Shown: in pieces, positions 1 to 64,000 of the stretch
How the letters are laid out: every line of letters starts with the position of its first letter
How positions within the stretch are numbered: position 1 is the first letter of the stretch
Assembly (NCBI GenBank): GCA_019057385.1
Contig: JAHQJS010000004.1
Coordinates: 980,727-1,044,726 of the forward strand
Length of the DNA stretch: 64,000 nucleotides
Direction of reading: 5' to 3'
From: Candidatus Borrarchaeum weybense
GTDB taxonomy: Archaea; Asgardarchaeota; Sifarchaeia; Borrarchaeales; Borrarchaeaceae
Program-made: the position numbers and the translations under genes
Notes under the pieces: model-generated
What the model was told of the DNA's origin: nothing
Databases searched by the model: none
Seen by the model: only the letters and a program-made list of their open reading frames with translations

Positions 1-119
1 AGAAATATATATTTCTTTGCGTATGTCTTGTATTTGTACAACAGTTAAACACAATTTTCAATATGTAACTATACAATTAGTTGGATTTTTACCTGATTTC
101 TCTATGAAGTGGTGAATAA

Positions 120-1256
120 ATGATGATTGAAAAAACTGCACGGAGAGCATTAGACACTCTTGAACCATACGAGATTGAGATAAGCGACTTAGATGTTGTC
201 AAACAATTCGCTCATGGACTAAAACCATCAGATGTGTTAAAATTTAATCTTAATACTAATCCATACCTTCCAACTCCTGTTCTTGAAGCATTCGCTCAAC
301 AAATTACAGCACTTGACGTAAATGAATACCCCGATGCAACTTACATTTCTGTAAGAGAAGGTCTTACAAAATATCTTACCAGGTTTGGCGCGAAAGTTAA
401 TGCTGAAAATATTATGATCACAAATGGTGCGGACGAAGCTCTAGATCATGTTACAAAATGTTTCATTGATGAACATGCTATTTCAATTCTTCCGCAACCA
501 ACATACGCGATGTTTAAGGTACTTACAGAGATCATGGGAGGCAAAACTCTAGCTGTTCCTAGAAAAGAAGATTTTTCCATTGATGTTGATCTAATAAGGA
601 AAAATATTAGTACTAAGACCAAATTACTCTTCGTCTGTTCACCAAATAACCCTACGGGTAATACTACGTCTAATTCGGATATAGAGGAATTACTTAATAT
701 AGAAGATATTGTTGTCATGGTTGATGAAGCGTATGGGGAATTTGCTAAGGAAAGCGGTGAAGAAAGCGCTTTGAAATTCTTGAGCAAATATGATAACTTA
801 ATTGTGGTTAAAACATTCTCCAAGGCATTTGGAATAGCAGGCGTGCGGGTCGGGTATATAATTACCAACACCGAAATTATGAATCTTCTTAACAAAATAA
901 GATTTCCGAATTCTGTAGGAACAATTCCTGTAGCAATAGCAAATATAGCTCTGAATAACGTTGATTGGATGCTTTCTGTGGTAAAAAACCTCATCTCTGA
1001 ACGAAAAAGACTGGCACAAGAATTATCAGCATTTTCAGAGTTTCGTATCTTTCCTTCCTCAACAAATTTCTTACTCATTGAAGTTTCAAGCGATTGGAGT
1101 TCAGAGAACATAATGTTAGAGCTAATGAAACGCGGTATAGTAATAAGATCTTATCAAAATCCTTATATGAAAAATCACTTAAGAATAACGATCCGCTCAC
1201 CTGACCAGAATGACAAACTATTAGAAAATCTTAGCGAAATCATGCTTGAATCTTGA
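120..1256 (+). CDS. hisC: Histidinol-phosphate aminotransferase (class II PLP enzyme), copy 1
   Basis: Motifs LNTNP, YPD, NGADE, CSPNNPTG, DEAYGEF, KTFSKAFGIAGVRVGY. Confidence 0.88.
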   Translation: MMIEKTARRALDTLEPYEIEISDLDVVKQFAHGLKPSDVLKFNLNTNPYLPTPVLEAFAQQITALDVNEYPDATYISVREGLTKYLTRFGAKVNAENIMITNGADEALDHVTKCFIDEHAISILPQPTYAMFKVLTEIMGGKTLAVPRKEDFSIDVDLIRKNISTKTKLLFVCSPNNPTGNTTSNSDIEELLNIEDIVVMVDEAYGEFAKESGEESALKFLSKYDNLIVVKTFSKAFGIAGVRVGYIITNTEIMNLLNKIRFPNSVGTIPVAIANIALNNVDWMLSVVKNLISERKRLAQELSAFSEFRIFPSSTNFLLIEVSSDWSSENIMLELMKRGIVIRSYQNPYMKNHLRITIRSPDQNDKLLENLSEIMLES

Positions 1257-1433
1257 ACAACTTATGTTTTTGTAACCGATCAACGTATGACCTATTCTAT
1301 ATCAGATTTCAAAATAAATCATTAATTTCTATTTACGCTTTAAGGTCAATGTAGCTTGAATATGTTCGCAATCCAAAAAAAATTAAAAGAAAAACTGAAA
1401 AAAACAAAGAAAAGATACGCCGTATGATATCAC

Positions 1434-1619
1434 TTATTTACCTCTTCTAATAATCAGCCAGATTATCAAACCAATTATCCCTGTAATCAATACTATGATT
1501 AACCACAGTACACCGCTTTCACCCTTTGCTTCGGCATCTCTGTACACCCAGACTGCGATCAAAATTGCGATTATGAACCACACAATAAGTGGTATATACC
1601 ACAATAACCCATATTGCAT
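1434..1619 (-). CDS. Small two-TM membrane protein (PLDc N-terminal-like), paralogue 1
   Basis: WVYRDAEAKGESGVLWLIIVLITGIIGLIIW; near-identical to 1841..2038. Confidence 0.75.
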   Translation of the reverse strand: MQYGLLWYIPLIVWFIIAILIAVWVYRDAEAKGESGVLWLIIVLITGIIGLIIWLIIRRGK

Positions 1620-1840
1620 TTTATTTTACCTTCCTTTTTGTTATTTGTACTAAGTAAAAAATTTCAATACTTCTATATAAGGTTTGTTTACGTCTCTGAT
1701 CAAGCCTTGTTTACGGTTCTGATAATCGTACTAATTACCAAAAGATTTTTAAAGTGAGTTTGAAAAAAGGTGAAAAATATTATAGAAAAACTTTGCTTCT
1801 TTAATTTAAGTGTAGAAAAAATTGGAAAAAAGGAAGAAGT

Positions 1841-2038
1841 TTAAGATACTACCGGTTTATCTCTTCTAATAATCAGCCAGATTATCAAACCGATTATTCC
1901 TGCAATCAGTACAATAATTAACCATAGTACTCCGCTCTCTCCCCTGCTTTCTGCATCTTTGTACACCCAGACTGCGACCACAATTGCGATTACGATCCAT
2001 ATTATAATAGGTCCCAGAAATATTATCCAATTCTGCAT
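1841..2038 (-). CDS. Small two-TM membrane protein (PLDc N-terminal-like), paralogue 2
   Basis: WVYKDAESRGESGVLWLIIVLIAGIIGLIIW; tandem duplicate. Confidence 0.75.
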   Translation of the reverse strand: MQNWIIFLGPIIIWIVIAIVVAVWVYKDAESRGESGVLWLIIVLIAGIIGLIIWLIIRRDKPVVS

Positions 2039-2250
2039 TTTTTTTACCCTCTTTGTTTTATCCTACTCTATGTGAAAAATTTCTATACTTCTATATAAAG
2101 CTTGTTCTCACTATTTTCATCTTAGAACGCACTCTAGAAATCTATAAAGTCCTTCGTTTCATTATGGACACAAAAATCTTAAGAAGAAGACGAGCAAAAG
2201 ATAATCGAGATAAGATTCAAGAAAGAAAAGTGAAGTTTCTTAGAGAAGTT

Positions 2251-2718
2251 TTATAGCTTCAAAGAACCAAGCCATCCGCCAATAAGTGACCAGAGGATGG
2301 CGAGTGGGTAAACTATGAGAACAGTTGAGGTTAAAAGATAGTTAACGAAATCCTGTTGAAGCATTACCCCTAGAATGGCAAAGTCAAGCAGAAAATTAAG
2401 TATCATAATTATTAACCCTATCAGGAGAGAATCCGCAGCCCATACTGACATGGGTGTCCGGTAGACAGCTGCACGGACGATAAGAACCACAAGTATTGTA
2501 TTAATGACTCCTGTTATTAATACAGTAGTTAGATACAATTCGGGAGCATTTATAACAGCGTAACCAACAATTATGAAACCAATTATCCATGTAATGACAC
2601 CTAGGATCAAACCATAGACAATATCGTTTGTTATTTTGACCACCATTTTCACCACCATTAATACAGGTCTTATAATTTTCATTAATTTAAATCTAATCGA
2701 AAGATTTCTACTAGACAA
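2251..2718 (-). CDS. Hypothetical 4-TM membrane protein (true start probably downstream of 2718)
   Basis: Four hydrophobic segments. Confidence 0.6.
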   Translation of the reverse strand: MSSRNLSIRFKLMKIIRPVLMVVKMVVKITNDIVYGLILGVITWIIGFIIVGYAVINAPELYLTTVLITGVINTILVVLIVRAAVYRTPMSVWAADSLLIGLIIMILNFLLDFAILGVMLQQDFVNYLLTSTVLIVYPLAILWSLIGGWLGSLKL

Positions 2719-2759
2719 GGAAAGCCAAAGGAATAAATTTCTTTAATTAAGTAGAAATA

Positions 2760-3938
2760 TTAGGTGCTTTGAACCGAGTTAGGATTCTCAAAAAATTGTG
2801 CAAGTACTGCAGTTGACTCGTCACTCCACGCCATTCCGATGTGACTGTGATTTTCCAATACAACAAATGCTCTGGCTTCGGGAGCTTGCTCAAATTGATT
2901 ACGTGTTTCGTCGATATCAAATAATGCGTCCTTATCGCCGATGATAAGCATTACGGGGACATTATAATACATCCAGAACATTGTGGCGCTTGTGGCTGCC
3001 ATGCCATTGACCATAGTCCACGTCCATTGATTCACCCTAAGTGGGTCTTGCATAGCGGTATTGATAGTTTCGTTAGCAAACTTGTGATTGAAGCCTACAC
3101 AGTATACGTGAGTGTCGCCAGATATCGCCTTTTGGATGGCATAATCATGGACTAAAGCGTAGTTGTCATTAGTCTCTCGAATATGATTTGGGGCTTGATA
3201 ATGATTGTAAGGAGCAACAAGAGCAATAGAATCGACTACTTCTGCTAAGTCCTTTTCTAGAGTCTTATTAACGTATTCGACAAAATGTGAAATGCATCCG
3301 CCTCCAGAACTATGTCCTGCTAGGTGAAACGTAGCTTTTGGCCATTTCTTTTTTAAGTCCTCGAGATGAGTGTTAAGATCACGCGAAATCTGATCCGCGT
3401 CTAAACAATCACCAATCCTGCCGGGATAATAGTTCGAATCGTCAACAGGAATTCTTGGGGTAAATGCAGGGTCACTACAATCTGTAGCTGACTTGCAGAC
3501 AGAAAGGCCATGCCCCCTCGTGTCAATGATTCGAGTAAAAACTCCTCGTTTCGCCAAGCCGTATCCCACCAAGGCATAGCGTCCTGAATGAGAAGTTGAT
3601 CCAGGAACGTATATTACTATAGGACCATTGCCATTCCATCCTTCTGGAACGAACTCTCGGTATGCTAAATTCAACCCTTCTTCTCCCGTCATGAATTTCG
3701 GTTCAGGCCCAGAAGGAGTGCCTGACAAAATAATCTCAGTTTCCCAGTCTGTTAGAGTATACGGTGTTGGTGGGGCCTGCTCAATCATTTCTTCTAACGT
3801 ACGTGAACGTTGGTTAAATAATGTCATAGCAAAAGTCACTACAGCAATCATGTAGATTATCGTACAAATTATGATAAAAGTCATCTTTTTTTTACGGATA
3901 ATTGATTTAATAGAACTAATATTATTCATCAAACCCAT
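2760..3938 (-). CDS. Membrane-anchored alpha/beta hydrolase (lysophospholipase-like)
   Basis: N-terminal TM helix, DTRGHG, nucleophile elbow GHSSGG, GDKD, late His (HSH). Confidence 0.8.
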   Translation of the reverse strand: MGLMNNISSIKSIIRKKKMTFIIICTIIYMIAVVTFAMTLFNQRSRTLEEMIEQAPPTPYTLTDWETEIILSGTPSGPEPKFMTGEEGLNLAYREFVPEGWNGNGPIVIYVPGSTSHSGRYALVGYGLAKRGVFTRIIDTRGHGLSVCKSATDCSDPAFTPRIPVDDSNYYPGRIGDCLDADQISRDLNTHLEDLKKKWPKATFHLAGHSSGGGCISHFVEYVNKTLEKDLAEVVDSIALVAPYNHYQAPNHIRETNDNYALVHDYAIQKAISGDTHVYCVGFNHKFANETINTAMQDPLRVNQWTWTMVNGMAATSATMFWMYYNVPVMLIIGDKDALFDIDETRNQFEQAPEARAFVVLENHSHIGMAWSDESTAVLAQFFENPNSVQST

Positions 3939-4096
3939 CTGATTGTTTTATGGAGTTTACGTTATTGCACCCTCATTGTATTTATAATTTTACAATAATG
4001 TGGTTCTTGCTTATTTAAACTAATTAAAACACAAATAAATTGAATTATTTTGGTCCTATGCACTTGTACGGCTTTTTTCTAAATAAATGTAATGCA

Positions 4097-5341
4097 TTAT
4101 TCTTTTAAAACTGGTAATGTAAATGCACCTTCAGGCAGAACTAACACGGAATCACCTGGCTCAATGACTTTTCGAATTGCCTCTTTTGGTGAATCATGAT
4201 AAGCCATACGCCATGATTCAACTGTTTCTCTTTTCAGACCTTTCGAAACAATATGAATATCCGCCTTTTCTCTTGTGCGGTTTATGTCATCATAAGCAAC
4301 TAAAACTTCGATAAGATCACGTGCAGTTCCGCTAAGTAAAATTTCTTTTAGTTCCGCTTCACTGAGTGTCGAATAGTAAGCAAAATCTTCTCTTCCAACG
4401 CCCTCATAGCTTGGTGTAAACAGGATAATTTTTCCTCTTGGTCTGACAGCAACTCTTGCATTATCGAAACCTTTTGAACCCTGATAAAAATTAAGATCCA
4501 TTGGGAATGAAGTCGCAATTACAACATCGTATTCTTCTGGAATAGTTCTTTCATAAACAGTTTTGGCGATTTCTACTCCTGCATCAAAGGCCTTAATCGG
4601 GTCACCTGCGACCAAGCCTAGGGGTTCCAGTTTTTTACCAAGGATAGCATTGACGATATAATCCATGCTTGCTATTTTTGCAGCCTCGTTCATGTCTTCG
4701 CGAATTGGATTTCCTTTCGTAACTCCTAAAAACTTCACATTAGGAAGAGTCATCATCTGATGATTATGATTGATTGAACGTCTATTTGAGACACCTGGCA
4801 AGATTACTTTTGTTCCTCCTCCATATCCTGCCCAGGGATGCGGCGCTACATCGGCCAGACCAATTTTTATATCAGCTTCTAAGACCCTGTTGTTAATATT
4901 TACCTCAGTACCTCGTTTCGTTTTTCCTAAGATGGTTGTATTTGTATCGACTTCATGTTGATAAATTTGAAACCGATCATAATACTTTCCAATTAATGCA
5001 CGCATTTCCTTTTCATTCATCTGCGGGTGAGTTCCCAGAGCGAAGACAATACTTATATTCTTATCAGGAATAGGGACCTGAGATAATCGTGATATGACAA
5101 AATCTATAAGAAGTTCATTTGGAGTAGGTCGTGCCTTATCACAGGCTATAATCACGATTTGATCGCCTTTATCGACCAGTTCTTCTAATTTTTGTTGTCC
5201 CACAGGGTTCTCTAATATACTATCAACCTCTTGCTCGGAGAGTGGTTGTCTTATTCCTGCAGTTTCTAAAACATCAATTTTTGCCGTGTCTGGTAAGTCA
5301 AGCGTGAGTTTTTCTTTCCCATAAGGTAGATTGATCTTCAA
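4097..5341 (-). CDS. larA: Nickel-pincer-dependent lactate racemase family protein
   Basis: LPYG start, DKARPTP, ALGTH, PHPWAGYGGGTK, DLNFYQGSK. Confidence 0.82.
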   Translation of the reverse strand: MKINLPYGKEKLTLDLPDTAKIDVLETAGIRQPLSEQEVDSILENPVGQQKLEELVDKGDQIVIIACDKARPTPNELLIDFVISRLSQVPIPDKNISIVFALGTHPQMNEKEMRALIGKYYDRFQIYQHEVDTNTTILGKTKRGTEVNINNRVLEADIKIGLADVAPHPWAGYGGGTKVILPGVSNRRSINHNHQMMTLPNVKFLGVTKGNPIREDMNEAAKIASMDYIVNAILGKKLEPLGLVAGDPIKAFDAGVEIAKTVYERTIPEEYDVVIATSFPMDLNFYQGSKGFDNARVAVRPRGKIILFTPSYEGVGREDFAYYSTLSEAELKEILLSGTARDLIEVLVAYDDINRTREKADIHIVSKGLKRETVESWRMAYHDSPKEAIRKVIEPGDSVLVLPEGAFTLPVLKE

Positions 5342-5507
5342 GACTAATCCCCTTTAATGAAGTGTACATACCCTCTATAAAGTTTTTAGTAGGCAAATTT
5401 TGGAGTGACGAATGTGGTGTTCAGTTCAAAACATTAATAACTGCAACACATGAAGTCTTCAAAACTAACATTTGAGCAACGCAAATATTTAAGGAATGCA
5501 TTAGGGG

Positions 5508-6419
5508 TTGACTGAGATCTCAAACGTTTCAGGGATAGACCGGGTAACCTTCACGATGATGATGGCTGCTGTTTGGATCTATTCTCTAGGCTGGATTGTT
5601 ATCAAAATTGGGCTTAATGAACTCCCGCCCGTAAGTTTCGCTACCTTGAGATTTACGATAGCTACGTGTCTAATGATGGTATTTATTGGCGCGACAAGGC
5701 AATTTTCTGCTATAAAAACTTTTGAAAAAAGAGATTGGGGTATATTTCTTATCTTAGGCTTTGTGGGGGTATTCTTATGTTATGTGTTAACTTTTAGTGC
5801 TCTTACTCTCACAACTGCAACAGATGGAGGGGTATTAATAAATCTCGATGCCGTATTTATTGCAATCTTATCTATTCTCTTTTTGAATGAGAAATTTACT
5901 TTTTTTAAATCCGTTGGCTTCTTTGCCGCATTCTTGGGAGTGATCCTGATTTTAACACAGGGCGATTTGTTTTTCGGTGCTCTGACATCAGCTAGAATTC
6001 TAGGAAATTTCTTAATCATAGCTTCTGCTATATGCTGGGCCGTTTTCAGTGTAATTGGTAAAACGGTAACTGATAGATTCGAACCAGCCCTCGTAACAGG
6101 TTTAAGTTTTGCTATTGGTGCACCCATGCTTGCTGTGCTGAGTTTTTCAATAGAAGACGTAGGCTTGGTTTTAGCGGCATCAATGATTTCTTGGTCTTGC
6201 ATTCTTTATCTAGGCGTTGCAAACTCAATTGCAACCTTATTGTTTTTTACATGCTTGAAAAGAACTGAAGAGGCTTCCCGCGTTAGTGTTTTTTTCCTTC
6301 TCTTGCCAATCTTTGTGCCGATCCTTGCTTTTTTCATCATTGGAGAAATCATTACATATTTTACAGTCTTAGGCGCTATCCTAATAATATTGGGCGTCTA
6401 TTTTGTGGAACATCATTGA
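5508..6419 (+). CDS. EamA/DMT family transporter
   Basis: 10 TM segments in two EamA-like repeats; LRF, FLNEK, IIGE motifs. Confidence 0.85.
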   Translation: MTEISNVSGIDRVTFTMMMAAVWIYSLGWIVIKIGLNELPPVSFATLRFTIATCLMMVFIGATRQFSAIKTFEKRDWGIFLILGFVGVFLCYVLTFSALTLTTATDGGVLINLDAVFIAILSILFLNEKFTFFKSVGFFAAFLGVILILTQGDLFFGALTSARILGNFLIIASAICWAVFSVIGKTVTDRFEPALVTGLSFAIGAPMLAVLSFSIEDVGLVLAASMISWSCILYLGVANSIATLLFFTCLKRTEEASRVSVFFLLLPIFVPILAFFIIGEIITYFTVLGAILIILGVYFVEHH

Positions 6420-6593
6420 GTTTGAATATTGGTTTTTGCTATTTTTAAACAGACGATCCAAAGCTGTCATAGCATTTATTAAAGAGTGTGTCGGAATTTC
6501 TTATAACGAATATACACGGTCAATCCAAACATCTGGAACATGCTATAAACTGCAAAGTTTGGTTGATCGCCTTATTATGAGGAGGACAAATAC

Positions 6594-7202
6594 GTGAGTG
6601 AAATCAAAGTATTTCGCGCAGAAAAAGATGATTTAGTAGAATTATCAGATTTTGATGGGACTTTTACGAATGGAGACTGTTATCTTGTTGATACTGGTGA
6701 ACTTGGAAAAATCTATGTGTGGCTGGGCTCAGAGTGTTCAGTTGATGAGAAATTTCTGAGTAGTGTATCTTCTACAATGTTAGACCAAAGCCGTGGAGGA
6801 TTGCCAGACATAGATACAATCGAGGAAGGTTCAGAACCTCCAGAATTTCGAAATCTCTTCTCACGTTTCCGCGTAGTCGAGGGAGATATCCCAGGATTTC
6901 TGGAAGCGCCACCAGCTGAAACCTTTGTCAAGAAGATGTATCAAGTTGCTGGTGAAACATTTGGAGAAGTTGAAATGGCTCAAATTACTGTGAGTGATGA
7001 CAATCTTGATTCTGGCAATGTATACCTAATTGAGACACTAGAAACGATTTTTATTTGGATTGGCAAAGGAGCATCAGGAATGGAAAAATTCCGTGGAAAT
7101 GTTATGGCTAGAAAACTTAGAAGTAACCGAGGTGGTCGACCGAAGGTTCGCAGAATAGAAGAAGGACAAGAAACTGATGAATTTAGAAGTGTTTTTGATT
7201 AA
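6594..7202 (+). CDS. Two-domain gelsolin-like protein, paralogue 1
   Basis: Two gelsolin repeats: FTNGDCYLVD..IYVWLG..S.DE, EEGSEPPEF, LDSGNVYLIE..IFIWIG, IEEGQETDEF. Confidence 0.85.
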   Translation: MSEIKVFRAEKDDLVELSDFDGTFTNGDCYLVDTGELGKIYVWLGSECSVDEKFLSSVSSTMLDQSRGGLPDIDTIEEGSEPPEFRNLFSRFRVVEGDIPGFLEAPPAETFVKKMYQVAGETFGEVEMAQITVSDDNLDSGNVYLIETLETIFIWIGKGASGMEKFRGNVMARKLRSNRGGRPKVRRIEEGQETDEFRSVFD

Positions 7203-7254
7203 TACCTTTAGAGTAGTTAATTAACTCTTAATTAAGAAGGAGGAAACGAGTAAA

Positions 7255-7854
7255 ATGAAAGTGTTCCGTGTGGAAAAAGGAGAACTTGTAGAAATGCCCG
7301 AAGGTTTTAGCGAGTTTACAAGAGGCGATTCCTATTTAGTCGACGCGGGTTTAAAGATGTATTGCTGGATTGGAAGTGAATCAAGTGTCGATGAGAAATT
7401 CCTTACTTCAGTTAGTTCAGTCCTACTAGACCAAAGTCGTGGAGGAGAAGCTGATATCGATACCGTAGACGAAGGAGAAGAACCCCCAGAATTTCGAAGT
7501 CTCTTTGAGAATTTTATGGTAGTTGAAGGAGATCAGGCGGCATCCATATTAAAGAAACCTCCACCAACAACGTTCGCGAACAAGATGTACCGCATCGCCG
7601 GCGAGACATTTGAAGAAGTAGAATTGGCAAGAGTTCCTCTCACTAAGAATAATTTAGACTCTGGCAACTGCTATATCGTAGAAACGCTGGACACAATCTA
7701 CCTGTGGATCGGCAATGGAGCTTCTGCGAAAGAGAAGTTCAAAGCTAACATAGTGGCTAGGAAACTACGAAGTGATCGAGGAGGTCGACCTAGGGTTCTT
7801 AGAATCGAGGAAGGTGACAAAGTAACACAAGCTTTTGAAGAAGCCTTCGAATAA
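7255..7854 (+). CDS. Two-domain gelsolin-like protein, paralogue 2
   Basis: FTRGDSYLVD..YCWIG..SSVDE, DEGEEPPEF, LDSGNCYIVE..IYLWIG. Confidence 0.85.
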   Translation: MKVFRVEKGELVEMPEGFSEFTRGDSYLVDAGLKMYCWIGSESSVDEKFLTSVSSVLLDQSRGGEADIDTVDEGEEPPEFRSLFENFMVVEGDQAASILKKPPPTTFANKMYRIAGETFEEVELARVPLTKNNLDSGNCYIVETLDTIYLWIGNGASAKEKFKANIVARKLRSDRGGRPRVLRIEEGDKVTQAFEEAFE

Positions 7855-8005
7855 CAAGTCCTCTTTTTTTTATATTATTGTAATGAACTATACTATATCT
7901 GATGTATTCCTTTTTTTTCAGGTATTAGTTCTATTAAGGCCTATAAATAAATAAAACAAAAAAAACTTGATTAAAAAAAAAGAAATATATTATGAGATTA
8001 TCTGT

Positions 8006-9142
8006 CTAAGATTTTGGATTTGCTGTATCTAAGAATTTCTTAGCAACTTGAGGTAAATCAATTTTCTGCGATCGAAGTAAGTCTTGTAGTACTTGAATAA
8101 ACGGAATAACTGCGCCTGCGATGCTGCCAAATGCGCTATTTGAGTCACCTATTACGTACATCTTTTCAATTGGGAGTTTCTGGAAGATTCCAGGAATCGC
8201 TTCAATGAGTTTTAATTGAAATAGGCGTTCATCTGATTCTTTTAAAGCCATGATTTGTTGCAAAACACCCTCAGCTTCAGCAACCAGATCTTGTTTTATT
8301 TTTGCAGCGTCACCTTCAGCAATTAATTGAAGGCGATTTTTTTCTGCAGTAGCTTCAACCTCAATACGTTGTCGTTCAAGTTCTTGTACTTTCACTTCCC
8401 GCTGTTTAGCTTTAGATTGAATTTCGAGTTGAATTTCTTGCTCTGCTACTCCAGTTTTCTCAAGGACATCCAAATCTCGCATTCTTGTTATCTCACGCAT
8501 TTCAGCCTGCCGAAGCTTAGCTTTTTGTTCCTCTGCTGCTTTCTTCACAGCTTCCATATTTCCCTTCAGTTCAGGATCTAAAACTTCGACATCACGTATC
8601 TCTACGCTGTGGGCGGTCACACCCCAGTTTGCCATGAGGTCATGAAGTTCGCTAATCACAGCATCAATAATTTTGGATCGTTCTCTAATTATATCCTCAA
8701 GCGCCATATTTGCACACGTGGTCCTGATGATACTCTCAGCAGCATTTTTGATTACAGTTTCAACATAATCTCCTGAACGTTTATCCCAACTAACACTTGT
8801 AAAAGCTGCACTCGGTTCAGTTACTTGCCAAAAAACGAATCCTGTAACTCCAATGTTCTGATATTCTCTTGAAACTACTTTTTCTTTTGCCTCAAGCGAT
8901 GTCTGTTGGATCGTAGTCGGTATCACAATTACTTCGTCAATCAGCGGGAGTAAAAACAATCGTCCACCAAGCCCTGCTCTCTTCACTTTACCATTTCTTA
9001 GAAAAATTACAAATTCATTTGTCTTGAATTTGCGATATCTGGTTAGCAGGTATAGCAGAAAGAAGAAGAACAGAACAGTCACAGTCACAATCCAAACGCT
9101 GTATGGACCTAAAACTCCTAACTGAAGCATTTTATAGTTCAC
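8006..9142 (-). CDS. SPFH/band-7 (flotillin-like) protein
   Basis: N-terminal TM, SPFH core (ESIIRTTCANMALEDII, WGVTAHSVEIRDV), AEA-rich coiled coil. Confidence 0.85.
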   Translation of the reverse strand: MNYKMLQLGVLGPYSVWIVTVTVLFFFFLLYLLTRYRKFKTNEFVIFLRNGKVKRAGLGGRLFLLPLIDEVIVIPTTIQQTSLEAKEKVVSREYQNIGVTGFVFWQVTEPSAAFTSVSWDKRSGDYVETVIKNAAESIIRTTCANMALEDIIRERSKIIDAVISELHDLMANWGVTAHSVEIRDVEVLDPELKGNMEAVKKAAEEQKAKLRQAEMREITRMRDLDVLEKTGVAEQEIQLEIQSKAKQREVKVQELERQRIEVEATAEKNRLQLIAEGDAAKIKQDLVAEAEGVLQQIMALKESDERLFQLKLIEAIPGIFQKLPIEKMYVIGDSNSAFGSIAGAVIPFIQVLQDLLRSQKIDLPQVAKKFLDTANPKS

Positions 9143-9935
9143 TCTCCTTATTAATTCTTTTTACAAGGCAGGTGGTTCCTTCTGCGTCTAATATTTCAAC
9201 TATATCTCCTTTGTAGAATTCTTCGCCGGCTTCATATGATTTAGCGGGTAATAAGATTGACCCCATAGGGCCTTCTATAGTAACACGCACTGAGCCTCCT
9301 CGATACGTTGTCTGATGAACAATAGTGCCTTTTTTTCCCACAAGTTCTTTTGGATGAACAATGCTACCAAGTTCACTTTTTGCAATTCTTTTCCATAGCG
9401 CACGAACCGATGCTGAAAGAATTATCGGCGTTAAGAAGATTATTAGAGTTCTTAAAAATGAATCCATTTGGATTTGAAAGAGACTGATGCCCATCGCTCC
9501 AAAACTCAACATAAATGTTGATACAAGGAGAATTATCGGAGCACTATCACCACTTGCTTCAGTGTGTACATCTTCATGTCCCACTCCGTGTGAAAGGTCG
9601 TGATCTCCAACATCGTGCCCATCTATACTATGATCCCCAACGTCATGACTAATATCATGACTGACGTCGTGCCCATCTATGTCATGTCCATCTACACTAT
9701 GATCTCCGCCATGGTCAAAACTAACGCCGAGAAGAATGGCTGTCAGTACAAAGAGTATTATACCTGAAATGAAAAAACCGACCGATATATCTAATAGAAC
9801 TGCGTCAAAGCCGCTTATTTCCAGGAGGATTGCATTAAAGCCGTTTATTTCCAATAGGATTGTTCCCATACCCATACCCACCACTGCCAATGTATTTTTT
9901 AGAGAATAATCTACCCTGGTGCTAAAGACTAGCAC
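9132..9935 (-). CDS. NfeD-like membrane protein with His/Asp-rich loop and C-terminal OB fold
   Basis: TM helices, DH/GHD repeats, LVGKKG...G.VRV...GDIVEI; operonic with SPFH gene. Confidence 0.75.
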   Translation of the reverse strand: MLVFSTRVDYSLKNTLAVVGMGMGTILLEINGFNAILLEISGFDAVLLDISVGFFISGIILFVLTAILLGVSFDHGGDHSVDGHDIDGHDVSHDISHDVGDHSIDGHDVGDHDLSHGVGHEDVHTEASGDSAPIILLVSTFMLSFGAMGISLFQIQMDSFLRTLIIFLTPIILSASVRALWKRIAKSELGSIVHPKELVGKKGTIVHQTTYRGGSVRVTIEGPMGSILLPAKSYEAGEEFYKGDIVEILDAEGTTCLVKRINKESEL

Positions 9936-10559
9936 AATATCACCGGTAGAATCATTCTCAAAGAATATATGGACGTTTGACTTTATAAATCTTTATGTAT
10001 GCAAGTTCACCTAATTTCAAGCCCATATTTCAGGGCTGGACAGTTGTTCGATGATATTTTAGAAGACGAAAAAGGTTAATTGATAAATCAAGGAAATGAT
10101 AACAATGAAAATAAAGCATTAGAGAATTTTTTAATAAATAAAACTTAAAATATACTTATTTATTACTTGCTATACTTATCGATCAGTTGCTTTGGTTTAG
10201 TATAAGAGAACTAGTGATTTTTGGCAAATTCCAAAAGTATTAATCTATAAAATCACAACTGAATGGTCTTTTCTTTATGAGGAATACAAATATGCAAGTT
10301 TTTCACAAAAAATCCACTAATTTTAGAGATACAAATTTCTAATAGTTTTTGACATAAAAAAAATTTACATAATTAAACTTTTTTACTGTTATTATATTTG
10401 TATTATTCAAAAAAAAATTACATAGACCATTATTCTATTTTACAAATATCAATATATTTTTCTTTTTACGACACAAAAGTTATAAATAGTACATTGTTTC
10501 ACAAACAAACATTTCCAGTTGTTTATACTATAGTTAAAAAAAATTAGGAGAAAACAAAC

Positions 10560-12158
10560 ATGGGCGAAGTCTTTGCTCGAAAAAGTTCTGGTTTAGTTAG
10601 AAACATTAGCGCATGGGAAACATTGATCTTCAATGTACTGGTTATGGCTCCTTCAGCGGTCTATATCTATGGTATCTGGGCGACAGTCACGTTTCCAGGG
10701 GTATATCTACCCACGACTGCTCTGATATGTATCCCTATCTGTCTGATCATAGCTATTTTCTATAGTCTCTATTCGGCGGCTGCACCACGTTCTGGTGGTG
10801 ACTATATCTGGATTAGTCGTACGGTTCATCCAGGTCTCGGTTTTATGACGAATTTCTTCCTGTTCATTGTACTTATTAGCTTAGTTGGAACGGAGATTCC
10901 TTGGACCTTGGAGTATGCGATCGCACCACTCTTAGTGAAAATGGGGAATCCAACGGGAGCAGCAGCAATTTTGAATCCAGTCACGATGATGGTACTCGGT
11001 ACAGTCTATATCATACTTGTTTCACTAATTGCAGCACTTGGATCAAAATGGAACGCTAGGGTGTTAACGATTGCATTCTTCGTTATTGTGGCAGGTATTG
11101 TCACTTTTACAGCAGTCTTTGCAAGTATAACACCCGCACAGTATGCTGCGAACTTTGATGCATCTTCCATCCCTGGTGATATGACCTATGCAGGAACCAT
11201 TGCTGCGGGAAACGATGTAGCGAATACGTATGGACTGCCACTAATGACCGTTTTTCCACTTGCAGCGACCATGCTAGGCGTAACATTCACAATGATCAAC
11301 TTCCTTGGATTTGCACAGTCAGTGTACATTGCTGGTGAAATCAAAGATGTTCGAAGATCACAATTCATTGCTATTCTAGGGGCAGTCATAGTCTTCGGTC
11401 TGCTCACGTTTATGATCTACCAGTCGGCATACAATGGTATGGGCGGTGCTTTCGTTAACGCAATCAGTACAACCTATGTTTATGAAAGCCCGTATTACTG
11501 GACTAATATGCCAGTTGATGCGATAACAGGACCATGGTTTACAGTGCTTGCCATTTTTGCCACAGATAATCTCGGAGCTTACTTCATTATATGCCTAGGA
11601 TTTATGATGATGACTTGGGCCGCTGGACTCACATATGTTTACACCTGCACAAGATTGATGTTCAGCTGGAGCTTCGACAGAATCTTACCTACAAAGGTTA
11701 GTGCTGTAGATACGCGCTTTGCAACACCATGGGTGGCTCTAATCATTTGTGGCATTGTGGCCTTTCTTTTCATGGTACTATGGATCTACACAACAATTAT
11801 GGCATTCTTTGTGTACATCATCACAGGATGGTTCGTAGGAAATTGCATCGCATCAATAGCTGGGTTTATATATCCAACGAAAATGAAAGAATCCTTTGAA
11901 TTAGCGCCGGACATTGTAAGAAAGAAAATCGGTCCATTCTACACGATCCAATGGGCAGCTATAGGCTCATTTATTGTCTCAGCCTGGATGGCATATGCCG
12001 GTATGACTCCAACGATCTCAGGTGCTGTAAGTGTAGCTAATCTCGCATTTACATTCGTGTTCTGGCTAATCGCTTGGATCATCTTCGGAATCGCTTGGAT
12101 CTATCATAAGAACAGAATTCCGCTATCATTAACATTCAAAGAGATTCCACCAGAATAA
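10560..12158 (+). CDS. APC-family amino acid permease
   Basis: FARKSSGLVR start, PRSGGDY, AGEIK, R.MFSWSFDR, C-terminal FKEIPPE; 12+ TM. Confidence 0.88.
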   Translation: MGEVFARKSSGLVRNISAWETLIFNVLVMAPSAVYIYGIWATVTFPGVYLPTTALICIPICLIIAIFYSLYSAAAPRSGGDYIWISRTVHPGLGFMTNFFLFIVLISLVGTEIPWTLEYAIAPLLVKMGNPTGAAAILNPVTMMVLGTVYIILVSLIAALGSKWNARVLTIAFFVIVAGIVTFTAVFASITPAQYAANFDASSIPGDMTYAGTIAAGNDVANTYGLPLMTVFPLAATMLGVTFTMINFLGFAQSVYIAGEIKDVRRSQFIAILGAVIVFGLLTFMIYQSAYNGMGGAFVNAISTTYVYESPYYWTNMPVDAITGPWFTVLAIFATDNLGAYFIICLGFMMMTWAAGLTYVYTCTRLMFSWSFDRILPTKVSAVDTRFATPWVALIICGIVAFLFMVLWIYTTIMAFFVYIITGWFVGNCIASIAGFIYPTKMKESFELAPDIVRKKIGPFYTIQWAAIGSFIVSAWMAYAGMTPTISGAVSVANLAFTFVFWLIAWIIFGIAWIYHKNRIPLSLTFKEIPPE

Positions 12159-12284
12159 ATACAAACCAATTTAACGCATCTACACCATGCGCCAACTCTT
12201 TTTTTTATTTTTTAGTTATTTCTGATATGTCTTGCCTTTTAACTCAAACAGTGCGCGATATCCACAGCTTCTAGTTTTGTAACC

Positions 12285-12995
12285 TTATTGTGGATGCCCC
12301 AACTCTTTGAGTGTTTTACTAAAAATCCGATCAAGCTTTTTTTCAGGTGTAATATTATTAAGGATACTTGAAACCTCAGAGGGGCGTTTCTTAGCAAGAA
12401 GTTTACAAGCATAAATGCATGTCCATTTCAAGTTTATGTCGTTTTCTTGACTCCATTCGCTTAAGACATCAATAATTTCTATATTTTTACGTTCAATAGC
12501 CCTAAGTGCAAAAGCAGCGGTTTTTCTTTCGTTTTTATCATCGCTTTGTGCAAATTCCTTAATTAAGTCCATCAATGGCTTTTGTTTTTCTTTTCTGATG
12601 ATCTTTGCAAGCATATCACCAACAGATCTATTTACAATCGTAGTTTTATCCTTTGCTAAGGTACGAACCATACCTTTTAGTTGCTTGTTCATAGCAGGAA
12701 GATGTTCTAGGATTTTAGCTGTTGCCATTCTGACTTCCCAGGAAGGATCATTAATACCTATTTGCGAAAATCTCACCAACACTTCCGGTTTGTTTTTGAA
12801 GAGGTCACCTACAGCAAGTAAGGTCGTACGTCGTAAGTAGGGATTATTATCTGTTATCCATCTTTCTAAAAGAATTAATACTCTTTTCTTAGCTGAAGGA
12901 TGAGCCTTTCCTATCATTTTTAATATTTTTAATGCACGTGTACGTAATTCTGCCTTACTATTTCCTCCGAGCGCTCTGATTTCTTCTGCGTCCAT
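12285..12995 (-). CDS. HEAT-repeat protein (AlkD-like)
   Basis: Repeated D.N..LRR / DPSWEVR / D...ERK HEAT units. Confidence 0.7.
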   Translation of the reverse strand: MDAEEIRALGGNSKAELRTRALKILKMIGKAHPSAKKRVLILLERWITDNNPYLRRTTLLAVGDLFKNKPEVLVRFSQIGINDPSWEVRMATAKILEHLPAMNKQLKGMVRTLAKDKTTIVNRSVGDMLAKIIRKEKQKPLMDLIKEFAQSDDKNERKTAAFALRAIERKNIEIIDVLSEWSQENDINLKWTCIYACKLLAKKRPSEVSSILNNITPEKKLDRIFSKTLKELGHPQ

Positions 12996-13191
12996 TTAAC
13001 CCCTTCATCAGTTACCAATTTTGAGTAGGGAAATAATTCGTAAATAACTCGAATTTTATGTATGATTTCTACATATTTTAAGGTTCAACTAAGTATAATA
13101 TCTTTGCCAAATAATTCACTAAATAAAAAGCGTGAGAAACGAAGTAGAGTATATACAATAAAGGGGAGCAAATTTTGATAAATATTATTTC

Positions 13192-15024
13192 TCACAATAT
13201 AGAATCTAAATTTAATCGCTTAATTGTCTCTGGGGTGGGTATACCTTGATCATCCCACCCGCGAAGCGCATAATATTCATCAAGCATAATATCTTGTTCT
13301 TCTCTAGTAATTACATGGCCTTTTGAAGCACCAGTTATTAAAGGCTCCTCAGAAAGACGTTTTGGCAGATAATCATCTTTTCTCGAAATACCCTCTCGTA
13401 CGCTATACATACGTGATAAGTCATGAATTCGTTCAGCAATTATTCTTAGTTGATTTTCATCATAATCAAAGCCCATGATCGTTTTACACAGTCTAATCAT
13501 TTTATCCCATGGGAATATATCACGGACGAATCGGCAAAGAATAAAGGAATCAAAGATTACAAACCTATCCTCATATTCTTTCACAAGAGGGGCCTTCTCT
13601 TCTGGTGCTAATCTATCCCCTGAAACTCCTCTAAAATCAAAAATGTAACCAGTGCATCGAAGATGGCATGCCCCACGAACCGAAGTCATATATCCTAACG
13701 CCATACAATATAACGCTCGGGGGTCGTATCCAGCTGGCTCTAAGCCCTTAACATGAATTGCTAGATCAGACAAGCCAAGTTTATCAGCAGCTTTTCTAAC
13801 TCCTTCTGAAAGTATATCACCAAAGCCCTCTCGTTTCACGATCTTGTCCATGATGTACATAACGCTTTCAGGATCTCCATAGTCTAATGGAATTTCTGAT
13901 TCTAGTCGTCCTCTCTTGTAAGCTTCAATTGCAAAAGAAACCACATTTCCCCCAGTCATTGAGTCAAAACCCATCTTATCACAGTAGTCATTCATTCTGA
14001 CTATTTCCCGCAGGTCGTTTATCATGTTTAGTCCGCCGAAACTGTAGATCGTCTCGTATTCCGGTCCCTCGATCCTGATTATAGTACCATCTTTTTGCTT
14101 TGCTTCACCCATTTTTCCGCATTTGATTTCACAAGCATAGCACCCTTTCGATTTTATCGTAATCTGTTCACGAACTGCCTCAGCATTGATTTTCTCATAA
14201 TCTTCGAAGAATCCGTCTTTCCAGTAACCACCTGTTGGGAATGATCCTGTGGTATTGACGAGGTTAACGGTTACTGGTGTTCCATAAGTTGGGTAGATTT
14301 CGCTTGTAGCTTTATTCGTTCTTATCTCTTCATTCATATCTTTGAGGAATTTCATGAACCCTTCTCGATCTGCAAGTTCAAAGCGTTTTTTTCCTCGTGC
14401 TGCAATTGCCTTCAGGTTTTTTGACCCCATCACTGCTCCAGGGCCACATCGTCCTGCAGATCGCCAGTAATCATTCTTTATGTTTGCGAACTTGACTAAA
14501 TTCTCTCCAGCAGGTCCAATACAGGCGACTCTAATCTTCTTATCACCTAATTCCTCCTTTATGGCATCTTCTGTGTCATATGTTATTTTTCCCCATAGAT
14601 GTGATGCGTCCTTAATTTCAACGCCTCGATCGCTAATCCAAAGGTAAACTGGGCTTTCAGCTTTTCCTTCTATAATCACTACATCGTAACCGGCAAACTT
14701 AAGCTGAGGTGCAAAATGCCCTGCCGAGTAGGACTCCGCGTATATGTCCGTTAAAGGTGATTTAAAAAAGACCCCATAGCGTCCGCCTGTTGGAAAGCCT
14801 GAACTAGTAGCAGGTCCAACTGTGATAATCAACTTGTTATCAGGGGAAAGTGGTTCCACATCTTTTCCTACTTCTTTGTAGAGTAGATATGTTCCGAACC
14901 CTTTGCCACCAATCCATTCTTTAGCAAAATCTTCCTGTAGAGGTTCTTCTGTGATTTCATTATTTGTGAGATTAACACGTAGAATTTTTCCAGCATATCC
15001 AAAGAGCAATTCTCTTGCCTCCAA
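13192..15024 (-). CDS. aor: Aldehyde:ferredoxin oxidoreductase family (tungstopterin)
   Basis: GYAGKILRVNL, KSPLT, IGPAGENLV, AGRCG.GAVMGSKNLKA, C..C...C, GPEYET, RGACH, YY..RGWD. Confidence 0.9.
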   Translation of the reverse strand: MEARELLFGYAGKILRVNLTNNEITEEPLQEDFAKEWIGGKGFGTYLLYKEVGKDVEPLSPDNKLIITVGPATSSGFPTGGRYGVFFKSPLTDIYAESYSAGHFAPQLKFAGYDVVIIEGKAESPVYLWISDRGVEIKDASHLWGKITYDTEDAIKEELGDKKIRVACIGPAGENLVKFANIKNDYWRSAGRCGPGAVMGSKNLKAIAARGKKRFELADREGFMKFLKDMNEEIRTNKATSEIYPTYGTPVTVNLVNTTGSFPTGGYWKDGFFEDYEKINAEAVREQITIKSKGCYACEIKCGKMGEAKQKDGTIIRIEGPEYETIYSFGGLNMINDLREIVRMNDYCDKMGFDSMTGGNVVSFAIEAYKRGRLESEIPLDYGDPESVMYIMDKIVKREGFGDILSEGVRKAADKLGLSDLAIHVKGLEPAGYDPRALYCMALGYMTSVRGACHLRCTGYIFDFRGVSGDRLAPEEKAPLVKEYEDRFVIFDSFILCRFVRDIFPWDKMIRLCKTIMGFDYDENQLRIIAERIHDLSRMYSVREGISRKDDYLPKRLSEEPLITGASKGHVITREEQDIMLDEYYALRGWDDQGIPTPETIKRLNLDSIL

Positions 15025-15207
15025 TTGAGGAGTCTCTATAATTAGATGTTAAAATTTAGTGAAGTTAGTTACAAAAGGTCAATCTATTTATATTTTTGTT
15101 CTTTGGCGTAACTCTATCTCAACTGTTGTTTAGTCACAATTTCATCAACTTTAGCAATAGCTTTTAAAAACAATAGCTTTTAAAAACATCTAAAAACAAT
15201 TTCAGAT

Positions 15208-15495
15208 GTGAAAACAATGGCAGAAAAAACTCTAGAAGAATTGCTTCCAGAAGGACCTGAAAACTTTCCAGTAGGAGAAGGTGTGACCGTGCTAAGAGGA
15301 AAAACCTTGGCAAAAACAGGACAGTGGCTGAAAGCAATTCTCTTAACCGAATCAGGTAACAAAAAGCAATTACGACTATATGGATGGCAAAAGAACAAAG
15401 AAGGTCAATACAAAAATCGCCAAAAGTTCAATATTTCGCAAGGATATATGAAAATGCTTTCAAATATTATGCTGGCATTTCTAGACGAGAAATAA
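15208..15495 (+). CDS. Hypothetical basic beta-rich protein (possibly PC4-like fold)
   Basis: Compact 95-aa ORF with upstream TATA-like sequence; LRLYGWQK strand pattern. Confidence 0.55.
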   Translation: MKTMAEKTLEELLPEGPENFPVGEGVTVLRGKTLAKTGQWLKAILLTESGNKKQLRLYGWQKNKEGQYKNRQKFNISQGYMKMLSNIMLAFLDEK

Positions 15496-15717
15496 ATGCG
15501 GTTTAGAGCACTGTATATCTGAGACGTATGTTTATACCTTCAAACTTTAGAGAAAATATACCCATTCCTTTCTCAAGAGATATCAGTTCTATTTTGCTGG
15601 AAAAACGTAAATACACCTTATTTTATTTCATTTTTCTATAAATCTTTATCAAGGATTTCTACTTACTAAACGAATAAGATGGGTAACAATTAAACGGATG
15701 AAAAAGGTGAAAAAGTA

Positions 15718-16962
15718 ATGCTTAACGGCGAGATCTTGACCATGGACGATTTTGATTTAAAAGGAAAGACAATCTTAATAAGATGTGATTTAAACTCACC
15801 TGTAGATCGCGAAACGGGTATAATCACTGATGATACAAGAATTAAGGCACATGCAAAAACTGTGAGGGAACTTTCTGAAAAAGGAGCTAAGACAGCAGTT
15901 ATGGCTCATCAAGGAGATCCTTTATTTCTTGAAAATTTCGTTCCCTTAAAAGAACATGCTCAGATTCTTTCTAAATACTCTGGGGTAGAAGTTACTTACA
16001 TCGATGACACATTTGGACCTGCAGCTCGAGTAGCAATAAAGAATTTGGAAAATGGCCAGGTTTTATTGCTAGAAAATACAAGATATTTTGCAGAAGACAC
16101 TAGATTATTTGAGGATACAATCACACGATCTCCAGAGGATCAAGCTAAATGTCAACTTGTGCAGAAACTTTACCCCTTAGCTGACTATTTTATGATTGAT
16201 GCTTTCGCTGCAGCTCATAAATCCCAACCTTCAATTGTTGGTTTTGCGGAAGTGCTTCCAACTCTAGCGGGTCGAGTAATGGAAGCCGAGGTGAGTGCAT
16301 TGATGAAGGTTAGAGATGATCCCGAAAAACCTTGTGTTTTCCTTTTGGGTGGAAAAAAAATCTCTGATAAATACGTAGTAATAGAGCCAGTTCTTAAGAA
16401 TAATACTGCGGACAAGGTTTTAACTTCTGGGGTCATAGGCATGATAATGCTAAAAGCTTCTGGTTACGAACTTGGAAAACCTTCAGAAATCCTCATTCAA
16501 GAGATGAAATTCGAGAAATATCTCTCACAATCTAAAAAATTATTAGAAGACTATGGTGACAAAATAGAGTTACCTGAAGATTTTGTTATTGATGGTGTAA
16601 AAGAGATAAACGTTTCTGAATTACCAGTAGATGCTAGCATTGGTGACATAGGTAGAAAAACGATTGAAAAGTATAAGACACAATTAGAAGGCGCAAAAAC
16701 AGTATTTTTCAGTGGTCCACCAGGAATATTCGAAAAGAGAGAATTTGAAACTGGAACAAAGGAGATCCTGAATGCAATTAGCGCTGCTGGGGCTTTCTCA
16801 GTAGTTGGTGGCGGACATTCAATCGCTGCAATAGAGCAATATAATGTCAATGTAAACCTCACTAGCACTGGTGGAGGCGCATTAGTGAGATATTTGTCTG
16901 GTGAAGAGTTACCTGCAATAAAAGCATTGAAGAAAGCTGCAAAACGATATTTGAATAAATAA
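15718..16962 (+). CDS. pgk: Phosphoglycerate kinase
   Basis: RCDLNSP, AHQG, LLENTRY, DAFAAAH, LGGKK, GPPGIFE, GGGH, STGGGA. Confidence 0.93.
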   Translation: MLNGEILTMDDFDLKGKTILIRCDLNSPVDRETGIITDDTRIKAHAKTVRELSEKGAKTAVMAHQGDPLFLENFVPLKEHAQILSKYSGVEVTYIDDTFGPAARVAIKNLENGQVLLLENTRYFAEDTRLFEDTITRSPEDQAKCQLVQKLYPLADYFMIDAFAAAHKSQPSIVGFAEVLPTLAGRVMEAEVSALMKVRDDPEKPCVFLLGGKKISDKYVVIEPVLKNNTADKVLTSGVIGMIMLKASGYELGKPSEILIQEMKFEKYLSQSKKLLEDYGDKIELPEDFVIDGVKEINVSELPVDASIGDIGRKTIEKYKTQLEGAKTVFFSGPPGIFEKREFETGTKEILNAISAAGAFSVVGGGHSIAAIEQYNVNVNLTSTGGGALVRYLSGEELPAIKALKKAAKRYLNK

Positions 16963-17013
16963 AAAATTCAATAATATCAAATCATTTCTTTTTCCTTACG
17001 AAGATATTATTGT

Positions 17014-17064
17014 GTGAACTACCTCACGCTAAAGCTGTGGTGCTTTCTTGCTTAGGTTCTGTAA
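17014..17064 (-). mobile_element. Solo IS200/IS605-type end (PATE/MITE-like remnant)
   Basis: GTGAACTACCTCACGCTAAAGCTGTGGTGCTT: imperfect hairpin typical of IS200/IS605 ends, terminating in TTCAC on the minus strand; no transposase attached. Confidence 0.6.
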
Positions 17065-17084
17065 AGACTAGCAAAACCGTTAAT

Positions 17085-17321
17085 TTATAATCCCGCATCT
17101 TTGCGAGCTTTATCTGCTTCTTCTCGACCAATATAACCTTTTTCTCCGTTCTGTAGCGTGATTTTGAGTCCTTCTAAATATTTGATCCCGCAATTTTGAT
17201 GCCAATAATAATTATAACCTTTAGATGGGGCAAATCTTAGCCTAATCGAGCCTTTTTTAATCACGTCTCTACAGTATTCACATTTTGTGACCCCTGAGGG
17301 TGCTTCTTCTATATGAAACAT
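17085..17321 (-). CDS. Stand-alone PARP-type zinc-finger protein
   Basis: IEEAPSGVTKCEYC...IKKG.IR...WH..C matches the zf-PARP CX2C-HX2C pattern. Confidence 0.72.
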   Translation of the reverse strand: MFHIEEAPSGVTKCEYCRDVIKKGSIRLRFAPSKGYNYYWHQNCGIKYLEGLKITLQNGEKGYIGREEADKARKDAGL

Positions 17322-17412
17322 TGCGTAAAATTCCTCATTCTGTCAAACCGTATTTTACGTTTACATCTTATTGAATTAAAAACTTTCTTAAAAACACCTC
17401 AATAGGAATTAA

Positions 17413-17487
17413 CATCTCGGAGCCTGGGATCGGAAACGCATCCTCCGATGCCGAAGCAGACGATCGAAGGCGATCTAACTGCGTTTA
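17413..17487. ncRNA. Candidate structured non-coding RNA (unassigned)
   Basis: GC-rich intergenic island with several complementary segments (atcgga/tccgat, gatcg/cgatc, gcag/ctgc, aaacgca/tgcgttt). Confidence 0.35.
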
Positions 17488-17565
17488 AATCTAGATTTTA
17501 TTGCAGTTACAAATATTTCTGACAGTGGAAAAACTTAATAATAAAGAACTTCAAATTGGCTTACA

Positions 17566-17748
17566 TTGGGAGTTGGGGGGAAAATGGTCAAGAACGATTT
17601 TACAAACGCTATGCTTAATCTCTACAAGAAAGCACTCGCTATGTCTACAAGGGCGAAGAAAATCGAAGAACTCAATGCTTTTATAGAATTCCTGGCTTTT
17701 GAATTTAAGCGGAGAAAGAATCAAAGAGAGGTAAGGCTAGACAATTAG
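17566..17748 (+). CDS. Small hypothetical helical protein (start probably ATG at 17584)
   Basis: Short ORF with upstream TATA-like and purine-rich sequence. Confidence 0.4.
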   Translation: MGVGGKMVKNDFTNAMLNLYKKALAMSTRAKKIEELNAFIEFLAFEFKRRKNQREVRLDN

Positions 17749-17901
17749 AATCGAAGAGCTCGTGAAAATGAATTCATGCACCTTAAGATCTTTAGCAATT
17801 AATATCAAGATCTATAGACCAGATAGTTGATATCTAGATTTATTCTTGAGTCTCTTATATAAAAAGATTTAAAATTGATTGAAAAAAGTGGAAGATGGCA
17901 T

Positions 17902-18951
17902 TTACCATAGACGTCGTTTTGGTTCCATGCCCAAATACTTGTTTGTTAAGCTAACTGCCTCAAGACGGTCTGTTTGCAACTGGAGAGATGCTCGAATCCC
18001 GTCTAGCGACTCGGGAATGGTCACAGCTTCCTGCGGGATATATATGGCATACATTGCTAATTTTCCAATAGTCGTCACTGTCTCTTCCCACACCACAGTT
18101 TCATACATATCCGCAAAAGGCTTCCCTGCGAATCGATTGAACTGGAGAAGTGATGTATTCGTATTAAAACCATCAGCAATCCTTAAAACTTGAATCCTTG
18201 GATGCGCATTGAAGGCATCTAGCATTTCTTCCTTTGTCAGGGGTTTCTTTGGAGTTGCTACTACATTTATAATATGGCCATGTGTCACAGGCACATGAAC
18301 AAGGAATCCTGTGGCTTGAACATGAGGCATAATCTCCATCAGATCAACTGCTTGGTGATTTGGAACTGGTTCAGGTTTCAATATGTCAACATACCCTCTA
18401 TGGGTGTCACCTGGGTCAGCACATCGTCGGACGATTGTTACCGCGATATTTTCAATTCCATGAGTTCGATCCAAACAGTCAACGGTTCTGATCAGCCCTG
18501 TCGTGTTGCAACTCGTCAGTTTGAGATAAGATTGACCCACACCTTTTTCGTAATTGGCATATCCATGAAAGAACACATCTGCAACCTCACCTGCTTCCCC
18601 ACCTTGGAAAACTGCAGGAACCTTGAATTTTTCGTAAAGAATCTTATTTTTAGCGCCGATACCTCCCGGTGCCGCGTCTAATATAATATCTACCTCTTGC
18701 AGGAGATCTTCAGCAGTACCAGCAACTGGTATGCCAGCATCTTCAATACTTTTAGTGCGTGAAGGGTCAACGCAATATAACTTGACTTCTTTATCGGCAA
18801 GGCGCATCCCTCTTGCCTTTAGGGATTTGATTGCTAAAGTCGGAGCAATATCAGCTACACCAACAAGTTCCATATCTTTCTGAAGCGCCGCTCCATAAGC
18901 CAAACGAGTCCCAATTTGACCATAACCGAAAATGCCAACTTTTGTTACCAT
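17902..18951 (-). CDS. gap: Type II (archaeal) glyceraldehyde-3-phosphate dehydrogenase
   Basis: GYGQIG, FQGGE, catalytic SCNTTG, RR..DP, IPQEA..IPE..D.IRA. Confidence 0.92.
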   Translation of the reverse strand: MVTKVGIFGYGQIGTRLAYGAALQKDMELVGVADIAPTLAIKSLKARGMRLADKEVKLYCVDPSRTKSIEDAGIPVAGTAEDLLQEVDIILDAAPGGIGAKNKILYEKFKVPAVFQGGEAGEVADVFFHGYANYEKGVGQSYLKLTSCNTTGLIRTVDCLDRTHGIENIAVTIVRRCADPGDTHRGYVDILKPEPVPNHQAVDLMEIMPHVQATGFLVHVPVTHGHIINVVATPKKPLTKEEMLDAFNAHPRIQVLRIADGFNTNTSLLQFNRFAGKPFADMYETVVWEETVTTIGKLAMYAIYIPQEAVTIPESLDGIRASLQLQTDRLEAVSLTNKYLGMEPKRRLW

Positions 18952-19257
18952 TTTGATTTCACCTCAATGAGTATATATCTAAAAAGTGATATCCTAAAGT
19001 GTATACCTAAAAGCTATTTAAGACTTAGCTTTTTTGCTGATAGACACTTACGTCACAGATCAGACAGGTCTTTACCTCACACAAATAGGGGTGCACGTCA
19101 TAAGTCTGAATCCTGCGAAATTGATGACTGGGTTTTGTTCAATATCGATTTTCTCACGTTTAAGCTCGATGCCTTGCGTGATAAGATGCAAGGAATGCTG
19201 TACTAAATTTGTGGAGTTTAAAAATCAACTGTAATATAAGATAAATAGAAGGCGATC

Positions 19258-20784
19258 ATGATGATTCAGACCATCAAACTCCGAATGTATCCTGATGAGG
19301 CACAAGAATATCAACTCCATGAAATCTTTACCATCTATAACCGGGTGAAACGCATTGGTTACAACCTGCTGTTTCATAACGAGGACTACATGGTAGAGCG
19401 CTTCGATGAGGGTAAAACCATCCAACAGTGTTTGATGAGTCTGTGCCACAATAACCCTTATGTCAATACTATCTTGATTGACAACAAGGCGCAACTGGAA
19501 TCACAAAAGACGTGGCTGGAAAAACGACGCACACGCATGACACAGCAGCTACAAGTCATCATCAAGAAAATCAAAACAATAAAAGAGAAAGATACACATG
19601 ACAGACGGTTGAAGGGCTTATACGCCCGTAGATCCTCAATAATGGCTAAACTGCGCAATTTACACCTCGAACCTGTGGTATTTGGCACTAAGAAATTATT
19701 CAGAGACAGAATACGCGGCAACATAAGTAGGGAAGAGTTCAGGATACGACGGGATTCTTCTTTCAGTTGCATTGGAAAGCAACAGGGAAAAAACCTGAAC
19801 ATTAAAGTATTGCCCAGAAAAACCGTCAAGATACGCACCTTTTCCAAGCAAAAAGGATGCAAATGGCTGATCATTTCCCTTTCCGTAAACTCTGTGCAGG
19901 AAAAATGGTTTCAAGATATTTTTAATTCCGACAAATACACGGTGACCGTGAAACGGAAGTTTTTCAAGGGGACGGTGCGTTATTTTGTCCATGTTTCTTA
20001 TGAAATTCCAGAACCTGTACCACGTTGTGGCTACGAACATGGTGCCATCGGATTAGATTTCAACTATAATTTTGTTGCCCTGACCAATGTCGATCAACAT
20101 GGTACATTACTCTCTTATCATACCATTTCGTTTTGCAACCTCCACAGCTATCGAACAAATAAACGTAGCGATTACATCTCTTATAAGATGGATAAAGTCG
20201 TCAATTATTGCATCAATAAGGGCAAGGGCATCGTGGTCGAGGACTTACAATTCGGCCAAGAGTTTTACTATAATAAAAAACGCAACCGAAAATTCAGCAA
20301 TATGAAGACCACTGCCTTGCAGCTGTTAGAGAGAAAATGCAAAAAGCGAGGTGTGTCCTTTCGAAAGGTATTTCCTGGATATACCTCCATAATCGGGAGG
20401 TATAAGTATTCAGGATTACATAATTTGTCAACACATCACTTAGCAAGTTATGTAATAGCTCGAAGGGGTTTAGGTTTCAGGGAAGTCATTCCAGCCATCT
20501 ACGATTGGGTGTCCTCACAAGTCGGGGAGTTCATAGAACCCCGTTTGAAACAGGATAGTCCTTACCGTAGATGGTCGATGATCCATGACCTCTTCAAGCA
20601 CAGTGGGATAACTTCCTTCAAGGCTGCCGAAATACTTAAAAAAACAGTATTAATGAGGCATGTTTTGCACTCGGTGACGAGCGCACAGCCCGATAACCTT
20701 AAGGCTGGTTCTTCCTTCTTGAAAGCAGGGAGAATTGATGATTATTATAAAGTGTGGAATTTTATAACTAATCCCACATTATAA
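19258..20784 (+). CDS. tnpB: IS200/IS605 accessory TnpB-related RuvC nuclease (no adjacent TnpA)
   Basis: N-terminal TIKLRMYP, RuvC-I GLDFN, RuvC-II VVEDL, PGYTS, STHHLASYVIARRGLG. Confidence 0.8.
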   Translation: MMIQTIKLRMYPDEAQEYQLHEIFTIYNRVKRIGYNLLFHNEDYMVERFDEGKTIQQCLMSLCHNNPYVNTILIDNKAQLESQKTWLEKRRTRMTQQLQVIIKKIKTIKEKDTHDRRLKGLYARRSSIMAKLRNLHLEPVVFGTKKLFRDRIRGNISREEFRIRRDSSFSCIGKQQGKNLNIKVLPRKTVKIRTFSKQKGCKWLIISLSVNSVQEKWFQDIFNSDKYTVTVKRKFFKGTVRYFVHVSYEIPEPVPRCGYEHGAIGLDFNYNFVALTNVDQHGTLLSYHTISFCNLHSYRTNKRSDYISYKMDKVVNYCINKGKGIVVEDLQFGQEFYYNKKRNRKFSNMKTTALQLLERKCKKRGVSFRKVFPGYTSIIGRYKYSGLHNLSTHHLASYVIARRGLGFREVIPAIYDWVSSQVGEFIEPRLKQDSPYRRWSMIHDLFKHSGITSFKAAEILKKTVLMRHVLHSVTSAQPDNLKAGSSFLKAGRIDDYYKVWNFITNPTL

Positions 20785-20789
20785 ATAAT
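20741..20789 (+). other. Imperfect inverted repeat at the tnpB 3' end (possible right-end/omega-RNA hairpin)
   Basis: attattataaagtgtgg ... cccacattataaataat. Confidence 0.4.
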
Positions 20790-20918
20790 TGTAAGGTTTA
20801 AGAATATCCACATAATTTTTCTTGATTCCCAGTCCGTTTCGTAAGTTCAAAATTTGTCTTCCTCTTATAAGCTCTAAATTTAGAAAGTCAAATTAAGGAT
20901 TCAAAGGAGTTCCTAATT

Positions 20919-21335
20919 GTGAATAAACAAACTGATTTACAAAATAATAAGGAACTTTATGGCGTTTTCAATGAATTAAGGAACTATTTAGCCGGTATGG
21001 CTGCTGGTATGACTCGTGATGAAAGTTTAATACAAGAATTGATACCTCTTCTCTTTTGTAAAATTTATACTGAAAAAAATATAGATTTGAAAGATAAGTT
21101 TCGAGCAGAATCAAAAGAATCAGCCGGTGTTATAAAAAGGCGGATTTCAGCAATTTTCAAAATGGTTAAGAAAGAATTTGAGGATATTTTTGAAGAAGAG
21201 GAAAAAATTGATCTAAAGGCGGAATCAGTTAAGTTCATTGTCAGCAAGCTGCAAAATCATGATCTAACGACGGTGGATCAAGATGCAATCGGAAATCTGT
21301 TTGAATCCTTCCTTGGTCGATCGTAGCCAAAGATA
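20919..21335 (+). pseudogene. 5' part of an N6-adenine DNA methyltransferase (HsdM-like N-terminal domain), interrupted by insertion
   Basis: FNELRNYLAG..GMTRDESLIQELIPLLFCKIY...DAIGNLFESFLG aligns with FKDIKNHLYG..GITRDEALIQEIMNLLFCKIY...NAIGDAFEVFIG of 24093..26666; continues at 23694. Confidence 0.85.
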
Positions 21336-21427
21336 CCAATTTGCTCGTAGCTAAAACAACTAATACTGATACTAAAATGTTACTCAAGCAGATTTGATTG
21401 TTTTGTATAATTAGTAGATGGTATCTA
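21331..21427. repeat. Long imperfect inverted repeat at the left junction of the insertion
   Basis: agatacca/tggtatct, tttgct/agtaga (with G-T pairs), aaaacaa/ttgtttt nested arms. Confidence 0.55.
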
Positions 21428-21523
21428 GTGTACAACTGATTTTCTCATTATTTACAAACAACTAAAATCTCAAATAACGTCTATAAACCACGAAAATTTA
21501 CTATCATACTTTTACTGTGGTCT

Positions 21524-21566
21524 CTCTCTAGTAAAATATATTATATTTCATAATTTTTCTAGAGAG
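21524..21566. promoter_or_regulatory. Palindrome flanking the TATA-like promoter of the cas7-like gene (possible operator)
   Basis: ctctctagtaaaat ... atttttctagagag around an AT-rich TATA-like stretch. Confidence 0.45.
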
Positions 21567-21595
21567 CATGTATGTATTCTATCGAGGTTGTAAAC

Positions 21596-22408
21596 ATGAA
21601 ACAAACAAAAAAACAGATCGTGGTTCGTGCCTATACTCCAATAGCTAAACCTCATAATGTGTCTATTCAAAAAAATTCCACTATGCTTCTTCTAGGTGAA
21701 ATTTCTTATGAAAGTGGTTCGAAAGCATTCAATACAAAACTGTATTACATTAAAGGGGTACGCGGAATGTTGAGGCATGCCGCCATGTCTCTTGCTCAAG
21801 ATTGTGGTATAGAAGTCTGCCATTCCAGTGAAAAAACTGAGCTCAAAGATGGGACTCAACTCGTTCCTTCTGGTTTCCATCCTCTTGGCTCATGTGATCC
21901 TCCTTGTATTCTCCGAAGAATCTTTGGCACCTTCCGCGAAGAATCCTCAATCTCCGTCTTAGTTGATCCTATTGCTTCGATAAAGCATAAAGAATACACT
22001 ACTGAGTTACCTGCTCAAAAAGTCCATATCGCCACTGAAAATAGGATAGCCCTTACTTATGATAGAACGGCTATTCAAGATTTTCGTGAAAGCTATTTCA
22101 GCGGGTATTTTAACTTCGTAATCGACATCACAAATTTAACCGATGATGAGATCAAGTTCATCGTGGAATCGTTGCTCTACATCGAAACACTTGGCAGTGG
22201 CAAAAATGCTGGTTATGGATATATCAAGATTCTAGAGGTCGAAATCCAGAATGTACATGTTTTGCGAAACATCACGATGGATAACGGAGTATATAAGATC
22301 ATTGAAGAAATCGAAGTAAAACCGATACTACTTGAAAACATCGAAGAATGGAGAAACGCGTATATGAGAGAAAATCTGATAAAAATTGAACAACAACACT
22401 CCACTTGA
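21596..22408 (+). CDS. Cas7-group RAMP protein (Csm3-like, Zn-binding insert)
   Basis: RAMP hallmarks: first strand ending TP (AYTP), KGVRGMLRH helix, C-H...H...C..C.LRRIFG, C-terminal G-rich loop LGSGKNAGYG; GAGGT RBS before ATG 21596 (alternative start 21572). Confidence 0.85.
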   Translation: MKQTKKQIVVRAYTPIAKPHNVSIQKNSTMLLLGEISYESGSKAFNTKLYYIKGVRGMLRHAAMSLAQDCGIEVCHSSEKTELKDGTQLVPSGFHPLGSCDPPCILRRIFGTFREESSISVLVDPIASIKHKEYTTELPAQKVHIATENRIALTYDRTAIQDFRESYFSGYFNFVIDITNLTDDEIKFIVESLLYIETLGSGKNAGYGYIKILEVEIQNVHVLRNITMDNGVYKIIEEIEVKPILLENIEEWRNAYMRENLIKIEQQHST

Positions 22409-22482
22409 TTAGTTGTGAAAGGGCGTGAGAAATAATGGAGATTTTCTCTTCTAAGACGCTCATCGCCCGCTTTTTCTCAGCT

Positions 22483-22606
22483 AAGACGGAATACTTCTTG
22501 TAATCTGCAAGAAGCACGTTCTTATGTGAGAGACAGTTATTATAGAGGTCCCAAACCTCGGTTGATGGGGAAAGAATGTCCGGCAGAGGGATGAATAAAA
22601 CGATAA
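22483..22606 (+). ncRNA. Structured repeat copy A (candidate guide-RNA scaffold)
   Basis: Homologous to 23573..23694; AAGACGGA-hairpin-CGTTCTT, GAGAC, GAGG-TCCCA-CCTC hairpin, ends GATAA. Confidence 0.65.
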
Positions 22607-22708
22607 CTACTTTACCAAAAGGGTTACAAAAGCCGTTACTTTCCCATGGTCTTATATCTCCCGTTTAAATGACAAAAAATTTAAAACATCCTATAGTGGT
22701 GCTGAAAA

Positions 22709-23512
22709 ATGCCAAAAAGATGGTTTAAATTATCTGGTGTAACTAAAACTCCAGTGATCACGAAAAAAAGACATTTTTTTCATAAATTTGGGGTAATTAC
22801 CATTAATGGTAGTCCTAGAGTGTTCGGTAAACTTACGAAAGGTGAGAGACGCGCTCCTATGACCTTTAGGGCATGGCATGGAACAGTAGAGTTTATTATT
22901 CCTCACTCAAAACTCGAACCAGCGCTCGCTATTGAAAGTATCGGGAGATATACCCATGAAGGGATGGGGCAAATACTGTGGACAAGTGTAAAACAACTCC
23001 CCAAAAGACCTCTCTATACTCCAAAAAAAATTAGGATTCGTAAAATGCTCCCAAAACTTTCAGATACATGGGAAAAACTAATGATCGCCATGTTACTACA
23101 TGATTTCGTGAATACTGAAAAACATTCCAGCAAAATTTACTCTGAGGTTACTATCGTTGATGACGACGTATATAATCTAGCGAAAAATCATCATAATTAC
23201 GAGATGGATGAAAGGGAATTGCCCCTCCTCGCTACCCTCCAACATTATGACCAAGTTTCTTCCTCAATTTCTCGAAAGTTTAGGTGGTCTACCTCCTCAC
23301 GTTATCGTGCAGATATTCAAGAGAAAATAGATTTTGATACACTAAAAAGAGAGATAGAATTGAGAAAACATTCTCTTTATGCTCTTTATAGCTTCATCTA
23401 TAAGTCTCAAGTACTTAATGAGATCAATGAGGCAATAGAATTTGGTTTCTCTTCTTTAAAAAACCATCTTCTTCTGATGGTCAATCTCTTTCTTGATGAC
23501 CTTTATGGATGA
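22709..23512 (+). CDS. Minimal Cas5-like RAMP fused to a circularly permuted (Cas10-type) HD nuclease
   Basis: N-terminal FKLSGVTKTP strand and G-loop IGRYTHEGMGQI; C-terminal LLHDF, HH, YD..SS..R and terminal SLKNH (first HD His motif moved to the end, as in Cas10). Confidence 0.75.
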   Translation: MPKRWFKLSGVTKTPVITKKRHFFHKFGVITINGSPRVFGKLTKGERRAPMTFRAWHGTVEFIIPHSKLEPALAIESIGRYTHEGMGQILWTSVKQLPKRPLYTPKKIRIRKMLPKLSDTWEKLMIAMLLHDFVNTEKHSSKIYSEVTIVDDDVYNLAKNHHNYEMDERELPLLATLQHYDQVSSSISRKFRWSTSSRYRADIQEKIDFDTLKREIELRKHSLYALYSFIYKSQVLNEINEAIEFGFSSLKNHLLLMVNLFLDDLYG

Positions 23513-23572
23513 GTTTTTATGTCACAAGTTATGGTGTTGCAATCCCTCTTTACAGATAAATATACAGGATGC

Positions 23573-23694
23573 AAGACGGACTGTTCATCGCATATCGCGA
23601 TGAACACGTTCTTGTACATGAGACTGAACCCGAGAGGTCCCACGCCTCAGATGACGGGAATGGATGACAGGCCAAAGGACGAGAAAAGTGATAA
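23573..23694 (+). ncRNA. Structured repeat copy B (candidate scaffold ending at the element's right junction)
   Basis: Perfect 10-bp hairpin TGTTCATCGC/GCGATGAACA with compensatory changes relative to copy A; ends GATAA immediately before the resumed MTase codons. Confidence 0.65.
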
Positions 23695-23755
23695 ATACGG
23701 ACACTTTTTCACGCCAAGAAACGTTGTCAGATTCGCTATTACCATTAATGATCCT
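23694..23755 (+). pseudogene. Resumed fragment of the interrupted methyltransferase
   Basis: YGHFFTPRNVVRFAITINDP matches EGQFFTPRNVVRMAVEILDP of the intact paralogue; homology then stops. Confidence 0.8.
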
Positions 23756-24092
23756 AGGAATGGTAATGGCATCCTCCCTATTTTTTTATTTTTTCAATAA
23801 TAGTTTTACATGAACCTCTCTTTTAAAAAAATGCCATTCATCCACATTATCATAGAAACTTCTAGCGAGATTACTAAGACTTGCCCAGAGCATCTATCTA
23901 TAACACACGAAAGATCAAACTTACTATAACAAAATAAACGTCAGAGGGGTTCTGGTAAAATGCTTCATAATTTTGAATAGTTTTGTCGGTTCCCCATACA
24001 ATTTTATAGATGTTGTTTGCAAAAAAGAACATCAAATTAGATTTCCTAGTTTTTTAACTTAAGTCAATGATTGCTCAGGTTGGTTAAGAATT

Positions 24093-26666
24093 ATGCCGAC
24101 ACGAACGAAATCAGTTGAAAAGGTTTCCTTTGCTGAGGAACGCGTCAAAGGACAGATGAGACTTATTGATTTTATTTCTGGAAGTTTAGTTGAAGCCACA
24201 CCTGAAGAGGTAGAGGCTGTTCAGGTCTTTTCTCGCAGATTGGTCGAAGAGTTTGGATATGATAAAAATCAAATCCAAACAAGACCTCAATTTAAAATCC
24301 GGGGCGCACCGTCAGGTAAACCAAAATATCCTGTTGACATAGCCGTCTTTAATGACGAAAAAAAAACCCATGGCAACTTGTTTATGATTGTCGAATGCAA
24401 ACGAAAGACTCGTCGAGATGGAGAAAAGCAACTGAAAATATATTTGGGACTATCAAGTGCTCAGATAGGAGTTTGGTTCAATGGTAGTGAGCACCTCTAC
24501 CTACAGAAGATTCTCGACAAAGAGGGAAATGTAACCTACAATTTAATTCCCACGATTCCCAAAAAAGGACAAAGAATTGAAGATATTGGCAAATACAAGC
24601 GAAAAAACCTGACGAAACCGAGTAATATAATCTCTTTGTTCAAAGATATTAAGAATCACTTATACGGAAACGTCGTAGGAATTACTCGTGATGAAGCTTT
24701 AATACAAGAAATAATGAATCTACTATTCTGCAAAATATACGATGAACTGAATACTGCTCCGGAAGATGATGTTGCTTTCAGAGTAGGAATCAATGAAGAC
24801 TCGAATCAGGTCAAGGAGAGAATCTCTGAGCTATTCAAGTTTGTGAAAATAGCATACGAGGATATCTTCGAAGAGCGAGACGAATTACGTCTTGATCCTG
24901 ACTCACTTTGTTATGTTGTTGGCGAATTGCAACCTTATAGTCTGTCAGAAGTAGATAGTAACGCAATAGGCGATGCGTTCGAGGTATTCATTGGAAAGGC
25001 GCTCAAGGGTGCCGAGGGGCAGTTTTTTACACCTCGAAATGTGGTTCGAATGGCTGTTGAGATACTTGACCCACAACCCTACGAACATATCGTTGATCCT
25101 GCATGCGGTAGCGGAGGTTTCTTAATATTTGCAATGGAACATGTGTGGCAAAAACTTAAGATTGAAGCTAAAAGAAAGAATTGGTCAACCGAAATGCTAC
25201 AGAAAAGAAAGACAGAAATTGCGAGCAAATTTTTTGGTGGAATTGACAAGGACATGTTCCTAGCAAAAGTCACAAAGGCTTACATGGCACTAATAGGTGA
25301 CGGTAGAGGCGGAATATTCTGTGAAAACTCTTTAGAATTCCCAGAAAAATGGCAGGCGACTACCCAACAAAGAATAATGCTTGGTAAATTTGATGTTCTA
25401 TTTACTAATCCTCCCTTCGGATCAAAGATCACTATCAAGAAATCATTGTATTCTCAGTTCGAGTTAAGCTTTAAATGGAATAAAAACAAAAAAACTGGTA
25501 AGTGGAAGAAGGGTAATAAACAGGCAGACAAAAGACCACCGCAAGTTCTGTTTATTGAGCGATGTTTACAATTTCTTGCTCCAAACGGAAGAATGGCAAT
25601 CGTTTTACCTGATGGTTTATTAAGCAATCCCAGCGATGGTTATATTACACAGTATATCAAGGATAATGCTGAGATCATTGGACTCGTCGATTTACCAATG
25701 AGTACTTTCTTACCTAATACACCCACGAAGACACATATTTTGTTCTTAAGAAAGAAAAAACCTGAGGGGAACTATCCAATCTTTATGGCCTACGCGAAAA
25801 CTTGTGGACATGATAAGAGAGGGAAGATCATCTATAAAGTCGGTGAAGCTGGTCAAAATGTTGTTGATGATGACATTTATGAAATATCAAAGCATTTTGC
25901 TCGCAGATATGAAAGAGTTAATAAATATGATAGGAAGGGATTTCTTGTTTATCTTGACGATTTAAAGTCAGGTATACTGTTACCGAAATATTATAATCCA
26001 GAATTGAATGAGAGATTAGAAGCGTATCGACAGACTGGTGAATATGACGTTTATTCTATAGGTGATTTAGTTAAACTGGGAAAGTTGTGGATAAGGAGAG
26101 GCCATGAAGTCGGATCTGTGAATTATGGAACTGGCGATATCCCGTTTATTCGGACTTCGGAAATATCAAATTGGGAACTAACTGCCGATCCTACTCATTG
26201 TTTAGCCGAGGATATATACGAGGAATACAAGGATCGCCAGAAACTAAAAAAAGATGATATCTTAATTATAAATGATGGTACGTACCTAATGGGTCGAACC
26301 GCGATACTTTCTGAAAATGATACAAAAATTGTTGTTCAAAGTCACATCAGAATTCTTACAGTCTTAGACCGAGAATTTATTCACCCTTATCTTTTGTTGT
26401 TCCTCTTAGGATTGAGAATTGTTCAAGAACAGATTGAGTCGAAATCCTTTAGACAAGCTACTATCTCTACTCTAGGAAACAGACTTCTTGAAATCAGAAT
26501 CCCACTACCAAAAGATGAAAAAGTAAGAAAAGAAATTGTTGAGCAAGTTTCTAACATAGTTGAGAAGCGCTCGATGCTAAGACATAAGGCGATGAATATT
26601 GAATTCAATGGAACATCAGAGAGTGTTATGGGTATAAAAAACAAGGCAACCTTGGGAAATCTATAG
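24093..26666 (+). CDS. Fused restriction-modification enzyme: HSDR_N-like PD-(D/E)xK nuclease + N6-adenine MTase + HsdS-like TRD (type IIG-like)
   Basis: VDIAVF..IVECK, GQFFTPR, DPACGSGGF, NPPF, C-terminal TRD (GDIPFIRTSEI, DDILI...G..GR.A, IPLP). Confidence 0.88.
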   Translation: MPTRTKSVEKVSFAEERVKGQMRLIDFISGSLVEATPEEVEAVQVFSRRLVEEFGYDKNQIQTRPQFKIRGAPSGKPKYPVDIAVFNDEKKTHGNLFMIVECKRKTRRDGEKQLKIYLGLSSAQIGVWFNGSEHLYLQKILDKEGNVTYNLIPTIPKKGQRIEDIGKYKRKNLTKPSNIISLFKDIKNHLYGNVVGITRDEALIQEIMNLLFCKIYDELNTAPEDDVAFRVGINEDSNQVKERISELFKFVKIAYEDIFEERDELRLDPDSLCYVVGELQPYSLSEVDSNAIGDAFEVFIGKALKGAEGQFFTPRNVVRMAVEILDPQPYEHIVDPACGSGGFLIFAMEHVWQKLKIEAKRKNWSTEMLQKRKTEIASKFFGGIDKDMFLAKVTKAYMALIGDGRGGIFCENSLEFPEKWQATTQQRIMLGKFDVLFTNPPFGSKITIKKSLYSQFELSFKWNKNKKTGKWKKGNKQADKRPPQVLFIERCLQFLAPNGRMAIVLPDGLLSNPSDGYITQYIKDNAEIIGLVDLPMSTFLPNTPTKTHILFLRKKKPEGNYPIFMAYAKTCGHDKRGKIIYKVGEAGQNVVDDDIYEISKHFARRYERVNKYDRKGFLVYLDDLKSGILLPKYYNPELNERLEAYRQTGEYDVYSIGDLVKLGKLWIRRGHEVGSVNYGTGDIPFIRTSEISNWELTADPTHCLAEDIYEEYKDRQKLKKDDILIINDGTYLMGRTAILSENDTKIVVQSHIRILTVLDREFIHPYLLLFLLGLRIVQEQIESKSFRQATISTLGNRLLEIRIPLPKDEKVRKEIVEQVSNIVEKRSMLRHKAMNIEFNGTSESVMGIKNKATLGNL

Positions 26667-26718
26667 TACCTTAGTTGATTTTTGGTCTCTTATATATCTA
26701 AGAATATAAGTTAAAGGC

Positions 26719-27555
26719 TATAAAATCGATAAGAATGGAGATAAACAACTCGATGATGATCTTTTGCAAATAGGTAAGCGATATCATGATCTACGTCAAA
26801 ATTTTAATGAAAAATATGACCATCTAGGTTTTTTCATTGACGTACAGAATTTAAAAAAAGGAATTCTCATGCCAAAATATTACAACCCAGAAATCAAGAA
26901 TGAATTAAGGAGGCTTAAAGAAACAGGCCATTATGATTTGGTAAGTATTGGAGAGTTGGAGGGACAAAACACACTCCAGATAAGTTGTGGTCACGAGATA
27001 GGTTCTATAAATTATGGCACAGGAGATATTCCTTTCATTCGCACCTCTGAAATAAGTAACTGGGAGATTGCAGCAGATCCGACTCATTGTGTTTCAGAAG
27101 ATATCTATGAGATGTACAGAACAAAGCAGGATCTACAGAAAGACGATATTCTTATTGTAAATGATGGGACCTACTTAGTTGGTCGAACTGCAATTCTATC
27201 AGAATTTGATGTGAAAATTGTTATTCAAAGTCATTTTAGAAAAATTCGTGTTCTTGATTGGAGTGACTTGACGCCGTATCTTTTGCTTTATCTGTTAGGT
27301 TTGAGAATAGTTCAGAATCAAATAGAAGCGAAAACATTTCGCCAGGCTACTATCTCGACTCTTGGAAATAGACTGCGAGAAATCATTCTGCCTATTCCAA
27401 AGAATTCCAAACTTAAAGCAGAAATTTCTGAAAGTGTAGAACTCATCGTTGGGAAACGTGCAAAATTACGGAATCAGGCTATGCACATGCAATTTGATGA
27501 TAAAAAAGAGAATGTGATGGGACTGCAAAATAAAGCAGCCCGTGGTAATATCTAG
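26719..27555 (+). pseudogene. 5'-truncated duplicate of the MTase C-terminus/TRD (or free specificity subunit from TTG 26764)
   Basis: Highly similar to the last ~270 aa of 24093..26666; in-frame homology (YKIDKNGDKQLDDDL vs YKVGEAGQNVVDDDI) extends upstream of the called start to a stop codon. Confidence 0.65.
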
Positions 27556-27626
27556 TGAAGTTCTAAAGGTTCGGTTTCAGATAATTGACAAACTAGTCTC
27601 GGGCTAATAAACACACTCAATAAAAT

Positions 27627-27992
27627 TCACGGAAAGGGTCTGATTTCATAAATTATCTTCCCTGTTTTTAATACATGCCGTAAGAATCTACTAATTGGAA
27701 TATGTTCATTTAGTTCCTCTTCTGTATACGCTAGTATATCACAGTCTACAGCCCTCTCTATAATCTCATAGATCTCTTTCATCCATTCTTTTCCTGATTT
27801 TGTGGGAGGCATAATAACAAAGAGGTCTAAATCACTCCATCTACCGACTTTTCCATGAGCTACAGAGCCAAACAATATTATTCTTATAACTCCCATCTCT
27901 TTAAGTTGTTGTGTAATTTCTTTTAGCCCTTGAAACAACTTCTCTTTTCTTTTTTCCTTTTGTGCGCGAAGTTCTTTCAATGTTAGACTCAT
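27627..27992 (-). CDS. Minimal nucleotidyltransferase (MNT, antitoxin type)
   Basis: ILFGS.A.G....SDLDL, VDCD, G+IIYE. Confidence 0.85.
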   Translation of the reverse strand: MSLTLKELRAQKEKRKEKLFQGLKEITQQLKEMGVIRIILFGSVAHGKVGRWSDLDLFVIMPPTKSGKEWMKEIYEIIERAVDCDILAYTEEELNEHIPISRFLRHVLKTGKIIYEIRPFP

Positions 27993-28165
27993 TGGTATCT
28001 CCAGTCTTTAAACTCGAATAAGTTCTTATAAACCGTATAATTATTCATAGAAATATAATAATCCTCTGAAAGGATAAGAAGTCACTTTTGGCAAATAGTA
28101 ATTATACTTTTGATTTGCACACATTTATCATCATGTGCAAAAATATATTATATTAGATAGAATCC

Positions 28166-28642
28166 TCACACCTCTATTTTGTATATGAATTCACAATAGG
28201 GGTCCCCTGCACACATGGATTTTGGACGTTCAACCGCAGCCTTTGGGTTTATAGTTTTAACAACGATATTTGGAAAGATTAAGTCCCATTCACTGATATC
28301 TTTTGGTTCTGTTTTAAACGGACATTCAGTAATTCTTTGTGTAATGCTTGTCTTAGATCGCTCAAGCCAAGAACTTTCAGCACCAGTGACCTCCCACCAT
28401 ATATCATAAAACTTTTCTATTTTTTCAATATCATTTCCTTCTATTTTAAAGATCTTCATAAGTGACTTTGTCATATTCCTTATTCTATCATCCATTTTAC
28501 TGACCATTTCATAAATTTCGAGTGCTGCAAAGGCTCCGTATTTCTTGCGAATCGCATATAAGAACCCTTTGAGTATAGTTGTCCATGCTCCTAAAACAAA
28601 ATCATATTTAAATTCCAAAGGTATCGCCACTTTCTTAACCAT
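28166..28642 (-). CDS. V4R-like/ATC-hydrolase-like protein
   Basis: ITECPF ... SMCAGDPYCEF motif. Confidence 0.65.
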   Translation of the reverse strand: MVKKVAIPLEFKYDFVLGAWTTILKGFLYAIRKKYGAFAALEIYEMVSKMDDRIRNMTKSLMKIFKIEGNDIEKIEKFYDIWWEVTGAESSWLERSKTSITQRITECPFKTEPKDISEWDLIFPNIVVKTINPKAAVERPKSMCAGDPYCEFIYKIEV

Positions 28643-29005
28643 AGTCTCCTCCTCTCCAGTCTTTCGGCGTTATTTAAGGTTCTAGAAACTCTACATGAAT
28701 TACTAGGGTACATTTATTATTCGCTATTCTCGTTTCTATACTATTCTCACTTTTATACTTATATTCGCTATTCTCAGCTTTAAAACTAGTTTGAAATGCA
28801 AATGTGTTGGTAATAGCAACTAGAGAGCTGGAAACAAATAATTCGCTCAAAGTTGCTTCAAATCACAAAAATCATCTAAAAAATACAAGAAAAACCCGAG
28901 CGATACAAAAAATGATTTCAGTTGATATGCGAACAATAAATATATCTTCAAGTTAAATAAAAAAAAAGAAACTGAAAGTTGAGATCCTGCGGTTGGCAGC
29001 GTGTT

Positions 29006-29323
29006 TTAAGGGTTTAGAGCGGTAATAGCTTTATCAGGATAGAATTTTATGATGGTCTCAAAATCGACACAGGGTAATATTTCATACTCCAGTAGATCCA
29101 TCCAATAGCGATTAAATGCCGATAAATCCCTCATATCACCCTCAGCCACATAGACACTCGTAGTTTGACCGTAGGCGCTAGGAAAATCCCATGTAATGAA
29201 ATTTAACCGTTTAAAAGCTTCCGTAGCTGCTGAATCCTTTCCCTTTAGAAACTCTGCAAAGCGTTGTAAAACCGCTGGCGTTTGTTCAGGCTTCCATCTA
29301 GATATTCCAACAAATCTTGGCAT
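29006..29323 (-). CDS. Small ferredoxin-like-fold protein (DUF3303-like)
   Basis: MPRFV..RWKPE start, W.DL..YEILP; GGAGG RBS. Confidence 0.55.
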   Translation of the reverse strand: MPRFVGISRWKPEQTPAVLQRFAEFLKGKDSAATEAFKRLNFITWDFPSAYGQTTSVYVAEGDMRDLSAFNRYWMDLLEYEILPCVDFETIIKFYPDKAITALNP

Positions 29324-29476
29324 TTTTTCATCCCCTCCCTATTCTGGGTACTTATAAAGCGCCCCTCCTCGGCGCCTGGAGGTGTAAGAGTCATGTTTCC
29401 CTGAGAATCATTCATACAACTCCTCAGGTATCGACTCTCTTTCGACTGGGGGTGAAATCACCCCCTCCCCCACGAC

Positions 29477-29600
29477 TTGTCATAGTACAAGTTTTGATAG
29501 ATCGTTTGTCGCTATATGACAAACAACTTATCAGTTTATGACAAGTTAAATTACTATATATGACAACTTATATATATAGTTTTCTTTTACAAATGACAAA
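29477..29600. promoter_or_regulatory. Helically phased operator array (TTGTCA-N5-TGACAA half-sites)
   Basis: ATGACAA at 29516, 29538, 29560, 29593 (spacing 22, 22, 33); inverse TTGTCAT at 29477. Confidence 0.6.
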
Positions 29601-29783
29601 CTTGAATTCACTCTTAGTCAAGGAATATCAAATAAGTACAAATTCAAAAGAATATCAAAAAAAGAACTGAGCAGAAAGGATACACGATCATGTAGGTATT
29701 ATATGACCAAGTTTTCCTTATATTAGACTTCTGCTGGCTACTAGTACCAAAAACAGAAGTACCAAACAAAAAAGGTTACTGGC

Positions 29784-31514
29784 ATGTCGAACTCGTCATT
29801 AAGATCATCTACTCCCTTCCGAAAACTCTCTGAACTTGGAGAACAAATTGAAGCTGCCACAAAACGTCTAAAAAAGATGTATTTGGCAGGTGAGTTCCTT
29901 GACAGCATACCTCTAGAAGAGGTAGAAGCTGCGTCATTACTACTAATCGGACAACCGTTTCCCCGCACTAGCCAGCGAACATTAGATCTCGATTGGTCTG
30001 CCCTTTCTCAGATCCTTCAAGAGTTACTTAACCCTCCTCCGAACACGATAAGCCAATTTTTCAGCGAAACTGGTGATATAGGTGAAGTAGTTCGCCGAAT
30101 TTACCAAAAATCTGGTGGAATCCGACAAACAACTCTATTCAGTATCCCGCTGACTATTCTAGATGTCTATCAAACCTTTTCAGAAATTGCTGATATTCAA
30201 GGATCTGGTTCTCGCAAAAGAAAAATGACTTTACTTCGTTCCCTCTTCACTAGAGTGACTCCACTCGAAGCAAAATACCTAACAAAGCTTCTTTTTCGTG
30301 ATCAACGAATTGGCTTTAGCGAGGGGATGTTAGAGAGTACCATTGCACGCAAATATAACGCGCCTTTGGAACTTGTTCAGCGAGCAAATATGCTTCGTGG
30401 GAATGTTGGCGAATTAGCACGTATTACTAGAGCAGAAGGTGTCGATGGTCTGCAAAAAGTGAAACTTCGTCCGTTTACGCCCCTTCTTCCTATGTTGGCT
30501 GCCCGAGCAACCGATATTGATGATGTTTTGCAGCAATATGATGATGAGTGGGCCTTCGAAATGAAACTCGATGGCGCCCGCGTACAAATCCATCTGCAAG
30601 AGAATAATGGGGCAACAGAAACTCGTATATACAGCCGTCGACTTACCGATGTTACCGCTAGTTTGCCAGATGTAGTTAATTTAGTCGAACAGGAAATAAG
30701 TGTATTTAGTTGTATTCTTGAAGGCGAAGTTATAGCTCTTGGACCTGATGGACGTCCATTACCATTTCAAAATCTTATGCGACGATTTCGACGGATTCGG
30801 GAAGTGGAAATGATGACTGAAAAAATACCCGTCACTCTTTTCCTTTTCGATTTGCTAATGTTAGACGGTGAGGTGCTAATTGACTCCTCATATGGAATTC
30901 GAAGAGAAAGCCTAAGTTCTATCTGTGGTTCGATTCCGCTCGTTTCCCAAATTGTCACTAGAAATACTGAAGAGGCAACACGGTTTTTCCAAAAAGCAAT
31001 ACAAGAGGGTCACGAAGGTCTTATCGCCAAACGTATTGATAGTCCCTATAAACCTGGTAGCCGGGGAAAACTGTGGTTAAAGATAAAACAAACAATGGAG
31101 ACTCTTGATTTAGTGATCATTGCTGCAGAATGGGGAACTGGTCGTCGTCATAAATGGTTATCAGATTATCACTTAGGTGCAAGAGATCCAGAAACCGGCG
31201 ATTTTCAGATGTTGGGTAAAACTTTTAAGGGGCTAACAGATGCAGAATTTGAGGAAATTACACAACGCTTATTAGAGCTTAAGATTGATCAACCCGGCAG
31301 AATTGTAGTTGTCCAACCACAAATTGTAGTTGAAGTTGAGTATGATGAAATTCAACGTTCACCCCGATATTCATCAGGAATGGCACTCCGATTTGCGCGT
31401 ATCAAACGTATTCGCTATGACAAGACTCCCAATGAAGCTGATACCATTCAAAGGGTTCGATCACTTTTTGATTCACAATTTAAGCGGAAATCACAGTCGG
31501 ATGAAGTGGGATGA
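29784..31514 (+). CDS. lig: ATP-dependent DNA ligase
   Basis: EMKLDGARVQIH adenylation motif, LEGE, FDLL, EGLIAK, WLKIK, LRFARI..IRYDK. Confidence 0.95.
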   Translation: MSNSSLRSSTPFRKLSELGEQIEAATKRLKKMYLAGEFLDSIPLEEVEAASLLLIGQPFPRTSQRTLDLDWSALSQILQELLNPPPNTISQFFSETGDIGEVVRRIYQKSGGIRQTTLFSIPLTILDVYQTFSEIADIQGSGSRKRKMTLLRSLFTRVTPLEAKYLTKLLFRDQRIGFSEGMLESTIARKYNAPLELVQRANMLRGNVGELARITRAEGVDGLQKVKLRPFTPLLPMLAARATDIDDVLQQYDDEWAFEMKLDGARVQIHLQENNGATETRIYSRRLTDVTASLPDVVNLVEQEISVFSCILEGEVIALGPDGRPLPFQNLMRRFRRIREVEMMTEKIPVTLFLFDLLMLDGEVLIDSSYGIRRESLSSICGSIPLVSQIVTRNTEEATRFFQKAIQEGHEGLIAKRIDSPYKPGSRGKLWLKIKQTMETLDLVIIAAEWGTGRRHKWLSDYHLGARDPETGDFQMLGKTFKGLTDAEFEEITQRLLELKIDQPGRIVVVQPQIVVEVEYDEIQRSPRYSSGMALRFARIKRIRYDKTPNEADTIQRVRSLFDSQFKRKSQSDEVG

Positions 31515-31551
31515 ACAAGTTTTTCTGAGTAGTTATTATTTGCGAGTTTAG

Positions 31552-32982
31552 GTGTTAAAATTGAATCAAGAGTCTGAAGATTATCTTCAATTATCGAAGA
31601 AGCAAATGAAAAAACTTGGTTATCAAACCATAGACATGATTGTCAAGCATTTTGAGGAGCTTAGAAATAAACCAGTTACACGAAAGGCATCTCGTTTAGA
31701 CATGGAACAAACATTTCGGGAGCCAATCCCTGATCATGGCACGAATCCAGAGCATATTCTCGATATTATTGAAAAGGAAATTTTTACAAATATTATGTAT
31801 ACAGATCATCCCCGTTTCTTTGCATTTGTGCCAACGGCAAATAATTTTATAAGCGTTCTAGCTGATGCTCTAGTTGCTGGGTTTAATCCTTTTGCTGGTA
31901 CATGGCTAGAAAGCTCTTCAGCGGCTCAAATTGAATTAGTGACAGTTGATTGGTTAAGAAGAATTTTTGGAATGCCAGAAGAAGCGGGAGGATTATTTTT
32001 AAGTGGAGGGTCGGCTGCCAATTTAATAGGAATTGCAGTAGCTAGACGCGTAAAATTAAAAGATCGAATTGCTAACTCTGTTGTTTATTTTTCAGATCAA
32101 ACTCATTCATCCGTTGAAAGAGGTCTAAAAGTTCTTGGATTTTCTGAAGAAAATTGTTGTAAACTCCCCTCAGATGATAATTTTCGTCTTTCGATTGAAA
32201 TGCTCTCACAAAAAGTTAAAGAAGATAAGATAAGTGGCAAGATTCCCTTCTGTGTCGTTGCAAATGCAGGAACTACTAATACGGGTTCAGTTGACCCATT
32301 AAATGACTTGGCAAGTTTTTGTAAGAATGAAGGTTTATGGTTACATGTAGACGGTGCATTTGGTGCAGCTGGAATTTTAGATTCGAAAGGGGAAAAACTG
32401 TTGCAAGGCATAGATCATGCGGATTCTCTTGTTATTGACCCTCATAAATGGTTTTTCCAGCCCTATGAAATCAGTTGTCTACTTGTTCGAAATAGTATGC
32501 TACTTAAAGATACGTTTCGCATTTTACCAGAGTACTTGAAAGATACTGATAGATCAAAAGAAGAAATTAATTTTTGTGATTATGGAACTCAATTAACAAG
32601 AAGTTTTCGTGCCTTAAAATTGTGGATGTCGCTAAAATGCTTTGGCCTAAATGCCTTTAGACGTGCTGTAACAAAGGGATTCAAAATAGCCGAATATACT
32701 GAACATCTTGTTAGAGAAAATCCTTTACTTGAAGTTATAACACCCGCGCAAATGGGGATTCTTACATTTCGATTTATTAGTGATTTACCTGATGAAAGGC
32801 TAAACGAGTTAAACAGAAGCATAGTTGACAAAATAATAATCGATGGATATGCTATGGTCGCTACCACTCAATTAAGAGACAGGGTAGTTCTCAGAATGTG
32901 TACGATAAACCCTCGGACTACTGAGGATGATATTAGACAAACATTACAAAGAATAACGAAGTTCGGACAAGAATTATTTTAA
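31552..32982 (+). CDS. PLP-dependent group II amino-acid decarboxylase
   Basis: HPRFFAF, SGGS.AN, AGTTNTG.VDP, WLHVDGAFG, DPHKW. Confidence 0.9.
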   Translation: MLKLNQESEDYLQLSKKQMKKLGYQTIDMIVKHFEELRNKPVTRKASRLDMEQTFREPIPDHGTNPEHILDIIEKEIFTNIMYTDHPRFFAFVPTANNFISVLADALVAGFNPFAGTWLESSSAAQIELVTVDWLRRIFGMPEEAGGLFLSGGSAANLIGIAVARRVKLKDRIANSVVYFSDQTHSSVERGLKVLGFSEENCCKLPSDDNFRLSIEMLSQKVKEDKISGKIPFCVVANAGTTNTGSVDPLNDLASFCKNEGLWLHVDGAFGAAGILDSKGEKLLQGIDHADSLVIDPHKWFFQPYEISCLLVRNSMLLKDTFRILPEYLKDTDRSKEEINFCDYGTQLTRSFRALKLWMSLKCFGLNAFRRAVTKGFKIAEYTEHLVRENPLLEVITPAQMGILTFRFISDLPDERLNELNRSIVDKIIIDGYAMVATTQLRDRVVLRMCTINPRTTEDDIRQTLQRITKFGQELF

Positions 32983-33031
32983 TTTCGTCTCCTTTTACGC
33001 AACTTAAGGTAAAACTCAGTATAAAAAAGAA

Positions 33032-33745
33032 CTATTTAAGAGCGTCAAGGACTTCTTCATAAGTAAAACGGTTTCGATAGAAGGCTTTTCCGATCACTGC
33101 TCCGTAAACACCTGTTCGGGCTAATTCCACCACATCTTTAACCTTGCCAATGCCTCCTGCTGCAACGACAGGTATGTTCACTGAACGGACCATGTTTTCC
33201 GTGTTTTCAATATCAGGTCCAGTAAGCATGCCGTCCCTTTCTACCGCTGTAAAAAGAATTGATCCTGCTCCTTTGTCTTCAATAACTTTAGCTAAGTCAA
33301 AGGCAGTAAATGTTGATACGTCTCTCCATCCCTTGATTGCAACCTTACCTTGCACATGATCTAAAGCAACCATAATGTGTTTCGAACCGATTTTTTCCTT
33401 TAACATTGTAATCATTTCTGGATTTTTCACAGCTGAAGTACCTATGATAACGCGTTCCACCCCAAGTTTGTGCAGTGTCAATGCTTTTTCGATATCGCTG
33501 ATTCCACCTCCAACTTGGAACTCGGCGTCTACTTCTTTCACTATAGCTTTTATGATCTCTATATTATCTCCCAAACCTAATGCGGCATCTAAATCGATTA
33601 TATGGATAGTTGTAGCACCCTGTTCCCACCAATATTTTGCGGCATCGATTGGATCGTTATAATATGTTTCTTCCGTTCCAGGTTTACCTTTAGTCAATCT
33701 AACACATTTCCCTTCTCTGAGATCAACGGCTGGCATTATTTGCAT
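33032..33745 (-). CDS. hisA: ProFAR isomerase
   Basis: PAVDLREGKCVRL, HIIDLD, QVGGGI, RDG.L.GPD, AAGGI. Confidence 0.92.
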   Translation of the reverse strand: MQIMPAVDLREGKCVRLTKGKPGTEETYYNDPIDAAKYWWEQGATTIHIIDLDAALGLGDNIEIIKAIVKEVDAEFQVGGGISDIEKALTLHKLGVERVIIGTSAVKNPEMITMLKEKIGSKHIMVALDHVQGKVAIKGWRDVSTFTAFDLAKVIEDKGAGSILFTAVERDGMLTGPDIENTENMVRSVNIPVVAAGGIGKVKDVVELARTGVYGAVIGKAFYRNRFTYEEVLDALK

Positions 33746-33780
33746 TATTTAACACCTGATTTTCTACATTGAGAAATAGC

Positions 33781-34401
33781 CTATTTTTTAATGAAATCAA
33801 CGAAGTTTTCTAGCATCTTCAAGCCGACTTCACCACTTTTCTCTGGATGAAATTGAGTGGCAAATATTTGCCCATCTGAGATAATTGATGGAAAAGTAAC
33901 ACCGTATTCCGTTTTTGCCATTATTAAGTCTTCTTTTGTAAGATTGCTATAGTAAGAATGGACAAAATAAACAAATGAACCATTTTTAATTTGGGATCTG
34001 CCATTGCATAATGGATTGTCTTTCTTAACGATTTCTAGGTCATTCCAGCCGATTTGTGGAATTTTCACAGTATCTGGTAGTTTGACTACTCTTCCTGGAA
34101 GCAGGTCCATCCCTTGATATAGTCCTCCTTCTTCACTTTCAGTAAAGAGGAGTTGTAACCCTAAACAAATGCCAAGAAGTGTTTTTCCTTCGTTTACTGC
34201 ATCTTTTATTGGTTCTATGAATTCTTTCAGATTGTTAATTGCATCACGAAATGCACCAACGCCTGGGAGGATAACAGCATCCATCGATTTTATCTCACTT
34301 GGTGTTGTTATGATCTGTGGTTCGCTTCCTGCTTTTCTCAGCCCATTAGATATTGAACGGAGATTTCCGGCCCCATAATTAATAATCGCAATCCTAACCA
34401 C
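33781..34401 (-). CDS. hisH: Imidazole glycerol phosphate synthase, glutaminase subunit
   Basis: YGAGNL.S, LPGVGAF, GICLGLQ, YFVHSY, QFHPEKS. Confidence 0.95.
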   Translation of the reverse strand: MVRIAIINYGAGNLRSISNGLRKAGSEPQIITTPSEIKSMDAVILPGVGAFRDAINNLKEFIEPIKDAVNEGKTLLGICLGLQLLFTESEEGGLYQGMDLLPGRVVKLPDTVKIPQIGWNDLEIVKKDNPLCNGRSQIKNGSFVYFVHSYYSNLTKEDLIMAKTEYGVTFPSIISDGQIFATQFHPEKSGEVGLKMLENFVDFIKK

Positions 34402-34976
34402 TACAAAACACCTTTCGTTGATGGAATTTCAGATTGTATATCATCGAATCGTACAGCATCTTTAAGTGCTAATGCAAGTGCCTTGAATGCGGCTTCTGAG
34501 ATATGATGATTGTCATCTCCTGTAAGCGTAGTAAGGTGCAAATTCATAATGGCATTATAGGTAAACGAAACGAGAAAATGGTATACGTCTTGAGCAGTCA
34601 CATCTTCGACTTTTGTTGACTTAAAATTCAATTCAATGTTGTGCCAAGGTCTTCCGCCTATGTCCACGACTGCACGAACTAAAGCATCATCCATCGGGAC
34701 ATAAGCACTTCCAAAACGTTTAATTCCTTTTTTATCTTTCAGTGCTTTATTAAAAGCTTGACCCAAGCATATACCAACATCCTCGATGATGTGGTGGGCA
34801 AGATCACCTTTAGCCGTAATTTGCATATCAATTAAAGAATGTTTCGAAAGAGCTGTTAATAAATGATTTAAGAAGTGGAATTCAGTATCAATTTCACTTT
34901 TTCCCATTCCGTCTAGTTCAATTTTAACGGAAATGTCAGTTTCTTTCGTCTTTCGAGTTATTTTTCCAACTCGCAT
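34401..34976 (-). CDS. hisB: Imidazoleglycerol-phosphate dehydratase
   Basis: RKTKETDI, HHIIED, PMDDAL, NHHISEA.FKA, PSTKG. Confidence 0.95.
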   Translation of the reverse strand: MRVGKITRKTKETDISVKIELDGMGKSEIDTEFHFLNHLLTALSKHSLIDMQITAKGDLAHHIIEDVGICLGQAFNKALKDKKGIKRFGSAYVPMDDALVRAVVDIGGRPWHNIELNFKSTKVEDVTAQDVYHFLVSFTYNAIMNLHLTTLTGDDNHHISEAAFKALALALKDAVRFDDIQSEIPSTKGVL

Positions 34977-35377
34977 ACATCATTCCCCTTTGTTTGTTAA
35001 TAGTTTTCAACTATCCAAAAACTGAACAGGTAACCTACAAAAACTTTGTTTTTATTTAATAAAGAAACATAAAATTCGAGATTCTATGTGAAGTCTGTTA
35101 GTTTATGAAATTAACTAAAACGAGTATCATTATTAGTTGTGTGAACTTATAATTGTAAAAGTCTATGAACGAATTTTTAATGCTCATTACTGGAGTTGAG
35201 CGAAATAGATCAAGAGAAGATGGACAATCCTTGGCTTGAATTACCGACTGACGCTCCTCTTTATTGCTTGCTGAGGATTTGCCAGTAATCAACGCTTTCA
35301 ATCAAGAAGTCAAAGCAAAGCAACAAGAAGAGTTTATAATTAGGATCGATTGTCTTCCAGAGAGTTTCTAGAATTAA

Positions 35378-36019
35378 TTAAGGAAAAGGTTCAACAAAAA
35401 TAAATCGTGCAACGTCTGGACCGAGAGCTAAGAACATACCTCGTACGTTGATCCGCACAGATCCCTTAATATGGGAACCTTTCTTGACAATTATTTCTGT
35501 CTCGGGCGTCATACCTAACTCTGCCAACCGTCGAAGTAAATTTCTCTTTCCAAACATAAACTTTAGAAGCACTCTTTGCCCTCCTTCCACCATAGATAAT
35601 GGAATAACGTGCTCTATGCGATCAATCGACGGACTTAACAGTCCATCTTCAACAAACTTTTTAATTTCATAATCATCCAAATCATGCGCGTCATGCCAGT
35701 GTTCATGCCATTCCTTAGCACTTTTTAATTGTCCGTACCTCCTCCTTTTACGCCTCCTTTTTGGAAAGAGAAATTTATCGTGGATATATTGCTGTCGATG
35801 AATTTCTATTTGTTCGCTTCCCTTATCCGTAAGATATAGTTTTCCGCCGTTGGCCGTTACATAATTCTGTTCTAATGCGAAATCAACAACCTGCTTCATC
35901 ATAGCAGGTAATACGTTAAGTTCTTCAGCAATTGCCAGATAGTCTTCATCTTTATATGACCCTTTTGAGCCGATCAATTCTAAGAAACATTCCATTAATT
36001 TTTTTATTCTAAGACTCAT
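35378..36019 (-). CDS. wHTH + His-rich linker + FeoA(SH3) protein, DtxR-like architecture
   Basis: IAEELNV..LTDKG wing, WHEHWHDAH, RRLAELGMTP FeoA domain. Confidence 0.65.
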   Translation of the reverse strand: MSLRIKKLMECFLELIGSKGSYKDEDYLAIAEELNVLPAMMKQVVDFALEQNYVTANGGKLYLTDKGSEQIEIHRQQYIHDKFLFPKRRRKRRRYGQLKSAKEWHEHWHDAHDLDDYEIKKFVEDGLLSPSIDRIEHVIPLSMVEGGQRVLLKFMFGKRNLLRRLAELGMTPETEIIVKKGSHIKGSVRINVRGMFLALGPDVARFIFVEPFP

Positions 36020-36348
36020 CCCTTTCCCTCCACACTATCAGAATGTGCCTGACGCATGCGCGTTACTTTACTGATAAATTTTGATCCTTTATTTGTAAGT
36101 AGATATAATTTTGTAGATAACCCTCCAAGCGATTTGTGGCAACCAATGCAACCATCAGAAGTAAGGATTGAGCAGTTAATTGGCTCAAAAGTGACATTAG
36201 CATCACCAAGTAATTTTAAATATTTCTTTTGGATTAAATGCTCGATCATACTCTCAATAACATGCTCGTTAACATTTAGATCTCTTTTGAGTTCTTTTTT
36301 GTTTACAAATTCTTTTTCTTTTATTATTTTTAGTAATTCAATGATCAT
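36016..36348 (-). CDS. feoC: FeoC-like winged-helix protein
   Basis: wHTH with Cys cluster in the wing (C-X7-C-X2-C), downstream of feoB. Confidence 0.65.
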   Translation of the reverse strand: MIIELLKIIKEKEFVNKKELKRDLNVNEHVIESMIEHLIQKKYLKLLGDANVTFEPINCSILTSDGCIGCHKSLGGLSTKLYLLTNKGSKFISKVTRMRQAHSDSVEGKG

Positions 36349-36433
36349 AATTCTTGAAACATCCCCAGGTACGTTATAAAAAAGTGATTGTCAAAAATAA
36401 AAAAGGAATTGGAAAGAGGAAAGACGAACACAG

Positions 36434-37810
36434 TTATCCTAACCCCAGCGCTAGACCAATCTGGAATATGGCAGTAGAAAGACCCCATGCCAGCGCTATT
36501 CCATATAGCACAGCGAACGCAGTCCATTTCCAAGAATTCGTTTCTTTTTTAATGACGGGAATAGTTACCAGGCACGGTATATAGAGCAAGGTAAATACCA
36601 TTAAACTGTATGCTGCCAATGGTGTCATAGACATTTGGAGAGTTGCTACAAGTCCTTCTTCACTTCCAGCGCCGTACAAGATTGCAAACGTGGCAATGAC
36701 AACCTCTTTTGCCAAGAATCCAAATATTAGCGCCATAGATGCTCTCCAGTCCGCACCCATTGTAGGCTCTAACACTTCTGCCAAACCGCTACCTATCATA
36801 CCAGCGATACTTTCTTTACCTCCGTACTCTACACCCTCTGGGAAGTACGCTAAAGCCCAGATAAGTATGACTAGAAGCACAATGACTCCTCCAGCCTTTT
36901 TCAAAAAGGTGAATGCACGTTCCCAGGTTGCCATTAGCACCCCCCTGATAGTAGGGGCTCTATATGGCGGCAGTTCCATCACAAATGGAGCAGTTGGTCC
37001 AGGCAATAAGAAGTGCCTGATTGCACGTCCTACGAGTACGACTAATATTAAACTCAGAATCACTAATGACCAGACTACTAGCGTTGCATGTAACGGTACA
37101 AAAAGTGCGGCGCCAAGGAAAACGAAAACTTCCAATCTCGCTGCACATGGGATTAGAGGGTTTACCATGATGGCAATTAGTCTATCTCTTCTCGTCTCAA
37201 GGGTTCGTGTCGCCATGATTGCGGGCACGTTGCATCCAAAGCCAAGCAATAGGCTAATGAAAGTCTTTCCATGAAGCCCCATTGCGTGCATAACTCTATC
37301 CATAACAAATGCTGCTCTTGCTAGGTACCCACTCTGTTCCAGAATAGTCAACACAAGGAAAAGTAATATGATAGGCGGCCAAAATACAAATATTGAACCG
37401 ATACCAGCTATGATTCCATCAACAACAAGTCCAATAAGCCATGGTGGGGCACCACCTGCCTCCATTGCTGCTGTTACAGTTTCACCGAGCACGCCGAAAC
37501 TCTCATCGAATAAATTGATGAAAAGGCCTCCTACATTAAACACGAATACAAACATTAAGTACATAATTCCCAAAAAAATCGGAATTCCTAAAACCCTGTG
37601 TGTCATAATTTTATCGATCTTATCAGAGAGATTCTCGACTTCAACTGATGGCTTTGTTAAGGTCTTGTTGACGATTTGTCCTATACGGCGATATTTCGCA
37701 TCTGCAATTATAGTCTCTAAGCCGTCTTCATATTTTTCTTTCAAATCTTTCAGAATGATTTCTGCTTCATCATATATGTTTCGCCGTTTTTTAGTATATA
37801 CTGCCGTCAC
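36434..37810 (-). CDS. feoB: Ferrous iron transporter B, membrane part (split gene)
   Basis: GYLARAAFVMD, GFGCNVPA, PC.AR, MELPPY, AKEVV, LYIPC. Confidence 0.9.
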   Translation of the reverse strand: MTAVYTKKRRNIYDEAEIILKDLKEKYEDGLETIIADAKYRRIGQIVNKTLTKPSVEVENLSDKIDKIMTHRVLGIPIFLGIMYLMFVFVFNVGGLFINLFDESFGVLGETVTAAMEAGGAPPWLIGLVVDGIIAGIGSIFVFWPPIILLFLVLTILEQSGYLARAAFVMDRVMHAMGLHGKTFISLLLGFGCNVPAIMATRTLETRRDRLIAIMVNPLIPCAARLEVFVFLGAALFVPLHATLVVWSLVILSLILVVLVGRAIRHFLLPGPTAPFVMELPPYRAPTIRGVLMATWERAFTFLKKAGGVIVLLVILIWALAYFPEGVEYGGKESIAGMIGSGLAEVLEPTMGADWRASMALIFGFLAKEVVIATFAILYGAGSEEGLVATLQMSMTPLAAYSLMVFTLLYIPCLVTIPVIKKETNSWKWTAFAVLYGIALAWGLSTAIFQIGLALGLG

Positions 37811-38499
37811 TCTTCTTCACCTCCAATACCAAAAACGGTCTTAAGTACATCTGGGTCTTCTTCTAGGAGTGCAACTGCAAGCCATCGTATCGAATATTTT
37901 TGCTTCAGCCCTGAATTATGTTTCTCAATAAGGATTTCAAGTTCAGAAATCTTTGATTCCACGTCACGCCCATAATCGATATTCCTGTAATTCATTCTTA
38001 TCTTCCCACTTGCTACATTGGCAATAGTTTCCAATAGTTTTTCCATCCCTTCCTTCTTAGTCGCTACAGTCGGGACCACAGGACAACCTAATTGCTGTGA
38101 TAGCTCCTTAACATCAATTTTGTACCCTGATTTCTTTGCTTGGTCCATTAAGTTTAGCGCAATAACTATCTTAGCACCAAGTTCGATTGTTTGAATGGCA
38201 AGATAGAGATTTCTTTCGAGATTGGTGGCATCAACGATGTCAACCACTACGTCTGGCTTTTCTTCGATGATAAAGTTTCTAGCGATCACTTCTTCGATAG
38301 TATATGCCGAGAGAGAGTATGTACCAGGAAGATCCACGAATTTAATTCTATAGTCACCGTAATTACAGATCCCTTCTTTCTTTTCGACAGTCTTGCCTGG
38401 CCAATTACCTACCTTTTGACGGGCACCTGTGAGATTGTTGAAGACAGTACTCTTCCCTGTGTTTGGATTTCCTTCTAACGCAACTACAATCTCTTTCAA
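37807..38499 (-). CDS. feoB: Ferrous iron transporter B, soluble GTPase part (split gene)
   Basis: GNPNTGKS, NWPGKTVE, DLPGTYS, NLMD. Confidence 0.9.
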   Translation of the reverse strand: MKEIVVALEGNPNTGKSTVFNNLTGARQKVGNWPGKTVEKKEGICNYGDYRIKFVDLPGTYSLSAYTIEEVIARNFIIEEKPDVVVDIVDATNLERNLYLAIQTIELGAKIVIALNLMDQAKKSGYKIDVKELSQQLGCPVVPTVATKKEGMEKLLETIANVASGKIRMNYRNIDYGRDVESKISELEILIEKHNSGLKQKYSIRWLAVALLEEDPDVLKTVFGIGGEEE

Positions 38500-38564
38500 A
38501 ACAACTTCCCTCCACTAAACTTCCTTTTTCGTTCAGCAATTGTTAGGATAATTGACTTCATTGG

Positions 38565-38798
38565 TTATATGACCTCCACAAAAACGTTTTTAGCTTCTGC
38601 ATTTCGTAGAGTAAGGTGATATCCCTTCAAAAGGAATTGCACAGGGTCACCTAATGGTGCAACTTTAATCACCTCGATTTTGGTCCCTGGAACGATACCC
38701 ATATCGCGGATTCTACGGCTCACTGGTCCTTTGCCTTTAACTGCCTTGACTATACACTTTTCTCCGGGTTTCAACTTATTCAATGTTTGTTCGGTCAT
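38565..38798 (-). CDS. feoA: Ferrous iron transport protein A
   Basis: RRIRDMGIVPG, APLGDP, L.LR..EA. Confidence 0.92.
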   Translation of the reverse strand: MTEQTLNKLKPGEKCIVKAVKGKGPVSRRIRDMGIVPGTKIEVIKVAPLGDPVQFLLKGYHLTLRNAEAKNVFVEVI

Positions 38799-38878
38799 TT
38801 CTCATATTCTCCGTTCTTATTTTCTAAAAGACATAGATTTCAGAGTATTTTACGGTGAACGAATAGTCATTAGGAGTT

Positions 38879-38947
38879 TTAGGTGTACTAACTTTTTATA
38901 TTTTAGGGATACCTAACTTTTTATATTTTAGGGATACCTAACTTTTT
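38879..38947. promoter_or_regulatory. 25-bp tandem repeat containing DtxR-type boxes (TTAGG-N4-CCTAA) upstream of feoA
   Basis: ctaactttttatattttagggatac x2.4 (38888-38947); palindromes at 38903-38916 and 38928-38941, degenerate box at 38879. Confidence 0.7.
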
Positions 38948-39826
38948 TATAAACTTTTCGCCCATGCCCAGCATTTCTTTAACACCTATCTCAGGAAAAT
39001 TGCACTTGCGGTGGAAGAAAAAAAATACCCTTAAATTGAAGAGAACCATGACTGAGCGCTTAAAAAAACTTATAACGTGTAAAACGATAGTCAATTGGTT
39101 GAAACTTTTCCTCAAAAACCAGAATTTGTGTAACAGAATTAAAACTGATTTCTGTCATCTTAAACAGTAAATTTCGGATTAAAATATGAGTTCAGTCTCT
39201 TTTTGGCATTTTTATGAAAAAATGGTTGGAAACTTTTTCATATAACACAGTAAAGACCATTAGGAGAGTGCTATCCCTATATCACCTAAGAAAGTTATAA
39301 AAAGTTGGCATACAAACTTTTATTAGGTATACCGAAAACAGAGACACTTGCACGGCTTACTAGTTTTATCAACTTTATCAAACAAGTAGCAATAGGCCAA
39401 GAGTGTTTAAATATTTTCAAATCTTTTCATGCCAAACAGTTTCATTCAAGTGAAGTTCACTTAAATAAAGACGATGACTAAATGATCGCTTTTTGGTATC
39501 TATGGATTTTCTTTGTTGTCGGAAACGTAGAGCATGCTATTTCAGTCATGCCTTTTTGTTCGCCCTATCGTCTAGTAGCGGATACAAGGATGGAGTAACC
39601 ATGACCGACGATAAAAAAGAAACATATTGGCGTAAAATAATCAAGGTTTCAACAATACCAGCAACGGCTTCCCCGACATCTGTCCAAACGTGGAAAAACA
39701 CTGCAGGGAAAATCCCCGTCAGCACCCAAACTAAGGGGTAACTTTACTTTCCAGAAAAAGAAGTCCGTAAAAGGTTTCTGTGAACTAAAAATGAAGTTTC
39801 CAATAAACTCAGTATGGTAATGTTCC

Positions 39827-40921
39827 TTATCTCTCCAGAATGTCCCTCAAATTGATCAACAAAGTGTTATTCATTTTTCTCGTCCCGACTGCAGTACGAA
39901 AACAATTTTGTAGCAGTGGATGACTACTTAGATCTCTGACTAAGATACCTTTTTTCATTAATTCGTTGACGACTTCTGTCGCCGATAGGTCATCATGTTG
40001 AATTTTAACCAGGAGAAAGTTTGCTTTCGATGGAAAGACTTTAACAGGAAACTGTGATAATTCCTTTCCTAAGTATTCGCGTTCTTTTTTTATTTCTTCA
40101 GCTTTCTTTCGAACATAATTAAAATTTTGAAGTAGTTTAATTGTCATCTGTTGTGCAATGAGATTCACTGAAAATGGACCAATGACTCTTAGAAAATAGG
40201 ATGCTAACATCTCATTGGTGAATAAGAACCCCAGTCGCAAACCTGCAATTCCTGCTGATTTTGAGAATGTACTGAACACGATTAAATTATCAAATTCGCG
40301 AATTAGTGGTAACACCGAGTAATCTGCAAATTCCACATATGCTTCATCCACTATGACGATTTTATCAGTTTGAGTAAGTAGTTCTCTTATTTGTTCTTCA
40401 GAAAATTGATTGCCAGTAGGATTGTTTGGTGAACACATTACGATAAGCTTCGTTTTGTCAGAAGTCTTTTCCAGTATCTCGTTACAGTCGAGATTGAAAT
40501 CCTTTCCTAGGGAAACTGGGATATATCGTCCTCCTGCTAGTTCTGTAGTAATTTTATAAACAGAAAATGTAGGATCAATAGCGATTATTTCATCACCAGG
40601 ATTAATGAATATCCGTGGGAGCAGCTCAATTAACTCGTCAGATCCGTTCCCAATTACAACTTCGCTTACTTTTATATTAAAGAATTCTGCCATTGCTCGA
40701 CGCGCGTTTAAACTCCGTTCAGTAGGATAGGCTCTTATGTCTACTTCTTTCATGGCATCTTCGAATAATGTATCAAGCCATTCTTTTTCAATGAAGTAAT
40801 TTTCACTGGTACTTAGGCGAACTATTTCTGTTGGTTTGCTATCACTTAATAGTTCAAGGGCAGGATCTTCCCATGATTTCAATGACCTTGTTTCTTCTCT
40901 AATGAGATTTTCCCAGTCCAT
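39827..40921 (-). CDS. hisC: Histidinol-phosphate aminotransferase, copy 2
   Basis: NGSDE, CSPNNPTG, DEAYVEF, TFSKSAGIAGLRLG; follows hisG. Confidence 0.88.
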   Translation of the reverse strand: MDWENLIREETRSLKSWEDPALELLSDSKPTEIVRLSTSENYFIEKEWLDTLFEDAMKEVDIRAYPTERSLNARRAMAEFFNIKVSEVVIGNGSDELIELLPRIFINPGDEIIAIDPTFSVYKITTELAGGRYIPVSLGKDFNLDCNEILEKTSDKTKLIVMCSPNNPTGNQFSEEQIRELLTQTDKIVIVDEAYVEFADYSVLPLIREFDNLIVFSTFSKSAGIAGLRLGFLFTNEMLASYFLRVIGPFSVNLIAQQMTIKLLQNFNYVRKKAEEIKKEREYLGKELSQFPVKVFPSKANFLLVKIQHDDLSATEVVNELMKKGILVRDLSSHPLLQNCFRTAVGTRKMNNTLLINLRDILER

Positions 40922-40936
40922 TTAAATTCCCTACTT

Positions 40937-41923
40937 TTATGATTTGAAAGTGTTTAATTTTCTTATCTCTTCAAGAGAAAGAACTTGTCTTGGTGTGTGT
41001 ACAACAAGACCTTGAGCAAGCTTTCTAAGTTTAGGAATTAGTTCAATAAATAAATCTCGAGGAATTACAGTATTGAGTGCAACCCATCCTTCTTCAGCAA
41101 GGGGAGAGATTGTAGGGCGTTTTAATGCAGGTAAAGTGGCAAGGAGGGTGTCTACATTTTCTTCCTTGACGTTCATAAATATATGAAGCCGTTTCCGTGC
41201 ATCAACGACGCCTTGCAATAAGGTAAGCACATCAGACATTTTCTCTCGTTTCCAAGGATCTTTCAGGCTCTCCATATTTGCCAATAAAACAGCCTGAGAG
41301 TCACCTATTTGTTCTATGATTTTCAAATTGTTTGCTCTAATTGTTGTACCAGTTTCTGTGTTATCAATAATCGCATCAGCATCTTCTGGGGGCTTAGATT
41401 CTGTTGCACCAAATGATAGATGAAGGATTACTGATGGATTTTCACCACTTTTACCCCAAGGGGTAATAACCAATGGCTTTTTGTCACCAAACCGTTCCTT
41501 ATATTCTTCATTTTTGAGTATATATTCTGTAACTGTATTAATATATTCTGTACTAATTCTTAATGGATTTCCTTTAACAAAGAATTTTCTTAGAAGATCA
41601 GAAAAACTTTTTACGTCTTCCCATATCTCTGGAACAGCTAATACGATCTTCACATGTCCATATTCTAGTTTTGTTAAAATCTCTACATCTGATTGAGATT
41701 CTTGAATCCAATCTTCACCACTTATCCCAATATCATGTGCGCCTTGTTCAACCAAAGAGGGGATCTCTTGTGGTCTAAGGATTTTTACGCTTAACTCAGG
41801 ATCATTTATGTATGGCCTGTATGTCCTGTCATCGCCTTTAATGGCATAATTTGCCTCTGAAAATAATTTCAGTGTTCGTTCCCCTAGTGATCCTTTGGGA
41901 ATTACTAATTTCAATTGTTGCAT
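40937..41923 (-). CDS. hisG: ATP phosphoribosyltransferase (long form)
   Basis: PKGSL, RPQEIP, DIGISG.D, GATE, D..ETG.T...N.L, C-terminal PTISPL. Confidence 0.92.
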   Translation of the reverse strand: MQQLKLVIPKGSLGERTLKLFSEANYAIKGDDRTYRPYINDPELSVKILRPQEIPSLVEQGAHDIGISGEDWIQESQSDVEILTKLEYGHVKIVLAVPEIWEDVKSFSDLLRKFFVKGNPLRISTEYINTVTEYILKNEEYKERFGDKKPLVITPWGKSGENPSVILHLSFGATESKPPEDADAIIDNTETGTTIRANNLKIIEQIGDSQAVLLANMESLKDPWKREKMSDVLTLLQGVVDARKRLHIFMNVKEENVDTLLATLPALKRPTISPLAEEGWVALNTVIPRDLFIELIPKLRKLAQGLVVHTPRQVLSLEEIRKLNTFKS

Positions 41924-42160
41924 TTTATCAACACCTTTACATAATATGAGTAAAAACTAAACACTCTATGAGTGTGTCTAACGATATAACTTGAGAAAAC
42001 TTATTTGCGGGGTCAAAGATCACGTTAATGGAGTGAAAATCAGAAAGAAACTTGGTTAAATAGATGGAAACGATTCCTCCACATCAGCTTCACCTAACAA
42101 TCCCCGCGCAATTGCATTTTTTTTAAGAATATATAACTCTTTCTCAAAAAGCGATAAGTT

Positions 42161-43465
42161 TCAAAGTTGATATTCAAAGCATCTGTAGTGGGCTGGTAGA
42201 TTCTCCATTTCTGACAAAATCTTCGCTATCGGACCATAATCTTCAACTGCAGAACTTGGTGCCTCAACTATTGGAACAAACTTACCGCAATCAAGTACAG
42301 ATAGACCAGTTCTCCATTTTGCGACCTTTCCAGTTGGAAGAATATGATTTGAGCCAGCACCACCATAATCTTCAAATGGTATTGGAGTATTGAGAAGAAT
42401 TGTTCCTGCATTTTTTATCAATTTACTAATAGGTGTTGGGTCACTAGAGAGAATAAGTAAGTGTTCAGGAGCATAATCATTGATAAATTCAACGGCTTGG
42501 CTTATCTTTTTGGTAACGATAATTGCACCATAACGTCCTAGACTTTCTTCTATATATCGCTTCCTGGGTGAATCTTTGATTAACTCTTCCACAAAAACTT
42601 TTACCTGTTCAGCTAAATCTCTACTCGTTGTAAGACAAATCGCTGCAGAATCGTTTCCGTGTTCAGATTGTGCAAAAAGTTCACAAGCAATCGCTTCTAG
42701 ATTTATAGTCTCATCTGTGGCAAATATTATAGCTTCGCTAGGACCTGCTAGCATATCTATTCCAACATCCCCACTTACTATGTATTTTGCTACTGTTGGG
42801 TAAAGTCCTCCTGGCCCTAAAATTTTTGACACGACTGGTACACTTTCAGTTCCATAAGCCATCGCTGCAATCGCTTGCGAGCCTCCCACCGAAAAAACTC
42901 TGACTTTGCATTGTGAAAGATTCTTAATAATTTGAATTGCTGCAAGAGTTCCATTGTCAATCAATCCAGAGAGTGTTGGCGGTGAGCATATAACAATTTC
43001 TTCAACACCTGCAACTATTGCTGGAACGGTTGCCATGAGGACAGTTGATGGGTATCTAGCTTTTCCACCCGGAACATAAATGCCTATTCTGTCTAGAGGA
43101 ATCCATCTATTAGTGATCTTTACCTCATTGCTTAATGACATCTCGAAGTGTCTTGGAAACCGCTCAAAGAATTTTGTGTTATATTCAAAAAGCAGCTTGA
43201 ATAATCTTTCTAACGCGTGTATCTGATTCTCAGGGGTTTTATTATATGCCTTAGTTATGTCAATTTCATTTATTTCAACGTTCTGAATTGTAACTCTGTC
43301 ATATTTTGCAGTTAATTCAATAAGAGCTTTGTCTCCAGATGTTTTTACAGAAGTAATTATTTCGTTAACTGTTTCTATTATTGAGCGTTCGAGTACTCTA
43401 GATCTTTCAGTTAGCTTCTGTCGATCTTCACTAGTTAGTTCGTCTAAATTATAAATTGCAATCAT
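42161..43465 (-). CDS. hisD: Histidinol dehydrogenase
   Basis: GIYVPGG.A.YPSTVLM, GG.QAIAAMAYGT, DMLAGPSE, QSEH, APEHL, NHILPT. Confidence 0.93.
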   Translation of the reverse strand: MIAIYNLDELTSEDRQKLTERSRVLERSIIETVNEIITSVKTSGDKALIELTAKYDRVTIQNVEINEIDITKAYNKTPENQIHALERLFKLLFEYNTKFFERFPRHFEMSLSNEVKITNRWIPLDRIGIYVPGGKARYPSTVLMATVPAIVAGVEEIVICSPPTLSGLIDNGTLAAIQIIKNLSQCKVRVFSVGGSQAIAAMAYGTESVPVVSKILGPGGLYPTVAKYIVSGDVGIDMLAGPSEAIIFATDETINLEAIACELFAQSEHGNDSAAICLTTSRDLAEQVKVFVEELIKDSPRKRYIEESLGRYGAIIVTKKISQAVEFINDYAPEHLLILSSDPTPISKLIKNAGTILLNTPIPFEDYGGAGSNHILPTGKVAKWRTGLSVLDCGKFVPIVEAPSSAVEDYGPIAKILSEMENLPAHYRCFEYQL

Positions 43466-43585
43466 TTTGTCTCTCTCGATCGAACTTAATTGAGGAAGAT
43501 TTTACTAGTAAGTTTAAAAGTTCTTTTAATTTTGCGGAGACTACTATCATAATGTTTATTAAAAAGTTACGTGTGGATTCTTTAG

Positions 43586-43903
43586 GTGATTGATATGGTT
43601 AGTGAAGTTATTCTATCCTTTGTAGGCACAGACTTCATTGAAGGAAATTCCTCAGATAGCCCAATAACATTGCTTATTGATGAGTCAAACAAAAAACTTG
43701 TTCTTCAAGTTTCCCCCCAGTCAGGCTTTGTTGAACGCAGAACAGCTGAAAGACAAGCTAGAGGTATAGCAAAAATCGGCTTTGCTCTAAAAAATGGCAA
43801 CCGTGTAGGACATGGATTTGACTTAGATGTGGCTGCTGAAGGTGGTGGCGTTCCCGAACGACTACATAAAGAAGTCTGGAACAATTATAGTCGAGGTATT
43901 TAA
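43586..43903 (+). CDS. Hypothetical protein, possibly a divergent single gelsolin-like domain
   Basis: LLIDE...LVL.....GFVERRTAERQARGI resembles the gelsolin strand-strand-helix pattern. Confidence 0.45.
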   Translation: MIDMVSEVILSFVGTDFIEGNSSDSPITLLIDESNKKLVLQVSPQSGFVERRTAERQARGIAKIGFALKNGNRVGHGFDLDVAAEGGGVPERLHKEVWNNYSRGI

Positions 43904-44194
43904 CGCCTATCTTTTTAGGTATTGTATAATCCGCGAATAAATTTTTTATACTATTTTCGCAAGACCCCAAGCAGAAGGGGGATGAAATGCGCAAATCTCA
44001 AATATTGAGTTTTATTAGAGCCAAGAATATGATTTCTCAGGTTCTCAGCAAATATGATTTTTTTTCTTTGCTGTTAAATAAATTAGTTTTTACAGGCTAA
44101 TTTTGCTCAACCTAATAAGCCCATAAACTGAAAAGATATGTTTAAAAAGCAATTTTTTTAATACAAAATCAACTGAATAATACGGTGATTTCTT

Positions 44195-44905
44195 TTGAGT
44201 AGTGAATGGACGATTGATGATCGATTTACATTTCAAACAAGAGTTATTTGCCATCATTGTGGTGAGATTTTAAGCTTCAACCAACCTGGGTATAATAAAC
44301 TCGATAAATTTCCTGCAACGTGTCCGAAGTGTGAAGGAAACTGGGGCATCGGGAATAAAGATTATCATTATAGTAAAAACTATTGGGCTTTGCGTGCAGA
44401 GCCTCTAAAAAGAAAGATCAAAGAGAAGACTAAAAAAGCTCGTAAGAAAGCTGTTGAACAAGAATTAGAGGAACTAGAAGATCTGGAAGATCTAGAAGCG
44501 GAACTAGAAGCACTAGGAGAGGAAGAGATAGAAGCAGAATTAGATGAGTTAGTAGAGGAAGAATTAGAAGAAGTTCCAGAAGAAAAACTTTCAGAGGCAG
44601 AAATAGCAGAAATATCGAAAGAGTTTATGCAATTAGATGGAATTGGCAAGAAAAGTGCTGAAAAAATAATTAGCTTGGGTGTAACCTCAATTGAAGAGTT
44701 AGCTACGCTTGAAGTAGATATGGTAGCGGAAACTGCAGATGTCTCCACTAAATCATTGAGAAAATGGATTAAGAATGCACAGAAGTACCTAGAGGAAGAA
44801 GCGGAAGAAGAGAAAGAAGAAGACGATGAAGAAGAAATTGACTTAACTGACCTGGAAGCAGAACTTGAAGCACTAGGAGCCGAAGAAGATTTAGAAGATG
44901 AATAA
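44195..44905 (+). CDS. Zn-ribbon + acidic repeats + helix-hairpin-helix protein
   Basis: CHHC...CPKC; LDGIGKKSAEK HhH; DLEAELEALG repeated twice. Confidence 0.7.
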   Translation: MSSEWTIDDRFTFQTRVICHHCGEILSFNQPGYNKLDKFPATCPKCEGNWGIGNKDYHYSKNYWALRAEPLKRKIKEKTKKARKKAVEQELEELEDLEDLEAELEALGEEEIEAELDELVEEELEEVPEEKLSEAEIAEISKEFMQLDGIGKKSAEKIISLGVTSIEELATLEVDMVAETADVSTKSLRKWIKNAQKYLEEEAEEEKEEDDEEEIDLTDLEAELEALGAEEDLEDE

Positions 44906-44940
44906 GTGTACTTGAATTTAAGCGTGGGTGGTTAGTTTAG

Positions 44941-45324
44941 ATGGTTAAGAAAATTAAAATTTTCACTGAGGCCACAGGAGAAGTAATTGCAGAATTAAGT
45001 GACAAAAACCCGAAAACAGCTGAAGCAATTTGGAATGCACTCCCTTTTGAAGCTAGTGCAAATACCTGGGGTGACGAGATCTATTTTAGTATTCCCGTAG
45101 AAATAGGTGAGGAAAACGCTCAGGAAACAGTTGATATGGGTGATCTTGCTTATTGGCCTCCTGGCAATGCGATGTGTATTTTCTTTGGTCCAACGCCTAT
45201 GAGTCGAGGGAACGAAATAAGACCTGCAAGCGAAGTTAATGTTTTCGGAACTATACCAGTAGATCCAAAGGTTTTCAAAAAGGTTCGTGCGGGTAGTAAA
45301 ATCCGAGTAGAAAAAGCAGAATAA
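44941..45324 (+). CDS. Cyclophilin-like fold protein (DUF369-like)
   Basis: ALPF...N.WGDEIYF, GDLAYWPPG.A.CIFFG.TP, VNVFG. Confidence 0.85.
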   Translation: MVKKIKIFTEATGEVIAELSDKNPKTAEAIWNALPFEASANTWGDEIYFSIPVEIGEENAQETVDMGDLAYWPPGNAMCIFFGPTPMSRGNEIRPASEVNVFGTIPVDPKVFKKVRAGSKIRVEKAE

Positions 45325-45533
45325 ATCACTCCAGAAACTTTTGATGATGAACCCATATCTTTTCAATGAAATCTTCTCTTTTCAAAAAAGAATTAACCAG
45401 AGTTTATTTTTTTGCACTCATATTTTTTCAATAGAACACAAATCTTTTCAATATCATATTTTTGATACCATATCGGTTCAATATAAAATTTTATTGACTT
45501 ATATTCCAAACTTGCTTCTAAATTTTAATTTTT

Positions 45534-46028
45534 TCATTTGAAGAACGACGTTATTATAGTAACTATTACATACCAATTAAAAATAAATCCAATTATTCCA
45601 AAGACAATTCCGATGCCTAGAGAACCCACAAGCCAATAAATATATCTCCTAACAAAGAGAAATCTTATTATTCTGTAATACAATCGTTCACCGCATACCC
45701 TGTTAAATTCTAAGTAAACGCCATTTCGTACATTATTTAAGGTAGTATTCTCCTTTTCCTTACTCGTATTACAATGTATGACTATATCGCTTAATTTTCC
45801 ATAGTAAAGCAATCGTCCAATCAGAAATATGCTACCACATCCAAAACCTAAGAAAAGTGCCCACCATAAAATACTTAGTATTCCAAAAAATCTCAACTTG
45901 ATTTGAACAAGCCCAAGTTCTACTAGAAGAGTAGGTACTAATACCGCGGCATGAGAGATTGATTGTGATGAATATGTATTAAGAAGTGCTATTCGTGCAT
46001 TTTGTTCTAATTCTTCTATTGTCGCCAT
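45534..46028 (-). CDS. Hypothetical membrane protein
   Basis: Three hydrophobic segments. Confidence 0.55.
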   Translation of the reverse strand: MATIEELEQNARIALLNTYSSQSISHAAVLVPTLLVELGLVQIKLRFFGILSILWWALFLGFGCGSIFLIGRLLYYGKLSDIVIHCNTSKEKENTTLNNVRNGVYLEFNRVCGERLYYRIIRFLFVRRYIYWLVGSLGIGIVFGIIGFIFNWYVIVTIITSFFK

Positions 46029-46296
46029 TTCTTAACTCCTCTCAGCTTATCATCCATTACTTTATTCTAAAGAATAAAGATATGTCCATTTATACTCAAA
46101 ATGAAAAGTTGGAAAAATAACTTTTTTGATACCGAACTAACTATATTTTTCATCAAGTATTCTCTCAATTTCTTCGTAAAATTGATTAATCCATTCATCT
46201 TTTCTTACGAAGGATGCTCAAACTTATTTTCGCTATCTTCTAACAACCGTCCCCCCAGTTGTGTCCTATTCTATTCACTCTTTTTTATTTCTTCAC

Positions 46297-46554
46297 TTAC
46301 TCATCACGTACCTTTTGGACTTTTACTGCAATGTCATTTTTTCTCCCATAATTATACTCTTCAATCCTATTCCAACGATACCTATCGTTTTTCTTGAGCC
46401 ATCTAAGCCATTCCATCAACGGTTTACTGCCCTTACTTTGATTACAGGCTCGACAAGCACGAACTATCCTTGACCCACCTTTACTTTTTGCTATTACATG
46501 ATCTTCTTGCGTTTCAATTGCACTACCACAATATCTACAGATTCCTCTGCCCAT
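46297..46554 (-). CDS. Small HNH endonuclease
   Basis: CRYCG...DHVIAKSKGG...ACRACNQSKG; GGAGGTG RBS. Confidence 0.85.
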   Translation of the reverse strand: MGRGICRYCGSAIETQEDHVIAKSKGGSRIVRACRACNQSKGSKPLMEWLRWLKKNDRYRWNRIEEYNYGRKNDIAVKVQKVRDE

Positions 46555-46655
46555 TTTGTCACCTCCATATCTTCTTGTTTTATTCTATAAAGTCAATGAA
46601 ATTCTTTGCCATAATCTTGAGACTTGTATTAGTCACTTTTATTTAATTTTATCAA

Positions 46656-46951
46656 CTAATCAATGATTCTTATTTGCTCTCGCCTTTTTCTTTTTCTCAC
46701 TATCACAGTTATATATTGTCCCTTAACATTACGCCTTCTTTTTGTCCAATACTGTTGTATGGGGGCTCCACGACTCTCAAAGATAACATCCTTAATTATG
46801 TGACCTATTGGATCTTTTTCAGGATCACTTACATTCACATGTGGAAAATTGTCTCTAGATGTAAATGTGTTCTTGACCCATCTTTGTGGGGCTTAACTCA
46901 GCCCTTATCAAAGGGGAGTTTTGTTTTTCTATAATCCTTCTTTTTTACCAT
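46656..46951 (-). pseudogene. Degraded small gene (in-frame stop and frameshift)
   Basis: MVKKKDYRKTKLPFDKG*VKPHKDGSRTHLHL then frameshift into FPHVNVSDPEKDPIGHIIKD. Confidence 0.3.
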
Positions 46952-47272
46952 TTCGTAACACTTGCAAAGGAATTATAATAAAAATGCATCCTGAAATCTA
47001 CGGAAACTTTGTTATCTTGTTCGTATATGTTGGTTCTTCGGTATGAAAGGTAAAGGTAATGTGGATAGTCTAGTCTGATACCTTACACGCTAGTATTTTA
47101 GTACGTTTAACGCTAATTGGTGGCCATCCAAATTGTACGATTAGTTCTGTCCGTGTAGTTTCAGTACAATTTGACCTTTTTTTCTTTGTCATATGTTCAC
47201 CATAATTAACATGTCAGAATATTTCGACATATCATTTATATCTAACATCTAATATATAAATATTAGGGAGAT

Positions 47273-48070
47273 GTGGAACAGATGATAAGTCCTTGCGTAA
47301 ACGAAGCGATACAAGCTGAAAAATTCATAGTGGATAAGGAATATACAATAAAAGAGTCACCTGAAACTAAAGATCTTAAAGTAGGACGCCTTCACGAACA
47401 TCGAATTTTAGGAATAATGCTATGGCTCTACACTGTAGATATCTTGAGAGTAACAACAAAGCAAATAGTAAACTATTACACAGATTTTTTCGAAAAATTC
47501 TCTCGCAGTTCAATTAGTACCTACCTAAACTCTCTTAATGCAGAAGGTGTGTTAAGAAAGGATAAAGAGGGACGTAATGTTTATTATTTTTTCGCTGAAT
47601 CTCCTCCTCAGCATATTTCTCCGATTTGGATTATCCGAAACTTCTGTCTCTATCCTGCCTATGCATGTCGCTCTTTTTTCCTTTATCAAAAATTTAAGGA
47701 CTTTGAAAAAAGAAATCTCTCAAAAGAAGCATTTTTCCTTGATAAGGCTATAAAATATCTCGATATGAGACGACTTGAATGTTGCAATCTCTGCTTGTTC
47801 GTAGAACGGGAGGAAGGAGAAGATGCTTTGAAAGAAATCAAAAAAGAATTGGAAAGAGAAACAGATCTATTACCCTCGGAATTGATTCAAGAAATAAGAA
47901 GTTTGGGTGAACTTAGCATATTTGATGGACGAAAATTAAAAGGGCATTGGAAAGAAATTGAATCAGGAATATCACAATTAGTAAAAAAATATAAAAACCA
48001 CATCGCCAAACAGATTGAAATTATCGAATTCAGAGCAGAGAAGGATCAAGAGATCTCGAACTCTCCGTAA
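47273..48070 (+). CDS. Winged-helix transcriptional regulator-like protein
   Basis: SRSSISTYLNSL..EGVL.K.KEGRNVYY wHTH. Confidence 0.7.
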   Translation: MEQMISPCVNEAIQAEKFIVDKEYTIKESPETKDLKVGRLHEHRILGIMLWLYTVDILRVTTKQIVNYYTDFFEKFSRSSISTYLNSLNAEGVLRKDKEGRNVYYFFAESPPQHISPIWIIRNFCLYPAYACRSFFLYQKFKDFEKRNLSKEAFFLDKAIKYLDMRRLECCNLCLFVEREEGEDALKEIKKELERETDLLPSELIQEIRSLGELSIFDGRKLKGHWKEIESGISQLVKKYKNHIAKQIEIIEFRAEKDQEISNSP

Positions 48071-48337
48071 TTAACTTTTATGTGAAATCTATACTTTTAA
48101 CCTAGAATGTGAGAACATTTATAAGCACTAAGTATTTTAAAAAAACGCTTAGCGATGTAACAAATTTAGTAATTCCAGAAACTGTAGAAGAAGACTTTTC
48201 AGCTCAGCTTATTGATGAGGTTGAAAAATAAATTATGGTTTCATCAAAAGATACATTCTCGTGAGAGGATAATGCTTCTTTTTTACTTTGAGTTCTTCTT
48301 TCTGTTTTTTATTTAATGAATTACTTTATTTAGCTAC

Positions 48338-50128
48338 TTAATCTAGCCAAATTCCTTTGTTATCTAACTTATTCCAATTGTTATCCTTATATTTGTACCA
48401 ATTCCAAGATTTTGTTCTTCTCTCTGTGGTTTGAACAATGTTGAGATCTGCTATAAGCATCATTTCATCCCTGGCTTGAAATATCTTGTATTTTATAGCA
48501 TCTTTTGGTCTTAACCCCTCATGTTTATACCTCTCTATGAGGTAAGGATGTTCACAACCTATTATAGCTGTTCCACCTCCACCTTTTGCAGGACCAAATT
48601 TAAATTTTGCAGTATTCACCTGTAATATGAATGTTGGGCTTCGTGAACCGTCAGGTCGATCAAGAGGTACATCAGCCCATCGTTGAAATGCGTGTTCTTT
48701 ATTTGGGTCACACCGGAGATTAATAATGAAATTTAAATCAAACTTACTTATTTGAGCATTTTCATAGTCAAAGTCAATGCATGTTAAAATGGAGATCTTG
48801 CCGCATTTGGTTTGGAATATAAAAAGTTTATTACCGCAGTTCAACCCTTCTCCATTTTCTTTCTCAAAGATAGAGGGATAACACTTTGCGTAATCGTAAT
48901 CATCTCCATCTATTATTATTTTGCAAAGATTACGATTATAATTATCATAAAAGCTACCACAGACAATTATCATGTCTTTATATAGATCCTTTATTTCCTT
49001 AGCCCATTCACTAGTGAAACTGAGTTCTGGAAAGCAGATAATATCTACCCTTTCATTTTTTGCAATCTCTAATGCTCTCAATACTTTATCTTTTACGTTA
49101 CCTTCTTCTTTTAGTCTGTATGGAAATCTTTCTGTCAAGGAATAGTCTAACTGGACAAGACATACCCTCACTAGATCTTTTTCAGTATCTGAGACTGAGA
49201 TTAGTTCAATCTCGTTCTCCCTTTCTATGGGTTTTATTTTAACTGAAAACGGCTTTGCTCTGATTTTTTTGGTTATTTCTTCGCTTAAAACACCGTCTAA
49301 AGACTCAATATTTGAGGTTCTTAGCAGTTGTAATAGAAACTCTTCGTCCTTTTCAGGAACTTTCATCTGTTTTCTATATTTATCCATCCTTTGGATAAAA
49401 ATCACCAGAGAGTCTAATGCCGTAGTAAATGTTTTAAGATTCCAATCGTCAAAGACGGCTTGTGCATCTCTTAATTCTTTCAAATCTACTTTTTTAAATC
49501 CTAAAGCCCTTGAAAGGGAAGTAAAGCATATTTTTTTGCTTATTAAGAGCTCATAGGCATCTTCTGGCAGTTCATCTTTAATAAAAGTTCGAATAAAATC
49601 TTCTATTTCAATGGAAATCTGCAGAGTGTTTTCTTTTAACTCAGTTAGACTTAGACTATCTAAACTCTTTAGGAACTTGTTGTCTAACTGATCCATTCTG
49701 GAAATTAATCTTGAGGCATTTTTAGCCCATGATTCATATTTATATGCTGTTTTTGCTTCATCGTTCATATCCATCTTGGCAAACGAATCTCCAGCATTTT
49801 TTAAAATCGTTTTCGCATCATCATAGTTTCGCAGGTTTAAAAATGCGATTCCTTTATTGCCATGTGCCTCAATATAATAAGGATTTAAGTCTAAAGCTTT
49901 GTCAAAGTCTTCTATTGCCTCTTTATACCTTTGAAGTCGTAGTAATGTCGCACCTTTATTATTCCATGAGAGATAATGGCTTGGATTAAGCTCTAGTGAT
50001 TTCTTATAACAATTTTCCGCTTTTTCATATTCTTCAAGCGCTAGAAATGCTACACCTTTGTTATTCCACGCGGCAATATCGTTTTCATTTAATCTTAAAG
50101 CCTCATTAAAATGCTTGACAGCTTGTTC
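48338..50128 (-). pseudogene. 5'-truncated TPR + nitrilase (carbon-nitrogen hydrolase) domain protein
   Basis: Frame is open from 50128 with about three TPRs (AWNNKG, SWNNKG, AHGNKG) but no start until 49774; E-K-C triad in FPELS, YAK, LTCIDF. Confidence 0.7.
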
Positions 50129-50172
50129 TCATCGCCAGCTCGAACCATCCAGGCGTGATTTGGCTTAGTCAT
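50095..50172 (-). pseudogene. N-terminal stub of an Mrr-family restriction protein
   Basis: MTKPNHAWMVRAGDEN; WMVRAG is the typical N-terminal motif of Mrr-associated proteins; runs out of frame into the TPR gene. Confidence 0.5.
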
Positions 50173-50639
50173 GTAATTCCCACTCTCCCACAAAACAAAC
50201 GGATGAACTCCAGTTTCTTATTAGAGTTATTTTCAAGAACTACTAAATAAATTATACGCCATGCTCATTATTGAATAATAATATGTCTGAGGGAAAATAG
50301 ATATAAAAGCCAAAGGTTGCAAATATCCACAATTTATCAAACACTTGAGTAGGTCTCTAAACTAGCGCGCGCTGAACTGTTCTTTTTTATTTTGAAAAGA
50401 GAGAGGTTCTATGTCTATCAATATTAAATCTATTTTTGGAAGATTATAAAAAGGGGTAGTTACACGAATTTTTCAATAAACAAAGCGCATTAAAGTGGTT
50501 TTATCTGAATTCTTTTAATAACTGATAAAATTAATTCACAATACTTATTCATGCCGCTTCACTACACAGATAAACTTGCTAATTTTACTCAACTTGTTCA
50601 ACAAGCTTGGAATTCGTCGAATAGATTTCCGATGTTTAT

Positions 50640-52247
50640 CTAATTGATGCTATAATCTATTCCTTTTTTCATTTCTTCTGGAATTTCTTTAACACAAAAC
50701 AATTTGATCATTCTTGCAGGACTATTCTTAATAGACCAATCATAAGGAGATGTAAGAAGAAATACATAATCTGATATATCTTGCAACCCACCTGCATAGT
50801 CATTTCCAGCAATAATGGAGAAAATTCTTCCCTTTTTTTCAGTTTTCCAATTCTGCCATTTTTGAATTAAGTTTTTGTCAGAGATTTCGGAAAGACCATC
50901 AGAAATAAAGAGAATATCTGCATATTCGAATTTTTTATCTTGAACTGAGTTTAGTCCCGAGGAAAGAGCCGTATTAAAATCTGTACCGCCACCAAAGGAG
51001 TAATTAAGAAAATCAAGGAATTCTCTAGCCATTCGTTCTTTATCGGTGAGTATTATCTCTGTAGTCTGGTTTTTTGAGGCAAATAAGATGATTTTAACAT
51101 CTCGTTTTTCTTTAAACATTTTTCTAACAACAGCAAGAATTATCGCCTTTGAGATATGTTCTGGTGACCCATGCATTGAACCAGACGTGTCAACAAGTGC
51201 TACAACAGGCCCTCGCTTAAGTATTTTGGGAGGCCCTCCAGTCCAATGCTTTCCACGTAATTGATAGGTAAGCAATCCTTTTTCAAGCCATTTTGCAAAA
51301 AAGACGTATTGTAAATAGTGATTTGATAACTTGATAAGCTCTATTGGTAAGAGTCTCGCAATGTCATTAGAAAGAGTAACACCAAAAAGTTCAGATGTAC
51401 TTCTAGGTGTTATTTCTAAAGTTTTTTCACCTTCTTCAAATTCTATTTTTCCTAATAGATCTATTATTCGTGTTAAATCGGCATTTTTTTCTAGTAACTC
51501 TGCATATTTTTCCAAGTTAGCAAAATAATGATGATATAAATCCATTATTGAAAAGTCCCATCTTCTGCCAGGGAAAAGCAATTGAAGGATTTTTAAGACC
51601 GTTTTATGTCTTCGCATCCATTCTAGAAGTTCTGCAAATTCATCTTTGTTCAATAAAAAATTAAAGAAATCTCCTTTTAGAGTATTATTCCTCAACGCTT
51701 CTGAGGAATCAAGAAATGCTTTAAGTAAATCTTCTTTTTGCTCGCGATCTTTAACATCATAGGAAATTTGTTCTATCGCTTTACCATTTAATTCTGTCAG
51801 AAGATCTTTGAAATCTTCAATTCTCCTATTCCATAATTGATACAAGAAGGTTAGTAGCTTTTGAAATTCTTCAATAATAGAATTAAACTCCACATTTTTT
51901 TCTGCTAATTCATCAGTTTCCTGTTTCTTTAAAAAACTAAAACGATTTAGAATGATAGGTAAAACCCTCTTCAACATTTCAGCAGAGACTACTTCGTTAG
52001 CACAGGTTTCTTTTTTTATCTCTTGCCATTCATTCCAGTTATGAAGTTCGTTAAGGATTAGATCAAAGTAGCCTAATCTTTCTCTAAATTTAGCCAAATC
52101 TTTTATTTCATATTTTGTGCCAGTATATAATTCATAAGCTAGGATTTCTGCAATTTCTTTTCTTTTTTTATATGGCATTATGTGTGGTTTGAAGATGATT
52201 TTTTTGATTTCATCAGTATTTTCAATGAGTTCGATCCATTTCTTCAA
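50640..52247 (-). CDS. vWA-domain protein (ViaA-like)
   Basis: DIARLLP.E, GPVVALVDTSGSM MIDAS, GGTDF, ISDG. Confidence 0.85.
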   Translation of the reverse strand: MKKWIELIENTDEIKKIIFKPHIMPYKKRKEIAEILAYELYTGTKYEIKDLAKFRERLGYFDLILNELHNWNEWQEIKKETCANEVVSAEMLKRVLPIILNRFSFLKKQETDELAEKNVEFNSIIEEFQKLLTFLYQLWNRRIEDFKDLLTELNGKAIEQISYDVKDREQKEDLLKAFLDSSEALRNNTLKGDFFNFLLNKDEFAELLEWMRRHKTVLKILQLLFPGRRWDFSIMDLYHHYFANLEKYAELLEKNADLTRIIDLLGKIEFEEGEKTLEITPRSTSELFGVTLSNDIARLLPIELIKLSNHYLQYVFFAKWLEKGLLTYQLRGKHWTGGPPKILKRGPVVALVDTSGSMHGSPEHISKAIILAVVRKMFKEKRDVKIILFASKNQTTEIILTDKERMAREFLDFLNYSFGGGTDFNTALSSGLNSVQDKKFEYADILFISDGLSEISDKNLIQKWQNWKTEKKGRIFSIIAGNDYAGGLQDISDYVFLLTSPYDWSIKNSPARMIKLFCVKEIPEEMKKGIDYSIN

Positions 52248-52302
52248 GTGAATTCCTCAAGAATCAAATTTATGAAAAAATGAGATGTTTGAAGGGTTCT
52301 TA

Positions 52303-53730
52303 TCAGTTATCAGCTTTATTATCTACTTCAAGAGCATTTTCAGATTCTTCTAATTTTTGCTCGATGTTAATTAAGTGTTCTTCGATTTCTTTCAATTTCT
52401 TGATTTTTTCATCATATTTACTTACAATTCGCTCTGTATCAATTAACCAGAAATTCGTCTCCAATAATCCTTTTAGAATATCTCGCTCCTTATCAACATC
52501 TCTTATGGATTTCTTGTAACTCTCCTTTAATTCTGTGTATTCCTTGATATATAATCGCAATTCTGATTTTCCAATAACTTTAATGTTTTCTTTTAGTCTA
52601 ATCGAATGCTTCGTCTCAATATGGGTAGCAAACGCAGTTCCACTAGCTCCAGTGCCACAATATGGGCATTCAAATCTGTGTTTTTCTCTTTTTGCATGGT
52701 CTATAATCTCATTTATGTTATTACTCGAAAAATTGCAATTATAACACTCTAAGGGCTCATCTAATTGGGTACTTGATTTTTCACCAATAAATTCAGATAA
52801 GTCTAAAATGCGATGTTCCAACTCATCAAGATTTATTCCCCTTGAGACAACTAATTTCTCAGCGTTTTCTTTTATTGCATTCTTTTGTTCAGGTTGTTCC
52901 CATATCATATGCGGAATTAGCAGTACCAATGTCGTATCAACAAGTTTCCTATCAAGAGCAGCCGCTCCAATTTTTAAGATGTTCACGATTTTCTTCCAGC
53001 GTCTATCTGAAACAACAAAGTTGTTTTTAATGAAATCCTTTCTAAGAACCTTGATTATTTCAATTACTTCTTCCGCAATTTCTATTTTCTTAGCAGATTC
53101 TCGTATCTCTAGAATTTCTTGAAGTGAAAGATTCTTAGAATGCCGAAATTCACCTGCGCCTTTTATGACGACATCGATAAAGTTAGCTTCTTCATGGATT
53201 GGTTCGATCAAATATCTAAACAAGAATCGATCATATAATGCCTCTAAATTCTCATTTTCTTCTGGAAGTTCATTAGATGCTCCAAAAATAGATAATAATG
53301 GCACTTTGACGATTTCTTTACCATTATGATACATTCTTTCATTTATTATAGTTAATAAGCAATTCAAAATAGAGCTATTTGCTTTAAAGATCTCATCTAA
53401 GAATGCAATATGCGCTGTGGGCAAATAGCCATCTATTTTTCTCTGAAAAATATCTTCTTGTAAGGCTTTAATGGACATCGGACCAAATATTTCTTCGGGA
53501 GTAGTAAATCTTGTTAATAGATATTGGAAAAATTGTGCATCTTGAATAACTTCACAGGCTCTTCTTGCCATGAGGCTTTTAGCCGTTCCTGGAGGACCAA
53601 GAAGAAGAACATGTTCACCAGCAAGCATTGCTAAAAGAGAACCTCTAACTGATTCAAAGCGTTCTTTGAAGTTTTGATCAAACTCCTGTATTACCCCTCT
53701 TATTTTTTCTGTTGTTTTAACTGTAGACAA
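52303..53730 (-). CDS. MoxR/RavA-family AAA+ ATPase with two C2H2 zinc fingers
   Basis: GPPGTAKS, FLDEIFKANS, ASNELP, ALYDRF, SDRRW; CYNC-X12-H-X5-H and CPYC-X11-H-X4-H. Confidence 0.85.
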   Translation of the reverse strand: MSTVKTTEKIRGVIQEFDQNFKERFESVRGSLLAMLAGEHVLLLGPPGTAKSLMARRACEVIQDAQFFQYLLTRFTTPEEIFGPMSIKALQEDIFQRKIDGYLPTAHIAFLDEIFKANSSILNCLLTIINERMYHNGKEIVKVPLLSIFGASNELPEENENLEALYDRFLFRYLIEPIHEEANFIDVVIKGAGEFRHSKNLSLQEILEIRESAKKIEIAEEVIEIIKVLRKDFIKNNFVVSDRRWKKIVNILKIGAAALDRKLVDTTLVLLIPHMIWEQPEQKNAIKENAEKLVVSRGINLDELEHRILDLSEFIGEKSSTQLDEPLECYNCNFSSNNINEIIDHAKREKHRFECPYCGTGASGTAFATHIETKHSIRLKENIKVIGKSELRLYIKEYTELKESYKKSIRDVDKERDILKGLLETNFWLIDTERIVSKYDEKIKKLKEIEEHLINIEQKLEESENALEVDNKADN

Positions 53731-53799
53731 TTTCTCACATCCTTTAATCGCAAAAAGTTTTCTTCATTGTCTATGTAAAAAATCAACAATCATTTTAAA

Positions 53800-53848
53800 T
53801 TATCTTTAAGTACCTTAATTATCTTTAATTATCGTTAATTATCTTTAA
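53800..53848. repeat. Five ~10-bp tandem direct repeats (TTATCTTTAA) upstream of the MoxR gene
   Basis: ttatctttaa gtaccttaa ttatctttaa ttatcgttaa ttatctttaa. Confidence 0.6.
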
Positions 53849-54209
53849 AAACCGTGTCATAGTTTTAAAGATATTTTCTATACTTGTTTAAAACCACTAG
53901 AAAAAGTTATTGTACTATTACGTTTGAATATTTACTAATAAGCACCGTATTATTTTCTAAATATACGTAAACGGCTTGTAAAAAATCGAAAACGTATATA
54001 TTGTAATTCTATCTTTAAATTTAAACTTTAATTATCTCCAATTTTGATCATATAAGCTATTTAACGTAATTTTATTGCCTTAATTTCTTTTTCTTCCATT
54101 TCTGAAATAATTTTTCGGTAATTACATTCATTGAAAAAATATGTGTGCAATTGAAGCGATATGTGTTCATTATTGAAAGGATATGTGTGCATCATCAAAC
54201 TTTTAGAGA

Positions 54210-55811
54210 TCAATTCTCAATGGATGTGATTATTCCTATCCCTTTTGTTCTCCCTTCACGAAATAGGATTTTTTGACCTTCCATAATGTATTCTGGCTTA
54301 TATTTAAAGCGAAATGTGACATTTGCTCTTTGACCAGTCCTTAACGGAGCTTCAGACATTTCAATTATTTTTGCGGTTTGTCGAACAGTATTAACGTGTA
54401 TTACAGCTTCATAACCCATTCTTATCGTTGTTGGATGATACAGAACGAAAACATTAGCTGAGAATGATCTAACTACTGGGATATCATTTCTCTGCGTCAA
54501 TATCATACCCTTACGCACATCATTATAATCAATGCCATGTAAAGCATATGTTCCACTTTGTCCAGCGTGTAAATGCTTGACGGGTACTCTTTTGTAATGA
54601 ATTGAACGGATCCTTGTTTCTTTGAATGGGTTTCCTCCTGAAAAGGGTCCAAGTTTTACAATGTCATTTGCATGAATTGTTCCTCGATTTATAGTACCGC
54701 TTACAACAGTTCCAACGCCTGAAACGCTGAATACTTCGTCGATATAAAGTAGGAACTCATCATCTTCGTATTCATCCCATTTCAAACGAGCAGGAACCAA
54801 GTTAAAAAAATTACGTAATAAGTCAAATCCTTCTCCAGTTACACAAGAAATCTTGAATATAGGTGCAACACGACCAGATGGAATGTGTTTCGAAGCAACA
54901 ACCATATCATCATAATTTTTAATAATCATAGGGATTTTATCAACGCCGGGTAATTTTAAAACTGATTTTACTTGATCCTGGGTTCTTTTTGTTATTTCTA
55001 GGTTAACTAAGTCGATTTTATTTATTACCACAATCATTGGAATTTTTAGAGCTGCTGAAACCCCAAGATGTTCCTTGGTCATTCGAAGAACGCCTGCATT
55101 AGCACCTATTACAAGGAGACTGTAATCTGGTGCATACCCTGCGAGTCCAAAAATCGTAGTTTTAAGATAACGTTCATGCCCAGCTAAATCAACGAATGAA
55201 ATAATTTTAGAACTATTTTCAACCACTTCGCTCATCGTTAATGGAGAAACTGAAGCAGAAGGTGAAGAATAATTAACAGTTCGCCCCTTCGCGTCAAATC
55301 CTAACACTTGATGCGAAACCGAACTTGTTCTACCACTTTCAATTTCATGTAGATGGCGAAGCACCTTTAATCTGGCAGATCCTCGCCCGTCATCTAAATC
55401 ATTAGAGATCAGACAGCCGATTATTGTACTTTTCCCAGAATCTACATTACCCACAGTATCAATTGTGATGTCAATTGGCAGATCTTCTGCGCCGATGATT
55501 CTCCGTATGAGATATTCTCCAACTTTCCCCTCTTCACCATCTCTTATACGTATTCGAGAAACTTGTGCGTTGATTAATGCTGCAATTTCTGTTAGAGTAT
55601 TTTCTGATTCTTCAAGTTCGGTTTCTGAGATTCCAATAAGCCTACCATCATCTTCTACGCCTATTAAGTAGATTGCCTCGCCGCCACCTTCACCAAGGCG
55701 AAAGTGCATTTGTGTAGCTAGACTATCTAATTTCTGCTGATTTGTTAGAAGATTCGTTAGAGTAAGTTTATATTCGACATTGCCTGTGTCAAGTTCTTTA
55801 GCTCTTTTCAA
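54210..55811 (-). CDS. GTPBP1/2-family translational GTPase
   Basis: GNVEYKL N-terminal domain, GNVDSGKST, HEIESGRTSS, DLAGHERYLKTT, NKID, FREGRTKG. Confidence 0.9.
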   Translation of the reverse strand: MKRAKELDTGNVEYKLTLTNLLTNQQKLDSLATQMHFRLGEGGGEAIYLIGVEDDGRLIGISETELEESENTLTEIAALINAQVSRIRIRDGEEGKVGEYLIRRIIGAEDLPIDITIDTVGNVDSGKSTIIGCLISNDLDDGRGSARLKVLRHLHEIESGRTSSVSHQVLGFDAKGRTVNYSSPSASVSPLTMSEVVENSSKIISFVDLAGHERYLKTTIFGLAGYAPDYSLLVIGANAGVLRMTKEHLGVSAALKIPMIVVINKIDLVNLEITKRTQDQVKSVLKLPGVDKIPMIIKNYDDMVVASKHIPSGRVAPIFKISCVTGEGFDLLRNFFNLVPARLKWDEYEDDEFLLYIDEVFSVSGVGTVVSGTINRGTIHANDIVKLGPFSGGNPFKETRIRSIHYKRVPVKHLHAGQSGTYALHGIDYNDVRKGMILTQRNDIPVVRSFSANVFVLYHPTTIRMGYEAVIHVNTVRQTAKIIEMSEAPLRTGQRANVTFRFKYKPEYIMEGQKILFREGRTKGIGIITSIEN

Positions 55812-56072
55812 AGAGTGATTCCCACCTCTTGACGTTTCTAAATGTCCAAGAGTTTATTTAAGTTCTCATTGCAATTCTCTGGGACTCTTATAGATCTATT
55901 TTTTATTCAGTGAATCTCCCATATCTTTTTTAAGATATATTAGATTATTACTTTTGTGAAGCTGTTGAGGTACTTCACATGATCGATAATTTTGTATGAG
56001 CTAATTATTCTTAAGTTTACCAACTTAATCAAAATAAAAAGCATAAACATGTATGTCTGTATAATATGAGGT

Positions 56073-57479
56073 TTGGCGATGATTGATATATTTCATGATA
56101 TGAGTTCATTAGAATGCTTCTTTGCACCAAAAAGCGTTGCAGTTATTGGTGCATCATCTACAATAGGCAAAATTGGCAATGTAATTTTTCAGAATTTTGC
56201 GATGGGGCAGTTTAAAGGAAAAGCATACCCTGTAAACCCTCGTTTAGATGAAATTATCGGAATAAAATGCTATGCGAGTGTCAAAGATATTCCAGAAGAA
56301 ATAGATTTAGCTGTTATTGCAATTCCTGCTAAATTTGTACCCCAAGTAATGCAAGAATGTGGCGAAAAAGGTGTTAAGTGCGTCATTGTCGTATCCGCAG
56401 GATTTGCTGAGATCGGGGGCGAGGGGATAATTCTTGAACAAGAGATAATACACCTCGCCAAAAAGTTTCACATGAGGCTGCTTGGTCCAAATTGCATTGG
56501 GGTGTTTGATTCCAATACCCATGTTGACACAATCTTTCTCCCGATCGTAAGGATGTCAAGACCAAATTCAGGTCCGATAGCAATTGTGAGTCAGAGCGGA
56601 GCGTTTATGAGTTCATTACTTGACTGGACTGCTGCAGAAGGATTAGGGCTGTCAAAAGCAATCAGTATAGGTAATAAAGCTGATGTTGACGAAAGTGATC
56701 TTGTAGAATATCTTGCAAACGATCCTTTGACTAAGGTTATAACTGCTTATTTAGAGAGCATTGAGAATGGTAATACATTTATTCGCGTTGCAAAGAAGGT
56801 GACGAAACAGAAACCTATAGTTCTTATGAAAGCCGGTAGGACAAAAGGAGGTGCTTCTGCCGCTGCCTCGCATACTGGTGCGTTAGCGGGTACCGATGAA
56901 GTAATTGATGCGGTGATCAGGCAATTAGGAATTCTCCGTGTCGAAAATTCTGAACAGATGCTCGATTTAGCAAATGCATTAGCCTTTCAACCATATGCAA
57001 AGGGTGATAGAATCCTGATTGTCACAAACGGAGGAGGAGCTGGTGTTATGTCTGTAGATAAACTAGAACAACTTGGTTTGAAGGTTCCGCTACTTTCTGA
57101 AGATGTACAACATCAGATGATGCAACATTATCCTCCTTATTGTGTTGCTCGTAATCCTGTTGATCTAACAGGGGATACTGACGCAGAGAGATATCGTATT
57201 GCCTTGGAACTGGGTCTTAAGTCTGACGAAATTGATGCAGCTTTAGTAATTCTCCTGTTTCAAACCCCTTCTCTAGAAATTGAAGCAGTGGAAGTTGTAC
57301 AGAACGCACAAAGATTCAAAAAACCTATTGTTGTTGCTTGCGTTGGGGGAGAACTGGCAGCTGTTTTCTCACGTAAATTGGAAAAATTCGACATACCTGT
57401 ATACCCAATCCCTGAACGTGCAGCTTTTGCAATGTGGGGACTCGTACAATATGGAAAATGGTTAAACCATGTTGACTGA
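56073..57479 (+). CDS. acdA: Acetate/acyl-CoA ligase (ADP-forming), alpha subunit
   Basis: P.SVAVIGAS, GPNCIG, SQSGA, SHTGALAG phospho-His, TNGGGAG, NPVDLTGD. Confidence 0.9.
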   Translation: MAMIDIFHDMSSLECFFAPKSVAVIGASSTIGKIGNVIFQNFAMGQFKGKAYPVNPRLDEIIGIKCYASVKDIPEEIDLAVIAIPAKFVPQVMQECGEKGVKCVIVVSAGFAEIGGEGIILEQEIIHLAKKFHMRLLGPNCIGVFDSNTHVDTIFLPIVRMSRPNSGPIAIVSQSGAFMSSLLDWTAAEGLGLSKAISIGNKADVDESDLVEYLANDPLTKVITAYLESIENGNTFIRVAKKVTKQKPIVLMKAGRTKGGASAAASHTGALAGTDEVIDAVIRQLGILRVENSEQMLDLANALAFQPYAKGDRILIVTNGGGAGVMSVDKLEQLGLKVPLLSEDVQHQMMQHYPPYCVARNPVDLTGDTDAERYRIALELGLKSDEIDAALVILLFQTPSLEIEAVEVVQNAQRFKKPIVVACVGGELAAVFSRKLEKFDIPVYPIPERAAFAMWGLVQYGKWLNHVD

Positions 57480-57607
57480 TTTTTTCAAAATTCTCATTTT
57501 CCATAAAAGTTTTTAATTGTAACTTTTAAGATGTACCCGAATGGTTATTTGAGGAAATACATGTGCATTAACTGCCGAACACAACAATTAACAGAGGAAA
57601 ACATACG

Positions 57608-58894
57608 TTGATTCGTCATAAGGAAGAAACCTTACCAAAACGAGAACTAAAAAAACTACAATTTAAAAGGCTAAAAGAAACTGTTTCAAGAGGCTATGAA
57701 GTGCCTTATTATCGCACGAAAATGAAGGAACACGGAATTACTCCTGATGAAATTCGTACGCTGGATGACATTCGCACCCTTCCATTTATGACAAAAGAAG
57801 ACTTTCGAAAAGCATTTCCGTTTGGGCTATTAGGGGTTCCGATAGAAAGGGTTGTTCGTATTCATGCGACGTCTGGTACCACAGGGACGCCTTCCACAGC
57901 GTTTTATACCGCGCAAGATATCGATACATGGACTGAACTCATTGCAAGAAACCTTACATCCATCGGAGTAACTGCTGCGGATAGATTTCAGAATACCGTT
58001 TCACATGGGTTATTTACTGGCGGAATGGGGTATTTACAAGGAGCTCAACGAGTTGGTGCCATGGTGATTCCTTTCGGTGGTGGAATGACGCTTAAACAAC
58101 TTGAGTTTATGAGAGATTTCAAAGTGACATCTTTTCATGCGATCCCAAGCTTTGGCTTGAAAATGGCGGAAACGGCAAAGAAGGAAGGCATTAGCGGTGA
58201 ACTATCCCTTAGAATAGGAATGTTAGGAGCAGAGAATTGGTCTGAAGGCACTCGAAAGAAAATTGAGGAAGGTCTTCAGATTGATGTATATGATAACTAT
58301 GGTCTAACAGAACTTGTTGGTCCTGGCGTATCTTGCGAATGTCCAGAAAAGAATGGAATGCATGTCTGGGAAGATCATTTTCTATTTGAAGTTCTTGATC
58401 CAGAAACAGATGAGTTATTAGGTCCTAATGAAGACGGAGAGATGGTCCTTACTGCGCTTACAAAAGAAGCGTTTCCCTGTATTCGCTTCAGAACGGGTGA
58501 TCTTTGCTCAGTATTAGAAGGAGATATTTGCGGATGTGGTAGAACTCATCAGAGGATTTCACGAATTAAAGGTAGAATTGATGATGGATTCATTATTAGA
58601 GGTGTGAATATCTTTCCAAAACAAATTGAAGAGGTCATTATGCAGTTTCCAGAGATTGGTTACAACTATTATATCAAATTATGGACAAAAGGGGTTATGG
58701 ATGAAATTACTGTATACGCTGAAACAAATAACTTTAATGATACACACGCTAGAATTGCTCTTCAGCGAGATATAACAAGAGCATTGTATGAAACTGTCAG
58801 AATTCGAGTTAATGTTGAACTTGTTGAAGAGGATGGGATACCTAGGCAAGAAGGTAAAGCAAAACGTCTTCTTGATGAAAGAGAAGAAAAATAA
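57608..58894 (+). CDS. paaK: Phenylacetate-CoA ligase family
   Basis: HATSGTTG, YGLTE, RFRTGD, GR.DD, GVNIFP, GKAKR. Confidence 0.88.
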   Translation: MIRHKEETLPKRELKKLQFKRLKETVSRGYEVPYYRTKMKEHGITPDEIRTLDDIRTLPFMTKEDFRKAFPFGLLGVPIERVVRIHATSGTTGTPSTAFYTAQDIDTWTELIARNLTSIGVTAADRFQNTVSHGLFTGGMGYLQGAQRVGAMVIPFGGGMTLKQLEFMRDFKVTSFHAIPSFGLKMAETAKKEGISGELSLRIGMLGAENWSEGTRKKIEEGLQIDVYDNYGLTELVGPGVSCECPEKNGMHVWEDHFLFEVLDPETDELLGPNEDGEMVLTALTKEAFPCIRFRTGDLCSVLEGDICGCGRTHQRISRIKGRIDDGFIIRGVNIFPKQIEEVIMQFPEIGYNYYIKLWTKGVMDEITVYAETNNFNDTHARIALQRDITRALYETVRIRVNVELVEEDGIPRQEGKAKRLLDEREEK

Positions 58895-58931
58895 TTAATA
58901 GATCTGTTTTCTAAAGCACTTTTTTACTTTT

Positions 58932-60494
58932 CTATTTTCTTGAATGTTTTTTGAGTGCTTTTGCTAGATTATTTTTAGCATTACTGTGATTTGGATCAAT
59001 CTTCAGGGCAGTTTCATAACAATCAATCTCTTTAGAATATTCTCCTAATTCTCCATAGGTAACACCCATACTGAACCACGCATCTAGAAACTCAGGGTTG
59101 AGTTCCACGGCTTTGTTGAAGAAATCAATCGCTCTATTATGAGCTCCCAACTTTCTGACGGTATTTCCCATATTATTCCATGCTTTTGCGTATTCTGGAT
59201 TTAGTTCCACAGCTTTTCGGTAGCATTTTATTGCATTATTGTAGTCATTTAAAATTCCGCAAATTATGCCCATGTTAAAATACGTTTTTTCATGCGGATT
59301 GATGTCTGCAGCTTTCTGATATGTTTCAATAGCGTTATTATACTCTCCTAAAATCCCATAAACCAATCCCATGTTAAGATATGCATTTTCATCATGAAGT
59401 TTTATGTTTAAAACTCTTTGATAGCAATCGATAGCCTTATCGAATTCGCCTAACTCTCTATAAATTCCACCCATATTGAACCATACATCTGCATCCGCAG
59501 GGTTAACGTTCACTACTTTTCGATAGGCGTGAATTGCGTTGCTGTATTCATGTAACTCTCCATAAGTCAATCCCAAGTGGTACCATGTGTCCTTATCATC
59601 TTCATTGATGGCTACTACTTTCTGAAAAGCAGTTATCGCGTCTCTATACTCTCCTATCATTTCATAATGAACACCTAAATTGTACCATGCTTCTATATCT
59701 CCAGGATTTGATTCTACTACCTTTTTTGTGCATTCAATGACTTTTTCATGCTTTCCTAGCCTCTGATAACATTCTATAGCCTTTCTATACTTTTTTAATT
59801 TCTCATAAGCTATTGCCATATAGTTTAAAGCCTCTGCGCTGTCAGGGTTGATGTTCAATGCATTCTGGTAGCATACAATAGCCTTAAAAAAATTATTTAA
59901 ATTTTCATAGGCAACGCCCGTTTGAATCCATGCATCAGTGTAAGTTGGTTTTATTTCCACGGCTTTTTGATATACTTCAATTGCTTTATTGTACTCTCCC
60001 ATATCATTGTAAATCCATCCCAAGCTAAACCATATTTTTGTATCATTCGGGTTGATGTTCAAAGCTTTTTGATAGCACTCAATCGCTTTTTTTAAGTGCT
60101 GACTTTCGTGTGCTAACCCAACTTTGTATTTGTCTAGCTTTTCATAAGCTAATCCCATGTTGTATAATGCACCAGTATGCTTTGAGTTGATTTTCAATGC
60201 TTTCTGATAGCAGTCGATTGCCTTCTTATACTCACCTAACTTGAAGTATGCTACCCCCATGTTGATCCATGCCGCAATATGTTTGAACTTGATTCTTACA
60301 ACTCCTTGATAAGATTCGATCGCCTTCTCATATTCTTCCAATGCAAGGTATGCTTTTCCCATACCGACCCATGCTTGAAAGCTTATATTTCTTGGATCGG
60401 ATTTCACAGCCCTTTCATAGTCTTCAATGGCTTTTCTGTATTGTCCTCTGCTATGATAAACTTTGCCTCTTCTTATGTAGTTTTCTGCTTCCAT
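58932..60494 (-). CDS. Tetratricopeptide-repeat protein (~14 TPRs)
   Basis: Repeated W.NMG..Y..L..Y..AI..Y.KA..INP. Confidence 0.9.
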   Translation of the reverse strand: MEAENYIRRGKVYHSRGQYRKAIEDYERAVKSDPRNISFQAWVGMGKAYLALEEYEKAIESYQGVVRIKFKHIAAWINMGVAYFKLGEYKKAIDCYQKALKINSKHTGALYNMGLAYEKLDKYKVGLAHESQHLKKAIECYQKALNINPNDTKIWFSLGWIYNDMGEYNKAIEVYQKAVEIKPTYTDAWIQTGVAYENLNNFFKAIVCYQNALNINPDSAEALNYMAIAYEKLKKYRKAIECYQRLGKHEKVIECTKKVVESNPGDIEAWYNLGVHYEMIGEYRDAITAFQKVVAINEDDKDTWYHLGLTYGELHEYSNAIHAYRKVVNVNPADADVWFNMGGIYRELGEFDKAIDCYQRVLNIKLHDENAYLNMGLVYGILGEYNNAIETYQKAADINPHEKTYFNMGIICGILNDYNNAIKCYRKAVELNPEYAKAWNNMGNTVRKLGAHNRAIDFFNKAVELNPEFLDAWFSMGVTYGELGEYSKEIDCYETALKIDPNHSNAKNNLAKALKKHSRK

Positions 60495-60758
60495 CTCTGT
60501 GACTACTCCCTTGACTTTTGCACGTATTTGTTATAATTAAGTATTTTGGTTAACATTGTCAGAAAATTTCCCAAAGTAAAACTACGGGCACACAACACAA
60601 TAAGGTAAATAATCTTTAAAGGATTGACAAATTGGAAGAATTGAAAGTTAAATTGAACCGTTTAAACGCTTTAAAAGACTGAGTACGAAAAGTCTTTATA
60701 GGTTTAATAAGTGTAATGACCATACAAAAAAATCAGTTAGGTTTTGGTTTGAAGTCTG

Positions 60759-61319
60759 ATGATACATAATATACTTTTGGTTAAAAATGAACGTTGTATA
60801 TTCAACTACAAAACGGGAACGAAGAAGAGTTTAGATGAAGTTATGTTTTCGGGTTTACTTGACACTATGTTTCAATTGGGACGTGTAGTATTAGAAAAAA
60901 GAAAAATCAATAAGATATCATTTCACGATGTTCGAGCAGCTTTTCAACCACTCAGTAGTGAAATCGTCATTGGTATTGTTGAAGATGCTGAAAATGATTT
61001 AAACACAAGCGACGGTACAGATTTACTTTTGAAAGAAATCTCAACAGCTCTCTATCCAATTATCTCGATTCTTGAGCAAAAAAGGATCAATCCAGAAGCA
61101 ATTGAAAAAATTCCTTGGATAGAGCAAGAGATTACAGCAGCTCTTGAGAAAGCAATTTATAAGATTCCTTGCCCGTATTTGAAAAAGAAAAGAATTGGAA
61201 ACCACTGCAATTTCATCAAGGGATCGATTGGGGGAAAATTTGTAAATGATATTTGCAACTTACGTGATGTAAGTAACTGTCAGTATCTTAAAGATGAGTC
61301 ATACTATAATGAAAACTAG
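60759..61319 (+). CDS. Longin-like domain protein with C-terminal Cys cluster
   Basis: MIHNILLV...DEVMFSGLL..MFQLG...I.KI pattern of Asgard longin-like domains; CPY..HC...IC..C. Confidence 0.55.
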   Translation: MIHNILLVKNERCIFNYKTGTKKSLDEVMFSGLLDTMFQLGRVVLEKRKINKISFHDVRAAFQPLSSEIVIGIVEDAENDLNTSDGTDLLLKEISTALYPIISILEQKRINPEAIEKIPWIEQEITAALEKAIYKIPCPYLKKKRIGNHCNFIKGSIGGKFVNDICNLRDVSNCQYLKDESYYNEN

Positions 61320-61385
61320 ACTATTCATTAAAGATTCTTTTTATAATAACAAATAGTAATTTCTTTGTTTTATCATGTCCTTTAG

Positions 61386-62090
61386 ATGGAGTTGACTATG
61401 AAAATTACTGGTGAATTACACAAAGGTGTTTTTTTAAGGCGTTTAAATCGTTTTGTAGCAGAGGTCGAAGTAAATAACGAAAAGCATCTTGCGCATGTTG
61501 CTGACCCTGGGCGTATGAAAGAGCTATTATTACCTAGAACTGAAGTTCTCTTGCGAAAAATTACCTTGAATGAAAAAAGAAAGACTAATTGGGATATGTT
61601 GGGAGTTTATACTCCAACAAGCTTAGTTTCTGTCGACTCTAGGCTCCCAAATGATTTGATAGCTGAAGCACTAAAAGATTCCCGATTAAAAGAATTCTCT
61701 GAATATGAACTCGTTCGAAGAGAATACACATATGACTCCAGTCGGTTTGATTTTTTGTTACAATCAAAAGAAAACCAATGTTTGTTAGAGGTAAAATCTT
61801 GCACCCTAGTTAAAAATGAGCATGCCTTTTTTCCTGATGCCCCAACAATAAGGGGCAGAAGACACCTGCTAGAACTAATTAAAGCGAAACATGAGGGTTA
61901 TCGCGCTTGTGTCATTTTCGTTATTCAACGAGATGATGCATCTGTTTTTTCTCCAAACGATGAAATTGATCCCGATTTTTCAGATACATTACGACTTGCT
62001 GCTTCCGAGAGCGTAGAAGTCTTTGCTTACCGATGTGAAGTTACTGAGACATCAATTAAATTAAAGGAACAGGTTGACATCGTTCTTTAA
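61386..62090 (+). CDS. sfsA: DNA/RNA nuclease SfsA
   Basis: RLNRF, H..DPGRM.ELL, SRFDF, EVKSCTL, FPDAPT.RG.RHL. Confidence 0.93.
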   Translation: MELTMKITGELHKGVFLRRLNRFVAEVEVNNEKHLAHVADPGRMKELLLPRTEVLLRKITLNEKRKTNWDMLGVYTPTSLVSVDSRLPNDLIAEALKDSRLKEFSEYELVRREYTYDSSRFDFLLQSKENQCLLEVKSCTLVKNEHAFFPDAPTIRGRRHLLELIKAKHEGYRACVIFVIQRDDASVFSPNDEIDPDFSDTLRLAASESVEVFAYRCEVTETSIKLKEQVDIVL

Positions 62091-62168
62091 ATTTACCTAT
62101 ATAATTTTAATAATGGACATCTTAGTCCTTATAAAAATGGGACAAATCATCATGGAGTATGAATTATC

Positions 62169-63170
62169 ATGAACTCAAGAGAACGAGTTTTAACAACATT
62201 TCAGTTTGAAGAACCAGACCGAGTTCCCCTCTTTGAAGCCTGGATTGAAGGGGTAATAATGGATGCAATTGGTAATGGCGACCCATATAAAACTCGTGAA
62301 AGACTCGGTCTTGATTGTATGCCAATAGCAGTTGGGCATCCTAAAAGCACTAACGCCTGGAAAACCGGAACTGATGAATGGGGGCGGATTTTCAAAAATC
62401 ATTGGTACTTAGGAGGCGTTGTAAAGAGCTTAGATGACGTAGAAACATACTCGCCACCATTAGAGTACGCAGAAGAATGGTTTCCCTCTGAAATGATGAA
62501 AAAAACTAGAAAGATTTATGGAGACACTCATGCACTGTATTATGCGTTCCATGATGTATGCTTAGTCCTATCCTATATGAGCATGGGAATGGAAGATTTT
62601 TTCGTAGCAGTTCATAGAAATCGTGAATTGGTAGAAGCTTTAATTCAAAGAAGCACCGATTGGACGATTGCAATGATCGAGCAAGCTAACGCTGCTGAAG
62701 TTGATTTCATTATGATAGGTGATGATGTAGCAGATAGTAAAGGTCCAATGATTTCTCTCAAAAATTTTCGAGAAATGGTACTTCCCAAATACAAAGAAAT
62801 TGTTTCAGCATCTGAAATTCCACTTATCTGGCACTCAGATGGACAAATTCAACCATTACTGCCCTTTATTATCGAGGCAGGATTCGCAGGAGTTCATGCA
62901 CTTGAACCTGATGTTGGAGTGAATATGGGTAAGATTAAGGAACAATATGGTGATAAATTAGTCCTAGTTGGAAACTTAGATGTTACAAATATTTTAACTC
63001 AATCTGATCTAGAATTAGTCCGTAAGGATGTTAAACGTTGTATCAAGCAAGGTGCACCTGGAGGAGGCTATTTATTTTCTTCATCAAATAGCTTGTTTAA
63101 TGGCATGTATATCGAATCAATTCTTGAAGCCTATCGTTATGCCAAAGAAATTGGCTACTATTCTGGATAA
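62169..63170 (+). CDS. Uroporphyrinogen decarboxylase-family (MtaA/CmuA-like) protein
   Basis: MNSRERV...EPDRVP, DEWG, GDD, HSDG, GNLD, GGGY. Confidence 0.82.
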   Translation: MNSRERVLTTFQFEEPDRVPLFEAWIEGVIMDAIGNGDPYKTRERLGLDCMPIAVGHPKSTNAWKTGTDEWGRIFKNHWYLGGVVKSLDDVETYSPPLEYAEEWFPSEMMKKTRKIYGDTHALYYAFHDVCLVLSYMSMGMEDFFVAVHRNRELVEALIQRSTDWTIAMIEQANAAEVDFIMIGDDVADSKGPMISLKNFREMVLPKYKEIVSASEIPLIWHSDGQIQPLLPFIIEAGFAGVHALEPDVGVNMGKIKEQYGDKLVLVGNLDVTNILTQSDLELVRKDVKRCIKQGAPGGGYLFSSSNSLFNGMYIESILEAYRYAKEIGYYSG

Positions 63171-63347
63171 ATAGAATATATCTCACTAAATTCATCCAAA
63201 TATGATAAAAGGCGAGAAAATAGACACGGAAGCATTTGTAATTATAAGAAGAAATTCAACATCCTCTTAAGAAGAAGAGATATTTAGAACACTGGAAAAA
63301 AAAGAAAGAGAGAGTATGACCTCTACTGGATAGAAATAGTGGAATTC

Positions 63348-63923
63348 TCACCAGAAGGGCCCTGGATCGAATATTCCACTCCACCAGAACTGTAGATGTA
63401 CTGTCGCAATCCAGGAGAGGAAACAGAACAACCCGCAGTAGTACGCACCGCCTTTTCCGCCGTATCCGTGTGTAAAGAGGAAGAATCCAAATAGCACAAG
63501 GATATAGAACCACAAGTCAATTTGCAACATTGGTTGTGTTCCACCATATGTCCAAGCGGCCACCGAGCAAATAATTTGTGGCACCATTTCTTGTAGACAG
63601 ACTTGCCCTAAAACTTTACCATCGAAACCAAAGGTATTGACCATGAAACCGACAAGCCATGTAACGGCGTACATGAAGGGAATTGCGGCAAAGATAATGC
63701 TAAAGACACCACCTAATGGATTAGCAATGATGTGCCAAAACCCCTGGAAACTTAATGAATAGCAACCAACTAGACAGGTAGCACCGAGCGCTTTACCCTC
63801 TGCTGGGGTAAATTCATAGCCGAGAAAGATAGCGGCACCGATTGCCCATAATGGAAAGATTAAGCCACTCATTCCAATGGCGACAGCGGGTGCGGGTACT
63901 CCAACAGCACCTGTAAATGGCAT
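63348..63923 (-). CDS. AmiS/UreI-like membrane channel
   Basis: Six TM; FMYAVTWL...FGFDGKVLGQVCL resembles the AmiS/UreI signature. Confidence 0.5.
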   Translation of the reverse strand: MPFTGAVGVPAPAVAIGMSGLIFPLWAIGAAIFLGYEFTPAEGKALGATCLVGCYSLSFQGFWHIIANPLGGVFSIIFAAIPFMYAVTWLVGFMVNTFGFDGKVLGQVCLQEMVPQIICSVAAWTYGGTQPMLQIDLWFYILVLFGFFLFTHGYGGKGGAYYCGLFCFLSWIATVHLQFWWSGIFDPGPFW

Positions 63924-64000
63924 TTTTTAGTTCTCCCATATTCCTTTTTTTGTATAATGTTCGTTGTGTATAAATTTACTTATATATAAGCCTTTTCTAA

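Follow-up and report, generated by a model that had tools for sequence, protein, structure and literature searches.

What is the segment of about 2373 nt that splits a methyltransferase (MTase) gene of Candidatus Borrarchaeum weybense, and how did it come to lie there? It sits in the 64,000-nt stretch of DNA analysed here (the window), and a preliminary description took it for a non-autonomous mobile element carrying a minimal class 1-like RNA-guided nuclease. We find that it is not a new minimal system but a cassette of a published family, ARAMP, which comprises class 1 CRISPR derivatives of Asgard archaea that have no array and stand closest to types III and IV; this cassette lacks the helicase-Cas1 gene. 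Our whole explanation, in which the cassette's proteins assemble on a companion RNA and the cassette was moved in trans, we hold to be probable at roughly 0.6. The locus comprises the following features.

19203–20800, + strand: TnpB-type insertion sequence (IS) unrelated to the cassette (ORF 19258–20784, 508 aa; weak Pfam matches to Cas12f1-like_TNB and HTH_OrfB_IS605).
20919–21322, + strand: MTase piece 1, 135 codons, N-terminal in the ancestral 688-aa MTase-TRD gene (87% DNA identity to G308:C42).
21323–21571, + strand: left 249 nt of the insert, AT-rich and unique in the genome (alignments, blastn).
21572–22408, + strand: ORF1, Cas7-like RAMP, 278 aa as listed (Pfam RAMPs, 30.8 bits; AF2 pLDDT 91.6; Foldseek).
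22473–22613, + strand: RNA copy A, internal and more diverged than copy B (covariance model, 102.4 bits).
22709–23512, + strand: ORF2, predicted single RAMP (RRM) domain and Cas10-type HD domain (AF2 pLDDT 79.6).
23563–23701, + strand: RNA copy B, terminal (covariance model, 137.4 bits); its 3' terminus marks the insert's right end (...GTGATAAATAC|GGACAC).
23696–23760, + strand: MTase piece 2, about 20 codons, YGHFFTPRNVVRFAITINDP (alignment to the intact MTase).
23770–26713, + strand: second, separate replacement within the ancestral MTase gene (66–70% DNA identity to the G308 gene).
26714–27563, + strand: C-terminal remainder of the ancestral MTase, target-recognition domain (ORF 26764–27555; Pfam Methylase_S).

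The insert (21323–23695) is flanked by two collinear pieces of one gene. In the intact MTase nearby, residues 169–303 correspond to piece 1 (42% identity, E 4e-34) and residues 309–328 to piece 2 (about 23696–23760; 14 of 20 identical), with about 5 residues absent between the pieces. We compared the window's genome (G000, 4.18 Mb) with G305, G306, G307 and G308 of the same genus, and found an uninterrupted orthologue in two of them: G308:C42, a 688-aa ORF, and G306:C16, the latter 85% identical in DNA to piece 1. In both, the reading frame is unbroken from ...FESFLGRS into LKGSKGQFFTPRNVV; the homology of piece 1 to the intact genes stops after ...GGTCGATC. One gene has therefore been split by the segment, as had been proposed, the empty allele survives in relatives, and the cassette is shown to have entered this type I/IIG-like MTase gene after the split from the sister species.

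Inside the insert we found no CRISPR array, cas1, cas2, cas6 or transposase, in keeping with the preliminary description, but other copies of the family do carry Cas1. ORF1 likely starts at the ATG at 21596, where all its paralogues begin. Foldseek matched its predicted model solely to Cas7-group chains (best E 5.9e-08; 179 matches at E<=0.001), with type VII Cas7, Csm3 and Csf2 at the top, and the model thus shows a Cas7-fold subunit. The model of ORF2 shows a RAMP (RRM) domain (residues 1–105) fused to a Cas10-type HD nuclease domain (residues 118–267), whose HD residues H131-D132, H139, H161-H162, D181 and H253 are invariant. By VIA-align, the HD domain is nearest to that of Cas10/Csm1 (6ifk_A Csm1 HD: Z 7.6, rmsd 3.9, 140 aligned), and ORF2 aligns with 7xfz_B at Z 7.5 (rmsd 3.0, 102 aligned). 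Both expected folds, RAMP and Cas10-like HD, are therefore present in the models. For the single RRM domain of ORF2, the Cas5 label first given to it cannot be separated from Cas6 or Cas7: its Z values against Cas5-group chains (7xfz_B 7.5, 8rc2_F 7.0, 9g9a_G 7.0, Cmr3 3w2v_B 6.3) are tied with those against Cas6 (3qjj_A 7.0) and Cas7-group chains. For this protein the Pfam HD match stayed under the cut-off (E 0.022), Foldseek gave no match at E<=0.001, its weak top matches being mostly RAMPs, and NCBIfam returned nothing significant for either ORF. ORF2 is under purifying selection, with a dN/dS of 0.29 against a 96%-identical metagenome allele.

A complex of the two proteins was predicted with a score of 0.56 (best of three controls 0.00); runs agreed in at least 70% of contacts and partner pLDDT was at least 53. 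Of 80 solved complexes 58 attain the pass mark, as do 2 of 110 mismatched pairs, and passes at <=0.60 comprise just 7 of the 80 solved complexes plus both mismatches, so that the prediction supports the pairing weakly; the pass may also stem from resemblance to solved Csm/Cmr complexes.

Downstream of each gene in the insert lies one copy of a structured RNA of about 125 nt, encoded in sense. Across 53 aligned sequences drawn from 6 genomes, pairing holds in 95.1% of cells (85.1% in shuffles) and 185 cells carry double changes (67.7 in shuffles); none of 500 shuffles attains the observed values, and slid controls pair in 41–49% of cells. U-G pairs are numerous and confined to the sense strand, which argues for an RNA rather than a DNA site. 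With this covariation, and with its recurrence together with the genes, the suggestion that the repeat is a structured RNA is borne out. Rfam holds no family matching the motif (E up to 10). The motif varies in a covarying hairpin and in a loop of 7–10 nt, and no spacer-sized variable stretch or guide segment was found in it. A likeness between the motif's GGATGAC and the end of the genome's CRISPR repeat (…GGATTGAAA) was considered and is too weak to use.

How is the segment related to the rest of the genome? G000 holds 11 pairs of Cas7 and RAMP-HD genes and 29 copies of the RNA, usually laid out as [helicase-Cas1]-Cas7-RNA-RAMP/HD-RNA; gene-RNA units stand singly or in series (Cas7-RNA-HD-RNA-GIY-YIG-RNA at C4:906k, for example). 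Six of the 11 loci carry the helicase-Cas1 ORF (1,323–1,363 aa, one split in two). Scanned over the genome, Pfam Cas1 (PF01867) scores 40.3 and 35.9 bits, above the cut-off, in two helicase ORFs among those of 1,330–1,363 aa; Pfam on the whole C4:752k helicase copy gave helicase domains only, and a phmmer search of PDB sequences with the last 530 aa of the helicase ORF gave nothing. It is this fusion at six loci that identifies the family as ARAMP. No CRISPR array accompanies any of the 11 loci, and the sole array of the genome (C4:148433–152109) lies about 830 kb from the segment. Among 400 genomes of the phylum, 36, spread over 11 genera, contain relatives of ORF2; one homologue is ascribed to Candidatus Borrarchaeum / Promethearchaeota. 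In a sample of 151 genomes, the covariance model detects the RNA in G309 and in the window's genus alone; the few genomes searched from families with distant ORF2 homologues gave no match.

Whether the cassettes are inserted DNA with ends of their own can be read from filled and empty sites. Beyond that of the window, we identified five more sites of insertion, and every one of them is empty in one or more genomes of the same genus.

Window insertion: 3–6 nt from RNA to junction; empty in G308:C42 and G306:C16.
G000 C6:562k insertion: 4–10 nt from RNA to junction; empty in G308:C35 and G307:C105.
Solo RNA at C4:562854: the insert measures 446 nt; the site is empty in G305, G307 and G308.
Solo RNA at C4:1262877: the insert measures 1222 nt and includes a TauE gene; the site is empty in G306:C5.
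G308:C21 insertion: right junction 6–8 nt past the RNA.
G308:C95 insertion: cassette absent from G000 C5:164150.

The right end falls 3–13 nt past the 3' end of the RNA in the window, at four of the five further sites and at one junction without an empty site. Five of these junctions are independent (those of the window, C6:562k, both solo copies and G308:C21), and homology among all G000 loci ends at the RNA end as well. At G308:C95 and at G000 C4:341k, the latter with no empty site, 400–420 nt of unrelated DNA separate the RNA from the junction. These comparisons show that the cassettes are inserted DNA and that, in this and other independent insertions, they end on the right just past the 3' end of the RNA. 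The mobility proposed for this Cas1-less segment is thus supported, and so is its right end; the RNA motif, the varied sites and the right end recur at other loci of the genus. The left end does not: left ends and cargo vary (Cas7/HD, an RHH remnant, GIY-YIG, TauE), and target duplications are inconsistent, with none in three cases, an A-rich one of 12–14 nt in one and 7–8 bp in another. No terminal inverted repeats or shared left end emerged from a repeat search, alignments upstream of Cas7 and helicase-Cas1, or all-against-all blastn, the only recurring left end in these searches being the RHH-gene end of the C6:562k subtype. In the window, blastn homology to paralogous loci begins only at the start of ORF1, and the proximal ~150 nt of the left part weakly resemble the helicase-Cas1/Cas7 intergenic (promoter) region of full-length loci. 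Neither flank of the insertions shows a shared target-adjacent motif.

We propose that Cas7 and RAMP-HD would assemble on the RNA much as Csm3 and Csm4-Cas10 do on crRNA, with the HD domain as the likely nuclease. Gene-plus-RNA units would be mobilised in trans by helicase-Cas1 from the six other loci, the movement being anchored at the RNA-encoding right end; since the window copy has no integrase and six sister loci do have helicase-Cas1, calling it non-autonomous is reasonable. Several observations count against this explanation. The RNA has no variable stretch of spacer size, two relatives (G309 and G306) have many RNA copies but no Cas7 that the family profile could find, and at G308:C95 and C4:341k unrelated DNA lies between RNA and junction. 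In conspecific metagenome contigs, 145 nt covering RNA copy A are deleted, with TACTT microhomology at the flanks, and the genes are kept; this internal-copy deletion is the only one seen in these contigs, none spanning the whole insert. Also, absent or irregular target duplications and the lack of a shared left end are unlike the usual products of Cas1 or casposase integration.

A tentative alternative, which we consider improbable but take seriously, makes the RNA-encoding element itself the mobile unit: either a small, selfish RNA-coding gene or a recombination end, attC-like or one-ended as in IS91/ISCR, that drags upstream DNA along. Its RNA would not be a nuclease guide, and the Cas7 and RAMP-HD genes would be frequent cargo or proteins servicing the element. 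The constant right end beside variable left ends and cargo fits this well, as does the want of target duplication in most cases, and of seven partial RNA copies five retain the 3' end and none the 5' end alone. Moreover, at least 21 RNA copies lie in G309 and at least 8 in G306, with no Cas7 found by the family profile in either; at least 8 of the G309 copies share a 5' unit of ~130 nt with a TATA-like box and hence look like stand-alone genes. This unit has no counterpart in G000. Yet both genomes are incomplete (G309 80% and G306 76% complete), and remnants of ORF2 are present in G309. Full-length RNA copies in the window's genus mostly lie downstream of Cas7 or RAMP-HD genes, the strand-specific U-G pairing favours an RNA over a DNA site, and no recombinase specific to the motif was found.

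The reading originally put forward for the segment, in which Cas7 and RAMP-HD form an RNA-guided nuclease as a RAMP counterpart of TnpB-omegaRNA, appears doubtful. Spelled out in full, this would mean an RNA scaffold that ends at the element's right end, a guide transcribed from flanking DNA, and a nuclease that helps the element to home or to be retained, in the way of TnpB/omegaRNA in IS200/605. The RNA is indeed sense-oriented, and because its conserved part stops 3–13 nt before the element-host junction, read-through would copy host flank; conserved HD catalytic residues, purifying selection on ORF2 and the target duplication missing from most insertions, as in IS200/605, are also in agreement. 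Against it stand the flanks without a common target-adjacent motif, the internal RNA copy, which is followed by fixed cassette sequence and not by flank, and the lack of a Y1 or serine transposase and, in the alignments, of a subterminal left-end hairpin or shared left end. The Cas7 filaments of class 1 systems normally require a guide of ~30 nt that is free of structure, and no such stretch is evident; with no variable guide segment in the RNA, this reading stays conjecture, and the abundant RNA without a detected Cas7 in G309 and G306 is explained at least as well by an RNA-centred mobile unit. It is similarly unlikely, in our estimate, that ARAMP units form a new mobile system, a class 1 counterpart of the OMEGA elements (TnpB/IscB), in which the RNA would be both nuclease subunit and right-end determinant and movement would be RNA-guided or RNA-primed, with helicase-Cas1 in trans.

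Very unlikely is an immobile defence-island gene set, shuffled into the methylase by generic recombination in a restriction-modification hotspot and with the RNA as a 3'-UTR stabiliser or terminator: the ancestral MTase gene did also take a TnpB IS and a second MTase paralogue replacement, which makes the site look like a rearrangement sink, the paralogous cassettes are old (65–80% protein identity) and unrelated DNA precedes the junction in two cases, but five independent right junctions close to the same RNA end, stand-alone and 5'-truncated RNA copies at unrelated sites, and the same cassette type at different sites in G000 and G308 speak against it.

Returning to the ARAMP cassette moved in trans, how does it compare with known systems? 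Originally described by Makarova, Wolf, Shmakov, Liu, Li & Koonin (2020, CRISPR J 3:156) and compared here through summaries (PMC8730458, PMC12669027), ARAMP is Asgard-restricted and array-less, with highly diverged Cas7/Cas5 nearest to type III, an associated nuclease, most commonly HNH or PD-(D/E)xK, and a distinct Cas1 in most loci. According to these summaries, our family shares the Asgard host, the array-less locus, the Cas7-fold protein, the RAMP, an associated nuclease domain (predicted HD) and, as a helicase fusion in 6 of 11 loci, Cas1; it differs in the lack of Cas1 from the window copy and in its putative nuclease, an HD domain in fusion with the RAMP. The same summaries leave the mechanism of ARAMP and HRAMP as unknown and name no RNA partner, nor, for ARAMP, defined ends or empty sites; literature searches, limited to summaries for the original description, returned no paper on an ARAMP RNA.

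With types III (Csm/Cmr) and IV-C the cassette shares the Cas7 backbone fold, a RAMP like Csm4/Cmr3/Csf3 and an HD domain of the Cas10/Csm1 kind, a Cas10-like HD subunit being present in type IV-C (PMC13676074). It has, however, two genes only, without Cas10 palm/cyclase, Cas8, Cas11, Cas6 or a repeat-spacer array, and in place of an 8-nt handle with a spacer its RNA has a 125-nt fold of several helices. Like IS200/IS605 OMEGA systems (TnpB/IscB), it encodes a structured RNA at, and ending at, the right end of mobile DNA, mostly makes no target duplication and has many protein-less RNA-bearing derivatives, like PATEs; unlike them, it has RAMPs and HD in place of RuvC, and no TnpA, conserved left end or target-adjacent motif was found.

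Integron cassettes (attC) and one-ended IS91/ISCR elements combine variable cargo with a following conserved structured element and have one fixed end. By analogy, the serial units, single fixed end and absent target duplication would be shared with them; here there is no tyrosine recombinase or HUH enzyme, and conservation in sequence together with U-G pairs makes the element RNA-like, unlike attC. Casposons and the known Asgard aCas1-TnpB transposons (PMC10691335) likewise have a Cas1 homologue as suspected integrase of a mobile element, but PolB, terminal inverted repeats and the regular 14–15-bp target duplication of casposons are missing here, and Cas1 is fused to a Hel308/Ski2-like helicase, a fusion absent from the window copy.

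No CRISPR derivatives are less well understood than ARAMP and HRAMP. The gene family was already known; new are the five further filled and empty sites, four of them with an RNA-defined right end, natural variants that reveal the cassettes as inserted DNA. The locus and its relatives give ARAMP a candidate RNA partner, conserved, covarying and travelling with the genes, and a compact two-gene version without Cas1 that is maintained intact in the population. If the RNA is the partner of the effector, 'array-less' systems gain an RNA; if its end drives mobility, class 1 Cas proteins would be tied to transposon biology, as TnpB/IscB are for class 2.

Two minor observations concern the surroundings of the insert. 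Piece 2 spans merely ~20 codons, and the rest of the ancestral gene was replaced in a separate event: the replacement holds a complete 857-aa HSDR_N + N6_Mtase + TRD paralogue (24093–26666), and the remainder behind it (26714–27563) is 96% identical in DNA to the 3' part of the 688-aa ORF of G308:C42. The TnpB-type IS adjoins piece 1, outside the cassette yet in the same insertion sink; it is absent from the orthologous site in G308:C42 and G306:C16 and has at least 15 copies in G000, with 78–84% DNA identity.

The split methyltransferase (MTase) gene of the preliminary description was borne out. In the source genome G000 (4.18 Mb, 8 contigs), where the window occupies C4:980727-1044726, the ORF listing and Pfam matches give this layout:

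19258-20784, + strand: TnpB-like ORF (ORF listing and Pfam)
20919-21326, + strand: MTase fragment of 135 codons (ORF listing and Pfam)
21572-22408, + strand: ORF1 (Pfam RAMPs, 30.8 bits)
22709-23512, + strand: ORF2 (weak HD match in Pfam)
end at ~23760, + strand: short frame with YGHFFTPRNVV... (ORF listing)
24093-26666, + strand: complete 857-aa HSDR_N + N6_Mtase + TRD gene (ORF listing and Pfam)
26764-27555, + strand: Methylase_S-like ORF of 263 aa (ORF listing and Pfam)

The two MTase pieces are collinear with the intact neighbouring MTase, aligning to its residues 169-303 and then 309-328. When the four remaining genomes in the genus were searched at the DNA level, the orthologous locus turned up in G308:C42 and in G306:C16; both are empty alleles, with neither TnpB element nor RAMP segment. 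G308 has one 688-aa ORF here, which opens with the equivalent of piece 1 (87% DNA identity), is continuous through ...FESFLGRSLKGSKGQFFTPRNVV... and ends with 96% DNA identity to window 26714-27563; since it spans piece 1 through the old TRD end, the ancestral gene was an MTase-TRD fusion. Three changes were made to it in G000: an upstream TnpB insertion sequence, a 2,373-nt RAMP insert (21323-23695) and a replacement of the catalytic core (23770-26713). The last of these, which brought the 857-aa paralogue, is an event separate from the RAMP insert and has the look of a swap in restriction-modification specificity.

At the RAMP insert, homology to the empty sites ends on the left after GGTCGATC and starts again on the right at GGACAC; about 16 nt of target are missing, and no target duplication was seen when the junctions were compared with the empty alleles. 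The insert is also present in conspecific contigs of several metagenomes, at 94-97% DNA identity. As for the surroundings, the old TRD end remains as its own 263-aa ORF, 96% identical to G308 (window 23770-27563 region). The TnpB-only element of IS200/605 type (window 19203-20800, 508-aa ORF) lies just upstream of the broken MTase, has no counterpart at the orthologous position of G308 or G306, and has at least 15 copies in the genome at 78-84% DNA identity. Adjoining the restriction-modification genes, a 121-aa ORF (27627-27992, - strand) carries a nucleotidyltransferase motif, GS...DLD, judged by eye to be of MNT type; the ORF could be one member of a HEPN-MNT pair.

The structure model of ORF1 (pLDDT 91.6) agrees with its first assignment as a Cas7-like RAMP: the best 50 Foldseek matches are class 1 effector chains throughout, chiefly of the Cas7 group (type VII Cas7, Csm3/Csm5, Csf2, Cas7-11; best E 5.9e-08, 179 matches at E<=0.001). 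Its family is small, with 59 cluster representatives in 1.84 billion proteins (E<=0.001), and the invariance of C83, H103, C108 and C112 suggests a putative zinc site. ORF2 (pLDDT 79.6) had been called Cas5-HD. The HD domain at the N-terminus of Csm1/Cas10 gives the best superposition for its residues 118-267 (6ifk_A, Z 7.6, rmsd 3.9, 140 aligned; 6mua_A, Z 6.8), and residues 1-105 match single RAMP domains (Csf3, Csm4, Cmr3, Cas6, Cas7; Z 5-7.5). These Z values are middling by the tool's own scale; because the top rows are nearly all CRISPR RAMPs or Cas10 HD domains, a RAMP domain fused to a Cas10-type HD is supported by the model, but the RAMP part fits Csf3, Csm4, Cmr3, Cas6 and Cas7 proteins and does not single out Cas5. 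The N-terminal part has a glycine-rich loop, and H131-D132, H139, H161-H162, D181 and H253 are invariant. Against a 96%-identical allele, ORF2 shows 11 synonymous and 12 non-synonymous changes (dN/dS 0.29). Prediction of an ORF1-ORF2 complex (score 0.56 vs 0.00 in controls) lends weak support to their pairing, and the score may owe something to resemblance to solved Csm/Cmr complexes.

G000 encodes 11 Cas7 paralogues (44-79% identity) and 10-11 of ORF2, usually in the order Cas7-RNA-RAMP/HD-RNA, where RNA stands for a structured motif of ~125 nt. Six loci have upstream a 1,323-1,363-aa ORF with DEAD/Helicase_C domains, in two pieces at one locus, whose C-terminal part matches Pfam Cas1 above cut-off in two copies; the window copy, C6:562k (contig 6, ~562 kb), C4:525k, C3:64k and C5:80k are without this helicase-Cas1. 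Reviews describe the array-less class 1 derivatives of Asgard archaea, ARAMP, as made up of Cas5/Cas7 homologues, a nuclease and, in most loci, a distinct Cas1 (PMC8730458; PMC12669027). With its RAMP proteins, nuclease and Cas1 in part of the loci, the G000 family is alike; the element in the window belongs to the published ARAMP family, as a copy without Cas1, and its gene set is therefore not new.

The two ~125-nt repeats of the RAMP insert are real, with compensatory changes distinguishing their first hairpins, and an iterated nhmmer search raised the number of copies in G000 to 29. RNAalifold, applied to 19 copies, yields three elements, namely a 10-bp hairpin, a long-range helix closing the molecule (CGUUCU with GGGACG) and an inner hairpin (GAGGU/GCCUC). 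Across 53 sequences from six genomes, in an alignment fitted to the model and hence leaning towards structure, pairing holds in 95.1% of cells vs 85.1% when shuffled and 41-49% with slid partners, and 185 cells are changed on both sides vs 67.7 expected; none of 500 shuffles attained these figures, and in the first hairpin 9 of 10 pairs covary. U-G pairs are common, in keeping with an RNA that has the genes' orientation rather than with a DNA site. An Rfam search with the motif gave no match. No spacer-like segment is found among its variable parts, since variation is confined to the covarying hairpin and a 7-10-nt loop.

Between G000 loci, homology invariably breaks off where the terminal RNA ends. 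The DNA 3' of internal copies is conserved cassette sequence, and that 3' of terminal copies is unique flank. Six comparisons of filled sites with sister genomes, window included, provide the junctions. The 5.2-kb segment at C6:562k, with two unknown ORFs, a small divergent gene of ribbon-helix-helix (RHH)-like kind, Cas7, RAMP-HD and RNA, is missing from G308:C35 and G307:C105, both contiguous across the site; its right junction lies 4-10 nt past the RNA, with target neither lost nor duplicated. The solo RNA at C4:562854 ends an insert of 446 nt, with an RHH/promoter-region remnant of C6:562k type as its left part; the site is empty in G305, G307 and G308, and an A-rich 12-14 nt may be duplicated there. 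Another solo RNA, at C4:1262877, ends a 1,222-nt insert with a TauE-family gene on the opposite strand; G306:C5 is empty at this site, and G308:C120 retains only the RNA 3' half. In G308:C21, a cassette of C6:562k type adjoins DNA found at C4:702604 in G000, with its junction 6-8 nt past the RNA. The 2,566-nt insert of G308:C95 (Cas7-RAMP/HD-RNA plus 420 nt) has a 7-8-bp TCATTAA duplication, and its counterpart site in G000 (C5:164150) is empty. Finally, the cassette of G308:C46, 82% identical to that at C4:906k in G000, has different neighbouring DNA.

Where an RNA copy is partial, it is mostly the 3' end that remains. Some gene-RNA units are solitary (Cas7-RNA at C3:64k; on C7, an ORF2 fragment and RNA), others are strung in series (Cas7-RNA-HD-RNA-GIY-YIG-RNA at C4:906k). 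Taken together, the homology stops, sister-genome junctions, partial copies and single or serial units show that the cassettes are inserted DNA whose right end is fixed and RNA-defined; left ends and cargo differ, and target duplication is irregular or absent. Of the mobile element with defined ends proposed earlier, the recurring RNA motif, differing insertion sites and empty sites in sister genomes all hold; the right end is fixed by the RNA, but left ends and cargo vary.

Some loci carry further features. The third unit at C4:906k holds a gene for a GIY-YIG nuclease of 97 aa (Pfam, 57.9 bits; L103:358-651, G000 C4:903.6k) between the second and third RNA copies. In the Cas1-less cassettes of C6:562k type, an RHH-like gene (MGSISVSIPDDLEQQLREKG..., assigned by eye only) lies upstream of Cas7 (L015:7200-7400, that is G000 C6:562.2k; L096:2165-2471) and marks their common left end in G000, G308 and G307. 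The C5:118-120k locus (L013:3028-4849) has three RNA copies; that just upstream of ORF2 is nearly identical to the terminal one, ~30 nt of 5' flank included, and this places ORF2 between long direct repeats, perhaps the product of a tandem insertion or a duplication.

The pattern of ends and duplications does not match the signature of casposons and DDE elements, and is like that of one-ended or 3'-anchored processes. With OMEGA elements (TnpB/IscB and omegaRNA) the likeness is only in RNA placement: the analogy to an RNA-guided nuclease, drawn in the preliminary description, is a possible one for the RAMP cassette, resting on right-end geometry and gaining no support beyond it. Three observations speak against taking the RNA simply as the guide of the RAMP effector. 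First, the internal RNA copy is polymorphic, a TACTT-flanked 145-nt microhomology deletion (window 22491-22637; L049:3385-3560) occurring in conspecific metagenome contigs and run X7, in strains that keep both genes. Second, a covariance model finds at least 21 RNA copies in the relative G309 and at least 8 in G306, in assemblies 80% and 76% complete where a Cas7-family profile search returned nothing and ORF2 survives as remnants only. Third, at least 8 of the G309 copies (L066-L085), which form a diverged subfamily, have in common an upstream unit of ~130 nt containing a hairpin and a TATA-like box, and unique sequence follows the RNA; for this reason they resemble small genes in their own right or a MITE-like family. 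In the literature searched, the insertion evidence, RNA-defined end, cassette-like modularity and protein-less RNA copies are undescribed, and they open the ARAMP family to experiment.

Elsewhere in G000, the full-length C4:752k locus has upstream of it two genes for leucine-rich-repeat proteins (L012:1816-4161), and paralogues (cluster F5) flank other loci too. The canonical cas1 (PF01867, 269.6 bits) and the only detected CRISPR array, of 49 or more repeats, are at C4:148433-154474, ~830 kb away from the window.

Follow-up and report, generated by a model that had tools for sequence, protein, structure and literature searches.

A conserved structured RNA in array-less ARAMP gene modules of Asgard archaea and its candidate role as a guide-RNA scaffold

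The ARAMP and HRAMP systems of Asgard archaea and haloarchaea are array-less and derived from type III CRISPR systems (Makarova et al. 2020; PMC8730458, PMC12669027), and the current CRISPR classification treats them as array-less systems with an unknown mode of action (PMC8730458, PMC12669027). Their traits are diverged Cas7-like and Cas5-like RAMPs, a nuclease and, in most loci, a distinct Cas1 (PMC8730458, PMC12669027), with HNH and PD-(D/E)xK domains as the most common ARAMP nucleases (PMC12669027). The summary accounts of ARAMP and HRAMP name no RNA component and call the mechanism 'enigmatic' (PMC8730458, PMC12669027), while the original description of 2020 might mention a conserved non-coding region. 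The modules reported here share with ARAMP their Asgard host, and differ from these accounts in having a conserved structured RNA in every module, in the fusion of an HD nuclease to a small RAMP and in the mobility of their two-gene versions.

The locus that served as the starting point lies in a stretch of 64,000 nucleotides from a contig of Candidatus Borrarchaeum weybense (the window; Table 1). Its Cas7-like gene has 11 paralogues in the genome and relatives in Asgard archaea only, and the RAMP-HD gene stands downstream of it. The AlphaFold model of the RAMP-HD protein (pLDDT 92) aligned with the HD domain of Csm1 at Z 8.6 and with RAMP proteins at Z 6-7 (VIA-align), and the alignment of its relatives shows H131, D132, H139, K142, D181 and H253 to be invariant. 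Residues 1-105 have a RAMP fold with best matches to type IV Csf, Cas6, Csm4 and Cmr3 (Z 6-7), so that a Cas5 and a Cas6 identity are not distinguishable. A gene of ~1330 aa is found upstream in 6 of the 11 loci of the Borrarchaeum genome, and the two such genes that were scanned both contain DEAD and helicase C domains, with a PF01867 Cas1 match in one. At a seventh locus a NACHT protein of similar size replaces this gene, and the window locus has no upstream helicase-Cas1 gene. A test for CRISPR arrays detected no regular short repeats near the modules, and the repeat of the sole array in the genome (C4:148.6-152.1 kb) is unrelated to the RNA element. By these comparisons the gene module fits the description of the array-less ARAMP systems: it has a Cas7-like RAMP protein recognized by PF03787 (5e-7) and the Csm3 models, an associated nuclease in the form of an HD domain instead of HNH or PD-(D/E)xK, the ~1330-aa gene upstream in 6 of 11 loci, with a Cas1 match in one of the two scanned, in line with the distinct Cas1 of most ARAMP loci, and no CRISPR array at the locus.

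Table 1. Features of the module and its surroundings, in coordinates of the window
Feature	Position	Strand	Description	Evidence
Methyltransferase paralogue, left fragment	20925..21323	+	N6-methyltransferase, equivalent to residues 169-303 of the intact gene; host DNA	
Module left arm	21324..21571	+	AT-rich, non-coding, probably promoter region; not common to other modules	
Cas7-like RAMP gene	21572..22408	+	278 aa, Csm3-like	Pfam PF03787 5e-7, PADLOC Csm3 models
RNA copy A	22470..22606	+	Degenerate; 5' UCUCA-type motif and P2 hairpin 22492-22516	nhmmer, MFE fold
RAMP-HD gene	22709..23512	+	Small RAMP (1-105, G-rich loop) and Cas10/Csm1-type HD nuclease domain (118-267)	
RNA copy B	23573..23698	+	Intact scaffold	nhmmer, covariance model 139.7 bits, MFE z -1.97, covariation
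Host DNA after scaffold	23699..23758	+	Right methyltransferase fragment, residues 309-328; 14/20 identical	tblastn

An earlier note, made from the letters of the window, had reported two diverged copies of a ~123-nt structured RNA element. Both were found where it had placed them and align with each other as it had described, and a profile built from the genome-wide copies recovered them (nhmmer; E 1.7e-19 for copy A and 2.1e-34 for copy B). The 10-bp hairpins that it had drawn, here termed P2, are present in the minimum free energy (MFE) folds of both copies, with one A.C mismatch and one G.U pair in the stem of copy A (22492-22501 / 22507-22516) and perfect pairing in that of copy B (23582-23591 / 23597-23606, within the hairpin 23582-23606). 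The observation that substitutions are not enriched at third codon positions also held. Two further pairings suggested in the note fared less well. Copies located after the Cas7-like gene read CAUAACGG or CAUGACGG, which disrupts the proposed pairing of AAGACG with CGTTCTT with no compensatory change, and CGUUCUU instead pairs with a downstream GGGGACG in both RNAalifold and MFE folds. The proposed TCCC-GGGA pseudoknot competes with this long-range helix, and covariation speaks neither for nor against it. In copy B the long-range helix joins CGUUCUU (23607-23613) to GGACGAG, P3 (CCCG/CGGG) encloses the P4 hairpin (GAGG/CCUC), and the tail consists of GUGAU and 6 nt. Copy A is the most degenerate of the full copies (71 bits versus 105-119 for the others), its MFE z is -0.67 versus -1.97 for copy B, and a related strain has a contig that lacks precisely positions 22492-22636, the joint being marked by a 5-nt TACTT repeat. 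We infer that copy B, at the module end, is the working copy and that copy A is a decaying internal duplicate.

A lack of covariation in a larger alignment had been named beforehand as one of the observations that would undo the RNA interpretation, and compensatory change proved to be abundant. Across 24 aligned full copies, both sides have changed in 8 of the 9 P2 pairs while 94% of the cells stay paired, a level of covariation that none of 500 shuffles reached. Likewise, none of 5000 permutations paired as well as the matched 5' and 3' segments of P3. In the Heimdall clade 16 of 24 pairs are compensatory, and 94% of the cells are paired as against 32-41% with the partners slid. Compensatory change backs three helices in the Borrarchaeum clade and six in the Heimdall clade. 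Many of the conserved pairs are G.U, which would be A.C on the opposite strand, indicating that the RNA is on the sense strand. In a scan of Rfam 15, nothing in the window reached the gathering score, and across the element there was no match even at E<=10. Taken together, these comparisons point to a previously undescribed structured RNA of ~130 nt that forms a new RNA family with a well-supported structure. The claim of the note, a selected RNA scaffold of no known family, is therefore supported by the covariation, by the Rfam null result and by the exclusion of the coding and MITE explanations considered below. A K-turn or C/D-box interpretation of the CUGA and GAUGAC motifs was dropped as the key G is not conserved, and the P2 hairpin was rejected as a guide, given that the hairpin sequences yield only chance matches of 13-17 nt elsewhere in the genome.

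Profile searches detected ~29 copies of the element in the Borrarchaeum genome, in 11 cassettes, and individual genomes hold 3-22 matches. A diverged homologue occurs at the equivalent place in 44 Heimdall-type loci (Heimdallarchaeota), in all cases on the sense strand, and the RNA structure is conserved across distant Asgard lineages. The element is always on the sense strand just 3' of the gene that combines RAMP and Cas10-type HD domains, and model R1 matches directly 3' of the RAMP-HD gene in all loci of the close clade with enough flank. A second copy is found in the 5' leader of the RAMP-HD gene, and the copies preceding this gene are followed by a conserved promoter-like region and not by a variable guide. 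Tandem copies lie 28, 35, 54, 95, 128, 146, 200, 376 or ~980 nt apart, sometimes with a gene enclosed, an irregular spacing that lacks the regularity of an array. Tandem duplications of the RNA unit exist, and spacer acquisition was rejected as the origin of tandem copies as those extra copies whose origin is traceable arose by tandem duplication together with the upstream leader. Solo copies without the genes were found at C4:562854, C4:1262891 and C6:210642. The copies are 65-85% alike, matching the divergence of the genes, with no recent bursts. Three matches of the core motif were obtained in a scan of viral contigs, none of which the covariance model confirmed, and no target gene was found to be shared downstream of all terminal copies, the flanks being unrelated housekeeping genes.

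The 3' end of the RNA is the right-hand boundary of a mobile unit whose chromosomal location differs between related genomes. In 18 flanks taken from relatives, homology to the parts of the genome outside its ARAMP loci begins 2-9 nt past the RNA end, and in two of the three Borrarchaeum flanks tested against relatives (K9 and K4) it begins a few bases past it. At locus L047 a module of 2.36 kb lies between sequences that are 15 nt apart in the Borrarchaeum genome, where the site is empty. In the window the module spans 2375 bp between residues 303 and 309 of a methyltransferase paralogue that it splits; aligned with the intact gene (24093-26666), the left fragment is 42% identical over residues 169-303 (tblastn), and it covers positions 172-303 of the NCBIfam MAD2 methyltransferase model. 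The two-gene modules act as discrete mobile units. Homology from cassette to cassette starts only at ~21576-21584, and no related sequence was found at the left ends of the modules. Among five relatives, neither an empty site nor a homologue of the flanks was found for the window module. A TnpB-like gene (19258-20784) belongs to a separate insertion, which is supported by an empty site of its own.

The Cas7 backbones of type I and type III complexes flip out every sixth base of the guide. Five short segments (30-47 nt) directly 3' of the scaffold match distant loci, namely the flank of the RNase P RNA gene, 16S rRNA and ORFs, one of the latter ~220 nt from the element end, and their sense relative to the matched genes is mixed. 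When positions are counted in the register set by the tail motif, 11 of the 16 mismatches in these segments lie at multiples of 6 (chance ~5e-6 by manual count, for a periodicity that was noticed post hoc). In a first set of flanks, the 67 mismatches within 48 nt include 36 at multiples of 6 as against 14 at odd multiples of 3, and the two classes number 55 and 61 beyond nt 66 (Fisher p 0.004 for near versus far). Codon periodicity confounds this signal, since the majority of flanks are coding sequence whose phase agrees with the register. Away from the sixth positions, conservation is about twofold higher close to the scaffold than at a distance. The contiguous flanks of K9 and K4 have no sixth-base periodicity, and a second set from new loci gave equal counts at multiples of 6 and odd multiples of 3 (8 and 8, duplicates removed). 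Pooling of contiguous and short segments gives 45 versus 25 (p ~0.02, manual tally), and the flank of K5 differs from the cassette-deleted genome G050 at positions 21 and 39 (by eye). Mismatches on the sixth base, as expected of a Cas7 backbone, predominate in the short segments, and the periodicity is weak or absent in the contiguous flanks. The candidate guide of the window, the ~42-48 nt after copy B, keeps the register that guide-like segments at other loci have with respect to the GUSRU tail; it matches only its own interrupted paralogue, with 12 mismatches in 36 nt to the intact neighbouring gene.

The explanation that we favor as a whole, at somewhat better than even odds, is that this structured RNA is integral to the ARAMP modules and probably serves as a guide-RNA scaffold. 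Its parts differ in strength. We predict with considerable confidence that the RNA is a functional partner of ARAMP; that it combines a scaffold with a 3' guide, in the manner of an omega-RNA or a crRNA, could equally well be right or wrong; and homing as the purpose of the guide is a tentative proposal at best. The module comprises the Cas7-like RAMP gene and the RAMP-HD nuclease gene, to which the full version adds the upstream DEAD-helicase-Cas1 fusion. The putative guide would be the ~42-48 nt of DNA situated six bases past the conserved GU[C/G][A/G]U tail. The RAMP-HD protein may cap the scaffold, with several Cas7-like subunits coating the guide in steps of 6 nt and the HD domain cutting the nucleic acid that matches it. 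With adjacent host DNA as the guide, the uninterrupted (empty) allele would be recognized, which would help the module to home or to be retained, a role that omega-RNAs play for IS200/605 elements. Stored short guides that match distant loci may steer insertion or interference elsewhere. A more general proposal, to which we give well under even odds, is that ARAMP systems are mobile elements guided by RNA and assembled from class 1 CRISPR components, the multi-subunit counterpart of the OMEGA systems. The scaffold would take its guide from the adjoining host DNA or from a stored segment of 42-48 nt, a Cas7-like filament and RAMP-HD would find the empty allele or a selected attachment site, and the helicase-Cas1 would integrate; the helicase-Cas1 of full-length elements would then integrate the two-gene versions too, in trans.

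Several known systems offer partial parallels to such a guide. The omega-RNAs of IscB and TnpB (IS200/605, OMEGA) read their guide from the DNA just outside the element, and, as in the present case, a long structured scaffold is encoded at the right end of a mobile element, where it adjoins the 3' end of the nuclease gene or overlaps it. However, the effector here consists of Cas7-like and RAMP-HD proteins and not of a single RuvC protein, the candidate guide is longer (~42-48 nt) and has a 6-nt register, and there is no TnpA-type transposase. The element also has no match to HEARO or any other Rfam family, whereas a true HEARO RNA elsewhere in the genome was detected. With the crRNAs of class 1 systems (types III and I) it shares a conserved handle adjoining the putative guide and partners of the Cas7 and possibly the Cas5 family; a guide length in multiples of 6 with the sixth base exempt from pairing would be a further parallel, its signature being seen in the short guide-like segments. 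In contrast to them, the handle is ~130 nt long with several helices and is not 8 nt cut from a repeat of 24-48 nt, and the copies, 28-980 nt apart and at times enclosing a gene, form no regular repeat-spacer array; the real CRISPR repeat of the genome is unrelated to the element. CAST systems (types I-F3 and V-K) have guides that match conserved host or RNA genes near attachment sites. They resemble the present modules in placing a nuclease-poor class 1 effector on a mobile element, and the guide-like segments here match 16S rRNA and the RNase P flank. However, the modules lack transposition genes of the Tn7 type and possess an HD nuclease, and a helicase-Cas1 takes the place of TnsABC.

A conserved, covarying RNA in every module would be the missing nucleic-acid component of ARAMP. 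If the guide interpretation is true, the modules would represent a compact programmable class 1 effector, made of two proteins of ~270 aa and one RNA, and a fresh case of mobile elements with guide RNAs, showing the reuse of CRISPR effectors and Cas1 by mobile DNA in Asgard archaea. If these elements are RNA-guided and mobile, both ARAMP and HRAMP would gain a mechanism, and type III effectors, Cas1 and mobile elements would be linked in the closest archaeal relatives of eukaryotes. Even if interpreted cautiously, the element is a new RNA family with a well-supported structure and 3-22 matches per genome.

Two alternatives retain the element as functional and dispense with the guide. It could act as DNA, being a right-end recognition or integration site that forms single-stranded hairpins and is moved by the helicase-Cas1, which would be given in trans to the two-gene modules. 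The coincidence of the 3' end of the element with the insertion boundaries is as expected for such a site, as are the Cas1 match of one upstream helicase gene out of two scanned, the presence or absence of copy A between strains with a 5-nt repeat at the joint, and the tandem duplications of the unit. However, the conserved G.U pairs, A.C mismatches if read from the other strand, would be atypical of hairpins in DNA, the left ends of the modules have no related sequence, and the multi-helix architecture, which overlaps the 3' end of the nuclease ORF, has been kept over wide divergence; the mismatches at every sixth base are also left unexplained. We regard this possibility, which is compatible with a function as RNA and does not exclude it, as improbable. 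The element could also be a cis-acting RNA of the operon without any guide, such as a 3'-UTR stabilizer, a signal for processing or termination, or an autoregulatory site bound by the RAMP proteins of the module. Although its fixed position at the 3' end of RAMP-HD, with a second copy in the 5' leader, is in keeping with this role, ~130 nt with at least three conserved helices is large for a terminator or stabilizer, and solo copies persist without the genes. The GGUGAU of the tail resembles a Shine-Dalgarno sequence, with a start codon next to it in at least two loci (L079 and L134), and in Heimdall loci the next gene follows the tail; neither the boundary of the mobile unit at the element end nor the 30-47-nt segments with sixth-base mismatches to distant loci is explained thereby. 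The inconsistent periodicity of the contiguous flanks favors a cis-acting role over a guide, and we nevertheless consider such a role rather unlikely.

The note had itself named a protein-coding remnant and a MITE as identities that would undo its claim, and both have been ruled out with little room for doubt. A small protein gene, or the remnant of one, could be seen in the 93-aa ORF at 23519-23800 and its relatives, in that 17 of 24 copies have one frame without any stop and the upstream ORF reads through the element in many Heimdall loci. However, nucleotide identity (77-88%) exceeds peptide identity (44-61%), there is no excess of third-position changes, and the reading phase of homologous bases differs between the two clades. 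Even the 252-aa ORF that covers three tandem copies takes the middle one in another frame, and the upstream gene may stop as early as 140 nt before the element or as late as 207 nt into it. With these differences of frame, the variable stop and the covariation of base pairs, which coding would not explain, the chance that the element is a protein gene is very slight. An autonomous, MITE-like short repeat accumulating near these genes is suggested by the multiple copies, a few of them solo, and is similarly implausible: terminal inverted repeats are absent, strand and position are fixed relative to one gene, and hence to one gene module, in two deeply diverged clades, and the 65-85% similarity of the copies tracks the divergence of the genes.

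The tail, GGGGACGAGAA, may resemble the 3' end of a staphylococcal type III repeat.

Iterated nhmmer searches recovered 29 copies of the element, 24 of them full length, in the 4.18-Mb archaeal genome (G000) to which the window (G000:C4:980727-1044726) belongs. Eleven cassettes of this genome are arranged as Cas7-like RAMP gene, RNA, gene for a 267-aa protein, RNA, and the proteins of different cassettes are 65-80% identical. The Cas7-like protein matches the Pfam PF03787 and Csm3 models. Structure comparison of the predicted fold of the 267-aa RAMP-HD protein (pLDDT 92) delineated a RAMP domain in residues 1-105 (type IV Csf, Cas6 and Csm4 at Z 6-7) and an HD domain in residues 118-267, closest to that of Csm1/Cas10 (Z 8.6); H131, D132, H139, K142, D181 and H253 are invariant. 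Relatives of the two proteins were found only in Asgard archaea (Promethearchaeota, Sifarchaeia, Hodarchaeales, Heimdallarchaeota and Ca. Borrarchaeum). This module is ARAMP, a system that two summarising accounts describe as array-less, type III-derived and enigmatic in mechanism (PMC8730458, PMC12669027); these accounts, as distinct from the original 2020 description, make no mention of an RNA component. Six of the 11 cassettes have an upstream gene of about 1330 aa; both of the two scanned encode DEAD and helicase C domains, and one a Cas1 match. At a seventh G000 locus a similar-sized NACHT protein (1337 aa, NACHT/STAND) occupies the place of this helicase-Cas1 gene, and large leucine-rich-repeat proteins are encoded divergently upstream of several cassettes; these cassette neighbours of both kinds are at L036 14409-16367 and L039 10546-14559.

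Both window copies, A (22483-22606) and B (23573-23694), are present and align as the earlier note described, and the minimum free energy (MFE) folds of both contain, at matching positions and with different sequences, the 10-bp hairpin that it had reported (P2; see table). Its claim of compensatory change held in the larger alignment of 24 close-clade copies, where both partners have changed in 8 of 9 P2 pairs and pairing is kept in 94% of cells. The covariation value of P2 was reached by no shuffle, and its pairing fell from 96% to 42-56% when the partners were slid. The proposed pairing of AAGACG with CGTTCTT did not survive, being disrupted without compensation in the copies located after the Cas7-like gene. 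Automatic alignment overlooked a second helix, P3 (ACC-NNN with NNN-GGG), because its arm lengths vary; among its 32 distinct arm pairs are CCCG/CGGG, CCAA/UUGG, CCAUC/GAUGG, CUCAUC/GAUGAG and CCCU/AGGG, and its own arms pair better than permuted ones (0/5000 permutations). P3 encloses the P4 hairpin, GAGG/CCUC, with a conserved loop of 7 nt. RNAalifold and the MFE fold of copy B further predict a long-range helix of CGUUCUU with GGGGACG, which stands as an unproven prediction because its variation is confined to G.U/A.U alternation. A contig whose aligned letters differ from those of the window by about 5% lacks copy A (22492-22636) and has a 5-nt TACTT repeat where the two sides join.

P2 hairpins of the two window copies
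Feature	Position	Strand	Pairing
Copy A hairpin	22492-22516	+	one mismatch, one G.U pair
Copy B hairpin	23582-23606	+	perfect pairing

The earlier note could not assign the element to a known RNA family, and Rfam scans (whole window at gathering score; element at E<=10) likewise gave no match. A genuine HEARO (IscB-type omega) RNA was found at 125 bits beside a 400-aa ORF elsewhere in G000 (C4:705319-705554; L138 5320-5555, minus strand), and the Rfam scan therefore detects known guide scaffolds in this genome. In each of the four genomes of the genus, and in one genome from another family of the class, model R1 of the close-clade RNA gave 3-22 matches; it had zero matches in 145 other genomes of the phylum, where any such RNA would be of a diverged form. 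Every genome used is a metagenome assembly.

In Heimdall-type loci, a diverged homologue (47 matches in 44 loci) immediately follows the RAMP-HD gene on its 3' side, always on the sense strand and sometimes in tandem. The core that it has in common with the close-clade RNA comprises a variable hairpin, CAUGA, CUGAC, a GAGR/YCUC hairpin and AGGCAG. Of its 24 predicted pairs, 16 have compensatory changes; pairing holds in 94% of cells versus 32-41% with the partners slid, and on every measure the observed covariation was reached by 0/500 shuffles. The conserved G.U pairs of both clades imply that the sense strand folds, that is, an RNA. A protein-coding reading could draw on one frame being open in 17 of 24 copies. 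However, the third-position excess is absent, confirming what was noted for the first two copies, the frame shifts between copies and clades, and the stop position is variable; we therefore rejected it. Identity among copies is higher for nucleotides than for peptides, and a 252-aa ORF spanning three tandem copies reads the middle one in a different frame. In Heimdall loci the stop codon of the upstream gene ranges from 140 nt before the element start to 207 nt past it, and the codon phase of the bases common to both clades, read from the sequences, differs between them.

Comparison of flanks places the boundary of the mobile unit at the RNA 3' end. Cassette homology begins at the Cas7-like gene and ends at 23693-23695. 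A methyltransferase paralogue in the window is broken at 21323 (residue 303) and resumes at 23699 (residue 309), exactly at the anchor position of the putative guide after copy B; the 2375 bp are thus an insertion whose right edge is the RNA end. In 18 flanks from relatives, homology to G000 outside its ARAMP loci starts 2-9 nt past the RNA end. Among the flanks of G000, K9 and K4 match relatives' loci lacking an RNA copy from the RNA end onward, and K5 matches relatives from 4 nt past it; at the K5 site the related genome G050 lacks 6.6 kb of cassette, keeping only the RNA 3' half. A Promethearchaeota contig (L047) carries a 2.36-kb module of a small reverse-strand ORF, Cas7-like gene, RAMP-HD gene and RNA between sequences 15 nt apart in G000 (C6:557713/557729); the G000 site is an empty one. 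Left-arm ORFs of this kind, of about 43 aa, occur in two two-gene modules (G000 C6:562232-562513; L047 1721-1999) and are absent from that of the window; their translations, including that of L047, look like ribbon-helix-helix regulators. No shared motif defining the module left end was found. As for other parts of the window, the genome holds 15 full-length or fragmentary copies (72-84% protein identity) of the 508-aa TnpB-like gene (19258-20784), along with three distant relatives; 19023 and 20810 are adjacent in one short contig from another study, weakly suggesting, with one side of 24 nt, an empty site for the insertion 19024-20809. Window 24093-27555 holds an intact N6-methyltransferase of 857 aa that includes an HSDR_N domain, and after it a 263-aa ORF repeating its C-terminal third (direct repeats 889 nt apart, 71-76% identity, 59% at the protein level); this may represent a specificity domain that is duplicated or shufflable, in surroundings like those of a defence island.

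On this comparative evidence the element is a structured, sense-strand one that is tied to the genes for the Cas7-like and RAMP-HD proteins and marks the right end of a moving unit. We infer that the RNA is the scaffold of a putative guide RNA, with the next 42-48 nt or so as guide. Cas7-like subunits would line the guide at 6-nt intervals, the RAMP-HD protein would sit on the scaffold with its HD domain as nuclease, and a guide derived from the flank would let the complex recognise the empty allele, in the manner of omega-RNAs. Three tandem RNA copies precede the RAMP-HD gene in G050; copy 1 is followed by 41 nt that match DNA immediately upstream of the G000 RNase P RNA gene (35/41), and copy 2 by 43 nt that match the G000 16S rRNA gene (40/43), both matches starting six bases past the conserved GU[C/G][A/G]U tail and then ending. 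Further short segments are of 47 nt in genome G020 (matching, in inverted orientation, an ORF about 220 nt away), 29 nt (L045/L082) and 30 nt (L161). The last, directly after a G050 RNA copy, matches window 63126-63155 at 28/30 bases, close to where the 333-aa ORF 62169-63170 ends at its 3' side, a possible stored-guide target. From the same anchor, 11 of 16 mismatches in the five short segments fall on multiples of 6 and only 2 on odd multiples of 3, with a probability of about 5e-6 by chance on our own count.

The six-base register was identified after the fact. A first set combined contiguous flanks with four of the short segments. Within 48 nt it had 67 mismatches, 36 of them at multiples of 6 and 14 at odd multiples of 3; past nt 66 the two classes number 55 and 61 (near versus far Fisher p 0.004), which is plain codon periodicity. 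In this set, non-sixth positions vary about half as much near the scaffold as at a distance from it (p about 1e-3). The flanks K9 and K4 have no periodicity, and a second set of new loci, duplicates removed, gave 8 versus 8, without replication; pooled, the near-scaffold ratio is 45 to 25 versus 61 to 69 far (roughly p 0.02, our tally). The periodicity thus appears strong in short stored segments and mixed in simple contiguous flanks. The rival readings are a role at the DNA level, as a Cas1 integration end, and a purely cis-regulatory RNA. Either could also coexist with the guide reading; both leave the short periodic segments unexplained.

The only regular CRISPR array found in G000 (C4:~148600-152100) has a repeat of roughly 37 nt, ending in ATTGAAAG on the reverse strand, which is unrelated to the ARAMP RNA. 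In matching conserved RNA genes, the stored guide-like segments resemble the homing guides of CRISPR-associated transposons. The G000 16S and 23S genes (C5:332568-340197; L136 6568-14197) measure 2666 nt against a 1478-position model and 4804 nt against 2987 positions, and therefore both contain large insertions, which are probably introns.

Follow-up and report, generated by a model that had tools for sequence, protein, structure and literature searches.

The window analysed here, the whole 64-kb stretch of Borrarchaeum DNA, carries a pair of genes for RAMP proteins inside an interrupted methylase gene (Table 1). The first gene encodes a Csm3-like Cas7 protein (P0002) and ends 300 nt upstream of the second, which encodes the protein of main concern (P0001), a RAMP domain joined through a basic linker to an HD domain. 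A conserved unit of about 125 nt lies 3' of each gene of the pair, and both genes, both units and a 5' leader belong to a single inserted segment. Based on homology with all paralogues and on a GAGGT ribosome-binding site, the Cas7 gene most likely starts at the ATG at position 21596 (MKQTKK...) and not at 21572. The open frame at 23519-23800, which overlaps the end RNA, most likely encodes no real protein, as its first part consists of RNA-unit sequence and similarity to the methylase is confined to its tail.

Table 1. Features of the inserted segment and of the gene that it interrupts (positions in the window)
Feature	Position	Strand	Remarks
5' part of the interrupted methylase (MTase-A)	20919..21322	+	MADS2-like profile positions 172-303
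Inserted segment (leader, Cas7 gene, RNA, RAMP-HD gene, RNA)	21323..23698		2,376 bp; uninterrupted sites in G308 and G306
5' leader of the inserted segment	21323..21595	+	273 bp; TATA-like, AT-rich stretches ahead of the Cas7 gene
Csm3-like Cas7 RAMP partner (P0002)	21596..22408	+	270 aa; Pfam RAMPs 5e-7, PADLOC Csm3 5.5e-8
Mid RNA unit, after the Cas7 gene	22463..22613	+	model R1, 92.5 bits
RAMP-HD protein (P0001)	22709..23512	+	open frame, 267 aa
P0001, RAMP domain	residues 1-108 (22709-23032)	+	AlphaFold model, PDB and Atlas comparison
P0001, basic linker	residues 98-118		
P0001, Cas10-type HD domain	residues 118-267 (23060-23512)	+	structure and profile comparison
End RNA unit, after the RAMP-HD gene	23553..23701	+	model R1, 150 bits; covarying 10-bp hairpin
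MTase-A continuation (GHFFTPRNVV...), directly right of the insertion	23699..23755	+	profile positions 309-336

In P0001 a G-loop (IGRYTHEGMG, residues 78-87, positions 22940-22969) is followed by an HD dyad (residues 131-132, 23099-23104), an HH pair (residues 161-162, 23189-23194), D181 (23249-23251) and a terminal SLKNH (residues 249-253, 23453-23467), giving the motif order HD, H, HH, D, SLxxH. Across 31 aligned homologues, which are 36-81% identical to P0001, G79, E84, G85, G87 and W91 of the G-rich loop region do not vary, and neither do H131, D132, H139, H161, H162, D181, S249, L250 and H253 of the HD domain; the invariant His and Asp set is presumed to bind metal. No conserved His lies ahead of the HD dyad in this alignment, R111 being the sole invariant residue in 92-130. 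A sequence-only reading of this DNA had proposed both a RAMP-like N-terminus of about 95 residues with a G-loop and the motif order HD, HH, D and terminal SLKNH. Both proposals hold, with a RAMP fold of about 100 residues in which the loop residues do not vary, and with each motif residue located and conserved throughout the homologues. Among 5.8 billion proteins searched, 62 are homologues of P0001, with E from 1e-166 to 1e-41, and all of those with a named source come from Asgard lineages (Borrarchaeum, Promethearchaeota). For the two proteins of the pair together, the sources are Promethearchaeota, Borrarchaeum, Sifarchaeia, Hermod- and Thorarchaeota only. P0001 has no significant match in NCBIfam or PADLOC, and its family profile finds nothing among the PDB sequences even at E 10. 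The 62 homologues, together with about 10 intact paralogues and dN/dS ratios of 0.11-0.22, place the architecture far beyond chance.

An AlphaFold model of P0001, built on the family alignment (mean pLDDT 83.8), was aligned to all 48,161 PDB cluster representatives and the best 50 matches were inspected. Among the matches listed, those to residues 1-108 are almost exclusively RAMP chains at Z 5-7, and unrelated ferredoxin-like folds reach Z 4.6 or less. The best matches are chains of 219-235 aa from type IV-A complexes (Z 7.0), which are probably Csf3; Cas6 (Z 6.9), Cmr3 (Z 6.2) and several Csm and Cmr subunits are found as well. A shape search of the ESM Atlas gave Csf3, Cmr3, the C-terminal domain of Cas6 and Csm4 as the nearest clusters, with Csf3 in the first two rows, and Foldseek with the whole P0001 model returned weak RAMP rows only (E about 0.04). 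By sequence profile the RAMP domain goes undetected in Pfam, NCBIfam and PADLOC. Judged from the modelled fold, the N-terminal domain of P0001 is a RAMP, with an RRM/ferredoxin-like core and a G-rich loop, as had been expected. The more specific label of the sequence-only reading, Cas5-like, stands in part: Csf3, Cmr3 and Csm4 are among the neighbours, but Cas6 is nearly equal to the best of them. Cas5 is a better fit than Cas6 to the modelled domain, and the fold alone does not settle the choice.

For residues 118-267, the first rank among the PDB representatives is taken by Csm1 (6ifk_A, rmsd 3.2 over 136 aligned residues) at Z 9.0, which is of moderate strength for an all-helical domain, and the second by another Csm1/Cas10 chain (6mua_A, Z 7.5); a Cmr2 chain (9x25_B) reaches Z 4.3. 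The alignment runs sequentially along Csm1 residues 2-215, and the best 50 PDB matches of P0001 include neither a canonical HD chain nor a Cas3 chain. Folded alone, the HD domain gave a poor model (pLDDT 65, with residues 88-140 under 50), for which Foldseek returned only chance helical matches (E of at least 1), a result without bearing on the fold. The Pfam HD profile (PF01966) scores 15.5 bits on P0001 against a cut-off of 22 and covers residues 121-175 with profile positions 24-104 only; since the match begins at profile position 24, the canonical first-His helix appears to be missing at the front. Protein-language-model neighbours of P0001 include HD-domain clusters at 0.88, a value that serves as a lead only.

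The motifs were further compared with those of nine Csm1 genes from other Asgard genomes, aligned over their first ~230 residues. These N-termini carry LLHDIGK, a His, HH, A-D-x-x-S-S-x-E-R and a terminal SL(Y/F)xHL, and P0001 has, in the same order, LLHDF, H139, NHH, Y-D-Q-V-S-S-S-I-S-R and SLKNHL. Moreover, hhalign of the P0001 family against the nine Asgard Csm1 sequences gave E 2.2e-5 and a probability of 76%, with 66 collinear columns that span HD, HH and D. Because the motif order is shared and the profile-profile match is collinear, the HD domain of P0001 is assigned to the Cas10 kind; by profile and modelled fold, residues 118-267 are homologous to the Cas10 HD domain. The Cas10 HD is reportedly circularly permuted relative to that of Cas3. 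The sequence-only reading had called the domain a permuted, Cas10-type HD, and both the Csm1 structural matches and the hhalign result bear this out; the topology is that of the Cas10 domain and not the canonical one. Palm and cyclase domains and a GGDD motif are absent from P0001, which stops at residue 267, right after the HD domain, and Csm1 (TIGR02578) has no match in the whole genome at E 1e-10. The suggestion of a type III-related effector that lacks Palm domains is thereby supported.

The stretch between strand 1 and the KG.RG helix of Cas7 is presumably the site of the catalytic Asp of Csm3. In an alignment of 34 homologues of the Cas7 partner, no conserved acidic residue is found in the first 49 residues or between strand 1 and the Y-x-K-G-x-R-G helix, in agreement with the sequence-only reading, which saw no obvious Asp of this kind. 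Residues 73-104 include the invariant E73, C75, H76, S78, H95, C100 and C104, of which the C75/H76/H95/C100/C104 cluster probably forms a zinc knuckle set into the RAMP core. A similar zinc knuckle is known from some type III-D/E Cas7 domains. The sequence-only reading had also proposed a complex prediction, which was run on the two proteins and supported their pairing weakly: the ipSAE was 0.54, whereas the best of the three controls reached 0.00, but this score lies in a weak band (0.60 or under) that holds just 7 of 80 solved complexes plus both of the mismatched pairs that passed. The ipSAE mark itself is reached by 58 of the 80 solved complexes and by 2 of 110 mismatched pairs. The three runs share at least 60% of contacts, and the pLDDT of the partner is at least 74.

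The unit that follows each gene is predicted by RNAalifold to form a 10-bp hairpin, 8 pairs of which are retained through changes on both sides, and further conserved long-range stems. The units have no match in Rfam, nor has any other part of the 64-kb window. A covariance model built from one genome (R1) detects 25 copies here and 21 in a same-genus genome. In four genomes from other Asgard families with the protein pair it detects no copy; the unit may be genus-specific, or it may have diverged past the reach of a single-genome model. Units within one locus share locus-specific variants, indicating that each set evolves together with its locus instead of spreading independently. A group II intron and a MITE were considered for the repeat and dropped, as no reverse transcriptase, domain V consensus or terminal inverted repeats were seen and the units co-vary with the locus. 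Solo copies lie away from intact pairs at C4:562833, C4:1262860, C6:210622, C7:108009 and C7:767888, and at least some of these are taken to be remains of decayed loci, since the copy at C7:767888 adjoins a fragment of an HD gene.

The mid unit of the window scores lowest of all locus-linked copies (92.5 versus 116-157 bits), and the end unit is among the best. Most of the mid unit is missing from a strain of about 95% identity (run X7), where a 145-nt deletion (22492-22636) runs between TACTT repeats and leaves 5 nt of microhomology (TACTT) at the joint. At other loci, the stretch that follows the mid unit matches the upstream region of the locus's own Cas7 gene, by up to 97% over 39 nt (C4:421-424 kb), compared with about 70% from one paralogous locus to another. 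Either a maintained RNA-target match or a duplicated promoter could account for this correspondence. For the window copy, the mid tail matches neither the left flank, the right flank nor its own leader beyond chance (p 0.14 or more). Against the reconstructed empty site p is about 0.1, which is not significant; the best alignment (22 of 31 positions) does coincide exactly with the right flank and the 16 bases lost from the target, a match that is suggestive at most. The apparent match of the end-RNA tail is trivial because that tail is host flank.

That the pair and its RNA units lie within an insertion is seen from two same-genus genomes (G308 and G306), in which the orthologous methylase is uninterrupted, with 87% and 85% identity, and its frame reads ...FESFLGRSLKGSKGQFFTPRNVV... 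across the site. The 5' part of the methylase in the window begins at the same GTG as its intact orthologue in G308. Relative to these genomes, 2,376 bp replace 16 bp of the target, and the right edge of the insertion (23698) coincides with the 3' end of the end RNA unit. Neither a target-site duplication nor a terminal inverted repeat was seen at the edges of 21323-23698. The leader is without a match in the rest of the genome and in four same-genus genomes, and contigs of four DNA runs contain no insertion-free form, the 145-nt deletion in the mid RNA being their sole variant. Since the site is uninterrupted in related genomes, even a core that lacks Cas1 is seen to arrive as a discrete piece of DNA.

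Further rearrangements surround the site. A TnpB-like frame of 508 aa (19258-20784, plus strand; NCBIfam guided_TnpB 4.6e-10, below cut-off) is read as a second insertion, because G308 holds just a ~150-nt spacer between the GAPDH gene and the methylase start; the 3' half of this gene has raised contig depth in metagenomes, which suggests that it is multicopy. A second, full-length methylase gene (24093-26666) occupies the place of the middle of the old one and encodes 857 aa with HSDR_N, N6_Mtase and specificity domains (MADS2-like, 443 bits, below cut-off). The old methylase gene is now in three pieces (20919-21322, 23699-23755 and 26714-27555). Its C-terminal piece (26714-27555) is 98% identical to G308 over 26714-27386, compared with 87% for the 5' piece, a contrast that hints at recombination or at a cassette exchange of specificity domains. 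At the edge of this variable islet, on the minus strand, lies a gene for a small MNT-type nucleotidyltransferase (27627-27992; Pfam NTP_transf_2, 3e-12), possibly one half of a toxin-antitoxin pair.

The genome holds about 10 intact paralogous pairs of Cas7 and RAMP-HD genes, with 65-80% identity. In all of these loci, and in a genome of another Asgard family (G087), the P0001-type gene stands behind a Cas7-like gene. In six or seven of the paralogous loci, a protein of ~1,330 aa is encoded directly upstream of the pair; its N-terminus is a helicase of the Ski2/Hel308/Brr2 type, and Pfam Cas_Cas1 is found within two of these helicase frames (40 and 36 bits). No helicase-Cas1 gene lies beside the window copy within the 64 kb. 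Paralogue pairs have dN/dS ratios of 0.11-0.22, by which measure the P0001 gene is under purifying selection. At C6:562-564 kb, the closest paralogue likewise has no helicase; its dN/dS relative to the window copy is 0.22, and its flanks, compared with the relatives in search of an empty site, fall there on different contigs. A divergent second Cas7 and RAMP-HD pair (C5:80645-82256; L013 3631-5275), with 41% and 34% identity, has no helicase-Cas1 and no RNA unit detectable by model R1. Homologues of P0001 occur in 38 of 400 Asgard genomes, in few families, often in multiple copies and with many stop-bearing fragments, and both proteins co-occur at 96% identity on independent metagenome contigs. 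The RAMP-HD homologues of G087 (loci L042-L047) are longer, at 340-390 aa, with an insert between RAMP and HD and a C-terminal extension, and a conserved stretch of ~45 nt alone follows the longer HD gene there.

ARAMP (Asgard RAMP) is reportedly the name given in 2020, by Makarova, Wolf, Shmakov, Liu, Li and Koonin, to array-less CRISPR derivatives. According to published summaries, ARAMPs are CRISPR derivatives of Asgard archaea, most but not all of which have a distinct Cas1 (PMC8730458), and they are array-less and derived from type III (PMC12669027); the nucleases usually named for them in these summaries are HNH and PD-(D/E)xK (PMC8730458, PMC12669027). The present locus has a diverged Cas7 and Cas5-like pair in an Asgard genome, and neither a CRISPR array nor a canonical adaptation module is found in the 64-kb window. 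A distinct Cas1 is absent from the window copy; a helicase-Cas1 fusion is encoded in paralogous loci of the same genome. Taken over the paralogous loci, the combination of helicase-Cas1, a diverged Cas7, a diverged Cas5, an Asgard host and no array fits ARAMP, and the module is of a kind already catalogued under that name and not a new kind. The ARAMP passages of the two summaries mention neither a Cas10-type HD on a Cas5-like RAMP nor a structured RNA, and they offer no uninterrupted-site evidence for a Cas1-less core as a discrete insertion (PMC8730458, PMC12669027); this comparison covers the two summaries. The sequence-only reading had raised, as an alternative, that the protein might be a simple relative of the ancestor of type III effectors. 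This found no support: the family is patchy among Asgard genomes, and the supplement of PMC12669027, in its wording on ARAMP, reads these systems as a reduction of type III. A simple spaced-repeat scan of the genome found a sole array (C4:148450-152110, 49 repeats of a 37-nt repeat), about 830 kb off, and a canonical cas1 (C4:153602-154474, 270 bits) adjoins it; given this array and its adjoining cas1, the organism also has an ordinary CRISPR-Cas system.

Taking the profile and model comparisons together, we regard it as likely that P0001 serves as the nuclease subunit in an ARAMP module, an array-less type III-derived CRISPR relative of Asgard archaea. Under this proposal, the fusion would condense the Cas5-Cas10 pair of type III into one protein. 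Its RAMP domain would cap an RNA-bound Cas7 filament, as Cas5 does, and its HD domain would be the sole nuclease, cutting single-stranded DNA by analogy with the HD of Cas10. No cyclic oligoadenylate would be made, and the RNA partner would most likely be the ~125-nt structured RNA that follows each gene. That the module is RNA-guided is put forward more tentatively, as a real possibility that falls short of an even chance. The fullest version of the idea seems somewhat unlikely at present: that ARAMP is truly RNA-guided, with the array replaced by single, promoter-linked ~125-nt scaffold RNAs, and that the core of Cas7, RAMP-HD and RNA is mobile, or is moved, as a 2.4-kb unit without a Cas1 of its own.

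The same observations could be explained if the module were not programmable at all. The RAMP pair would then bind the adjacent RNA as a regulator, an antitoxin-like partner or a processing substrate, and the HD domain would be a non-specific defence or addiction effector that retains the element. To our knowledge, RNA-guided complexes are the sole known context of the Cas7 and Cas5 folds, which speaks against such a reading, whereas the RNA itself is a fixed, conserved scaffold with no clearly variable guide in the window copy, whose tails match the flanks and its own leader no better than chance and the empty site at p about 0.1. The tail at C4:421-424 kb, closer to its own Cas7 upstream region than loci are to one another, would be unexpected for a module of this kind, but a duplicated promoter fits the match equally well. 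In favour of this reading, the element has the behaviour of inserted DNA, broken copies of the family are numerous in genomes, and the use of crRNA by ARAMP is called unclear in the supplement of PMC12669027, in its wording on these systems. We think a non-programmable module fairly unlikely.

A different concern is the state of this particular copy, which might be a decaying remnant, an orphan Cas7 and RAMP-HD pair that no longer functions without helicase-Cas1. The window copy may indeed be losing function, because no helicase-Cas1 accompanies it and its mid RNA is both the weakest and the one deleted in the ~95% identical strain; its site, too, is a broken methylase gene with a TnpB-like gene next to it. 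Against this, both frames are intact and P0001 and P0002 retain all invariant residues of their families, the ratio of 0.22 was obtained with a paralogue that likewise lacks a helicase, independent metagenome contigs encode homologues of the two proteins together at 96% identity, and the end RNA, at 150 bits, is among the best copies. Moreover, a distinct Cas1 is found in most ARAMPs and not in all, as summarized in PMC8730458. We consider decay an unlikely account of the copy. It could finally be supposed that the resident canonical array supplies the effector with crRNAs in trans and that the local RNA has nothing to do with guiding. Such borrowing has reportedly been proposed for the haloarchaeal HRAMP, and a 49-repeat array beside a canonical cas1 is available in the same genome. 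That array lies about 830 kb away, however, an unsystematic look noticed neither Cas6 nor repeat-like sequence in the module, and each of the ~10 paralogous modules has its own RNA copies with locus-specific variants, so that we hold supply in trans to be very unlikely.

If P0001 does act as the nuclease subunit of ARAMP, the fusion would provide direct structural and sequence evidence for the descent of ARAMP from type III. The Cas5-Cas10 pair would have shrunk to one 267-aa protein in which the HD nuclease alone is retained. In addition, the use of RNA by ARAMP becomes testable with three small parts, the Cas7 gene, the RAMP-HD gene and the 125-nt RNA. According to the wording of the 2025 CRISPR classification on this point (supplement of PMC12669027), an ARAMP that uses RNA would, if this proves true, be a new CRISPR-Cas type.

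Compared with ARAMP as summarized in PMC8730458 and PMC12669027, the module shares an Asgard host, diverged Cas7 and Cas5 proteins nearest to type III and the lack of an array. A distinct Cas1, present in most ARAMP loci, is fused to a helicase in the paralogous loci here, and the window copy, unlike most ARAMPs, has neither Cas1 nor helicase. With the RAMPs of the Cas5 group (Csm4, Cmr3 and Csf3), P0001 shares a single RRM-like core, a G-rich loop and a gene beside cas7. At about 100 aa, however, its RAMP is far shorter than the 220-320 aa of these proteins, has one helix only, lacks a second RRM or lid and is by fold equally near to the C-terminal RRM of Cas6. In type III systems, the Cas5-group subunit is the one that contacts Cas10. 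The likeness to the HD domain of Cas10 (Csm1/Cmr2) lies in the fold, in an HD dyad about 14 residues into the domain and in the order HD, H, HH, D-x-x-SS, SLxxH. Unlike Cas10, P0001 has no Palm/cyclase, zinc-finger or D4 domains and no GGDD motif; its HD domain comprises 150 aa, versus about 215 aa in Csm1, and is joined to a RAMP, whereas the HD of Cas10 forms the N-terminus of a large subunit of ~800 aa. Cas10-like large subunits of type IV-C and type I-D are also said to carry HD, and these systems reportedly resemble the present module as Class 1 effectors with a Cas10-type HD nuclease and no cyclase signalling. They are said to keep a full-length large subunit and CRISPR arrays, whereas in P0001 just the HD domain is kept, fused to a Cas5-like subunit.

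Follow-up and report, generated by a model that had tools for sequence, protein, structure and literature searches.

We predict that a conserved block ending at positions 23692-23694 of the analysed DNA is the 5′ scaffold of an ARAMP guide RNA, and that its guide runs into the DNA that follows. Comparison of the sequences makes this reading fairly likely, and a system that was thought to be free of guide RNA would then probably have one. All positions refer to the window, the whole 64-kb stretch of the Candidatus Borrarchaeum weybense genome that was analysed. The proteins involved are those of the known ARAMP system; the literature that we searched appears to contain no description of the guide RNA, its pairing register, its promoter target or its placement at an element edge. 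That a flank-derived guide serves homing or retention is a further proposal, which our analysis leads us to regard as unlikely.

A two-gene module inserted in an MTase pseudogene

The module interrupts a pseudogene for an N6-adenine MTase (MAD2/type I-like). The left MTase fragment (20886..21335, + strand; NCBIfam MAD2, 2.6e-18) aligns with residues 168-303 of an intact paralog (24093-26666). It ends FLGRS*PKI at 21335, with ...AAG ATA as its last bases at the insertion point. The TAG in this fragment stands where the paralog has Leu and may be a one-base change from TTG. The right fragment (23696..23757, + strand; YGHFFTPRNVVRFAITINDP) begins YGHFFTPRNV at 23696; its sequence GHFFTPRNVVRFAITINDP aligns with paralog residues 308-328, and homology to the paralog then stops. 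The paralog itself, 400 bp downstream, reads FIGKA-LKGAE-GQFFTPRNV, with 5 residues separating the two aligned blocks. When 21335 is joined to 23696, exactly 5 in-frame codons result, matching the paralog, so the MTase carries a clean insertion of 2360 bp (21336..23695, + strand). The insert is a Cas1-less ARAMP mini-module that contains, from 5′ to 3′, the promoter region, the RAMP gene, scaffold A, the RAMP-HD gene and scaffold B.

At the right junction, GATAA (23690-23694) is followed by TAC GGA CAC TTT TTC ACG CCA. A first-pass annotation of this DNA had proposed that the scaffold ends at the element boundary, and this is what we find: copy B ends where the MTase pseudogene resumes at 23696 with the 5-codon spacing. 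Its description of the junction is also accurate, as homology between copies A and B does stop at GATAA with MTase codons next, GATA does occur at 21332-21335, and the 7-mer GCCAAAG is present at both 21326-21332 and 23671-23677. The annotation considered the crossover uncertain by about 15 nt on account of this 7-mer. The uncertainty disappears because 23671-23694 is conserved scaffold in all members of the family, which makes the GCCAAAG match coincidental; a crossover at that point would fall within conserved scaffold and leave 10 codons, not 5. The junction is bounded by 23694-23698 (to about 3 nt), and the reading frame favours the step from 23695 to 23696.

The same insertion is present in a metagenome strain (L083) that is 94-97% identical. 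Our search for an empty-site allele of this MTase locus found none, L083 being the one close strain. There is no target-site duplication at the window insertion or at 8 loci elsewhere in this genome (G000), and no conserved left end, as 21336-21571 has no homolog in any locus compared.

Directly upstream of the truncated MTase fragment, outside the RAMP module, there is a TnpB-related ORF of 508 aa (19258-20784, + strand; NCBIfam guided_TnpB 4.6e-10, below the cut-off), which may have removed the MTase N-terminus. Beyond about 23757, the intact MTase (24093-26666; 857 aa, with specificity domains) is followed by a specificity-domain ORF of 263 aa (26764-27555). The region 23758-27555 is a rearranged R-M island.

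Proteins of the module

The first gene (21572..22408, + strand) encodes a Cas7/Csm3-like RAMP protein of 278 aa (Pfam RAMPs 5.1e-7, above the curated cut-off; PADLOC Csm3 5.5e-8). It has 80 homolog clusters, and every source with a taxon name is Asgard; the named sources are Promethearchaeota, Sifarchaeia, Hodarchaeales and Heimdallarchaeota. One congener among the genomes compared is Ca. Borrarchaeum yapensis. The second gene (22709..23512, + strand) encodes RAMP-HD ('Cas5-HD'), a protein of 267 aa in which a small N-terminal RAMP domain is fused to an HD-motif domain. Residues H131 D132, H161 H162, D181 and H253 are invariant across 27 homologs. The protein has no Pfam match. Its AF2 model has a pLDDT of 87.8, and the top Foldseek matches are nearly all class 1 RAMPs (Csf3, Cmr3, Csm4, Csm3; probability 0.9-1.0, E of at least 0.012, low TM). 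Three of these (Csf3, Cmr3 and Csm4) are of the Cas5 group, and the matches have no power to separate Cas5 from other RAMPs.

In 6-7 of ten loci, a protein of about 1330 aa is encoded upstream, with an N-terminal DEAD/DEAH SF2 helicase and a C-terminal 350 aa with a casposase/Cas1-like fold (6opm, E 1.8e-8; 4n06, TM 0.60); the window's module has none. The Cas1 part is seen by fold only and has no Pfam or Atlas match by sequence. The 64-kb window contains no repeat-spacer CRISPR array.

The window module is a Cas1-less two-gene member of the known ARAMP system. ARAMP is an array-less, type III-derived CRISPR-like system of Asgard archaea with an enigmatic mechanism, characterized by diverged Cas7 and Cas5 homologs, an associated nuclease, the lack of an array and, in most loci, a distinct Cas1 (PMC8730458; PMC12669027). 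HRAMP is also an array-less CRISPR derivative of enigmatic mechanism, and these reviews, of 2022 and 2025, mention no guide RNA for either system (PMC8730458; PMC12669027). Full-text searches of the literature returned no description of an RNA associated with ARAMP or HRAMP. Makarova et al., in the CRISPR J in 2020, reportedly considered some such systems to be possibly not programmable.

A distant ARAMP-like pair in the same genome (L020; G000 C5:80645-82208) has 41% identity in RAMP and 33% in HD. Its genes overlap, and a GC-rich segment lies downstream.

A family of structured scaffolds

The module contains two scaffold copies. The internal copy A (22479..22606, + strand) is degenerate and has the lowest covariance model score among module-linked copies (model R1, 93 bits); strain L083 lacks window positions 22497-22636, which is most of copy A. 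The terminal copy B (23569..23692, + strand, with the conserved block reaching 23694, about 126 nt) scores 137 bits with R1. It has a covarying hairpin, a long-range helix, a GAGGU/GCCUC hairpin and a single-stranded tail, the end of which is a putative 8-nt handle, AAAGTGAT (23685-23692). The two copies can be aligned over about 170 nt, and the last block that they have in common is GATAA plus a coincidental TAC.

Model R1, which was built from 25 copies, finds 25 scaffolds in this genome and 36 in four congeners (8, 3, 4 and 21). It finds none in a genome from a different family of the same phylum, and none was detected with it in distant ARAMPs (RAMP identity of 50% or less). Viral contigs hold no exact match to the scaffold core, and an Rfam search gave just a chance-level PreQ1 match, below threshold.

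The structure is well supported by covariation. On 65 distinct sequences, 93.6% of cells are paired, compared with 40-59% when the partners are slid. Compensatory (both-side) changes occur in 14 of the 25 pairs, and the observed values were reached by 0 of 500 shuffles. Several pairs are mostly U-G, which would be C-A on the opposite strand; because U-G pairs are frequent on one strand only, the element appears to be a strand-specific, structured RNA. Many unpaired positions are also conserved in sequence.

About 20 terminal or solo copies are preceded by a TATA-like box, 25-33 nt ahead of the scaffold start and most commonly at -26/-25, which is the distance of an archaeal promoter. Copy B has no TATA at -26. 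At the scaffold end, oligo-T is absent and the first T4/T5 run comes 8 to >80 nt into the flank. Since the scaffold tail has no oligo-T terminator, transcription would be expected to continue into the flank.

Several arrangements of scaffolds were seen in addition to the module type. A small GIY-YIG gene (L017; G000 C4:903452-904077) is located between two terminal-type scaffolds (T, gene, T2), with a GTG start 4 nt past the first, and this layout is kept in G003 and G004. The wider locus (G000 C4:903-906k) has a scaffold after each gene in a cassette-like order: RAMP+I, HD+T, GIY-YIG+T2. Tandem scaffolds 33-134 nt apart occur at G001:C176:4697-4981 (L075), G001:C73:1184-1484 (L076) and G004:C9:1297-3020 (L068/L098). 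We rejected the tight tandems (33-40 nt) as repeat-spacer units: what looks like a spacer is the TATA promoter belonging to the scaffold that follows, and promoter and scaffold repeat together as a unit of about 160 nt. In another locus (L018; G000 C5:117952-119709), a 38-nt segment after an extra scaffold, X, recurs 52 nt past the terminal scaffold. This recurrence indicates an internal duplication or insertion that introduced the second T-type scaffold.

Sequence 3′ of the scaffold has the signature of a guide

In Cas1-linked sister loci, the block after the internal scaffold (P2), which also holds the TATA box of the HD gene, resembles a second block (P1) located just upstream of and across the TATA box of the RAMP gene. 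Within a locus, P1 and P2 are alike from the first base past the scaffold for about 46-51 nt; between subfamilies they are unlike. With the first base past the end of the model as position 1, the within-locus mismatches are at positions 4, 10, 16, 22, 28, 34, 40 and 46. In nine P1/P2 pairs compared over their first 38 positions, 40 of 54 register cells are mismatched (74%, close to the 75% expected under free drift) versus 11 of 288 cells elsewhere (3.8%). The hypergeometric P for the register is 7e-5 and 1.2e-5 in two representative lineages. In a third independent lineage, with a RAMP identity of only 60%, 7 of 10 mismatches are in register over 46 positions (P about 1.7e-5, from counts).

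The pairs also change together. Between lineages, the guides differ at 10-17 paired (non-register) positions, and their own targets follow in 9/10, 14/14 and 16/17. The best non-self match in the genome for each internal guide is a RAMP promoter, with 30-32 of 33 paired positions (first 40 nt).

Class 1 Cas7 filaments pair with their target in 5-nt segments and leave every sixth base unpaired. Mismatches at every sixth base are thus the signature of a Cas7 guide and its target, which argues that the sequence 3′ of the scaffold is a guide. At the level of sequence, the comparison shows that in the sister loci the DNA immediately following the scaffold has the behaviour of a Cas7-type guide. Gene conversion or a shared operator is disfavoured because neither would spare exactly every sixth position. 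In lineage S2, P1 and P2 are nearly identical (36/38), and from the sequences recent gene conversion would fit this as well as selection does.

We extended the register backwards by hand on the sequences and infer that an 8-nt handle (AAA-N-GT-C/G-AT) precedes guide nucleotide 1, which is the last conserved A. Transferred to the window, this register puts the handle at 23685-23692 and guide nucleotide 1 at 23693.

Each P2 block (e.g., L012, L015, L014) has, about 50-80 nt past the internal scaffold and immediately behind the TATA box, an inverted repeat that is specific to its lineage. The repeat may serve the guide RNA as a 3′ hairpin or terminator, or it may be where the HD mRNA has its 5′ end. 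The ARAMP-like locus at about 80 kb of C5 (L020) has neither a scaffold detectable with model R1 nor a P1/P2 pair.

Guides in the window

The block after copy A (22607..22708, + strand) is a homolog of the guide and HD-promoter block (P2) of the sister loci. It scores 24-26 against the P2 blocks of subfamily 1 and 9 against its own RAMP upstream region. For copy B, the register taken from the sister loci predicts a guide at 23693..23740 (+ strand), of which nucleotides 1-3 (AAA) are element-encoded and the sequence from 23696 on is MTase. A T5 run at 23705-23709, corresponding to guide nucleotides 13-17, might end the RNA early, after about 13-17 nt.

The first-pass annotation had suggested that flanking host DNA could become the guide. 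The structural part of this suggestion has independent comparative support: the 3′ sequence acts as a Cas7-type guide in the sister loci, and since the guide is the sequence 3′ of the scaffold and copy B is at the element edge, the terminal guide would be flank DNA by construction. A search of both strands of the genome for sites with at least 27 of 33 paired positions gave no target for the terminal, solo or copy A guides besides their own flank, and plain BLAST of the flanks gave random 16-17-mers only. Terminal guides that match their own flank only are predicted by a TnpB-like arrangement in which guide equals flank and by a functionless by-product alike. The window module looks partly decayed, given that copy A has no target, is the weakest module-linked match to the covariance model and is deleted in sister strain L083.

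Proposed mechanism

The RNA would consist of a structured body of about 118 nt and an 8-nt single-stranded handle (AAA-N-GU-C/G-AU), followed by the 3′ guide. Based on homology and the register, the RAMP-HD (Cas5-like) protein probably binds the scaffold RNA through handle and body, and Cas7-like subunits would line the 3′ guide. The internal RNA, with a guide of about 46 nt, is predicted to address the promoter of the RAMP gene in its own module, with the TATA box included. Because this RNA is sense to P1, and P1 is upstream of the RAMP transcription start, its partner would be the template DNA strand across BRE/TATA. Pairing with the template strand at P1 likely leads to autorepression of the module, as with CreR RNAs. 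As the known guide targets a promoter in the same genome, target binding is not automatically destructive. Copy B would be transcribed into the flank to give a guide of AAA plus MTase sequence.

The scaffold end coincides with the element boundary at many sites

Across 54 copies, information content is about 1-2 bits through G-T-[C/G]-A-[T/C]-A (1.1-2.0 bits at the last conserved bases) and 0.15 bits at the next base. Past the scaffold end there is a weak A/C-A/C-A preference over three bases, followed by background, with 0.15 bits at most from the fourth flank nucleotide on. Chance would not give a drop of this size. Pairwise homology among the ten module loci of this genome stops no more than about 5 nt from the scaffold end, and homology of the window module to the 9 other loci stops at 23689-23699.

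For a test on unoccupied sites, scaffold flanks of G001-G004 were mapped onto G000, which placed 14 flanks at scaffold-free sites. Host homology restarts 3-10 nt past the model end in 12 of the 14 comparisons, most commonly at 3-4 nt; the two non-flush exceptions are at 67 nt and 420 nt. The modules are polymorphic for presence and absence among congeners, which shows that they move or are lost.

The DNA 5′ of the scaffolds is heterogeneous: some have a full module there, others the truncated end of an HD gene, and others unrelated cargo of a defence-like or housekeeping kind. Seven left junctions have no motif in common (...GATA, ...TCATTAA, ...CAATG, ...CCTTGA, ...CGTAG, ...AATACT and ...CTGAAG). 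The first-pass annotation had proposed to align many copies and see whether conservation always drops after GATA and whether left flanks end in GATA. The drop is there, as a sharp fall after GT[C/G]A[T/C]A in the 54 copies; the left junctions end in unrelated sequences. The idea that GATA is a target motif or a short duplication is abandoned on the same grounds, the right-hand GATA being the putative handle/guide junction.

Duplications were seen at two insertions. At G004:C95 there is a 7-bp duplication, and the insertion there runs 420 nt beyond the scaffold. At G004:C17 (L072), compared with G000 C6:708444-708480, a scaffold-ended insertion of about 1.1 kb is flanked by a 37-bp direct duplication, which is the 3′ end of a convergent 507-aa gene. 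All 4 mismatches between the duplicates are at third codon positions. This suggests two alleles of the gene end, and we rejected a Cas1-type staggered cut as the source of the duplication.

A hairpin repeat with a 13-bp stem (ATTCTACCTGAAA ... TTTCAGGTAGAAT; e.g., L016:418-465, G000 C4:747517-747564) is abundant in G001-G004, where it is often near scaffolds or island edges. It also occurs near some left edges; G000 has only 7 copies, and these are not tied to modules. At G004:C54, the repeat adjoins the 3′ half of a scaffold. In G000, the orthologous site is occupied by the C4:752-754k module, which indicates that this module was deleted at G004:C54.

Alternative explanations

One alternative is an extension of the best explanation, not a replacement for it. 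It applies the logic of TnpB and omega-RNA to class 1 parts: the terminal RNA reads into the flank, RAMP/RAMP-HD cleaves or marks unoccupied alleles, and recombination restores or spreads the element. We think that this is rather unlikely. The scaffold is flush with the element end and has the guide on its 3′ side, the HD nuclease domain has intact motifs, sister loci add an SF2 helicase (Cas3-like parts) and Cas1, and presence of the module is polymorphic among congeners. In addition, occupied-site DNA beside the target is complementary to the handle and could mark self as in type III. However, the left flanks are without a conserved motif, left ends and cargo are heterogeneous, and no empty allele of the window locus was found, the close strain having the same insertion. 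The sole guide with a known target points to a promoter in the same genome, which argues that binding is not automatically destructive, and the T5 run may shorten the copy B guide.

In its fullest form, this extension would make ARAMP a programmable, RNA-guided class 1 system in which single guides, each behind a large scaffold, take the place of an array. The terminal scaffold would deliberately capture the flank, and the unoccupied site would be recognised by Cas7/RAMP-HD, together with helicase-Cas1 in full elements, so that the element homes or is retained. We regard this as doubtful. If true, TnpB/omega-RNA would have a counterpart derived from CRISPR, through which Cas1 mobile elements might be linked to RNA guidance.

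A second alternative, which we find improbable, is that the scaffold is a recombination site acting at the DNA or single-strand level, or a protein-binding structural RNA. The flank would never be a guide, the likeness of P1 and P2 would come from a shared operator plus gene conversion, and the flush boundary would reflect joining of DNA by Cas1-helicase or another integrase. The cassette-like gene+scaffold units (RAMP+I, HD+T, GIY-YIG+T2, at G000 C4:903-906k) are in keeping with this, as are the tandem promoter+scaffold duplications, the Cas1 fold in sister loci, the 37-bp direct duplication around one insertion and the near-identity of P1 and P2 in S2. Yet a shared operator or gene conversion would not limit the mismatches to every sixth base, as is seen in three independent lineages. 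The conserved unpaired scaffold positions and the TATA box at a fixed upstream distance also speak against this alternative, and the third-codon-position mismatches in the 37-bp duplication suggest two alleles.

Less probable still is that the scaffold is a mobile 5′ leader (promoter plus Shine-Dalgarno-like end) for a downstream gene, with the flank as mRNA: many copies do end GGTGAT, with a start codon 1-7 nt further on (rps19e-like, GlmM-like, acyl-CoA-dehydrogenase-like and GIY-YIG genes, and G000 C4:1263001, with their own TATA at -26), but a start codon adjoins only 2 of the 17 terminal or solo copies in G000, one subfamily ends GTCATAC, which is not SD-like, the window flank is mid-pseudogene, and the 6-nt register of P1 and P2 is left unexplained.

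If the guide RNA reading is confirmed, ARAMP would provide a compact, naturally single-guide class 1 effector made up of one RNA and two small proteins. Experiments would have a clear handle in the P1 promoter target and in the rule on every sixth base, and the window would hold a concrete case of an element end placed so that host flank becomes the guide. Such a case is relevant to the question of how RNA guidance was joined with Cas1 integrases and mobile elements in archaea near the eukaryotic stem.

Comparison with known systems

The module resembles ARAMP in its Asgard host, its diverged Cas7 and RAMP-HD with nuclease motifs, its lack of an array and the Cas1-SF2 helicase fusion in 6-7 sister loci. 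Unlike in published accounts of ARAMP, we predict 1-3 copies per locus of a scaffold RNA of about 126 nt with a 3′ guide. The window copy differs from most ARAMP loci in that it is without Cas1 and helicase, as a 2.36-kb insertion.

In class 1 crRNPs, Cas5 binds an 8-nt 5′ handle, and a filament of Cas7 holds the spacer and flips out every sixth base. The ARAMP RNA would be like those of type I and III in having the handle 5′ and the guide 3′, a predicted 8-nt handle, Cas7-like and putatively Cas5-like protein partners, a 6-nt register that starts from guide nucleotide 6, and a guide of about 46 nt. It differs in the absence of a repeat-spacer array, of cas6 and of a recognised large or small subunit. 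The 'repeat' would be a structured scaffold of about 118 nt with its own promoter, and there would be one guide per RNA gene.

CreR is a Cas-regulating RNA from degenerate mini-CRISPRs (bioRxiv 10.1101/2023.03.10.532045). As with CreR and the Cas9 long tracrRNA, a guide inside the cas locus would pair with a cas promoter, and autorepression would be expected. CreR has a normal array alongside and limited complementarity, whereas here no other guide has a recognisable target, and the pairing would extend over about 46 nt.

In TnpB systems, the omega-RNA scaffold adjoins the right end of the element and the guide is transcribed from flanking DNA. Unlike IS200/IS605, the element here has no TnpB or TnpA and encodes RAMP and RAMP-HD only, which are class 1 RAMP proteins; the TnpB-like ORF (19258-20784) is outside it, and there is no conserved target-adjacent motif in the left flank and no conserved left end. 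The element is like the TnpB/IscB omega-RNA arrangement of IS200/IS605 in that its predicted scaffold adjoins the right end, with the flank in the position of the guide.
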